Source: a virus
Taxonomy: Duplodnaviria > Heunggongvirae > Uroviricota > Caudoviricetes
Direction: 5' to 3' (one strand)
DNA: 30,051 nucleotides
IMG/VR virus record: IMGVR_UViG_3300017691_000005
Location: 1 to 30,051 of that record
The translations under genes were made by a program, and so were the position numbers. How positions within the stretch are numbered: the first letter of the stretch is position 1; the number at the start of each line of letters is the position of its first letter. The notes below the pieces were generated by a model. The model searched no databases. It was given only the letters and a program-made list of their open reading frames with translations, and had not been told where the DNA came from. Below are positions 1-30,051 of the stretch, piece by piece.

Positions 1-102
1 ACGTCTTTCTATGAAATTAGAGATGACTCTATAGAGTCTTAACTCTATCAATCTCAATCTCTTTATGAAACTGTCATCGCCAGCAACAATTGTTTTATCC
101 AT
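1..102 (-). CDS. Hypothetical protein, partial (runs off the left edge): MDKTIVAGDDSFIKRLRLIELRLYRVISNFIERR...
   Basis: Manually translated; open from ATG 102..100 to base 1. The ATG overlaps the TGA of the upstream minus-strand ORF (TGATG coupling). Not in the ORF track. Confidence 0.6.
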   Translation of the reverse strand, partial: MDKTIVAGDDSFIKRLRLIELRLYRVISNFIERR

Positions 103-311
103 CAGTAACCTCCTTCATAGAAATTAGAACCGAGTTGAACAGTAGTCTTACAAACTAAACATCTTAACATTGGATCATCTTCTTTGTTAATACCCGGATA
201 GAGAGGATATTCATCATTAGGACAGACGGGTGGTGGAATCTCTTCATTCTTAACTTTATCCCACCATCTATGTAAGTAACTCCATTTATTAGTATCTATT
301 TCTTCATTCAT
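102..311 (-). CDS. Small hypothetical protein with a possible metal-binding motif (CPND...CLVC)
   Basis: 69-aa ORF with C-P-x-D and C-x2-C motifs. No SD; a TAAGAT hexamer ends 7 nt before the ATG (possibly leaderless). Confidence 0.7.
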   Translation of the reverse strand: MNEEIDTNKWSYLHRWWDKVKNEEIPPPVCPNDEYPLYPGINKEDDPMLRCLVCKTTVQLGSNFYEGGY

Positions 312-400
312 ATAGTTATCTTACTCATTAATCTTAATAATAAGATAAGAACTTATAACTATAGAACTATAAGGTCTTTACTTATCTTAACTCTTAATTT
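311..400. repeat. AT-rich region with short direct and inverted repeats (TTATCTTA x3, AACTATA x3)
   Basis: TTATCTTA at 316-323 (+), 341-348 (-) and 382-389 (+). TAAGATAAG 341-349 and CTTATCTTA 381-389 form a perfect 9-bp inverted repeat. Confidence 0.5.
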
Positions 401-546
401 TAGACATAGACGTACCCTAAGGGTATAAGCCCTAGAGGTCGCTCACAACAATGTTGCTTAGGGGCTGGATTAGTCATTATGAACCCCGGTTTCCACCACG
501 TAATTACTTGTAGAAGTGAAGCGTGTTACCTGGCTACTTCATCGGG

Positions 547-594
547 AATAAAAAGAACCCCAAGTAGAGGCTCCTACCACTCTACTTGGGGTTC
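547..594 (-). terminator. Intrinsic terminator-like hairpin on the minus strand
   Basis: Perfect 15-bp stem 555-569/580-594, 10-nt loop, followed on the minus strand by UUUUUAUU. Confidence 0.7.
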
Positions 595-646
595 CGTGTT
601 ATTCGTACGAAAGTTCTCAAGGCAAAGAGTAGGAGTCTTACCTTCT
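547..646 (-). ncRNA. Candidate ~100-nt small RNA or attenuated leader with two hairpins bearing complementary loops
   Basis: Lies between a TTGACA-18-TATACT promoter and a 15-bp terminator-like hairpin with U-tract. No ORF. Loops CUCCUAC and (UG)GUAGGAG(C) are reverse complements. Confidence 0.6.
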
Positions 647-652
647 GCGTAT

Positions 653-682
653 AGTATATAAAGAACTATCCATGCCTGTCAA
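653..682 (-). promoter_or_regulatory. Leftward sigma70/SigA-type promoter
   Basis: TTGACA (682..677), 18-nt spacer, TATACT (658..653). Predicted start at A646. Confidence 0.7.
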
Positions 683-683
683 G

Positions 684-692
684 TGCTACACT
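684..692 (+). promoter_or_regulatory. Extended -10 promoter for the glycosyltransferase gene
   Basis: TGc-TACACT; SD AGAAAGGA at 703-710 ahead of ATG 720. The same GTGCTAnACT pattern recurs upstream of nrdH. Confidence 0.5.
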
Positions 693-719
693 GAACTTTT
701 CCAGAAAGGATATTAAACA

Positions 720-1676
720 ATGAGAATAAGTCTCTCAATGCCTGACACGATGATGGTTAGGTCAACCGGTCACGGTGAAGTAGGGTACCAGATGGTACGG
801 TCTTTACAGAAACTAGGAGTAGAGGTTCCCTACAGAGATAAAACGGCCCCTGTGGAAATAAACTACTGCCACCCTCAGGACTGGACGTGGAGTGGAGTTA
901 ATTCGTACAAGATAGGTTATCTAGCCTGGGAGAGCACTGAACCAAAGCAAGGGTGGAGTGAGATTATCAATAACGGCCCTGTCGATGAGATATGGACGCC
1001 TTCACCGCTTGTGACACAGTGGGTCAAGCAATGGACAAAAAAGCCGGTAGAAACTTATGAGCATGGAGTGGACGCATCCGTTTGGACTAAGAGAAAAAGG
1101 CGGGTGGACGATGTTATGCGATTTATTCATCCTGACACTTCTGCTAATCGAAAAAATGCTCCTATTACTGTTGAAGCATTCAAGCAAGTTTTTGGTGACT
1201 CAGATGACTATCGCTTGACGTTAAAACATGTCGGTCATTCTTTGGTTAGAAAGACCGGAGGTAATCTAAAGGACTTGCCGGGGGTTCTTAATATCAATGA
1301 ACTGGCTAGAGTTTATAAATACCATCACGTTCTCGTTACTCCAAGTGCGGGAGAAGGGTTCTTCTTACCAGGACTGCAAGCATTGTCAACTGGAATGCCC
1401 GTTATGCTCACAGACGCTTGGGTTCCTTATAGTAAGTATCTGATCAAAGAACTAAACATTGATTCTCAACTAGTTAATTCTCCTTGGCCCCAAGAACATC
1501 CAGGCAAAGTATTTGAACCAGATTACGATAGTTTAGTAAGTTCTTTTGATTATGTTGCCAATAATTTTGATACGGTCTCATATACCGCACACTCTTTGGC
1601 TAGTCAAGTTCAAGAAGAATATAGTTGGGAAAATGTAACTAAAAGAAGTTGGAAACACATTTTTGAAAGTTTTTAA
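720..1676 (+). CDS. GT-B fold glycosyltransferase (GT4-like)
   Basis: 318 aa. N-terminal TGHGEVG, WES motif, and C-terminal PSAGEGFFLPGLQALSTGMPV matching the EGFGLPxLEA signature. Ends in YSWENV. Confidence 0.85.
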   Translation: MRISLSMPDTMMVRSTGHGEVGYQMVRSLQKLGVEVPYRDKTAPVEINYCHPQDWTWSGVNSYKIGYLAWESTEPKQGWSEIINNGPVDEIWTPSPLVTQWVKQWTKKPVETYEHGVDASVWTKRKRRVDDVMRFIHPDTSANRKNAPITVEAFKQVFGDSDDYRLTLKHVGHSLVRKTGGNLKDLPGVLNINELARVYKYHHVLVTPSAGEGFFLPGLQALSTGMPVMLTDAWVPYSKYLIKELNIDSQLVNSPWPQEHPGKVFEPDYDSLVSSFDYVANNFDTVSYTAHSLASQVQEEYSWENVTKRSWKHIFESF

Positions 1677-1686
1677 GGTTAGGCTT

Positions 1687-1754
1687 TTGACCTCGAATGA
1701 TTACATAAAGTAATTTATTTGTCCTCTTGAACCTAGACGAACAGGTGCTAGACT
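1687..1754 (+). promoter_or_regulatory. Two candidate promoters upstream of nrdH
   Basis: TTGACC(1687-92)-18-TAATTT(1711-16) and TTGAAC(1727-32)-16-TAGACT(1749-54), the latter with a TGc extended -10. Confidence 0.45.
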
Positions 1755-1767
1755 AGACCAAAACACG

Positions 1768-1792
1768 GACCCCCGTCAGGGGGTCTATTTTT
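1768..1792 (+). terminator. Terminator-like hairpin just upstream of the nrdH ribosome-binding site
   Basis: GACCCCC-GTCA-GGGGGTC followed by TATTTTT. Confidence 0.6.
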
Positions 1793-1811
1793 GTCGAAAG
1801 AAGGAATATAT

Positions 1812-2030
1812 ATGGTAGAAGTTTACACAAATTCGGGATGCCAGCCATGCAAGGCCGTGAAGAGATTCCTGAATGGTAACGAAATTAACTTTGTTGAGAA
1901 ATCTATTGCAGATGAAGAGAATCTAAATTACGTCAAGAGTCTGGGGTACAACAGCGTTCCCGTAGTAGTAACTCCTTCTGGTCAACACTGGAACGGCTAT
2001 CAGCCAGATTTACTACAAACTCTTAAATGA
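1812..2030 (+). CDS. nrdH: NrdH-redoxin (glutaredoxin-like)
   Basis: CQPC active site, GY-SVPVV and WNGYQPD (NrdH WSGFRPD-like). Start moved to ATG 1812, which follows SD GAAAGAAGGA. Confidence 0.88.
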   Translation: MVEVYTNSGCQPCKAVKRFLNGNEINFVEKSIADEENLNYVKSLGYNSVPVVVTPSGQHWNGYQPDLLQTLK

Positions 2031-2428
2031 TCGTTTTTTACAGCCTACACGAAAACACCCGCCGGTTTGTGGATAAGTTGGATGTTGAGTCGGTAAGGAT
2101 TCCATCTAATCGAGATCAAAAGATCGTAGTGGACAAGCCTTACATCTTGATCACTCCAACTTATTCCGGGGGCAGACCCCCCAAACCTGTGTCTCAATTC
2201 CTTAATGACAAACAAAACCGTCCTCTCATGGATGGTGTCATTGGGGCAGGTAATCGCGGGTTTGGCCGAGAATTTGCATTAGCAGCAGATGTCATTAGCA
2301 TTAAATGCTCAGTTCCTTTGTTATACAAGTTTGAGATTATGGGAACGACACAAGACGTAAAGAAAATACAAGAAGGGATTGACAAATGGTGGATACAACA
2401 CGCGAAAAGACAAATTACATCCAACTGA
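2027..2428 (+). CDS. nrdI: NrdI flavodoxin (class Ib RNR cofactor assembly)
   Basis: S-x-x-ENTRRFVDKL, LITPTYSGG, GVIGAGNRGFGREFALA and PLLYKFEIMGT are NrdI motifs. ATGA overlap with nrdH. Confidence 0.93.
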   Translation: MIVFYSLHENTRRFVDKLDVESVRIPSNRDQKIVVDKPYILITPTYSGGRPPKPVSQFLNDKQNRPLMDGVIGAGNRGFGREFALAADVISIKCSVPLLYKFEIMGTTQDVKKIQEGIDKWWIQHAKRQITSN

Positions 2429-4512
2429 ATGCCATGGTAAAGCGCTATGACGCTGAGGGCAAGATGCAATTGGATAAAGATAAAGAGGCGGCGAGAGCCT
2501 ATTTCCTCAACCACGTAAACTCAAATACGGTCTTTCATCATGACCTAGAAGAAAAGTTGAATTTTCTATGGGACAATGAATATTACGAAAGAGAACTCTT
2601 TGATCAATACAGTTTTGCTTTTGTTAAAGATCTCTACAAAGCCGCTTACGCAAAAAAGTTTAGATTCCAGTCATTCGCCGGTGCATTTCAGTTTTACAAC
2701 CAATATGCACTGAAGACGTTTGACGGAGAAAGATATCTTGAAAGATACGAAGATCGAATTGTTGCTAACGCCCTCCTACTTGGAGGCGGGGATGAAAAAC
2801 TAGCAACAAAGATCATGGAAGAAGTCATTAGTAACAGGTACCAGCCTGCTACCCCAACATTCCTCAATGCTGGACGTAAGCAACGTGGAAGTTATGTTTC
2901 GTGTTATTTGATTGAAGTTTCGGATGATCTCAACAGCATTGGTAGATCAATTAACTCCGCTTTGCAATTATCTAAGAATGGTGGAGGTGTCGCCCTCAAC
3001 CTTTCTAACTGTAGAGCACTTGGAGATGAAATTAAGGGAATTAAGGGTGCTGCTTCAGGAGTAAGACCTATTGCTAAACTCTACGAAGACTCCTTCTCTT
3101 ATGCCAATCAGTTAGGCGCGCGTCAAGGCGCGGGTGCTGCTTATTTGAGCGCTCATCATTTAGATGTTCTTGACTTCCTCCAAATGAGACGCATCACGGC
3201 GGGCGATGAAAAGAATCGTCTGAAGACTCTTAACATCGGTATTGTTGTTTCTGACATCACTATGGAATTATTCAAGAACAATGAAGACATGTATATGTTC
3301 AGTCCTTATGATGTATCCAAAAAATATGGTATTCCTTTTGCTGACGTCAACATGACTGAGAAGTATCGTGAACTTGTCGATGATCCAAACATCCGTAAGG
3401 AGAAGATCAACGCTAGAGATTTCTGGAAGATTATTGCTCTTACTCAGTCTGAATCAGGCTTGCCATATGTTCTTTTTGAGGACACAGCAAATCGTGGTAA
3501 CCCCATTCCCGGTAAGATCAAGATGAGTAATCTTTGTGTTGAAATTGTCCAAGTTCAAAGAGGTTCAGTTCTTAATGATGATCAAACCTATCAGGACATT
3601 GGTCGAGACATCTCCTGTAACCTCGGGAGCCTAAATGCTGCTCGCATCATGGAGTCAGAAGACTTTGGGGCTGCGATTGACACTGCTATGCGCTCACTTT
3701 CATGGGTTGCCACTCACAGCGACATGACTGTGGTTCCATCGATCAAGGATGGAAACGAGAAAGCCCGCGCTGTTGGTCTAGGTCTTATGAATGTTGCCGG
3801 ATGGTTCGCGGAAAATCATATTCACTATGGATCGCCAGAGGCTGTAGAGGCTGCCGGTGTTCTAGCGAGAACGATCAACTACTATTCTCTTGTCTCTTCA
3901 GCGCAACAGTCTAAGGAAACAGGAGAAGTTTTTGATGGTTTCTGGCAAAGTAAATACGCCACTGGAGAATATTTTGACAAGTATCTAGATTCTGACTATG
4001 AATTTGCGTCAGATAAGGTCAAGAGCATTTTTGCTCATGTCAAAGTTCCTACTGCGAAAGATTGGGAAGCCCTCAAAATTCAAGTTGGTAACCAGGGATT
4101 GTTTAATCAGAACCGTCTAGCCCTTGCTCCAAACGGTTCTAGCGGATATGTCAATCACTCTGTTCCTTCATTCCTCCCAGCAACAAATATTGTTGAAGCA
4201 AGGAATTCAGATGTCATTGGAACTGTTTACTATCCGGCACCTGGCTTGACAGAAGAGACAAGAGAATATTTTAGAGACGGATATCAGGTCGGATGGAAAG
4301 GTGTTATTGACGTTGCGGCGGCATTGCAAGAGCACGTCGATCAATCTCTTTCTACAACTCTTTTCTTCCTCGACGGAGTAACTACTTCTGAGATCAACAA
4401 GGCTTACTACTACGCCTGGAAGAAAGGTCTTAAAACTCTTTATTACATTAGAACAAAGAATGATGCCCTTGCAGAAACTCAAGATAGAGGATGCGTGAGT
4501 TGCGAAGTATGA
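2386..4512 (+). CDS. nrdE: Class Ib ribonucleotide reductase alpha subunit
   Basis: 708 aa, no ATP cone. YQPATPTFLNAG, VSCY, FSYANQLGARQGAG, SNLCVE (N-x-C-x-E), ISCNLGSLN, TLYYIR and a C-terminal CVSC. Confidence 0.97.
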   Translation: MVDTTREKTNYIQLNAMVKRYDAEGKMQLDKDKEAARAYFLNHVNSNTVFHHDLEEKLNFLWDNEYYERELFDQYSFAFVKDLYKAAYAKKFRFQSFAGAFQFYNQYALKTFDGERYLERYEDRIVANALLLGGGDEKLATKIMEEVISNRYQPATPTFLNAGRKQRGSYVSCYLIEVSDDLNSIGRSINSALQLSKNGGGVALNLSNCRALGDEIKGIKGAASGVRPIAKLYEDSFSYANQLGARQGAGAAYLSAHHLDVLDFLQMRRITAGDEKNRLKTLNIGIVVSDITMELFKNNEDMYMFSPYDVSKKYGIPFADVNMTEKYRELVDDPNIRKEKINARDFWKIIALTQSESGLPYVLFEDTANRGNPIPGKIKMSNLCVEIVQVQRGSVLNDDQTYQDIGRDISCNLGSLNAARIMESEDFGAAIDTAMRSLSWVATHSDMTVVPSIKDGNEKARAVGLGLMNVAGWFAENHIHYGSPEAVEAAGVLARTINYYSLVSSAQQSKETGEVFDGFWQSKYATGEYFDKYLDSDYEFASDKVKSIFAHVKVPTAKDWEALKIQVGNQGLFNQNRLALAPNGSSGYVNHSVPSFLPATNIVEARNSDVIGTVYYPAPGLTEETREYFRDGYQVGWKGVIDVAAALQEHVDQSLSTTLFFLDGVTTSEINKAYYYAWKKGLKTLYYIRTKNDALAETQDRGCVSCEV

Positions 4513-5459
4513 TTTTTGAACCTATTAACTGGAATCGTGTTAATGAGACAGATAAGATGGTTTGGGACAAACTGAAGAATCAGATTTGGTACCCGGATGA
4601 ATTTGCGATAACTAATGATGTAAAGAAATGGAAAACATTCAATCGGGAAGAGCGCTGGCTTTTTATGCGTTTGTTCGCTGGCCTAACTCTTCTCGATACA
4701 TTGCAAGCGGAATATGGAGCACCTTCTCTAGAAGTTGATGCTAGAACTAAAGAGGAGAGAGCCGTCTATAAGAACATTGGTTTTATGGAAGAGATTCACG
4801 CTGAGTCTTATTCCTATATGTTCCAAACACTCGGAGCAACTGACGAAATGGACGCTGCCTTTAGATGGGCGGCTGAGAATCCAGAACTTCAGGCTAAGGC
4901 TGCTCTTATTCACAGTTACTACATGGGAGATGACCCGCTTAAGAAGAGAATTGTTTCTACTCTTCTTGAGTCCTTTCTCTTCTTCACGGGGTTCTGGTAT
5001 ATCCTTTATCTCAACGGATACCACCAGAAACTGACAAATTGTGGAGATTGCGTAAGAGCGATCATCAAAGACGAAACAATCCATGGATTTTATATTGGCC
5101 TTAAATTTCAAGACCTGTTTAGTGAATTAGATGCTCAGAAGAAAGAATATTACCAAGATTGGGCATCCGAAAAGGTTGACGAACTTTATGCTATCGAGGT
5201 TAAATATACCCAAGATCTGTTTGATTCATTTGGCCTTACTGAAGATGTCAAGAAGTTCGTTCGATGGAACGGAAACAAGGCTCTACAAAACCTCGGATTC
5301 ACTGCTTTGTTTGTTCACGAAGATCTTGATCCTGTTATTGAGAATCAATTAAACATCGAGGGTGTCACAAAGGACATCTTTACGGGTAAAAGTAATTATT
5401 CAAAGATTAAAGAATCAGCGATTGATGATTCATTCTTTGATGACTTAGATGATATGTAA
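4509..5459 (+). CDS. nrdF: Class Ib ribonucleotide reductase beta subunit
   Basis: INWN start, LTLLDTLQ, FMEEIHAESY (metal ligands and radical Tyr), LLESFLF, DETIH. ATG 4509 overlaps the nrdE stop (ATGA). Confidence 0.96.
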   Translation: MIFEPINWNRVNETDKMVWDKLKNQIWYPDEFAITNDVKKWKTFNREERWLFMRLFAGLTLLDTLQAEYGAPSLEVDARTKEERAVYKNIGFMEEIHAESYSYMFQTLGATDEMDAAFRWAAENPELQAKAALIHSYYMGDDPLKKRIVSTLLESFLFFTGFWYILYLNGYHQKLTNCGDCVRAIIKDETIHGFYIGLKFQDLFSELDAQKKEYYQDWASEKVDELYAIEVKYTQDLFDSFGLTEDVKKFVRWNGNKALQNLGFTALFVHEDLDPVIENQLNIEGVTKDIFTGKSNYSKIKESAIDDSFFDDLDDM

Positions 5460-5469
5460 ATAGTTAATA

Positions 5470-5503
5470 ACAAAACCCCCACCATTCCCGGTGGGGGTTT
5501 TGT
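5470..5503. terminator. Intrinsic terminator after nrdF (possibly bidirectional)
   Basis: ACAAAACCCCCACC / GGTGGGGGTTTTGT inverted repeat with a 6-nt loop. Confidence 0.85.
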
Positions 5504-5527
5504 GTTATAAGAATAAAGTTTTACTAT
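5500..5527 (+). promoter_or_regulatory. Candidate promoter for a leaderless transcript starting at ATG 5534
   Basis: TTGTGT-16-TACTAT; the A of ATG lies 7 nt after the -10. The -35 overlaps the terminator T-tract. Confidence 0.45.
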
Positions 5528-5533
5528 ATTTGT

Positions 5534-5659
5534 ATGGGTAAAACATTCGTAAGCGAAACAGATAACGAAGAATATGAAGTCATCGACCCTGATGATTTCG
5601 ACAACTTTGACGAAGTAGATTCGACAACTGTTGACAGCGCGAAAGGTGCTCCTGCTTGA
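5534..5659 (+). CDS. 41-aa acidic peptide: MGKTFVSETDNEEYEVIDPDDFDNFDEVDSTTVDSAKGAPA
   Basis: Manually translated; below the ORF-track cutoff. Fills the gap between terminator and lysin, and its TGA overlaps the endolysin ATG (TGATG). Confidence 0.65.
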   Translation: MGKTFVSETDNEEYEVIDPDDFDNFDEVDSTTVDSAKGAPA

Positions 5660-6603
5660 TGGCTAAAAGCCAAAACGGTTGGAGTGCTAACGATCGTTCT
5701 GTAATTGCGTCATACTCACTACCCGGCGGTAAAGTATCACTAAGAAAAGGTGATGTTTCCGTAATTCTTCTCCATGCTGCAAATAGATGGCATAACGAAG
5801 TTGGTAAATTAGAGTGGCCGGGAATTTGGGGGTATGCCGAAAGACCTATTAGGGGTTCTACCACAACCCTTTCTAATCACGCTTCAGGTACAGCAATAGA
5901 CTGTAATGCGCCTAAACACCCATTGGGCGTACCGATTAGCAAATGCTTTACCGCAGCGCAAATAAAAAAGATAAGAGAAATTGTAAAATATTACGAAGGT
6001 GTTATTCGCTGGGGTGGAGAATACTCTCGTCCTGATGGTATGCACCTTGAAATCAACAAAGGTGCAAGTGAAGTTAAACGAATAGCAGACAAAATTCGTA
6101 ATGACATGTTCAATGCGACTGTCAAAGGTACTGTAGGAACTAATGCTAGTACTAAAAACAGTACTGATAAAAGAGTTCCTGATACATTACCAGTAATCCG
6201 TCAGGGAGATAAAAGCCCCTGGGTCGGTTTAATGCAGAAGGCTTTGAACTTCAACTCAAAAGATATTGATGAGAATTTTGGACCAGGTACAAAGACAGCC
6301 CTTGTGGCTCACCAAACAGCATCCAAAATAGGCCCTGATGGAGTTTGCGGGCAATTGAGTTGGGCGTCCCTCATTTCTAGATGGGGAGACTTGCAAATAG
6401 GCTCTAAAAACCCTGGTGTCGAGATTGTTCAGAACTTTGTTGGTTTTAGAGGTAAAGAATGTGATGGCGATTTTGGTCCTGCGACAAAGGCTAGAGTCCA
6501 AGCCGTTCAAAGATGGGCCGGTCTAAGTGATGATGGTGTTGTTGGAAATGACACCAGAAAAGCATTTGCCGGACTAGTAAAACCTTTGACAACTTCAGCC
6601 TAA
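5659..6603 (+). CDS. Endolysin: N-terminal M15-family Zn peptidase plus two PGBD-like cell-wall binding domains
   Basis: SNHASGTAID and DGMH peptidase motifs. Two repeats of the L-x-x-G...V-x-x-x-Q...DG-x-FGP-x-T...Q...DGVxG type. Confidence 0.92.
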   Translation: MAKSQNGWSANDRSVIASYSLPGGKVSLRKGDVSVILLHAANRWHNEVGKLEWPGIWGYAERPIRGSTTTLSNHASGTAIDCNAPKHPLGVPISKCFTAAQIKKIREIVKYYEGVIRWGGEYSRPDGMHLEINKGASEVKRIADKIRNDMFNATVKGTVGTNASTKNSTDKRVPDTLPVIRQGDKSPWVGLMQKALNFNSKDIDENFGPGTKTALVAHQTASKIGPDGVCGQLSWASLISRWGDLQIGSKNPGVEIVQNFVGFRGKECDGDFGPATKARVQAVQRWAGLSDDGVVGNDTRKAFAGLVKPLTTSA

Positions 6604-6615
6604 TAGTTATACAAT
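6586..6615 (+). promoter_or_regulatory. Strong sigma70/SigA-type promoter overlapping the endolysin 3' end
   Basis: TTGACA(6586-91)-18-TACAAT(6610-15). Predicted start at A6622. Confidence 0.7.
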
Positions 6616-6621
6616 ATCCAT

Positions 6622-6752
6622 ATCATACCGAGTCCGTGGTATGAGACGGGAATGGAAGTGTTACGCCATTCGTTGTGCAGGATATAGGAATTGTGGTTTC
6701 TTATCTTAGGATGGAATTAGTTACCAAAAACCCCGCTTCGGCGGGGTTTTTG
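6622..6752 (+). ncRNA. Candidate ~130-nt structured small RNA
   Basis: Bracketed by a promoter and a terminator. Three internal hairpins (6623-44, 6650-71, 6679-6707); G-U pairs favour the plus strand. No ORF with a convincing SD. Confidence 0.55.
6726..6751 (+). terminator. Intrinsic terminator with a C(UUCG)G tetraloop
   Basis: AAAAACCCCGC-TTCG-GCGGGGTTTTT. Confidence 0.92.
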
Positions 6753-6777
6753 TTTTATACTCTTTATCAATTATTAT
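6750..6777 (+). promoter_or_regulatory. Candidate promoter for a leaderless transcript starting at ATG 6784
   Basis: TTGTTT-16-TATTAT (overlapping TATAAT at 6775-80). ATG lies 7 nt after TATTAT; no SD. Confidence 0.55.
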
Positions 6778-6783
6778 AATAAG

Positions 6784-7071
6784 ATGGTGAAGGAAAGAGC
6801 GGCCAGAATAATAGACGGCAAGATACTAGAGTCTGTCGTACCTGACGAAATTCTTCGAAAAGTACAGGCTGACGTTTTATATCTTAAGCCGAACATATTT
6901 ATTCAAACCACTCCTGCGTCTACTTGGATTGTTAACCATAATTTAGGCAGACTTCCATTAGTCAATGTTTTTGTTGGCAATGACCAAGTAGATACAGATA
7001 TTATTGTTACAGATAATCAAATAACCGTAGTATTCCCCAGCCCTCTTGCTGGTAAAATTTCATATACTTAG
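6784..7071 (+). CDS. Small virion structural/fibre-associated protein
   Basis: WIVNHNLGRLPLVNV motif; a similar VTHNLGTRDV motif occurs in the next gene. Confidence 0.65.
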   Translation: MVKERAARIIDGKILESVVPDEILRKVQADVLYLKPNIFIQTTPASTWIVNHNLGRLPLVNVFVGNDQVDTDIIVTDNQITVVFPSPLAGKISYT

Positions 7072-7081
7072 GAGATAACGA

Positions 7082-7867
7082 ATGGCACGTAAACTATTAA
7101 CCGGTGCTGATGTAAACAATCAGCGCATTATTAACTTGGCTGACGGTTCTAATCCAACTGACGCCGTAACATTCCAGCAGTTGCAGGCTGCTATTAGAGG
7201 ACTTGACTGGAAACAGTCTGTTCGTGCTGCTACAACCGCTAACATTACACTTTCCGCTACTCAGACAGTTGACGGTGTTTCCCTTGCAGTTAACGACCGT
7301 GTTTTAGTCAAAGACCAGTCAACTGCCTCAGCAAATGGTATTTATGTTGTTCAGTCCGCTGCTTGGTCAAGATCCGTTGACGCCGACGAAGGTCTAGAAG
7401 TAACTTCCGGACTCGCTGTTACTGTTGAACAGGGAACTGTCAATGGAGACAAGACATTTATTCTAACAACTGATGGACCTATTACATTAGGAACAACTGC
7501 GCTTGCATTCTCACCTCTTGGTGGTTCTGCACCTGTATATACAGGTGGTAACGGTATTAATATTGCCGGACAGGTTGTATCTGCGGTAGTCAAGAGTGGT
7601 GGAGGTCTATCTCTAGACTCAACTGGTCTTTACATTGATACTTCCGTTGTTACTCGTAAATATGCCGTAACAATTGGTGACGGATCTGCTACAGCCTTTA
7701 CAGTCACTCACAATCTTGGAACAAGAGATGTTGACACAACCGTATTCAACATTTCAACCAATGAAGCAGTGGATGTAGATATTGTTATGACTAGCACATC
7801 TGCTATTACAGTCAGTTTCGCTAGTGCTCCTGCATCCGGTTCTTACCGCGTAGTTGTAATGGGCTGA
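7082..7867 (+). CDS. Virion fibre/decoration protein
   Basis: DWKQSVRAATTANITLS...DGV...NDRVLVKDQ...NGIYVV...W-x-R-x-x-DAD, a domain typical of phage fibre proteins. SD TAGGAG. Confidence 0.75.
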   Translation: MARKLLTGADVNNQRIINLADGSNPTDAVTFQQLQAAIRGLDWKQSVRAATTANITLSATQTVDGVSLAVNDRVLVKDQSTASANGIYVVQSAAWSRSVDADEGLEVTSGLAVTVEQGTVNGDKTFILTTDGPITLGTTALAFSPLGGSAPVYTGGNGINIAGQVVSAVVKSGGGLSLDSTGLYIDTSVVTRKYAVTIGDGSATAFTVTHNLGTRDVDTTVFNISTNEAVDVDIVMTSTSAITVSFASAPASGSYRVVVMG

Positions 7868-7871
7868 TTAA

Positions 7872-8732
7872 GTGGCTAGACAGAATTTAGGAACTAAACC
7901 AGTAAGGGCTAGTGACGTTGCTTTATTAAGTGACGTCACTAGCCGTATTGGAACAATGTCTTTCGGTTCTTGGGTAGTTTATCAGGGAGCAGATTTATCA
8001 AACGCGACAACAACCCAGGTTGATACTGATTTAATGGTCAGTAATTTGCCAATAGGTTTGTATGTTATTGATGTTTATGGATGGGACTCTAGTGCTGCAA
8101 CTGGCTCCGGGCCTAGATTTTCCATAGGTTCAAGTACATCAGGCGCTGTTGGAACTGTTTATGGATCTTTAGAGCAGAATACTTCTGCCACAGCAATTTC
8201 CACAGGTAACCTCAATACGGCTAACTCTGCCGGTGGGTTTAACCCTGGTACCGCCAACACAGTATTTCCATTTAGAGTCCACTCATATTTTCAAGTTCTT
8301 AATGCCTCGGCAAAGATTGGTATTAGATTTGCTTCATCATCAACAACGTCCATGACTTTGAAGGCTTATTCATATGCTGTTATCAACGCGATTGGAACGC
8401 AAAGTCAGGCTGCCGGTGCTGCTCAAAGAATACTTACCAAAAGAGATATTACGGGGGCTTATACATTAGTTTCAGCGGATGCTCAAGATATGGTGATGAA
8501 CTCAACATCTTCATCTGCGTTAACAATTACTCTCCCAGCCAACGGTGTTATTCCTATAGAATCTGCTATTCCTTGGAGACAGACTGGCGCTGGTCAAATA
8601 ACGTTTGCGCCTGCTAGCGGTATGACGCTTCTTAGTCGTGGTGCTTTGACAAAGAGTGCAGGCCAGTATGCCGGTGGTGTAGTAACCCAAATTAGTTCTA
8701 CTCAATGGCTTCTTGAAGGCGATATCGCTTAA
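7872..8732 (+). CDS. Putative fibre protein, Ser/Thr/Gly-rich
   Basis: GTG start. C-terminal YTLVSAD...LTITLP...QTGAGQITF...WLLEGDI domain typical of phage fibre tips. Confidence 0.65.
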   Translation: MARQNLGTKPVRASDVALLSDVTSRIGTMSFGSWVVYQGADLSNATTTQVDTDLMVSNLPIGLYVIDVYGWDSSAATGSGPRFSIGSSTSGAVGTVYGSLEQNTSATAISTGNLNTANSAGGFNPGTANTVFPFRVHSYFQVLNASAKIGIRFASSSTTSMTLKAYSYAVINAIGTQSQAAGAAQRILTKRDITGAYTLVSADAQDMVMNSTSSSALTITLPANGVIPIESAIPWRQTGAGQITFAPASGMTLLSRGALTKSAGQYAGGVVTQISSTQWLLEGDIA

Positions 8733-10045
8733 TGAGCATTAGGGCGAACAGGTATGGAGCGCTATTGAGTTCTAGAAGAAGACCTCTTGCAATTCTAGAT
8801 ATTTCCACTATTCCCAATATGACGGGGTGGTGGAAAGCGGATTCTATAACTGGAATTGCTGATGGCGGTACAGTTCAATCATGGGCTGATTCAGGTCCGG
8901 GTAAATTTCCAGCGGAGCAGTCAAACAGCGGTATATGCCCAACCTTTCAGGCAGCGGTACTTAACGGCAAACCGGTTGTCAGATTCTCTAATGACAGACT
9001 CGTTTCAAACGTTAGTGCCTCAGACCCTAACCGTACAATATTCTCTGTGGTTAAACCAACAAATATAACCACTATTAGTTCTATTATTGGTTCTTCTTCT
9101 CAAGGTGGACTTCAGTTTAGAATTTATTCAGATGGAAAACTAGAATTTTTAGTACAGTCAATTGAAGGAACTACTAGATCAAATAGTTCGGTAACTGCTT
9201 CAAATTTCCAAATTGCTACTGGATCGTTTGCTTCTAGTGGCGGTTACAATTATTGGATAAACGGAACAGCATCGGGTGGAGGAACTATTGGGCGAGGACT
9301 AGATAGCAATCAAGTCACGATCCTAGGTGCTCACGCAGTTCAAAATGATGAGTTTTTCAATGGTGATATTGCAGAAATCATTGAATTCAGTCGAGTTTTA
9401 AGTGCCAGTGAGCGCGCCCAAGTTCATTCTTATTTGCAAGATAAGTATGCTGTTACTACAAGTGATTACGTCAGCCCTGGTGGTACTGCACCGGTAACCC
9501 GTACTAATTTGACAGTCAATCCTTCATTTGAAAACAATGTTACTGATGGCGGTTACACATACGGCTCAACCACCGCACAAACTCGTGATACAAGCAACTT
9601 CTTTATCGGCGCTGCAAGTCTCAAAGTTTACGCGCAAGATGAGGGAAGCGACCTAGGAATGATTGTTTCATTTGGCGCTCTAGAGGCTGGTTCATATACC
9701 TTCTCTGGATGGATGAAGACGGAAAACGTTACCAACAATGCAACTTTTGTCATCAGACGTTTGGATACTTATGCCACAATAGGTACTGAACATCACGTTG
9801 TCGGTACAACGGGTTGGACAAGAAAACAAATTACATTTACTGCTCCTGGCGGGGCTCAGATAGAATTTGTTGGCGGCATTGGGTCTTATGGAACATCGTC
9901 AGCGGGTACCGTTTGGTTTGATGGTCTATTAATGGAAGTTGGAACTGAACTTAAGCCTTACTTCGATGGTTCTTATAGCCAGGCTGGAAAATCTGTATCA
10001 TGGAACGGAGCAGCACACAATTCTACTTCTAGGGAAACACAATAA
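8732..10045 (+). CDS. Virion protein with a LamG/concanavalin-A-like domain and a CBM-like domain
   Basis: GWWKADSI...FNGDIAEIIEFSRVLS is LamG-like. NLTVNPSFE...YTFSGWMKT...WTR...VWFDGL resembles CBM4/9. TAATG coupling. Confidence 0.75.
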   Translation: MSIRANRYGALLSSRRRPLAILDISTIPNMTGWWKADSITGIADGGTVQSWADSGPGKFPAEQSNSGICPTFQAAVLNGKPVVRFSNDRLVSNVSASDPNRTIFSVVKPTNITTISSIIGSSSQGGLQFRIYSDGKLEFLVQSIEGTTRSNSSVTASNFQIATGSFASSGGYNYWINGTASGGGTIGRGLDSNQVTILGAHAVQNDEFFNGDIAEIIEFSRVLSASERAQVHSYLQDKYAVTTSDYVSPGGTAPVTRTNLTVNPSFENNVTDGGYTYGSTTAQTRDTSNFFIGAASLKVYAQDEGSDLGMIVSFGALEAGSYTFSGWMKTENVTNNATFVIRRLDTYATIGTEHHVVGTTGWTRKQITFTAPGGAQIEFVGGIGSYGTSSAGTVWFDGLLMEVGTELKPYFDGSYSQAGKSVSWNGAAHNSTSRETQ

Positions 10046-11493
10046 TGTCTTATGAGAAAATGATTCAAAAGGATGTGCCTTACGCTTACTATAATTTAGA
10101 TAGCGCGGGTGCATCTAGACCTCCCCTTGTTTGGGCGGGAGAGGGAGCATCGTTAATAACTAATGAGACGATTACTTATTCTCTGCCAGTATTCTCTAAT
10201 CGTAATCAAGCCTATGCAATAGAAGTTTGGTTTAGGCCGCTGGATGAAAGATCTATATCGGTTATTGGTCACAGCGAGGGAGATGGACTTAAGTGGTCTA
10301 ATAAAACTATTTCGTATGAACTATGGATAGGCGATAAGAAAATAATTCTTTCTTATTACGCAGATATTATTAGAACTTTCCACGTAGTTGTGTCTTACAA
10401 CTCTGCTTCACTTTCTTTGTTTGTCAATGGAGAGTTAAAAGACTCGTATATCTTTGATCAAGACGAATACGATTATCCCTATTTTAATTTTACTGACCCA
10501 TCTATATTGCAAACTGCCGGTAACGGTAACCCATTTATTATTGACGCTGTTGCCTTTTACACAGATATCAATATTAATCTCCCAAAAATTCATTACCAAT
10601 GGGCTCAACCAGCAACCCAAATAATTAGTAATGTCGCTATGCAAAGTGCAGAAACTTTTGAATTTCAGTATGAAAATATTGTCACTATTGACGAAAACGT
10701 TGATATTACGGTTTCTTATGTTGATAATGTAACAACAACCGGCGGTTTTATTACACAAGTCGTCAATGAGCAAAGTCAAGTACTCGCTGGCTCTTGGACA
10801 GGTTATTTTCGTATAGGAGATATAAAGAACAATATAGTTTCATGGGATGCCGATGGACCGGTTGTAGCGTCATATTCTCTTGATGACACAAATTGGACGG
10901 AACTTAAAAATGGCGGCTACATTGCCACGACTAGTAGCAGTCAGACATATTTTCTTTTGAAATTTACTTTTCCTGCCAATCAGCAAATCAAGGTAGAAAA
11001 TATTAGCATCGTTAAATACGATAACCAGTCTGTCTCTTCTCACGGAGGGTCAAGAACCGTTCAGTTGACAAACCAGCCCATCTTTAAACAATATTTTTAT
11101 CCAACAATTGCCTTTGATAGAGGAGTTAGCGGCTCTTTGGCTGTTTCTGGAAACGAGGCGGCAGCGGCGGTAGAATTTTGGATTAAGGGCCCGTCAGAAG
11201 ATTCCATAACTTCTTTGTCGGGAACCAAGAAGATAAATAATGATAAAGGATGGTATCAAAACGACTGGAATCATGTTGTTGTTTCAGGCAACGTCCCTAA
11301 TTCATTTACAGTGGGAAATTCAGATTCTATAGTTTCCATACTAAACATCTATGTTAATGACCCGTCCGTACCATTCTTGTACAACTCTTATTTTGGTAAT
11401 AATAAATGGTTTACAAATGATGTCTCTTTGACAACCATTTCTGACGGTTTCAAGCAATACGGTTACAACTGGTCTATTGTTATTAGCGGATAG
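10045..11493 (+). CDS. LamG-domain minor structural protein
   Basis: PYAYYNLD, AIEVWFRP, FHVVVSYN...LFVNG, IIDAVAFY, WNHVVV. TAATG coupling. Confidence 0.7.
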   Translation: MSYEKMIQKDVPYAYYNLDSAGASRPPLVWAGEGASLITNETITYSLPVFSNRNQAYAIEVWFRPLDERSISVIGHSEGDGLKWSNKTISYELWIGDKKIILSYYADIIRTFHVVVSYNSASLSLFVNGELKDSYIFDQDEYDYPYFNFTDPSILQTAGNGNPFIIDAVAFYTDININLPKIHYQWAQPATQIISNVAMQSAETFEFQYENIVTIDENVDITVSYVDNVTTTGGFITQVVNEQSQVLAGSWTGYFRIGDIKNNIVSWDADGPVVASYSLDDTNWTELKNGGYIATTSSSQTYFLLKFTFPANQQIKVENISIVKYDNQSVSSHGGSRTVQLTNQPIFKQYFYPTIAFDRGVSGSLAVSGNEAAAAVEFWIKGPSEDSITSLSGTKKINNDKGWYQNDWNHVVVSGNVPNSFTVGNSDSIVSILNIYVNDPSVPFLYNSYFGNNKWFTNDVSLTTISDGFKQYGYNWSIVISG

Positions 11494-11503
11494 TGTCTAC
11501 TTA

Positions 11504-11532
11504 TTGACATAAAATGCTTATCAACTTAGAAT
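11504..11532 (+). promoter_or_regulatory. Near-consensus promoter for the head operon (leaderless)
   Basis: TTGACA-17-TAGAAT; ATG 11540 lies 8 nt downstream, with no SD. Confidence 0.8.
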
Positions 11533-11539
11533 TTTGTCC

Positions 11540-11878
11540 ATGTCACAGACAAATATCAAAGAAATAGAACAGACTAATCTAGGGGTCTACGTTTGGAGAA
11601 CTGATGATGGCAAGGTTGTCGGAGATGAAGATGGCAATTACATGCTTATTGCTTCTGCTAAAGGTGACCAGAGAAAGATAGACGCTTTGCAAAAAGCGGC
11701 TCGATCATATGGCATTGAGGGCGGACGCCCCGAGTTTCGCGCTGGCTCTAGACCCATTAGTCAGGCTGAGTGGGAAGAGCAACGTGCTAGACAAAACGAT
11801 GGCTATGTGCCAGACCCATACGACTTAGGCAACCTACTAGATGAGTACCGTTTTTCCAAGGAGAAGAATAAGCAGTGA
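11540..11878 (+). CDS. Conserved-looking hypothetical protein preceding the portal gene
   Basis: LGVYVW...DGK...GNY...KIDALQKAARSYG...RPISQAEWEEQ. ATG 11540 preferred over TTG 11534. Confidence 0.75.
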   Translation: MSQTNIKEIEQTNLGVYVWRTDDGKVVGDEDGNYMLIASAKGDQRKIDALQKAARSYGIEGGRPEFRAGSRPISQAEWEEQRARQNDGYVPDPYDLGNLLDEYRFSKEKNKQ

Positions 11879-13443
11879 TTCAAGAGGCTGAAGATAATGC
11901 GCGCGACGATGCAGAAGAGATAAGAGTATCGTTTAGAACTTCTAAGGCACCTGTCCATGAATACATAGACAAGTTTGCCTTTTCTAGCGACGACCTTAAA
12001 AAGTTTTACAATGTTTCTGCTACCGTGCGCCGCCGTGTTGCTCGTCAGTCTGGATCAAAGAGAGTCGAAGAGGAACAGTACAACGGCTACAACTTTTTTG
12101 GTGCGGTGACACCACCAGAAAACTTGGACTATCTCGCACGTCTGTATTCTCTATCCTCTCCACATTTTGCGGCGGTAAGAACTAAGGTTGCCAATGTTGT
12201 TGGCCTAGGCTATGACTTAGTAGAGTCTCCAGCCGCTAGAGATAAAGTAAACGCAAAATCTACTGAAGAGGCAACTGAATCTGCTCGCAAAAAACTCAGT
12301 AGAATGAAGTCTCAGGTATACGAGTGGATAGATACTCTCAATGAAGAGGATGATTTCACAGAAACTCTTAACAAGTTCTACACTGATTTTGAAACAACCG
12401 GTAACGGCTATTTAGAAATTGGTAGAGATAACAACGGACAAATTGGATATATTGGACATATCCCTTGTTTGAGTATTCGCGTTCGCCAGGCCCGCGACGG
12501 ATTTATTCAAATTATTGGCAAAGAAGTTGTCTTCTTTAGAAACTTTGGAGATAAAACAACTCCAAACCCTATTACTGATGATGAGAATCCTAACGAGATA
12601 TTACATCTTAAAAAGTACTCACCAGTCAGTAGTTACTACGGATCTCCGGACATAAAAGCAGCCACTCAGGCAATCGCTGGTAACGAGTTTTCTTCTCGAT
12701 ACAATCTGGACTATTTTGAGAACAAGGCTGTACCTAGATATGTTATTGTCATTAAAGGTGGAAAGTTAGGTCTGGCCGCTCAGGCAGACATTATCAGTTT
12801 CTTTGAGTCAGCCAAAGGTGAGAACCACAGAACGCTATTTGTTCCACTTCCCGCTGATACTCAGGATTCAAAAGTGTCCTTTGAGATGAAACCGGTAGAG
12901 ACTGGTATACAAGAAGCATCATTCTCTAATTATCGTAAGGGCAATAACTCAGATGTTTTCCTAGTAAATCAAGTACCACCATCAAGGGCTGGTCAGGCGG
13001 AAAACATCGGATTGGCTGCCGCTCAAGATGCCAGTAGAAATTTCCTAGAACAAGTCGTTAAGCCTGCTCAAAGGATTCTAGAGAAAAAACTCAATAGAAT
13101 TATTGCCGAGAAGACTGACGCATTTGTTATTAAGTTCACCGAATCTTCCTTGGTCGATCAACTAACTCAAGCAAAGATAGACGAAACCTATCTTCGTTGG
13201 GGTGTCATTGTTCCTAATGATATTAGAGTCGGCCGCTGGGGCAAGGAAGCATTACCAGATGGTGACAAGAGGGCGAAGATGCCTGCGGTTGATGGTGCAG
13301 CAGAAATAGCCGCTCAGAAGAACGCTGATCAAAATGCTACTGCACGTCAGTCAAGAACTAGGGATCAGCAGCGTTCAAGTAATGCTACTGACAGTATCAA
13401 TGTTGGTAGAAATGCACAGGGTAATGGCAGAACAACAGAATGA
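11875..13443 (+). CDS. Portal protein (HK97/PBSX-like)
   Basis: DFETTGNGYLEI, EILHLKKYSP-x-SSYYGSPD, NLDYFENKAVP, VPPSRAG, NDIR. Confidence 0.92.
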   Translation: MIQEAEDNARDDAEEIRVSFRTSKAPVHEYIDKFAFSSDDLKKFYNVSATVRRRVARQSGSKRVEEEQYNGYNFFGAVTPPENLDYLARLYSLSSPHFAAVRTKVANVVGLGYDLVESPAARDKVNAKSTEEATESARKKLSRMKSQVYEWIDTLNEEDDFTETLNKFYTDFETTGNGYLEIGRDNNGQIGYIGHIPCLSIRVRQARDGFIQIIGKEVVFFRNFGDKTTPNPITDDENPNEILHLKKYSPVSSYYGSPDIKAATQAIAGNEFSSRYNLDYFENKAVPRYVIVIKGGKLGLAAQADIISFFESAKGENHRTLFVPLPADTQDSKVSFEMKPVETGIQEASFSNYRKGNNSDVFLVNQVPPSRAGQAENIGLAAAQDASRNFLEQVVKPAQRILEKKLNRIIAEKTDAFVIKFTESSLVDQLTQAKIDETYLRWGVIVPNDIRVGRWGKEALPDGDKRAKMPAVDGAAEIAAQKNADQNATARQSRTRDQQRSSNATDSINVGRNAQGNGRTTE

Positions 13444-13454
13444 AACAACATAAT

Positions 13455-13482
13455 TTGACTTTATATTTGAATATGTGAAAAT
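13455..13482 (+). promoter_or_regulatory. Candidate promoter for the protease gene
   Basis: TTGACT -35 with a weak -10 (GAAAAT preceded by TGT). ATG 13490 lies 8 nt downstream. Confidence 0.35.
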
Positions 13483-13489
13483 GAGAAAC

Positions 13490-14788
13490 ATGAAGATTGA
13501 AAAGGCCAATTTTGGGGTAGACGGTGAGAGAGTTTCCCTTTCCGTACCTCTTGCCAAAGTTGACGCAGAAAATCGCATAGTCTCTGGTTTTGCTACATTG
13601 GACAATGTTGATACACAAAGCGACGTTGTTACTGCCGAAGCGAGTGTACTAGCGTTTGAGCGCTCACGTCGTAATCTCAGAGAAATGCATCAAAAGAAAG
13701 CCGTTGGAAGAGTTGTCTCTTTCAAAGAGGATGAATTCTATGATGCAGAAACTCAGAAGTTTTATAAAGGCATCTACGTTGATGCTTATGTATCTAAAGG
13801 AGCACCCGATACTTGGGAGAAAGTTCTAGATGGAACCCTTGCTGCATTTAGCATCGGCGGTTCTATTGTTGATGCAGAGACCTCAATAATAAAAGATGCT
13901 TCTGGCACTAGTAAACCAGTAAGAATTATTAAAGACTATAATCTTACAGAATTATCACTAGTAGATAGTGGTGCTAATCAACTTGCTAATGTTTTCTCAA
14001 TAACGAAGATGGCCGATGGCGACCTAACTGCTGATGGGATGGCGGCGGAAGTAGTTATTGAGAATGTTTTTTTCTGTGAAACAGATAATATTGCTAAGTC
14101 TGTACAAGCAGAAGCGGCTACTTGCTCTAATTGCTCTCAAGTAATGAAAAATATTGGATGGATTGAACCTGATTCCGATAGAGAAGCGGCTGTAAGTGAA
14201 CTTGTTGCTAAAGTAATTACAACGAGAGACATAACTACTATTGAAAGGAGTGAGGAAATGTCCGAAAACACAACATCACATGGTGACCACGACAACGTTA
14301 CTGTTAATAGTGCGACTGCTGAAGACGTTCTAGAGAACGCTGAAGGAGTAGAGCCTGACAAGGAAACTGTCGAAGAGCCAAAGGAAGAAAGCGCTGCTGA
14401 CGTAAAAGAAGATGTTCCTGTTGACGAAGAGCCAAACGTACAAAAAATGATTGGCGACCTATCCGATCAAATCAAGACATCATTTGAAAAGAGTTCGGCA
14501 GAAACCGGAAAACTTATTGGAGAGGTTGACGCCAAGTTAGAAAAATCTAACGGCGAATTAAAGGCTGAAATTGAAGCCCTCAACACAAAGCACAATGAGT
14601 TGGTTGAAAAGTTTAATGGTTTGGAAAGCAACTCCTCTAGCGTCGCAAAGCGTCTAGATGTAGTAGAAGCCGGTACAGCCATAAAGAAGTCTAATGATCT
14701 TGGCGGATCATCAGAAGATTCTACCATCACAAAGAGGAAAGAATCATCAATTTGGGAAGGAGCCTTTCTCGGTACTTCCTCATTGTAA
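13490..14788 (+). CDS. Capsid maturation protease with a C-terminal scaffold-like region
   Basis: RIVSGFATLDNVD, LREMH, AAFSIGG and ELSLVDSGAN match the HK97-type prohead protease. Acidic coiled-coil C-terminus. The start could be 13475, 13481 or 13490. Confidence 0.88.
   Translation: MKIEKANFGVDGERVSLSVPLAKVDAENRIVSGFATLDNVDTQSDVVTAEASVLAFERSRRNLREMHQKKAVGRVVSFKEDEFYDAETQKFYKGIYVDAYVSKGAPDTWEKVLDGTLAAFSIGGSIVDAETSIIKDASGTSKPVRIIKDYNLTELSLVDSGANQLANVFSITKMADGDLTADGMAAEVVIENVFFCETDNIAKSVQAEAATCSNCSQVMKNIGWIEPDSDREAAVSELVAKVITTRDITTIERSEEMSENTTSHGDHDNVTVNSATAEDVLENAEGVEPDKETVEEPKEESAADVKEDVPVDEEPNVQKMIGDLSDQIKTSFEKSSAETGKLIGEVDAKLEKSNGELKAEIEALNTKHNELVEKFNGLESNSSSVAKRLDVVEAGTAIKKSNDLGGSSEDSTITKRKESSIWEGAFLGTSSL
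14258..14788 (+). CDS. Putative nested in-frame scaffolding protein (176 aa)
   Basis: Internal ATG preceded by GAAAGGAG (14243-50) at 7-nt spacing. The product is acidic with heptad-like C-terminal helices. Confidence 0.55.
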   Translation: MSENTTSHGDHDNVTVNSATAEDVLENAEGVEPDKETVEEPKEESAADVKEDVPVDEEPNVQKMIGDLSDQIKTSFEKSSAETGKLIGEVDAKLEKSNGELKAEIEALNTKHNELVEKFNGLESNSSSVAKRLDVVEAGTAIKKSNDLGGSSEDSTITKRKESSIWEGAFLGTSSL

Positions 14789-14823
14789 GGAAACCAAACT
14801 TAGAAAGAAGGTGAAATAAGACT

Positions 14824-15825
14824 ATGACTGATAACTTGTTAGAAAAGGTAATTGTAAGTACAGAAATCGGTGCCCCTGCGGGTTCCGGTCTATTGAAGCC
14901 AGACCAGGCAAATCGCTTCATCGACTATGTGTTCGACGCGACTGTTTTGGGAAGCCAGGTCCGTACAGAACGTCTTAGAGCAGATTCAGCAGAACTGAAC
15001 CGTATCGGCGTTGGACAGAGACTTATCCGTGGAGCCGTTGAGGCAACTGACACAGGTGAAAACCAGGGTGTCGTATTCTCAAAGATTTCACTCACAACAA
15101 AGAAGATTCGTCTTGACTACGAACTTTCAAGCGAGACACTAGAAGACAACATCGAAGGTGCTGCTCTAGAAGATCACATTGCTAGACTAATGGCTACTCA
15201 AATGGGTAACGACCTAGAAGACCTAGCCGTAAACGGTGACACTTCTTCTAGCGACCTATCCTTGAAGATCTTTGACGGATGGCGCAAACTTGCTCTAAAC
15301 GGAACTTCAGATGGCGCTGCTCACACAGTAGACGCTGGTGGTTCTAATGTTAACTTGTCCATCTATAACCGTGCTCTAAAGGCAATCCCCCGTAAGTACA
15401 TGCAACGTAGAGGTGAGTTGAAGTTCTTCACAGGATCAAACTTGCTACAAGACTGGTACTACGCATTGTCTCAGGGTGCTGCTGGCGAAGACGTACAGAA
15501 CTCTGTTATCGCTAACGGAAGTATTGTTCCTCAGGGTCCAGCCGGTGCTACAGCAGGTTACGCTTTCGGTATTCCTCTACAGGAAGTTCCTGTATTCGAT
15601 ACTGCAAAGGCCGGTAACTACTCTGGTGCAGCCGGTGATCACGGTGAAGTATGGCTAACTCAGCCAAGAAACCTAATCTGGGCTGTTAAGAGAGACGTAC
15701 AGGTATTCCGTGAGTTCAAGCCAAAGAAGGACTCTATTGAGTACACAACCTACCTACGTGCAGGTGTTGGAATTGAAAACACTGAATCTATGGTAGTTGT
15801 CCGTAACGTCAAAGTACGTTCCTGA
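14824..15825 (+). CDS. Major capsid protein (HK97 fold)
   Basis: GLLKPDQANRFIDY, ISLTTKKIRLDYELSSETLEDNIEG, GNDLEDLAVNGD, FREFKPKKDSIEYT. Follows the protease gene and precedes a terminator. Confidence 0.93.
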   Translation: MTDNLLEKVIVSTEIGAPAGSGLLKPDQANRFIDYVFDATVLGSQVRTERLRADSAELNRIGVGQRLIRGAVEATDTGENQGVVFSKISLTTKKIRLDYELSSETLEDNIEGAALEDHIARLMATQMGNDLEDLAVNGDTSSSDLSLKIFDGWRKLALNGTSDGAAHTVDAGGSNVNLSIYNRALKAIPRKYMQRRGELKFFTGSNLLQDWYYALSQGAAGEDVQNSVIANGSIVPQGPAGATAGYAFGIPLQEVPVFDTAKAGNYSGAAGDHGEVWLTQPRNLIWAVKRDVQVFREFKPKKDSIEYTTYLRAGVGIENTESMVVVRNVKVRS

Positions 15826-15848
15826 TAATTGAATAATAACTGAATAGG

Positions 15849-15883
15849 AAGGGGCCGGAGAAATCCGGCCCTTTTCGTTTTTA
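15849..15883 (+). terminator. Intrinsic terminator after the capsid gene
   Basis: GGGCCGGA-GAAA-TCCGGCCC followed by TTTTCGTTTTT. Confidence 0.9.
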
Positions 15884-15901
15884 CTTTTGAGACTGTACAA
15901 T
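15874..15901 (+). promoter_or_regulatory. Candidate promoter
   Basis: TACAAT at 15896-901 with a weak -35 (TTCGTT) inside the terminator tail. SD AGGAGG before ATG 15919. Confidence 0.45.
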
Positions 15902-15918
15902 GAATTTAAGGAGGTATC

Positions 15919-16683
15919 ATGTCTAAACCATTCACAAGATACAAGAAATCGGAACTATTAGAGATTGCTCGTAATTTCAACGTAGAGTTGGAAGACGGCG
16001 ATACGAATTTTGAAATAGCATCTAAGTTGAAGCAGGCCGGTGTAACACCAGAGCAAGCCGAAGGACTTTTTGAAATAGATGAGGAATACGTTGGAGAGAA
16101 AGAAGCAAATACTGTGAATTATGATGTAGATCAAGATGAAGACGACCTAGAATCCGCTAATGCTGAAAGTCTTGCTTTGTCAGAAGACCAAGGTTCAGAA
16201 GAGGCAGAGGAGACAACTGTTGTGGCAACACCCGAAGCGACAACCGCAGAACTTGATGTTAATGATTCTGCGCCTGTTACCGATCAGGTTGAAGATGAGC
16301 CAGTAAAGGATGTAACTCCTGCAACTGAAGAACTACAAGACACTGGACCTGTTAAGGGTGACGTTGAAGAGCCTGTAGTTGAATCTGAGCCCGTCAGAGA
16401 AGAGCCAGAGGTAGTTGCCCCAGTGGTCGTCGTTGAGCCCGTAGAGGAAAAGGTTGAACAACCCGCTGCGGTTGAAGAGGCTGAGGTAGAAGAGCAAGAA
16501 GAAGACAATCTCGTCCTTATTCGTATGACTCGTCACAACTACAGTTATGAAGTGCGTGGCTATAAGTTCACAAGAGAGCACCCATTTGGTTTAGTTACCG
16601 AAGAAGACGCTGATTATCTTGTAGAGGTTGAGGGCGGTTTCCAAATGGCTACACCATCTGAAGCACGTTCTTTCTATAACTGA
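15919..16683 (+). CDS. Acidic hypothetical protein: N-terminal Rho-N/HeH-like helical domain, acidic linker, small C-terminal domain
   Basis: YKKSELLEIARNFNVEL...EIASKL; long E/D/V/P-rich middle; C-terminal LIRMTRHNYSYEVRGYKFTREHPF. Confidence 0.75.
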   Translation: MSKPFTRYKKSELLEIARNFNVELEDGDTNFEIASKLKQAGVTPEQAEGLFEIDEEYVGEKEANTVNYDVDQDEDDLESANAESLALSEDQGSEEAEETTVVATPEATTAELDVNDSAPVTDQVEDEPVKDVTPATEELQDTGPVKGDVEEPVVESEPVREEPEVVAPVVVVEPVEEKVEQPAAVEEAEVEEQEEDNLVLIRMTRHNYSYEVRGYKFTREHPFGLVTEEDADYLVEVEGGFQMATPSEARSFYN

Positions 16684-16970
16684 TGATTAACAGAGGAGCG
16701 CCCTTTACGGAGACATTTAATTTTAAAACCGCTGATGGTCAGATTGCTGATATAAGCGAAAAAGAGTTTGAAATTGTTGTTATGCGTAATATGTTTATTC
16801 AAAGATATGTCGGCGGACAAGGGCTGACGTATGGCCCTAATTCGGTGACAGTTAATTTGACTGGCGCTCAAACTAGCGAGTACAAATTTAGTAAAATAAG
16901 TTATTCGCTAAATGATATAACTGACGGTGAGTCAACTCCTGTATTCACGGGGGTATGGGAGGTAAGTTGA
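16683..16970 (+). CDS. Small beta-rich hypothetical virion protein
   Basis: 95 aa, TGATG coupling, RGAPFTETFNFK...VFTGVWEV. Confidence 0.7.
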   Translation: MINRGAPFTETFNFKTADGQIADISEKEFEIVVMRNMFIQRYVGGQGLTYGPNSVTVNLTGAQTSEYKFSKISYSLNDITDGESTPVFTGVWEVS

Positions 16971-17818
16971 TAATCTATAGAGACAAGGCTGCAAAGGCTT
17001 ATTTAGAACACTCTTTTAATAAGCCTTTGACAGCAACCGTATATCGTTCTAGCCAGGTAATAGGCCAAATCAATAGACCTGTAGTATCAATAAACGGTAT
17101 TCATAGTGTGGATTTAACCTATGAAGACACCCAATACGACGGCGACATAGATGTTTACTGGTCAGGAGAAAACTTCGAAAGAAGGACTAGTGTTCCTGTA
17201 GTAAGTCCTATAGTTCCAATTGCAAGATTAAAAACACTATTCCCTGACAGAGATGGTGACGAAGAGTTCTTCGTAGAACTTGAATCATCTGTAAGGCTAA
17301 TCATTGAGTCCTACACAGGCACTAAGTTTGAGTACTTCAAGGGGCTTATTAAAGTACCGGCATCAGGATCTTCATTGATGCTTCCTGTTCGGGCCATTGA
17401 TGTTTATGAAATACCTGGATTACCTTCTTATAGGGTTTCTCCAAACGGAAGAGTGATTATTGGTATGAACGAGCAATACTTAGGTATTAAGGATGCTCCA
17501 CCTGAAGAATTCTCTTTCGTGACTCATGGAGTAATTACTGTTCCTAACTGGTACAGACGTATTAGAAACGGGATGGTGTATGAAGTTTATGGAGAATTTG
17601 GTTACCTGAATATTCCAGAAGACGTTCAAGAGGCCGCTCTATTGCTCGCTAATGATTTTGCCTGCAATGACGGCATCTACAGGGACAAGTATATTCAAAC
17701 CGCTAAGACAGAATTAACCAACTATGTATTTGCTAATCAAGCCTTCACTGGTACCGGAAATGCGAGAGTTGATTTGTTGTTGTCTAAGTACAAGGTAGAT
17801 GGTTATGCATGGCTGTAG
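16955..17818 (+). CDS. Head-to-tail adaptor (probable)
   Basis: VRLIIESYTG...YGEFGYLNIPEDVQEAALLLAND...TGNARVDLLL. The true start is probably TTG 16967 or ATA 16970 after GGAGGT. Confidence 0.7.
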   Translation: MGGKLIIYRDKAAKAYLEHSFNKPLTATVYRSSQVIGQINRPVVSINGIHSVDLTYEDTQYDGDIDVYWSGENFERRTSVPVVSPIVPIARLKTLFPDRDGDEEFFVELESSVRLIIESYTGTKFEYFKGLIKVPASGSSLMLPVRAIDVYEIPGLPSYRVSPNGRVIIGMNEQYLGIKDAPPEEFSFVTHGVITVPNWYRRIRNGMVYEVYGEFGYLNIPEDVQEAALLLANDFACNDGIYRDKYIQTAKTELTNYVFANQAFTGTGNARVDLLLSKYKVDGYAWL

Positions 17819-18321
17819 TTAGATCATGTTTATCCGGGGCTCGTTTTGCTATGAAGGCTGATGTTGTAACAAGAAGTTACTCAACAGGCGATCAAGTCGT
17901 CGGCGGGGAGTACAGGAACATTCAAGATCCTGATACTTTTGAAGTCACTAGGCAATGGGTTATTCCTACGGATACTGAACAATACAAAGAAATTATTAAA
18001 ACAATTCCTTGTGTTGTTTCTAGTTATGCTGGAACCGCTGGAAGAAACTTGAATAATACAACGGTCATGCGAGATGAAAATTTTAGGATCGATGAGTACT
18101 TGAGCATTTCTTGGCCCGCTCATTACAAACTGTCTGCAAATGACAGAATTACCAACATTCGTTCGCAAGACAATGTTCTTATCTGGGATGAGGGCGATCA
18201 CGGTAGCAATATAAAAGTCGTTCCTACAGTGTTTCAGTTGACCGGAATCACACCTATTGTTGGGTTTGGTGCAAAAGTTGTTGAGTACTATTCAGTTCTA
18301 AAGAGGGCTAGTGTTCAGTGA
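17809..18321 (+). CDS. Head closure / head-to-tail stopper (probable)
   Basis: Position after the adaptor gene; beta-rich with DRITNIR...VFQLTGITP. Confidence 0.55.
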   Translation: MAVVRSCLSGARFAMKADVVTRSYSTGDQVVGGEYRNIQDPDTFEVTRQWVIPTDTEQYKEIIKTIPCVVSSYAGTAGRNLNNTTVMRDENFRIDEYLSISWPAHYKLSANDRITNIRSQDNVLIWDEGDHGSNIKVVPTVFQLTGITPIVGFGAKVVEYYSVLKRASVQ

Positions 18322-19169
18322 AAACAACATTTGAGGGTGACTTTGCTAGTGCATCAGCAGCGCTTGGATATATTTCAGGCATAACTAAAACAGTTAAAAC
18401 TGATGCTTATATATCTGACGTTCTGACATTTACTCACAACGCAATGTCAGCAGAAGTCGATAGATATATTGATAACATTGCTTCCGCAAATCCAAATATG
18501 TTACATCACATGTACGAGTGGCCTAGTGGATGGGATACCGGCGGCGGAAACACAAAAAGAGGCGGTAGTCCACGATGGAGAGAGACAGTAGGTGTTCCTA
18601 CCCAAAGACTTTGGAGACACACCCTAACAGGTAGAGGTGCAAAGAAAACCGCTGGATATACTTTCTTACCATCTAATCAGCCAAGTCCTGTTAACCCAAT
18701 ACTTGTTGAAAAAGGTGTTAAAAAGAATGTTCATGTTTTTGTTTGGAAGGCTCCAACGATGGAAGCCGGGGCTCACATAGAGGTCAGCAGAAAACTCGCT
18801 AAGACTCTTGCATTTGTTAACAAAGATGGACAAGTCTCTTTTGCTCAAAATGTTGATACCGGTCCTGCCGGTGGCGGAATGACTACTGGTCGTTTTACTG
18901 CTACTTATTTATCGTGGTGGGCGGGAGAGGCAAACAACTTCTTTAACAGATCGATTGCTCCCGAACTTGGTAGAAATATTAACCCGTCAGGTGTATTGGC
19001 TAAAGAAGCGGTGAGAATAGGAACAAGAACACGAACCAAGACATTTGAACTTAGTGTCAAGTCTGCTCAAGAAGCAGAAAAAGAGGCACAAAAATGGGTT
19101 GTGCGTAAAGCAAAGGAAAACTATATAGACGACGCGGCGGCAAGGAGGGCTTTCTTATATGGTAGTTAA
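18318..19169 (+). CDS. Neck/tail-completion region hypothetical protein
   Basis: GTG start overlapping the upstream stop. LHHMYEW and VFVWKAPTMEAG motifs; synteny only. Confidence 0.55.
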   Translation: MKTTFEGDFASASAALGYISGITKTVKTDAYISDVLTFTHNAMSAEVDRYIDNIASANPNMLHHMYEWPSGWDTGGGNTKRGGSPRWRETVGVPTQRLWRHTLTGRGAKKTAGYTFLPSNQPSPVNPILVEKGVKKNVHVFVWKAPTMEAGAHIEVSRKLAKTLAFVNKDGQVSFAQNVDTGPAGGGMTTGRFTATYLSWWAGEANNFFNRSIAPELGRNINPSGVLAKEAVRIGTRTRTKTFELSVKSAQEAEKEAQKWVVRKAKENYIDDAAARRAFLYGS

Positions 19170-19716
19170 TTACGATAAAGAGTTGTTTGCAGTTCATGGA
19201 GTTAATCATTTTCTATGGAGCAAGTTGCAACAACTTCCTATCATGAAACCAGAATATTATCTAAGTGGTAGCAGTAGTAATAAGATTCAATGGATTCCTA
19301 TTATGCCTACTCAGGAGGCAGAAGAGTTTACACAATCAACTGATCTTGATGGTACAAAGGCCCCGTATATTGTTTATAACTGGCGAGTAGAAAACATCAA
19401 TCAGAATTGGTTTATCCAGTCTGATCAGATTGCTTACATCATTTACAGCGACAATGCCGCTCACCACAGAGACGTTTCAAAGGTAATCATAGATTATCTA
19501 AAAAGATGGGATGAGTCAGCCAGTGAAATTAATGACTTCCTGGCGCCGCGCGGTGGTAAGTGGACTCAGTTCAATTACAAAAATACTTCCATCGTCTCAT
19601 CAATTGGCGCAGAACCTACAGATGAAAGCGGTGGACGAATGCAAACAATTATTACTGCCAGAATCACTTACACGGATGAAGGCACATTTGGTAATGGCCG
19701 GGCAATACAAACCTAA
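19159..19716 (+). CDS. Tail terminator / tail completion protein (probable)
   Basis: Lies immediately before the major tail gene. PIMPTQE...APYIVY...YIIYS...DYLKRWDESA. Confidence 0.6.
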   Translation: MVVNYDKELFAVHGVNHFLWSKLQQLPIMKPEYYLSGSSSNKIQWIPIMPTQEAEEFTQSTDLDGTKAPYIVYNWRVENINQNWFIQSDQIAYIIYSDNAAHHRDVSKVIIDYLKRWDESASEINDFLAPRGGKWTQFNYKNTSIVSSIGAEPTDESGGRMQTIITARITYTDEGTFGNGRAIQT

Positions 19717-19718
19717 TA

Positions 19719-19747
19719 TTGACTTTTGAATTAATCAAAATTATTAT
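19719..19747 (+). promoter_or_regulatory. Promoter for the major tail gene
   Basis: TTGACT-17-TATTAT; leader of about 56 nt ending in SD AGGAGG. Confidence 0.7.
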
Positions 19748-19809
19748 TCGAACAACGAGAAAGGTGCCCTAGCCAAGCATATTAAACTTTAGGAAGGAGG
19801 AAATACCTA

Positions 19810-20430
19810 ATGGCATTAACAGGACAAAACGTAAGGAACATCATCATCGGTGCTGCCGGTGTTTATATCTCAAAGGCGGACAGTTCTACATGGACTAATC
19901 CAACTACTCTACCTTCATTGGCTGCTAATACATCTGCCAGAGTTGCCCTAGACGGCGCTTCAACAGATTGGAGAGACGTAGGATTTACAATGGAGGGTCT
20001 TGAAGTTGCATATGAGCCTGACTATGGTGAAGTAGAAGTTGACCAATTGCTCGACTCTGCGAAACTATTCAAGCAGTCTATGCGTGTAACCCTAAATTCT
20101 TCTTTCGCTGAAGCGACTTTGGAAAACCTTTTGGTTGTATGGGGTCAGCGTTCTGCTTCTTTGGATTCAGACGTTCTAACAATTGAGGCTGGTGCTCTTG
20201 GTGAAGAGCCATACGAACGCTCATTGGCATTCGTTGGCCCAGCGCCACGTCAAAGCGCTCAAAAGAGAGAAAGAGTCTATCACGTAAGCCGTGCTATTCA
20301 GACAGAATCTACAAGCCACGCATTGCGTCGTAATGAAGCAACTGGACTTCCAGTTTCTTTCCGTATTCTGCCCGACACAAGTTCATCTGTTGCTCAGTAT
20401 GGAACTGTGCGCGACCGTAACGTTACCTGA
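19810..20430 (+). CDS. Major tail (tube) protein
   Basis: NIIIGAAGVY, DVGFTMEGLEVAYEPDYGEVEVDQLLD, FAEATLENL, PVSFRILPD. Followed by a terminator and then the chaperone genes. Confidence 0.9.
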   Translation: MALTGQNVRNIIIGAAGVYISKADSSTWTNPTTLPSLAANTSARVALDGASTDWRDVGFTMEGLEVAYEPDYGEVEVDQLLDSAKLFKQSMRVTLNSSFAEATLENLLVVWGQRSASLDSDVLTIEAGALGEEPYERSLAFVGPAPRQSAQKRERVYHVSRAIQTESTSHALRRNEATGLPVSFRILPDTSSSVAQYGTVRDRNVT

Positions 20431-20444
20431 TTTTATTTTTACAG

Positions 20445-20482
20445 TAAATACCCCCGACCACCACGGCCGGGGGTATTTATTT
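20445..20482 (+). terminator. Intrinsic terminator after the major tail gene
   Basis: TAAATACCCCCG...CGGGGGTATTTA inverted repeat followed by TTT. Confidence 0.8.
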
Positions 20483-20509
20483 GTTCAATGACATGTAATA
20501 ACATATACT
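20481..20509 (+). promoter_or_regulatory. Promoter for the chaperone / tape measure operon
   Basis: TTGTTC-17-TATACT; SD GAGGA before ATG 20538. Confidence 0.6.
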
Positions 20510-20537
20510 TTCCAGTAACCAATAAGAAAGAGGAATT

Positions 20538-20891
20538 ATGGCTAATACAGTTTATAATATAGTTGAATATCAATTACAAGATGACAGTGCAGTAACCCTT
20601 AAGCCAGCAACCATTAAAACAATGCGTAAGTTTAATGCTGCATTCATGGCAGGACCTGAAAAACTAGAAGAGGGTGCAACTACTGCCGAACAAGAGGATG
20701 CCGGTATTACTTGGCTAACTGGATTGGCGATTATTTTACTAGAAAAGCAACGCCCAGGTCTTACTTTAGATGACGCTGAAGACATTCTAGACATGGACAC
20801 TATCTACAAGATCATCGAAATTTGTGCGGGTGTAAAGTTGAATGACCCAAAATTAACCGAGATGGCAGCGGCAACTCTGAACCAGGCGTAA
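20538..20891 (+). CDS. Tail assembly chaperone (gpG-like)
   Basis: Lies between the major tail and tape measure genes. LDMDTIYKIIEICAGVKLNDP. Confidence 0.8.
   Translation: MANTVYNIVEYQLQDDSAVTLKPATIKTMRKFNAAFMAGPEKLEEGATTAEQEDAGITWLTGLAIILLEKQRPGLTLDDAEDILDMDTIYKIIEICAGVKLNDPKLTEMAAATLNQA
20846..20852 (+). other. -1 programmed ribosomal frameshift slippery site C CCA AAA
   Basis: X XXY YYZ heptamer in the gpG frame. The -1 frame opens exactly here (TGA at 20843-45) and runs without a stop into ORF 20903..21214. Confidence 0.7.
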
Positions 20892-21214
20892 CTTGGGAGG
20901 AAATGGCTTTAGCCGAACTTGAGGCCGAAGTCTTTATTCTAGGCAACTGGAAAAATTTTGATGAACTAGAAGAATGCTTAAATCTTGATGAGTTGAGTTT
21001 ACTTATTAACTCATCAAGAAAAGCAGAAAGAGAACGTCAAAAATTCGCTGCTGCACTTAAAGGCGTCGATCTCGACAGTGAGAGTAATGACACCAAAAAG
21101 AAGATAGAAGATGTACAAAGAAGAGCAAACGCTAGACTTGCAGGTATAGATGAAGATAAATTTGACGAGTTAGAATTAATAGATTTAGGTATATCATTTA
21201 CCGAAGAGGAGTGA
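20846..21214 (+). CDS. Tail assembly chaperone frameshift extension (gpT part of gpGT, ~225 aa fusion)
   Basis: -1 frame reads INRDGSGNSEPGVTWEEMALAELEAEVFILGNWKNFDELEE. The SD before ATG 20903 is only about 2 nt away. Confidence 0.7.
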   Translation, partial: PKINRDGSGNSEPGVTWEEMALAELEAEVFILGNWKNFDELEECLNLDELSLLINSSRKAERERQKFAAALKGVDLDSESNDTKKKIEDVQRRANARLAGIDEDKFDELELIDLGISFTEEE

Positions 21215-21220
21215 CATAAA

Positions 21221-24200
21221 ATAGAATCAGTAAATATTCGCTTTAGCGGTAGCGCTAACTTTGGTGACGTTAATAAGCAGATCAAGGCGCTTCAGTCAAA
21301 CTTTAGTAACCTTAATCAAACAATGCAAAGCGCATTATCTAATGCGTCTTACCAAAATAAGCCTAGTGTCTACAGGGATCAGATCGCTTCCCTGAAGCAA
21401 TATAGAGCGCAGATCAACGAAGCCGTGCAGGCGCATGGCGACTTTGCTGTATCTCAACATAAAGTCATCTCTTCAACAGAACGTTTCAATGATGCTGTCC
21501 GTAAGAACAAGATTGGTATTGGTGACGTTCTAACCGGTAATATCCGTGAAAATCTAAAAATGATGAAGCAGGCTCAAAGAGAGCAGGCTGCGCTACAGAA
21601 TTCTATGGGTACAACTTGGAGTTCTGGTACTCCGGGTAAATCTAATGTAGATCTATTTGTTCCTCGTAATCTTTCTGCATCTATGAATGATATTCGTCAA
21701 AGATACGGATATATCAATCAAGTTGTTTCATCTATTGCAACACAAACCGTCAATTGGGGTAAGAACACTCAGTGGGCGGGTCGTCAGATTATGGTTGGTA
21801 TTACCGTTCCTTTGGGTATTGCTGCTGCGGGAATGGCTAAACTAACTTACGATACTGATAAGCAACTTACTCGTATCGCTAAAGTTTATGATCTTCAGAC
21901 AACGGCTGCTATGTCTTCAATTAATCAGCAGTCAGCGGGAGAGAATGAACTACGTCAATTAAGAGAGCAGTCTCTTAATGATGCTATTCAATTGGCTAAA
22001 GATTATGGTCAGTCTGTCAACGACACTCTAGAACTACAGGCCAACTTGGCTGCTACCGGTTTGAGTGGCGACAGCCTACGAAACATGACTAAAGAAGTTA
22101 GCCGTATCGCCGCTCTTGGTGAACTAACAACTCAACAGTCTACAGACATGGCAGTTGCTCTAAAGACAGCGTTCCGTATGACAGATGAGGGTGTTGTTCA
22201 CTTCAATGACTTCGCCAACGCCGTAGAAAACGCTACAAGCCTTTCTATCCAAGATATTGCTGAGGCCACTCCCCGTGCTGCGTCCGCTTTGGCTGGTCTA
22301 GGTGTTACCGCTGAAGAAATGACAGTATTGCTTGTTTCTATGAAAGAAGCAGGTGTTAATGCCGCTGAAGGTGCTAACGCTCTTAAGTCTGCTACTACTC
22401 GTATTCTTAGACCTACTCCTCAGGCTAAGAATATTTTCAGTCAGTACAACATTGATTTGCAAGCACTCGTCGATTCAACACAAGGTAACTTGTTTAAGAC
22501 TTTGAAGAAACTGTCACCAGCAATGGAGCAGATGACAGATTACCAAAGACAACAAGCAATTGCGGCTTTGTTTGGTACTTACCAGTTCAACCGTCTGAAC
22601 GCTGCTCTAGCGAACCTGAACGATACTACGACTCAGGCCGGTACAGCAATGGAGATCATGGGCAAGAATGAAGAAGAACTCGCCTCTATCTCAGCAGGAG
22701 AACTTGAAAAGGCTGCCAAGAGTGCTTCTGGTACTTTTGACAGATTAGTCGAAAGCATCAAGGGCGAACTTGCCAAGATGGGTCAGCCTCTCTTAGAAGC
22801 AATCAACCCTGTACTAAGTGTTATTAACACTATGTTCGAGACATTTAACAAGATGCCAGACAGCGCTAAGAAGTTCTCTCTAATTGCATTGGCAGCAGTG
22901 GGAATTATTGGTCCTGTCATGATGCTTGTTGGTGTATTTGGTAACCTTATTGGTTCATTCCTTAAGGGTGCTGCCGTATTCAGTAATCTCTTCTTAAGAT
23001 TTAAGATGATGACTGCCGAGGAAAGAGCGGCGGCCGTCGCGGCAAAACAAACAACTAACGTATTCGATACTCAAGCAATGTCTGCTGCAAGACTTGAGCA
23101 GTCAATGAAGATGCTCAATGCTCAAATGGCATTGTATACAAGAGCCCAGGGTGGTATTACACCTGTCGATGGTCCTAATGGTATGTCTGCACAAGGCCAG
23201 AACTCTACTATGCGTAGAAATAGTAGAGGGCAGATTATCTATGGTGCGGGCAGTAAAGATGCTTCTGGTAAGGCAATCGGTGGGCGTGGTGTTAGCGCCG
23301 AAGATAAAGCAAGGTTTGAAGCGTTAGAGAATTCAACTGATGACATGGCACAGAATTCTAAAAAATTCTCTGTCAACATGGAAAGAGCAACTGCCGCTGG
23401 TATTGGGCTAACCACTGCTGCTGTGGCTGTATCCGGTATGGCTGGTAATGGTAATAAGATGGTTACTGATTTTGCAACCATTGCCACAACTGCTCTAATC
23501 ATTCAACAGGCTCTATCAGTTATCCCATTCGGTAAGATTGCCACTTCTATGAAGACTATGAGTGGTGCTGCTACAGCAGGTGTAGCAACAAACGCCGGTA
23601 AGGCCAGTGGAATTATTTCCAAGATTGGTACTTCACTTAAGGCCGCTGCTCCTTTGGCCGCTGGATTGTGGCCGGTTGCCGCTGCTGCCGCTGTAGCATT
23701 CTCAGCATATGAACTTTACGAGTGGTCACAAAAAACTCGTAAAGAATGGGATCAAATTGTCAATCAAGGTAAAACATTAGCGAGCATCGTTGGTGCTACT
23801 GGTGAAATTCAGCAAGTTGATTCTGTAACTGGTGAAAAGAAGGTCAGCGATCTTGAAACTCGTACAAAGAATGTACAAGCACTCAAGGATTCAAATGAAG
23901 ACCTCTTTAAATCATACAAAAAGTTGAATGACTCTGATTTGTACAATACTGCCGTTCAAGCAGGTCTGTCCGTTAAATTCCGTGACGGCACACCAGAGCA
24001 AGTTCGTCAGGCTATGGAAACTGTCTTGGCTGCTGCTGGTAAGGGTAATCTTGAAATTCAAGATATCATGGTCAAAATCAATAAGGTTGATTTTGATAAC
24101 CCTGAAGAAGTTGCCGCTCTTGTTGATCAAAGCATCGGAGAAGCACTTGAGTCAGCCAAAACAAAGAACAAAGATCGTAAATGGTGGAATCTTGCACTTA

Positions 24201-27200
24201 ACGATGGCGAATTGACTCAGGGTGCTGCCGGTGCTGCTAGAACTGCTGCTGAAACTTTCTATGAGCAATTTGCTTCTGCTGACCCTGGAAACAGAGGCGC
24301 ACTACTTAGCGGGTTGAACAAGAAACTTGAAGCAGAGACTGCTCAAACTATGGCTAATGTTAACTCCATAGTTTCTATGAATGGTCAGAAAGTTTATGAT
24401 GGACCTGCGGGAGTCATCAAGGCAATGCGTGAGGAAATGAAGAAGGCTGGTGCAGCATCTACAGAACTCAACAATGCGACTTATCTGAGGGGAACACAAC
24501 TAGCAAAGACACTCAACCTAGATACTAAGCAAATTGAAGTGTTGATGAACAACGCTGCTATGGAAAGAGAGTTCGCTCAACAAATTGCTCGTAGCAATGG
24601 AATGAGTGACAAGCAAATTGCTAAGATTGAGACTCTTGAGGATGTATCTAGAGACACTGGTTATGCGTTCAAGGAGGCTGCCGGTGGTAATAAGCAACTA
24701 GAAGGTGCTTCCCAGGCTGCTACTGCTGCTATGGAAGAACAACAAGCGGTTGCGGCAGATCTAGCAGAGACAATGCGTAATGACATTGTTGACGCTATGA
24801 AGACTGCTTCCAGTAGCGCAATGGATGCTGTTTATTCTAAAGCCGATGACATGCTTGCCTCTCAACAAGAAGGCATTATTGACGGTATCAAGGCTAAGGG
24901 CGACGCTGATATTTCTGCTTTGGAAGCAAGGGCTGAACGCGCTAACGATAGATTTGAGGCTAGAAAAGATGCTATCCAAGAAGAAACCGAAAGACTCAAT
25001 GACGACCTAAAGAAGTCACAAAAGCAAGAGTCTAAGGCTTTCGATAAGCGCTGGGATGACATGATGAAGTCTCATGAAAAGACATGGGACGCTCGTCAGA
25101 AAACTGAAGAAGATGCTTATGATGCTCGTATCAAAGCCATTGAAGATGAGATTGAGGCTGAAGAAAAGGCTGACGAAATTCGTCAACGCCTGTTTGAAGC
25201 AGAGATCACTCGTATTCAAAGACTTTCTCAGATGTTCAACACAAACATCGATTTCAATTCAGCGCTTAACTCTGGAAACATTGATGAAGCGGCTAAACTT
25301 GCCAGCACTGCTCAAGCAACTCAGTTGCAATGGAGTGTTGATGATCAAAGAGCAAACACAACTAGTTCATTGGACCAGAAGAAAGAGGCTCTCAATGGTC
25401 AGAAAGATGCTCTTCAGAAAGATAAGGAAGCACGCCTAAATCAACTTAAGGAAATGCAGGAGGCTGAGAAGGAAGTACTTGACGCTCGTAAAGAGCAGGA
25501 ACAAGAACTTTTGGATGTTCGCCAACAGAATGCTCAAAAAGCATTAGACGTCGAGCGAGACAGAATGCTTAAAACTCTCGATGCTGAAAAGGACGCTTAC
25601 AACAAGGGCGTTTCAGCCAATAAAGAGAGATTGCAAAAGCGTACTCAGGCTAACCAAGATGCTGCTAACAAAGAATTTAAGGCCAACAAGGAAAAATTAG
25701 ACCTTGAATTGATGCAACTCAAGGCTTTCATTCCCAAGGATGAAAAAGAACGTCAAGAGCACATCAAGAGAATTCAGTCTGCCTATGAGAAGTATGGTAG
25801 TGGTCTTAAGTTAAGTGGTAGTGAGTGGAGCAAGTATATCGGAGACTCTTTGGTTGCTAGTGTTGATACCGCAAAGGTCAACATGCAGGAAAAGAAGAAG
25901 TGGCAAGAAGTTGGTAACTCTATTACCGACGGTATGGCCTCTGCATTTGATATTACAGGCGCTCAATTGATGCAATGGCTAAAGACTGGAATTTACCCAA
26001 CACGTACTGGTGTCGTTGGTGGTGGAAAGCCTACTGGCGGTAAGATCGGTCAAACTGCTAGACACAGCGGTGGTGGAATTGGATGGAGTTCTAAAGATAG
26101 AACAGGAGTACCACGTAGTTCTAGCCTTTACCCATCTGAGTACTCAACCATTCTTAAAAAGAGGGAGTTTGTTGTTAATGAGAAGGCTTCTAGAAAGCAC
26201 GGACCTCTTCTTAATGCTATAAACAGTGGTTCTTATCACGAAGGTGGAATGGTTGGAGTAACTGCTCGTCATGAGGGCGGACTTGCTTCTATTGCTACCG
26301 GAATGGCTGCATCTGTCGGTAAGATGATTGCTTACTCAATTGGTCAGAGTATGACCAGTGCATTATCAGAATCCGCATTCGGAGGAATGTATGGAATTGC
26401 TGAAAAGGGTAAGTTTGGTAACACTAATCTTGATGATGAGCAATTAAGAAACGCTTCTAGCATCATGAACACTGGTAAGAACTTAGGTGCTTCTACCAGA
26501 GACATTATGATTGCTTTGATGACTGCCCTTCAAGAGTCATCTTTGAGAAACCTTGCCGGTGGAGACAGAGATTCGGTCGGTCTATTCCAGCAACGTCCTT
26601 CTCAGGGCTGGGGAACAGTTGCTCAAATTCGTGACCCTAACTACGCTGCGACTAAGTTCTTTGAGGCTTTGTTCAAGGTAAACAACAGAGATGGATTAGC
26701 ACCTACTGTTGCTGCTCAAAAAGTTCAGCGTTCAGCCTTCCCAAATGCGTATGCAAAATGGGAAGATGAAGCACTCGCCATCATGTCCGCAACACCTATC
26801 ATGGCTGCTGTAAACGCTCAGTTGAGTGGATCAGTTGGAGCGGGTGGACGTACTGTTGAATTACTTCAGCAAATGATGTCTAGAAGTGGATTGCCTTACC
26901 GAGTTACATCAACAACAGGTGGACAGCACTCACAGGCTTCTTACCACTACAAGGGGCAGGCGATTGATGTTGCCGGTCCTAGACCGGGCGTTGACACTCC
27001 TGAAATGGCTGCTATCGCTCAATATCTATACCGCAACTACGGTAATGGTTTGGCCGAACTGATTTACGCAGGCCCAGGTGGAATAGGCTTGAAGAACGGA
27101 AGGCCGTTTAATTACAGTAATGGAATTCTTCAGTCTCACAGAAATCACGTTCACGTTGCCGCTACACCTGACAGTTTGTCAGCACTAAGAATTCCTGGTC

Positions 27201-27457
27201 TTAAGGTCGGTGGAGAGATTAGATACGATAACACTCTTGCTAATCTACACAAGAATGAAACAGTACTTACTGCTCCATTATCTGCTAAACTTAATGAAGG
27301 AATTAACAACATTAGTAACGCTGGTGACACTAATGTTAATATTGATCTTAGAGGTGCTCATGTCACCCAAGATACTGTACAAGATATTAGAAAGGTTGTC
27401 CGTGATGTTCTTGATCAAAGAGACAATCGTAACGGAAGGAGCCGTAGAGTAGGTTGA
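21221..27457 (+). CDS. Tape measure protein with C-terminal lysozyme-like and M15-like peptidase domains
   Basis: Very long Ala-rich helical ORF with a TP901-like core (NWGKNTQWAGRQ...GVNAAEGANALKS). The frame is open 34 codons upstream of the first ATG (21323); probable ATA start at 21221 after GAGGAG. Confidence 0.93.
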   Translation: MESVNIRFSGSANFGDVNKQIKALQSNFSNLNQTMQSALSNASYQNKPSVYRDQIASLKQYRAQINEAVQAHGDFAVSQHKVISSTERFNDAVRKNKIGIGDVLTGNIRENLKMMKQAQREQAALQNSMGTTWSSGTPGKSNVDLFVPRNLSASMNDIRQRYGYINQVVSSIATQTVNWGKNTQWAGRQIMVGITVPLGIAAAGMAKLTYDTDKQLTRIAKVYDLQTTAAMSSINQQSAGENELRQLREQSLNDAIQLAKDYGQSVNDTLELQANLAATGLSGDSLRNMTKEVSRIAALGELTTQQSTDMAVALKTAFRMTDEGVVHFNDFANAVENATSLSIQDIAEATPRAASALAGLGVTAEEMTVLLVSMKEAGVNAAEGANALKSATTRILRPTPQAKNIFSQYNIDLQALVDSTQGNLFKTLKKLSPAMEQMTDYQRQQAIAALFGTYQFNRLNAALANLNDTTTQAGTAMEIMGKNEEELASISAGELEKAAKSASGTFDRLVESIKGELAKMGQPLLEAINPVLSVINTMFETFNKMPDSAKKFSLIALAAVGIIGPVMMLVGVFGNLIGSFLKGAAVFSNLFLRFKMMTAEERAAAVAAKQTTNVFDTQAMSAARLEQSMKMLNAQMALYTRAQGGITPVDGPNGMSAQGQNSTMRRNSRGQIIYGAGSKDASGKAIGGRGVSAEDKARFEALENSTDDMAQNSKKFSVNMERATAAGIGLTTAAVAVSGMAGNGNKMVTDFATIATTALIIQQALSVIPFGKIATSMKTMSGAATAGVATNAGKASGIISKIGTSLKAAAPLAAGLWPVAAAAAVAFSAYELYEWSQKTRKEWDQIVNQGKTLASIVGATGEIQQVDSVTGEKKVSDLETRTKNVQALKDSNEDLFKSYKKLNDSDLYNTAVQAGLSVKFRDGTPEQVRQAMETVLAAAGKGNLEIQDIMVKINKVDFDNPEEVAALVDQSIGEALESAKTKNKDRKWWNLALNDGELTQGAAGAARTAAETFYEQFASADPGNRGALLSGLNKKLEAETAQTMANVNSIVSMNGQKVYDGPAGVIKAMREEMKKAGAASTELNNATYLRGTQLAKTLNLDTKQIEVLMNNAAMEREFAQQIARSNGMSDKQIAKIETLEDVSRDTGYAFKEAAGGNKQLEGASQAATAAMEEQQAVAADLAETMRNDIVDAMKTASSSAMDAVYSKADDMLASQQEGIIDGIKAKGDADISALEARAERANDRFEARKDAIQEETERLNDDLKKSQKQESKAFDKRWDDMMKSHEKTWDARQKTEEDAYDARIKAIEDEIEAEEKADEIRQRLFEAEITRIQRLSQMFNTNIDFNSALNSGNIDEAAKLASTAQATQLQWSVDDQRANTTSSLDQKKEALNGQKDALQKDKEARLNQLKEMQEAEKEVLDARKEQEQELLDVRQQNAQKALDVERDRMLKTLDAEKDAYNKGVSANKERLQKRTQANQDAANKEFKANKEKLDLELMQLKAFIPKDEKERQEHIKRIQSAYEKYGSGLKLSGSEWSKYIGDSLVASVDTAKVNMQEKKKWQEVGNSITDGMASAFDITGAQLMQWLKTGIYPTRTGVVGGGKPTGGKIGQTARHSGGGIGWSSKDRTGVPRSSSLYPSEYSTILKKREFVVNEKASRKHGPLLNAINSGSYHEGGMVGVTARHEGGLASIATGMAASVGKMIAYSIGQSMTSALSESAFGGMYGIAEKGKFGNTNLDDEQLRNASSIMNTGKNLGASTRDIMIALMTALQESSLRNLAGGDRDSVGLFQQRPSQGWGTVAQIRDPNYAATKFFEALFKVNNRDGLAPTVAAQKVQRSAFPNAYAKWEDEALAIMSATPIMAAVNAQLSGSVGAGGRTVELLQQMMSRSGLPYRVTSTTGGQHSQASYHYKGQAIDVAGPRPGVDTPEMAAIAQYLYRNYGNGLAELIYAGPGGIGLKNGRPFNYSNGILQSHRNHVHVAATPDSLSALRIPGLKVGGEIRYDNTLANLHKNETVLTAPLSAKLNEGINNISNAGDTNVNIDLRGAHVTQDTVQDIRKVVRDVLDQRDNRNGRSRRVG

Positions 27458-27846
27458 AATTCAGCAAGCCACGCCTTTTAAGGTGGAACAATAATGCTAT
27501 ATCTGATCACAATAGATCAGGTTTAGGTGTTGACTTCACAAGAATAGGAACTAACCATAGGACTGCAAATGGAACTGCTAGGTCTTATTTCGTTGCAGAT
27601 AAGAGAGCCTTTAGCGTTAGTTGGACTGACCTTCCTCATTCAGCGGCTTTTACCGTTGATAATTTTTGGGGTGGTAAGGAAATAGAAACTTTCTATACCA
27701 ACAATCAATCTTTTACTTGTGAAATTACTAATGGTGATGGATCAATCGATGTTTATCAATGCTACTTTACTAATTTCAGTAGGAACATAAAAAAACGTGG
27801 TAAATATGATCTTTACGATATAGAAGCGTCGTGGGAACAAGTATGA
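27454..27846 (+). CDS. Minor tail protein (Dit-like, probable)
   Basis: TTG start overlapping the tape measure stop. DHNRSGL...RTANGTARSYFVADKRAFSVSWTDLP. Confidence 0.75.
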   Translation: MKFSKPRLLRWNNNAISDHNRSGLGVDFTRIGTNHRTANGTARSYFVADKRAFSVSWTDLPHSAAFTVDNFWGGKEIETFYTNNQSFTCEITNGDGSIDVYQCYFTNFSRNIKKRGKYDLYDIEASWEQV

Positions 27847-30051
27847 AAAATGTTTCTACCGAACTTATTAACACTATTCGTAATGAACAAACTGTCACAT
27901 CTGCCTATAGAGTAGTTGCCGAATGGAACATGAATAGGTACGTTCCAATCACTTCAGTGACTGTAAACGACGATAATACTTATCTTGATGCATTTCCCAT
28001 TAAAAGTGTTGTCTCCCCAGAACGACCATCCAAAAGCGGTATTGTTCGCATGGCTACTGACAATGGAATTATCGCGGAACCTGAAGATAATCTACCTGCA
28101 AGATACTATCCTGTTGCTACCGATGATCCCTACAAGTATTGGATATCAAAGCCGAGTAGCGGAGTAATTGTTGCCGGTGGAGGCTTCAGGTTTGCAACCA
28201 ACCCTGAAATAACTGCTATTTATGCAAAAGGTTTTAAAACAAACAAATTACAAATTTTGGTTGAGAATAATTTCAACCAAGTCATATCTGCATCTTTGCA
28301 AGTTAAGACTGAAATAGGATCAGACACTTGGAGCACCGTCAGCAATAATGTTACTTTTAATGCTGAAGGAAAAGGCGTTTTATATTTTCAAGGATCTTCA
28401 TGGTCAACTGGCGAGGGTAGTTATCTAAATAACACAATCACCATCTATGGTTTAAGACTTACGATAAATGCTGTTGCCAAAAGAGAGCAACCTGTGGGTA
28501 TTATTGAAATCAGTCCTCGTCTCGTATCAGACATATCTCAATATATTATTGATATGTCTGTTGATGACGAATTAAGTGATGTTTCTTTCACTTCACCCAT
28601 CGGTGCGGCGTCTTCTAATCAAGCGTCACTAACTCTATCTAATACAGATGGTACGTTTAATAACGATAATACTTCTTCACCATATTACGAACTTCTAGAC
28701 AAGAACGTATTAATTTACGGGGAAGTTGGAATCAAGGTTGGCGGGTCTTTTGAGTACGTCCGAATGTTTACCATGCTCAGTCAAAATTGGTCTGGTCAAA
28801 CAACTGAAGAAGTAAGAGTAAATCTAGAAGATGATTCTTCTAGAATGAAATTATCGATTCCACCTAAGATGTTGCTAGAAGATATAAATATTGGTAAAGC
28901 AATATCTATTCTTTGTGACGTCATGGGCTACACCAATTACTTGTATTCTTTGAGCGTACTTGATGGCAGTCAAACTATTGATTTCTTCATTGTCGATGGT
29001 GAAAAGACTTTGTGGGAGATCATATCTGAACTGTCAGTGGGTACTCAAACAGTCGTGTACTTTGACTGCTTCAATGTCATGCAAATCAAATCCAGAAATA
29101 CTTTCTTGAATCAAAGTAGAGATGCAGTTTGGAGATTAGAGTACGAACGTAATGGTTTGGCATTGCCAGATATTATCTCTTATGAGGAAGAATATCTTAT
29201 GGAGGCTAATTCAGTTGACGTTGTGTACACACCCACTAAACTTTCTGAGTTCAACAACGGACAACCTAAGATGGAAGTTTCTTGGGAGCCAGAAGATACT
29301 ATGGTACTTCGCGCTGCGCCATTATCTCTAACGCTAGAAGATAATGGTAGAACGGTTACCATTCCACCTGAAAAAGCGGCGACGTGGCCGTTTGAAGGTA
29401 TGTTGCATATTGATGCTGAAGTTATTCGTTTCAAAGGTAAATCTTATGAATATTGGTTAGACAGCGCTTATTCTGTGACTGTTAAAGTCAATAGCCAGGA
29501 AGAGCAAAAGCGTTATGACGCGATGACTCCTGACAGACTGAGATATAGAAACAAATATATCGGAGTACTTCATGTCACTACTCGCGGGGTAAATAATACT
29601 CCTATTTCTCGTCATTCTAGGACAACTGAGGAGAATTGGCAGGGGTACATTACCGAGGATGGGGTCACTAATCCTTGGACATGGAATGGTGGCTATTCTG
29701 TCAATAACAGCATAATGACTTTGACAACCAACTATACGTTTAGGGAGCAGAACAATTATTGTGTTCGTAGCCCTAGTTTTGCAAACCCTGCCCCTGGTAA
29801 CAAAGTTCATTACGGAACAAGGCTAAAATTCCGAGAAGGTTATTCTCCAAATAATCTGGGAGAGGCTGGAATATTCATTGCTTCCAACCCAACTAACTTT
29901 GTTGGATATTGGGTTTCTCTCAGACTTACCGAAGCCGTAGAAGCAACAAACCGATTCCGTAATGAAGTTGCTATCTGGGGTCGCATGGGTGATTACTGGA
30001 CAACTACTTATGACCACCAGCCGCTAGAAATCCGTAGGGGCGTCTGGTATG
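27843..30051 (+). CDS. Large minor tail / baseplate hub protein, partial (runs off the right edge)
   Basis: ATG 27843 overlaps the upstream TGA. MKNVSTELINTIRNEQ...AEWNMNRY...; spot-checked open at DFFIVDGEKTLWEIISELS and at the window end. Absent from the ORF track because it has no stop in the window. Confidence 0.85.
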   Translation, partial: MKNVSTELINTIRNEQTVTSAYRVVAEWNMNRYVPITSVTVNDDNTYLDAFPIKSVVSPERPSKSGIVRMATDNGIIAEPEDNLPARYYPVATDDPYKYWISKPSSGVIVAGGGFRFATNPEITAIYAKGFKTNKLQILVENNFNQVISASLQVKTEIGSDTWSTVSNNVTFNAEGKGVLYFQGSSWSTGEGSYLNNTITIYGLRLTINAVAKREQPVGIIEISPRLVSDISQYIIDMSVDDELSDVSFTSPIGAASSNQASLTLSNTDGTFNNDNTSSPYYELLDKNVLIYGEVGIKVGGSFEYVRMFTMLSQNWSGQTTEEVRVNLEDDSSRMKLSIPPKMLLEDINIGKAISILCDVMGYTNYLYSLSVLDGSQTIDFFIVDGEKTLWEIISELSVGTQTVVYFDCFNVMQIKSRNTFLNQSRDAVWRLEYERNGLALPDIISYEEEYLMEANSVDVVYTPTKLSEFNNGQPKMEVSWEPEDTMVLRAAPLSLTLEDNGRTVTIPPEKAATWPFEGMLHIDAEVIRFKGKSYEYWLDSAYSVTVKVNSQEEQKRYDAMTPDRLRYRNKYIGVLHVTTRGVNNTPISRHSRTTEENWQGYITEDGVTNPWTWNGGYSVNNSIMTLTTNYTFREQNNYCVRSPSFANPAPGNKVHYGTRLKFREGYSPNNLGEAGIFIASNPTNFVGYWVSLRLTEAVEATNRFRNEVAIWGRMGDYWTTTYDHQPLEIRRGVWY

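Follow-up and report, generated by a model that had tools for sequence, protein, structure and literature searches.

The question raised by this locus is what is encoded in the short interval between the strongest leftward promoter of a phage genome and the first leftward ORF, and what becomes of the transcripts that enter it. The window analysed here, a stretch of 30,051 nt, is the start of IMG/VR record IMGVR_UViG_3300017691_000005 (42% GC, 28 tRNA genes). The original prediction for this interval was a small RNA of the minus strand with two hairpins, the loops of which are exact complements. The promoter, both hairpins, the linker palindrome and the terminator of that prediction were all recovered on the minus strand, with a terminator stem of 16 bp (595..554), and they are arranged with their flanking genes as follows:

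677..682, minus strand: -35 hexamer TTGACA of the leftward promoter (11/12 consensus together with the -10 hexamer)
653..658, minus strand: -10 hexamer TATACT, after an 18-nt spacer; the start is predicted near A646
619..644, minus strand: 5' hairpin of 8-9 bp with one bulge and the 7-nt loop CUCCUAC at 635..629 (from folding and from the register of the BE-phage covariance model)
602..611, minus strand: palindromic 10-mer UUCGUACGAA in the linker, a weak middle hairpin (from the sequence; unique in the genome)
554..595, minus strand: intrinsic terminator hairpin with a perfect 16-bp stem (5' arm 595..580, 3' arm 569..554) and the 10-nt loop UGGUAGGAGC at 579..570 (from folding and a terminator scan)
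577..571, minus strand: GUAGGAG in the terminator loop, the partner and exact complement of the 5' loop CUCCUAC
547..553, minus strand: U tract after the terminator stem, reading UUUUUAUU together with U554
312..546, minus strand: remainder of the leader up to the first leftward ORF
102..311, minus strand: first ORF of the leftward operon (69 aa, Cys-rich, no family)
720..1676, plus strand: divergent glycosyltransferase gene, the synteny anchor for the homologous site in relatives

The promoter (682..653) is the best site within the first 3 kb and one of only three sites of the form TTGAC[AT]-N16-19-TA[TC]A[ACT]T in the 132,461-bp genome. No other sigma70-like promoter was found between the terminator and the first leftward ORF (312..546 scanned). 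The RNA predicted from this promoter (646..545, 102 nt) folds at -38.4 kcal/mol (z = -4.2), and none of 200 shuffled sequences folded as well. The minus-strand orientation, previously argued from a wobble pair, is borne out: the 5' hairpin (644..619) contains a U-G pair possible on that strand only, and it is absent from the centroid of the plus-strand fold. The statement that there is no ORF stands only in part, since a 60-aa plus-strand ORF (479..661) overlaps the element; this ORF had no Pfam or PHROG match and runs through the terminator. The suggestion that the RNA is undescribed was upheld: an Rfam search of window positions 1-1000 gave no family at the gathering score or at E <= 10, ARAGORN reported no tRNA on the element, literature searches returned no description of it, and no record annotates it as such a phage RNA. 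Within this genome alone, the loop complementarity is only moderately unlikely to have arisen by chance; the probability of a 7-nt complement to a large terminator loop in a random 90-nt window is 0.024.

The genes of the plus strand run from 720 to about 112 kb and include those for the glycosyltransferase, NrdHIEF, the endolysin, and head and tail proteins; DnaB, Pol III alpha, Ro60 and the large terminase are encoded further along the record, and a minus-strand block occupies 114 to 132 kb. An independent ENA contig (L009) connects the last base of the record straight to window position 484, and one Logan contig begins precisely at window position 381, so the minus-strand block continues through the end of the record into the window, with the element at its very beginning. 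This leftward block of small genes is probably early. Window positions 88-483 and the last 398 nt of the record (132064-132461) share about 84% identity, and positions 381-483 are 100% identical to its last 103 nt. Given this end identity, the L009 junction and the contig start at 381, window positions 1-380 must be one of two things, a second haplotype or a paralogue of the first leftward gene unit placed in tandem with it. The record is described as 'linear', but it probably stems from a circularly closed assembly that was cut at the end repeat. The candidate large terminase gene (52043-53845, plus strand) was recognised by PHROG terminase families (E = 8e-14) and not by the Pfam terminase models PF03237 and PF03354, and it lies far from the portal gene. 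The closest cultured relatives of the phage are the Streptomyces cluster-BE phages (Stanwilliamsviridae) and some Rhodococcus phages, with about 50% amino acid identity in the head protease.

DNA searches were of no help in finding homologues: blastn in 'distant' mode, with the window element and a similar element at 107 kb (see below) as queries against 50,697 phage records, returned nothing. Homologues were therefore sought through glycosyltransferase synteny, and were found only in that way. Searches of IMG/VR with the glycosyltransferase, NrdE and the 69-aa ORF yielded no syntenic element. In two uncultured relatives, the Logan contigs L015 and L016, the module is found immediately upstream of the glycosyltransferase homologue of each, on the strand opposite to that gene. 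It comprises a promoter, a 7-bp 5' hairpin whose stem is nearly identical in both, a middle hairpin, and a terminator in which an outer stem and an internal loop lead to a small inner hairpin capped by GAAA. Their loop pairs are UCUCGCU/AGCGAGA and CCCUACCC/GGGUAGGG. The 5'-hairpin pattern of these two contigs gave 22 matches in IMG/VR, most of which fell in one conserved coding sequence and none of which was an element, and a stricter form of the pattern found nothing in the JGI metagenomes. The GAAA-capped form is also present in Rhodococcus phage Trina, with the loop pair GGCAGUCC/GGACUGCC.

Phage Peebs has the same gene order, in which a leftward block with ThyX is followed by a 460-nt gap and then by the glycosyltransferase, RNR and endolysin genes. 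This leader gap matched 77 phage records, 17 of which were fetched for inspection. In these BE phages, two extended -10 promoters in tandem are followed by a 7-bp hairpin, the loop of which has 6-7 nt, and then by a 12-16-bp terminator whose own loop is complementary to it; the loop letters vary from phage to phage (GUUGCGACC, GAUGCGACC, GCUGCACC, CUCCACCU, GCUCCACCCA, GUGGCACC, GCUCGCCCC, GCUGGGACCAA and others). This direct form was found in L015, L016, Trina and 12 sampled BE-cluster Streptomyces phages. Six more phages (Peebs, Riptide, Daubenski, Elmer, Enygma and Naboo) have a variant form, in which the first hairpin pairs through its loop with CUGGCAG or CUGGCGG further upstream and a separate terminator then follows; the pairing in this form covaries too. 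The element is absent from the Loccivirinae phages and from contigs L011 and L017. The syntenic spot of L017 (2580-3150) holds tRNA-like genes and a GIY-YIG endonuclease gene, and that of L011 (2460-3160) a GC-richer leader of about 430 nt with three UUGUAG repeats and no kissing-loop module.

The site is constant: the element opens the leftward operon, on the strand of that operon, and the glycosyltransferase gene is divergent to it; the window element is placed in the same way. Whole-genome scans of NootNoot and Tomas located the element at the syntenic site only, apart from one or two other matches per genome that were not counted. The homologous region is left blank in the sampled records, except that it is labelled a tRNA in EGole and overlaps a hypothetical CDS in Elmer and Bmoc. 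In EGole (NC_055791; L046, 401-495), the 95-nt 'tRNA-Arg' of the record exactly covers the kissing-loop leader. This is almost certainly a false tRNA, ARAGORN having taken the 7-nt 5' loop UUGCGAC for an anticodon loop; the program yields such a 95-nt 'tRNA-Arg' in EGole only. The leaders of eight relatives had no Rfam match at E <= 1.

The relatives provide a far stronger case for loop pairing than the single genome. In 17 elements the two loops are exact complements over 7-11 nt, with at least 12 different sequences. When each terminator loop was compared with the upstream 62 nt of each of 16 elements, cognate complements of 7-11 nt (mean 8.5) were obtained in all 16, and the 240 non-cognate pairs averaged 3.6 nt; only 2.5% of the latter reached 7 nt, and each of these pairs came from close relatives with loops in common. 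The compensatory loop changes that the original prediction would lead one to look for in related phages were thus present, and in a plain MAFFT alignment of the 12 BE elements all seven kissing columns changed on both sides, with 87.5% of the cells paired. The values for the whole structure in this alignment were reached by none of 500 shuffles, and sliding the partner columns reduced whole-structure pairing from 81% to 37-50%. A covariance model built from the BE elements only, without the pseudoknot, recognised one site in each of five BE genomes, and its top match in the 132-kb genome was 541-651 on the minus strand (18.8 bits, E of about 0.02-0.03 with rough calibration), a full-length match with both hairpins in register. 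A further match of the covariance model, at 119490-119586, proved to be a plain GAAA-loop terminator at a gene end.

These comparative data, and the 16 cognate matches above all, establish that the loop complementarity is not due to chance but is real and under selection. As judged by comparison of sequences, the element is a member of a conserved, unannotated RNA family located at the operon entry in Stanwilliamsviridae-like actinophages. The same data bear on the reading in which the inverted repeats act as DNA (an operator, an origin or a recombination site) or are a chance feature of an ordinary terminator. The repeats do lie in a divergent control region, and the spacer of the second promoter (P2) of the BE phages also belongs to an inverted repeat. 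However, a DNA-binding protein needs a conserved sequence, and the repeats differ in nearly every lineage, whereas complementarity, strand, hairpin context and U tract are kept and G-U pairs occur in the helices; chance is excluded by the cognate matches. We regard this reading as scarcely credible.

Comparison with the relatives also disposes of two subsidiary ideas. It had been suggested that CUCCU in the 5' loop could act as an anti-Shine-Dalgarno sequence, but the loops of relatives (AUGCGAC, CUGCAC, CUGGGAC, GGUCGCGC) are unrelated to it. The palindromic linker does not hold up as a dimerisation site either: in some relatives the middle hairpin is absent, and where it is present it is not a palindrome.

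A genome-wide scan of terminator-like hairpins for an upstream loop complement of at least 7 nt identified only two, the terminator at 554..595 (minus strand) and a hairpin at 107186-107223 (plus strand). The latter belongs to a unit (107093-107232, plus strand; L004, 4094-4232) in which the near-consensus promoter is TTGACA-17-TACAAT (at 107093) and the loop of the 5' hairpin includes GGUCGCGC. A middle hairpin, which is an 18-nt perfect palindrome, and a 14-bp terminator with the 10-nt loop AAGCGCGACC, which contains GCGCGACC, complete the unit. Its architecture is like that of the window element and its sequence is unrelated. We consider it a probable second copy of the kissing-loop design, and no more than probable because the complement criterion by itself is only modestly significant (P = 0.024 per terminator, with 13 strong terminator-like hairpins of at least 12 stem pairs and a loop of at least 6 nt tested). 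A looser genome-wide scan for such terminators gave 1-3 matches in shuffled sequence, so the case for this copy is based on its stronger features and not on that scan alone. There is no convincing ORF in the approximately 320 nt downstream of the 107-kb copy. The hairpin at 98387-98424 has a 10-nt loop, but with only a 6-nt complement and no promoter it was not counted. The third near-consensus promoter of the genome lies in a cassette at 6586-6752 (plus strand), between the endolysin and fibre genes, with a predicted RNA of about 135 nt, three hairpins and a UUCG-loop terminator; this cassette has no loop-loop complement and represents a different RNA.

What, then, would the pairing of the two loops do? 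Our preferred reading, to which we assign a probability of roughly 0.5, is that the element is a ligand-free kissing-loop gate on transcription that also yields an abundant RNA of about 100 nt. Host RNA polymerase would start at the consensus promoter and transcribe the 5' hairpin, a short linker and a terminator whose loop is unusually large. The region of the 5' loop would pair with this large loop as soon as it emerges, in a kissing helix or in an extended alternative helix enclosing the 5' arm of the terminator. Because the linker is short, loop pairing and a complete terminator stem would not easily coexist, and the pairing would delay or prevent completion of the terminator, so that some polymerases read through into the operon; the remainder would terminate and release the abundant short RNA. 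The pairing would be driven by 6-11 Watson-Crick pairs rather than by a ligand, and the balance might be set by the speed of transcription, by Mg2+, by a protein or, in trans, by the released RNA.

The different parts of this reading differ in strength. Conservation of the architecture, of the position and of loop-loop complementarity with full covariation is shown by the comparison of relatives; that pairing favours read-through rather than termination is proposed by analogy (see below). Folding predictions and linker geometry bear on whether the pairing controls termination. When the transcript was cut after the terminator loop, the loop complement was the closing helix in all 16 elements folded, and part of the 5' arm of the terminator was predicted to be paired upstream in each of them. 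For the window element, 14 of the 16 arm nucleotides were paired upstream in the cut transcript, with a folding energy of -22.0 kcal/mol, versus -6.3 kcal/mol for the 5' part alone. Once the 3' arm is present, the terminator state wins thermodynamically in all elements, and a gate would therefore need a kinetic or steric basis. The 9-11-nt complements exceed the 6-7-nt 5' loop and extend into the stem of the 5' hairpin, and the use of stem nucleotides would be useful for an alternative fold but useless to the kissing of pre-formed hairpins. A crude estimate of linker geometry (2.8 A per stacked pair and 6.5 A per linker nucleotide) indicated that the linker barely spans a coaxial stack of hairpin, kissing helix and full terminator in most members and is too short for it in Coruscant (5 nt) and CeilingFan (8 nt); the long linkers hold a middle hairpin, which shortens them. 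The alternative fold, the complements reaching into the stem and the short linker point, as far as such modelling goes, to control of termination rather than to a mere structural clamp. Of the options put forward in the original prediction, the one favoured by loop covariation, linker geometry and the folds of truncated transcripts is thus attenuation, with capture of the emerging terminator loop by that of the 5' hairpin.

The gate has points against it. The terminators are long and perfect with good U tracts, so that the majority of transcripts may go no further, and the functional product may be the terminated RNA. An unrecognised phage-specific promoter beyond the terminator could feed the operon independently. 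The main rival is a free-standing small RNA gene, in which nearly all transcripts stop and the RNA of about 100 nt is a product acting in trans on host or phage targets, the loop pairing being a tertiary clamp that would confer compactness and nuclease resistance or give the RNA a shape recognised by a protein. A strong consensus promoter combined with a strong canonical terminator is what such a gene would have, the two tandem extended -10 promoters of the BE phages feed one terminator, the other two consensus promoters of the phage also drive predicted short terminator-ended RNAs, and the 28 tRNA genes attest to a heavy investment in small RNAs. However, there is no conserved single-stranded stretch that could serve as a seed; what is conserved is the hairpin stems (among the BE phages, that of the 5' hairpin) and the U tract, and the only complementary parts that are exposed, the loops, vary from phage to phage and are partners of one another. 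Furthermore, the operon behind the module and the orientation of the module never change, no further promoter is recognisable ahead of the first gene, and a clamp of pre-formed hairpins needs no complementarity into the 5' stem. We consider a free-standing small RNA gene possible but doubtful. The claim of a small RNA is in this way retained as far as it concerns an undescribed minus-strand RNA; as a description of the element, leader of the leftward operon is preferable to free-standing gene.

The closest parallel to the gate is the guanidine-IV riboswitch (mepA or GGAM-1 motif), in which kissing of an upstream hairpin with the terminator hairpin leads to read-through, and stretching of the linker has been proposed to keep the outer terminator pairs from forming (Lenkeit et al. 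2020, PMC7736828; eLife 2024, PMC11611296). In both systems a short linker connects an upstream hairpin to the hairpin of an intrinsic terminator, and the two loops pair, in the riboswitch as a kissing loop or pseudoknot, and covary. The riboswitch loops, however, have highly conserved nucleotides that form the guanidine pocket, and their kiss is ligand-dependent, whereas the phage loops are hypervariable and fully Watson-Crick over 6-11 nt, with pairing predicted to be ligand-free. The riboswitch precedes genes for guanidine exporters and carboxylases, and the phage element precedes small phage ORFs, ThyX and others. Because it has no conserved loop nucleotides, has fully Watson-Crick loops and occurs in a phage operon, the phage RNA family fails to qualify as a member of guanidine-IV, but by analogy it may share the mechanism.

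Hairpin loops of 6-7 nt that are fully complementary and form kissing complexes are also found in the ColE1 RNA I/RNA II, pT181 and pIP501 plasmid systems, and in pT181 and pIP501 the kiss decides terminator formation in the nascent leader. The loops of these systems are on two RNAs from opposite strands, so that their complementarity is automatic, whereas those of the phage element are both on one transcript and need compensatory change to stay complementary.

In its layout the unit resembles the lambdoid PR'-6S RNA-tR' arrangement, in which a short terminated leader RNA likewise lies between a strong promoter and a long operon. In the lambdoid case the short RNA accumulates and release is by Q loaded at the promoter, with no RNA tertiary pairing. 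A protein-dependent antitermination of this or of the N/nut type would make the terminator a barrier released by a phage or host factor, the hairpins the binding site of that factor and the short RNA a by-product. The similar layout is in its favour, as is a second hairpin or terminator before the first gene in L015, L016 and the BE phages, which would make two serial barriers. The unit here, however, heads a leftward block of small genes that is probably early and not the late genes, and the genome yielded neither a Q-type (PF06530) nor a NusG/LoaP-type (PF02357) protein, which is weak evidence given that two families were tested. A protein site should keep its sequence, but here complementarity alone is kept, and if the unit is transcribed first by unmodified host polymerase a phage factor would not yet be present. 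Protein-dependent antitermination seems to us decidedly unlikely.

The comparison with phi29 pRNA made in the original prediction proved weak. The pRNA is a three-way-junction RNA of 120-174 nt that forms rings on the prohead of small podoviruses without a classical terminase. The likeness is that of small phage RNAs, each made from a strong early promoter and each with two hetero-complementary loops that change in concert from one relative to the next; such covarying loops are the hallmark of pRNA. An assembly RNA of this kind, in which a loop of one molecule pairs with that of another to give dimers or rings, for example in packaging, would also accommodate the linkers of Coruscant and CeilingFan, which seem too short to allow a kiss within one molecule while the terminator stem is fully formed. 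However, the element consists of two or three simple hairpins ending in a terminator, with no paired 5'/3' helix, no three-way junction and no match to pRNA in Rfam; it sits at the start of an operon, and the phage is a large 132-kb relative of siphoviruses that encodes its own large terminase. We judge this explanation to be very improbable.

If the gate exists, it would be a ligand-free relative, in principle, of the guanidine-IV mechanism, and a kissing-loop-controlled intrinsic terminator maintained by compensatory evolution alone, standing at the entry to a leftward and probably early operon across a whole family of large actinophages. It would also offer a natural sequence-programmable terminator switch for actinomycete synthetic biology. 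The idea is directly testable, as many members are cultured and sequenced phages of Streptomyces laboratory strains that are not pathogenic (NootNoot, Lululemon, Starbow, Tomas, Coruscant and others). Recognition of the family would correct the annotation of the region now left blank, of the EGole 'tRNA' and of the hypothetical CDSs overlapped in Elmer and Bmoc. A more speculative extension, which we think unlikely, is a self-timing switch based on sense-sense RNA kissing, by which the operon would shut itself off without a protein. Early in infection the nascent leader would pair in cis and allow read-through into the leftward genes; the terminated RNAs of about 100 nt, with both loops left free by the complete stem of the terminator, would accumulate and kiss nascent leaders in trans, blocking the cis pairing and so bringing about termination.

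Two further features were observed in the BE leaders. About 215-330 nt after the glycosyltransferase start (for example in L047, L046 and L050), beyond the terminator, there is a second, sequence-conserved domain of about 110 nt. Within it, GUUCUCCA complements UGGAGAAC loops that lie upstream. In Starbow and MindFlayer this loop is that of the terminator, and in EGole, NootNoot and Bmoc it belongs to a small hairpin. Also in this domain, AAGGGUCUUA complements the terminator loop of the Peebs-type phages. These complements suggest that a larger network of loop pairings may form in read-through transcripts. In addition, the P2 spacer (about 386-400 in L047) complements the 3' arm of the 5' hairpin, over 12 bp in NootNoot and with covariation in Lululemon and Tomas, so that transcripts from the first promoter can fold differently from those of the second.

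Follow-up and report, generated by a model that had tools for sequence, protein, structure and literature searches.

A small RNA gene of actinobacterial phages that appears to be an antisense copy of 23S rRNA helices 69-72

Introduction

What is encoded in the short interval that separates the endolysin gene of this phage from its structural genes? The window analysed here (the whole stretch of 30,051 nt, belonging to a 132-kb genome of the Caudoviricetes) contains, with its predicted transcript at 6622-6752, a self-contained unit of ~130 nt that runs from promoter to terminator. A sequence-only reading had taken this cassette for a stand-alone small RNA gene of unknown class and had offered a decoy, an antitoxin mimic or a lysis regulator as possible roles. 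To our knowledge, mRNAs, other sRNAs and phage development are the main targets of the phage small RNAs described so far. If the reading developed below is true, a virus-encoded RNA directed against rRNA itself would represent a new route of host takeover. Its target would be the helix of an inter-subunit bridge, at which drugs and antisense agents are also directed.

The cassette carries its own transcription signals

All sequence features described in the sequence-only reading are present where it had placed them. Those that delimit the transcript are:

6586..6615, plus strand: predicted promoter of the sigma-70/HrdB type (TTGACA, 18-nt spacer, TACAAT), with a predicted start near A6622
6725..6757, plus strand: intrinsic terminator with a 12-bp stem (6725-6752), UUCG loop and U-tract
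6772..6786, plus strand: -10-like box (TATTAT/TATAAT) directly before ATG 6784 of the downstream gene

The promoter had been described as embedded in the last codons of the endolysin ORF (5656-6603; Pfam M15 peptidase and PG_binding_1). This holds for the -35 box (TTGACA, 6586-6591), whereas the -10 box (TACAAT, 6610-6615) is located past the stop codon. With 11 of 12 consensus matches, the promoter is the joint best, together with two other sites, in a scan of the first 12 kb. The number of promoters in the whole region shows no excess (29, against 26 expected in shuffles), and it is the score of this promoter and its conservation in relatives, not the scan itself, that make it credible. No minus-strand promoter for the cassette was found in the promoter scan. 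The terminator stem is the strongest in a terminator scan of the window's first 12 kb (12 pairs, 7 of them G-C). In the window copy, the terminator is nearly symmetric.

The predicted leaderless-type start at 6784 marks the downstream gene as a separate transcription unit. A TATAAT box likewise lies ~7-9 nt upstream of the downstream ATG in Francob and in three further relatives (L011, L015 and L162). With this separate -10 box and the conservation across the phage family described below, the view of the cassette as a stand-alone, non-coding small RNA gene is supported. A resemblance to another element of the window, at 646->547, had also been pointed out. The two share their layout (TTGACA, 18-nt spacer, terminator) but no sequence similarity, and the 646->547 element has no likeness to rRNA.

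The RNA resembles antisense 23S rRNA

Comparison of the genome with rRNA operons revealed one stretch of similarity:

6628..6726, plus strand: antisense-23S stretch, running from ~2010 down to 1908 in domain IV (E. coli ~1908-2010, helices 69-72)

This stretch is 71% identical to antisense 23S rRNA over 106 columns (E 4e-5). It is the sole rRNA-like stretch of the 132-kb genome, in which no second such element was found. In a pairwise alignment, the window copy is ~80% identical to antisense 23S at aligned positions along its whole length. The complementary runs are colinear and measure 13, 15, 9, 14 and 9 nt. The predicted heteroduplex gain with 23S rRNA amounts to -67.6 kcal/mol, compared with -10.1 +/- 4.5 kcal/mol for shuffles. 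All 33 distinct family members (33/33) beat shuffles against antisense 23S in the transcribed orientation, and their reverse complements remain at background. A three-motif phage pattern gave 67 matches with an identical 89-nt span in 76 metagenome stretches, and 65 of these matches have the same 23S core sequence; the three that were checked with Rfam (L022, L023 and L034) each fall within a 23S gene, on its antisense strand.

As the sequence-only reading had proposed, we ran Rfam and ARAGORN, and neither recognised the cassette. Rfam 15 gave no match in the whole window at gathering score. At relaxed thresholds the best match was rnk_pseudo (37.5 bits, against 55), and most of the 28 matches listed overlap the terminator. 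The 23S-methyl motif RF01065 reached 14.9 bits against a threshold of 50, on the opposite strand and over the terminator, and ARAGORN found no tRNA or tmRNA in the window. The covariance model of bacterial LSU rRNA (RF02541) did not match the genome on either strand, even at E = 10. The 23S likeness is on the antisense strand and is detectable by sequence only.

The label "unknown class" can thus be replaced: the RNA is identifiable as an antisense homologue of 23S rRNA helices 69-72 and, judged by its alignment, is an evolved antisense copy of them. We propose an anti-23S family whose members combine colinear complementarity beyond chance with their own transcription signals and structure on the same strand, as found here. 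In the literature, we found no published description of a phage antisense rRNA.

A structured RNA predicted on the plus strand

The minimum-energy fold of 6622-6752 has an energy of -43.6 kcal/mol (z = -2.7), which was equalled by 1 of 200 shuffles. All three hairpins of the sequence-only reading and the UUCG terminator are recovered in it. CCGT (6634-6637) and ACGG (6646-6649), noted earlier as an alternative pairing exclusive with the first hairpin, are both there. Upstream of the terminator, the RNA comprises:

6623..6644, plus strand: hairpin P1, predicted stem 6623-6630/6637-6644, loop AGUCCG
6646..6676, plus strand: hairpin P2, predicted stem 6646-6655/6666-6676
6673..6681, plus strand: junction UUGUGCAGG, complement of CCUGCAC (~1961-1967)
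6679..6707, plus strand: hairpin P3, predicted stem 6679-6691/6696-6707 with G.U pairs, containing AGGAAUU
6705..6726, plus strand: anti-helix-69 core, CUUAGGAUGG followed by AAUUAGUUACCA, complement of 23S ~1908-1929

The loop and 3' strand of P1 fall in an antisense-23S patch (6628-6640, complement of ~1998-2010). The loop and 3' strand of P2 hold the 15-nt run (6659-6673), which is complementary to ~1966-1980. In the relative L041, a hairpin with a different stem sequence is kept at the place of P2, and P3 is retained. The GUGC core of the junction is present in all lineages, and AGGAAUU in P3 reads as the remnant of a helix 70 complement.

The anti-helix-69 core lies directly 5' of the terminator and is predicted to be mostly unpaired. 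Its unpaired probability is 0.51 and that of the remaining RNA 0.36 (Wilcoxon p = 6e-6, for sequences that are not independent). In the window RNA, identity to 23S is 88% at unpaired and 77% at paired positions, a difference that is not significant (p = 0.2). The picture of seeds displayed in loops hence rests mainly on the 3' core.

Covariation in related phages, a check suggested with the initial reading, supports the structure and assigns it to the plus strand. The P1 equivalent of cluster BE phages reads ACAGCC/GGUUGU in most members and ACGACC/GGUCGU in L114, whose P1 was read from its own sequence, outside alignment A2. Within alignment A2, L099 converts a P1 G.U pair to A-U (ACAACC/GGUUGU). 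The terminator stems of the relatives covary strongly, and their U-tract is found on the plus strand only. In the covariation controls, 96% of cells pair, a value that falls to 28-49% when partners are slid by 1-3 columns and that 0 of 500 shuffles reached. The pair table of the consensus structure contains 69 G.U cells against 4 A.C cells, in agreement with the earlier remark that the G.U pairs are valid on the plus strand only.

Conservation between distant phages

The element is syntenic in about 118 records of cultured Streptomyces phages (cluster BE, Stanwilliamsviridae). Among informative uncultured IMG/VR relatives, 26 of 51 carry it too, at a distance of 2.26-3.0 kb upstream of the portal. 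Wherever it occurs in relatives, it has the orientation of the genes and is closed by a terminator; in Francob and Mildred21 it comes immediately after the endolysin gene. The cassette is a genuine and previously unannotated small RNA gene of a large actinobacterial phage family. Since more than 100 of the records without this annotation are public and belong to cultured Streptomyces phages, ideas about its function are testable at once with ordinary strains.

Close relatives of the window are few, as judged by an IMG/VR search with the endolysin gene and the 95-aa downstream ORF, and blastn of the region against cultured phages returned a single 58-nt match. Compared with Francob, the 3' part of the element is 86% identical, and the flanking coding DNA is no longer alignable. 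The remaining 25 of the 51 informative relatives gave no element match. With about half of the sampled relatives lacking it, the element is dispensable for such phages. We considered a diverged element ~4.5 kb upstream of the portal in these 25 relatives and rejected it, as the weak recurring matches there represent a conserved coding region.

A promoter occupies the equivalent place in L041, L009 and L162 (TTGACA-18-TATAAT) and in Francob and L163 (TTGACG-17-TACAAT). No clear promoter is seen in the lineage comprising L142, L150, L138 and L119, in which the RNA would form a 3'UTR.

Positions that stay the same from lineage to lineage coincide with those matching antisense 23S. Conservation is strongest in the anti-helix-69 core, which keeps this identity in 7-8 of 8 lineages, and every lineage shares the part that complements helix 69 and the flank 3' of it. 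Even where portal proteins have diverged to 45-55% identity, the lineages keep the same 20-25 nt of antisense-23S sequence. The middle of the element has been deleted or rebuilt independently, with the complementary islands and the promoter retained; in most lineages the helix 70-71 part is missing by deletion.

The core matches the helix 69 form of the host phylum

Helix 69 occurs in a GGUGGUAAC...CCAUCC form, to which the core is complementary; the 80 genomes listed with this form are all from Actinomycetota. The sole Bacillus-type 23S piece that was read (L097) has GGCCG...CGGUCC instead. Within CUUAGG(A/G)UGG the A/G position varies, and pairing survives this variation through G.U only for a plus-strand RNA on rRNA.

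A variable decamer at ~1997-2006 may carry finer host information. Streptomyces phages have GCCUAUGG, a form found in the 23S rRNA of Streptomyces and Kitasatospora only (22 genomes), and L138 has the Nocardioidaceae form. The GCCUAUGG match spans only 8 nt, and its alignment is ambiguous. In cluster BE phages, a conserved GAGUCC mismatches the Streptomyces form of its 23S counterpart. Owing to this mismatch and the short, ambiguous match, host tracking at the decamer is suggestive and not firm. Because the core has the Actinomycetota form of helix 69 and the decamer differs between genera, the element may indicate the host lineage of uncultured actinophages.

Similar motifs occur elsewhere and lend independent support to the ribosome-directed reading proposed below. 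A 20-mer complementary to the Bacillus-type helix 69 (GGCCG...CGGUCC) is present in unrelated viral contigs, outside rRNA genes. In two of its three contexts, a group with a capsid gene and L303, it stands directly before a terminator, in L303 between a Q-antiterminator gene and that terminator. In the third (L300), it is on the tRNA strand, and no terminator was seen. Blastn of two of these contexts against cultured phages gave no match, and blastn of the antisense-23S core against cultured phages gave mostly rRNA contamination or chance matches of 17-22 nt. Several unrelated phage lineages might make anti-ribosome RNAs or 3'UTR modules that pair with the helix 69 form of their host, and these could trap 50S subunits or late pre-50S particles or pass them to Ro60/Y-RNA decay. 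We offer this broader view tentatively and regard it as possible, if doubtful.

A candidate ribosome-directed RNA

Given this antisense likeness to 23S rRNA, the large ribosomal subunit, or a precursor of it, is probably what the phage binds by means of the transcript. On balance, and with a modest degree of confidence, we favour an antisense RNA that acts in trans by pairing with the 23S rRNA or pre-rRNA of the host. From the anatomy, strand, conservation, complementarity and host-type match of the cassette, we infer its transcription, the binding of the RNA and a consequence for the ribosome as follows. Host RNA polymerase would start at the cassette's consensus promoter and would probably also reach the cassette from the endolysin gene, whose transcript would then have the RNA as its 3' end; in either case, transcription would stop at the intrinsic terminator. 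The core, largely unpaired by prediction, would then pair in trans with helix 69 and the flank 3' of it. The loops of P1 and P2 and their surroundings hold additional complementary runs (13-15 nt).

It speaks against this reading that most of the target is base-paired or buried in the mature ribosome. The most accessible targets would be nascent rRNA, late 50S assembly intermediates, in which helices 67-71 fold last, or free 50S subunits, in which helix 69 is exposed. Pairing would alter 50S maturation, modification or subunit joining during infection. A passage in PMC12828698, citing Kulik et al. 2017, states that E. coli can neither translate nor grow when a synthetic PNA is directed at helix 69, which suggests that the site is both reachable and sensitive.

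If the broader view of several phage lineages given above is true, such RNAs would provide a direct, RNA-based takeover or reprogramming of host ribosomes and would be a natural counterpart of helix-69 antisense antibiotics. The element would also reveal which parts of domain IV are targeted by a natural antisense RNA. As a counterpoint, inhibiting ribosomes would seem a costly strategy for a phage with such an investment in translation as this one, whose genome contains 28 tRNA genes at 54-75 kb. A uL24 ribosomal protein gene has been reported for the cluster BE1 phage Riptide (PMC12509530); none was found in this 132-kb genome. For the antitoxin mimic and the lysis regulator proposed earlier, nothing specific points to either role.

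Other explanations

The decoy proposed in the sequence-only reading stands as a minor rival. Here, instead of inhibiting ribosomes directly, the RNA would titrate a host factor that recognises its sequence, for instance an RNA-guided defence with rRNA-derived guides, or would mark rRNA for a phage Ro60/Y-RNA machinery. An abundant antisense RNA could indeed soak up such guides, and a TROVE (Ro60) protein is encoded at 58275-59141; in Deinococcus, orthologues of Ro60 have roles in the maturation of 23S and the decay of rRNA. However, we know of no defence system with rRNA-derived guides in these hosts, the Ro60 locus is 50 kb away from the cassette, and the same base-pairing would still be required. 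We regard a decoy as unlikely.

The cassette may also be a relic, in which inverted host rDNA was captured and survives only as a spacer and terminator between operons, its 23S likeness being without function. The ~80% identity along the whole window copy, in paired and unpaired parts alike, is what a decaying copy would show, and half of the relatives lack the element. A relic would not be expected to keep its antisense-23S identity between phages with such diverged portals and with flanking genes that are unalignable in DNA, nor to preserve its complementary islands and promoter through independent deletion and rebuilding of the middle. The anti-helix-69 20-mer of unrelated phages, before a terminator in two of three contexts, also speaks against decay, and we consider a relic quite unlikely.

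A third possibility is control in cis, with a strong promoter and terminator placed before the structural genes as in the 6S transcript of lambda PR'-tR', and read-through brought about by an antiterminator or by the RNA itself, as in HK022 put. The order of promoter, ~130 nt, strong terminator and virion genes is that of the lambda late leader, and the L303 motif next to a Q-antiterminator gene fits this picture. Yet the Q-antiterminator families PF06530 and PF03589 are absent from the genome, and in every lineage read a separate -10 box immediately precedes the ATG of the downstream gene. (The third such family, PF06323, had no match in the genome, and the control genomes were likewise without a match.) Control in cis would, moreover, leave the 23S complementarity and the host-type match unexplained, which makes it very unlikely.

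A product of the minus strand would be a sense mimic of helices 69-72, which could act as a decoy for an rRNA-binding enzyme, toxin or antibiotic. Mycobacterial MazF-type toxins cut helix 70 and several drugs bind helix 69, and the near-symmetry of the window's terminator would permit such a transcript. Against this stand the missing minus-strand promoter, the U-tract that relatives have on the plus strand only, the 69 G.U cells that would become A.C mismatches, the blank LSU rRNA covariance search even at E = 10, and the deletion of the helix 70-71 part in most lineages; we regard this product as highly improbable.

It is barely credible that the cassette codes for a small peptide, from the 22-codon ORF at 6641-6709 or from the internal ATG 6711 of a second frame (6675-6779), since these small ORFs, which had been noted earlier and are open in the window, where AGGAUGG looks like a Shine-Dalgarno sequence plus AUG, run into stops after 7 and 2 codons in L041, the nearest relative, which retains the RNA structure, and since the Francob peptide differs except at letters fixed by the terminator loop; a non-coding reading is favoured.

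Relation to other small RNAs

The antisense RNA favoured here resembles, in build, structured plasmid regulators that dock by their loops and a single-stranded tail, such as CopA/CopT of R1 and RNA I/RNA II of ColE1. These are likewise ~100-130 nt long, run from a constitutive promoter to an intrinsic terminator, form several hairpins, and combine complementarity to the target over their own full length with an accessible single-stranded segment. However, they are encoded opposite their own target and control replication, whereas the phage RNA is encoded in trans on a virus and complements host 23S rRNA in patches (runs of 9-15 nt).

Pairing of small RNAs with conserved sites of functional importance in rRNA or pre-rRNA, heavily modified ones included, is familiar from the eukaryotic and archaeal box C/D and H/ACA snoRNAs and sRNAs and from U3, and bacterial helix 69 carries pseudouridines and other modifications. 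The phage RNA, in contrast, is without C/D or H/ACA boxes and without an Rfam snoRNA match at threshold. We know of no snoRNA-like system described for bacteria or phages, nor of partner proteins.

As a short terminated transcript near late or lysis genes, with a terminator shared with the upstream gene, the RNA recalls the lambda PR'-tR' 6S RNA and the 3'UTR-derived sRNAs CpxQ and SroC, all the more in the lineage that appears to have no separate promoter for it; those RNAs are without antisense rRNA content. The synthetic PNA shares the target site and shows that helix 69 can be invaded, but it is an artificial oligomer used on E. coli, whereas the phage RNA would be a natural product. RF01065 and ribosomal-protein leaders are, like the phage RNA, non-ribosomal RNAs related to a piece of rRNA; they are sense mimics of sites for rRNA-binding proteins, whereas the phage RNA is antisense.

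Genomic setting and anatomy of the cassette

The window covers the opening 30 kb of a 132,461-bp virus record, and its portal protein is ~53% identical to the portals of Streptomyces cluster BE phages (Stanwilliamsviridae), for example Mildred21 and Francob. Upstream of the endolysin gene lie a glycosyltransferase gene and genes for the large and small subunits of ribonucleotide reductase; the cassette is followed by fibre-like genes and the portal gene (at 11875). Mildred21 and Francob share this order (glycosyltransferase, ribonucleotide reductase, endolysin, a ~145-nt gap, virion genes, portal). Among Pfam families, the glycosyltransferase (720-1676) scores slightly higher against 'GT4-conflict' (family 4 glycosyltransferase in conflict systems) than against the ordinary GT1 ones. 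The ribonucleotide reductase subunits (2386-5459) are separate genes with a 22-nt overlap; the Francob and Mildred21 annotations have one gene of ~1.9 kb at this place. The relevant features of the window are:

5656-6603: endolysin (M15 peptidase and peptidoglycan-binding domains), upstream of the cassette
6586-6615, plus strand: promoter, TTGACA (6586-6591), 18-nt spacer, TACAAT (6610-6615), 11 of 12 consensus matches
6725-6752, plus strand: terminator, 12 pairs, UUCG loop, U-tract
547-682, minus strand: second promoter-to-terminator unit, TTGACA, 18-nt spacer, TATACT, 5′ hairpin, terminator

In scans of the first 12 kb of the window, the cassette promoter obtained the joint best score and the terminator at 6725-6752 headed its list. 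Folding from A6622 gives hairpins P1, P2 and P3 and the terminator (-43.6 kcal/mol, z = -2.7). Sequence, scans and fold thus bear out the promoter, hairpins and terminator described in the sequence-only reading. ARAGORN and Rfam (at threshold), two of the checks it had named, returned no match to the cassette; the majority of sub-threshold Rfam matches overlap the terminator. That reading also likened the cassette to the element at 646->547, which belongs to the second unit and heads leftward genes. The likeness holds for the layout of promoter, 18-nt spacer, 5′ hairpin and terminator but not for sequence, as this unit has neither a homologue in the family loci nor rRNA likeness.

Homology to antisense 23S rRNA

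Direct alignment placed 6628-6726 colinear with antisense 23S rRNA. When the 132-kb genome was compared with rRNA operons by blastn, this stretch was the sole match (71% identity over 106 columns, E 4e-5), and ~70 rRNA loci gave the same single-match result. With G.U pairs counted, the complementary runs are:

6628-6640: 13 nt
6659-6673: 15 nt
6673-6681: 9 nt
6701-6714: 14 nt
6718-6726: 9 nt

The predicted heteroduplex gain with 23S is -67.6 kcal/mol, compared with -10.1 +/- 4.5 in shuffles. A three-motif pattern derived from the phage elements and run against metagenome contigs yielded 67 matches, each spanning the same 89 nt; those tested with Rfam (three: L022, L023, L034) fall in bacterial 23S rRNA genes, on the antisense strand, and a fixed 23S core string is present in 65 loci of that metagenome range. 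In the transcribed orientation, 33/33 elements beat shuffles against antisense 23S, and their reverse complements score at background.

For 23S numbering, we take helix 69 to lie at E. coli 1906-1924; consistent with this anchor, m5C1962 and the UUCCU site at 1939-1943 land on the correct letters. On it, the stretch covers helices 72, 71, 70 and 69, from ~2010 to 1908. The alignments thus identify the cassette as an antisense homologue of 23S rRNA. The sequence-only reading had called it an RNA of unknown class, which this assignment does not support.

Conservation across the phage family

At the DNA level, window 6400-6950 aligns with cultured phages only at 6699-6753 (86% identity), in Francob's post-endolysin gap. 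At this place in Francob and Mildred21, a promoter that lies within the final codons of the endolysin gene is followed by a structured stretch, in which several short motifs of the window recur, and then by a terminator. With the Francob element as query, ~118 Streptomyces phage records were matched, in all of which it is unannotated. A portal-profile scan of IMG/VR yielded 80 related loci. An element profile found the element in 39 loci (33 distinct sequences including the window), always on the gene strand. Among the 51 portal-scan loci extending far enough upstream, 26 carry it, 2.26-3.0 kb upstream of the portal gene; the other 25 showed nothing convincing.

The promoter and U-tract lie on the plus strand in the lineages read. 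A consensus structure for 19 cluster BE elements has 96% of its cells paired, compared with 28-49% when partners are slid by 1-3 columns, and 0/500 shuffles reach the observed pairing. Its pair table holds 69 G.U cells versus 4 A.C cells. P1 covaries on both sides in L114, a related locus not in this alignment (ACGACC/GGUCGU); within the alignment, a P1 G.U pair becomes A-U in L099. P1, P3 and the terminator are common to the window and its nearest relative, L041, and P2 is kept with a different stem.

The middle of the element is deleted or rebuilt differently by lineage: the part corresponding to helices 70-71 is missing from cluster BE phages, and in L113 GUGCGGGAAUUUC is joined directly. 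GUGC is kept in all lineages and GAGUCC in nearly all, with L113 and L138 off by one or two letters. Most strongly kept is the 3′ block (complement of 23S ~1908-1930) adjoining the terminator on its 5′ side, which matches antisense 23S exactly in 7-8 of 8 lineages. Its predicted openness exceeds that of the remaining RNA (0.51 versus 0.36, in statistics that treat related sequences as independent). We saw no motif that is kept across lineages yet departs from antisense 23S, which argues that complementarity is the property under selection.

Match to host type

The core is complementary to helix 69 in its GGUGGUAAC...CCAUCC form; all 80 genomes listed with this exact form are Actinomycetota. 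The one Bacillus-type 23S piece read (L097) has GGCCG...CGGUCC. This locus is NZ_AP027888.1, a 2.7-kb record labelled E. coli plasmid that holds the Bacillus-type piece (CCGCACGAAAGG) and is probably a contaminant or misassembly.

In the variable decamer at ~1997-2006, GGGCCUAUGG occurs in Streptomyces and Kitasatospora and in no other panel genus; in Streptomyces phages, the 5′ end of the RNA has GCCUAUGG. GAGUCCGUGG is the version in the window, L041 and a third lineage, and is also seen in Phytoactinopolyspora, one MAG and metagenome rRNAs; L138 has the Nocardioidaceae form. This pattern looks like host tracking, with two reservations: the match is short (8 nt), and cluster BE RNAs retain an ancestral-type GAGUCCGGGUUG, a misfit to Streptomyces.

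Anti-helix-69 motifs in other phages

Eight viral contigs contain the exact 20-mer that complements helix 69 in its GGCCG...CGGUCC (Bacillus-type) form; one of these is an rRNA gene, and in the others the 20-mer lies outside any rRNA gene. These contigs are unrelated to the window's family. Locations include:

L298:1901-1990, also L299, L301, L302 and L304: one base past the stop codon of an HK97-type capsid gene
L303:1400-1560: between a Q-antiterminator gene and a terminator
L300:1882-1901, minus strand: in a tRNA island, on the tRNA strand

In the five capsid-gene contigs, the motif folds into a hairpin whose loop displays the anti-loop sequence, with a terminator behind it. Our literature search found no published description of a phage antisense RNA to 23S rRNA; the cassette family is undescribed, and no phage precedent has been described for its proposed target.

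Proposed mechanism and alternatives

The comparisons describe a conserved plus-strand promoter-to-terminator unit whose extensive 23S complementarity is matched to host type, with an anti-helix-69 core that is accessible in the predicted fold. Because the promoter has the housekeeping consensus, host polymerase would transcribe the RNA early in infection. The RNA would then pair with 23S rRNA, most likely in nascent rRNA, in 50S precursors at a late stage, or at helix 69 exposed on free 50S. Helices 67-71 fold last in late 50S precursors. Synthetic PNAs that invade helix 69 are described as abolishing translation (Kulik 2017, as cited in PMC12828698). Candidate outcomes are blocked production of new host ribosomes, altered modification or subunit joining, and delivery of rRNA to decay.

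The RNA may instead act as a decoy or in a Ro60-linked role, and either would depend on this pairing too. As context, the genome encodes a TROVE-domain protein, which may connect with rRNA handling by this phage:

G000:C1:54623-75481, outside the window: 28 tRNA genes (ARAGORN)
G000:C1:58275-59141, outside the window, inside this tRNA island: TROVE-domain (Ro60-like) protein, 584-aa open frame

ARAGORN found no standard tmRNA at G000:C1:54623-75481; cultured cluster BE relatives are reported with 39-48 tRNA genes and one tmRNA. Related cluster BE1 phages have uL24-like and bL12-like genes (PMC12509530); uL24 had no match in the 132-kb genome.

The idea that the cassette is a lambda-type late leader is weakened, since two Q-antiterminator family searches of the genome found no Q gene and the rRNA complementarity would be left unexplained. 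Moreover, the downstream gene has its own -10 box: a TATAAT-like sequence (6772-6786) lies a few bases 5′ of its ATG, as in every lineage read, and suggests a leaderless mRNA for this first virion-module gene. A functionless rDNA relic is unlikely, as the element is selectively retained across lineages with 45-55% portal identity and other phages hold independent anti-helix-69 cases. A minus-strand mimic of rRNA is contradicted by the promoter, U-tract and G.U pairs, all on the plus strand, and by the bacterial LSU rRNA covariance model, which has no match in the genome even at E = 10. Finally, both small ORFs are disrupted in L041, which contradicts an encoded peptide and indicates a non-coding RNA; together with the conserved promoter-to-terminator arrangement, this supports the initial proposal of a stand-alone ncRNA.
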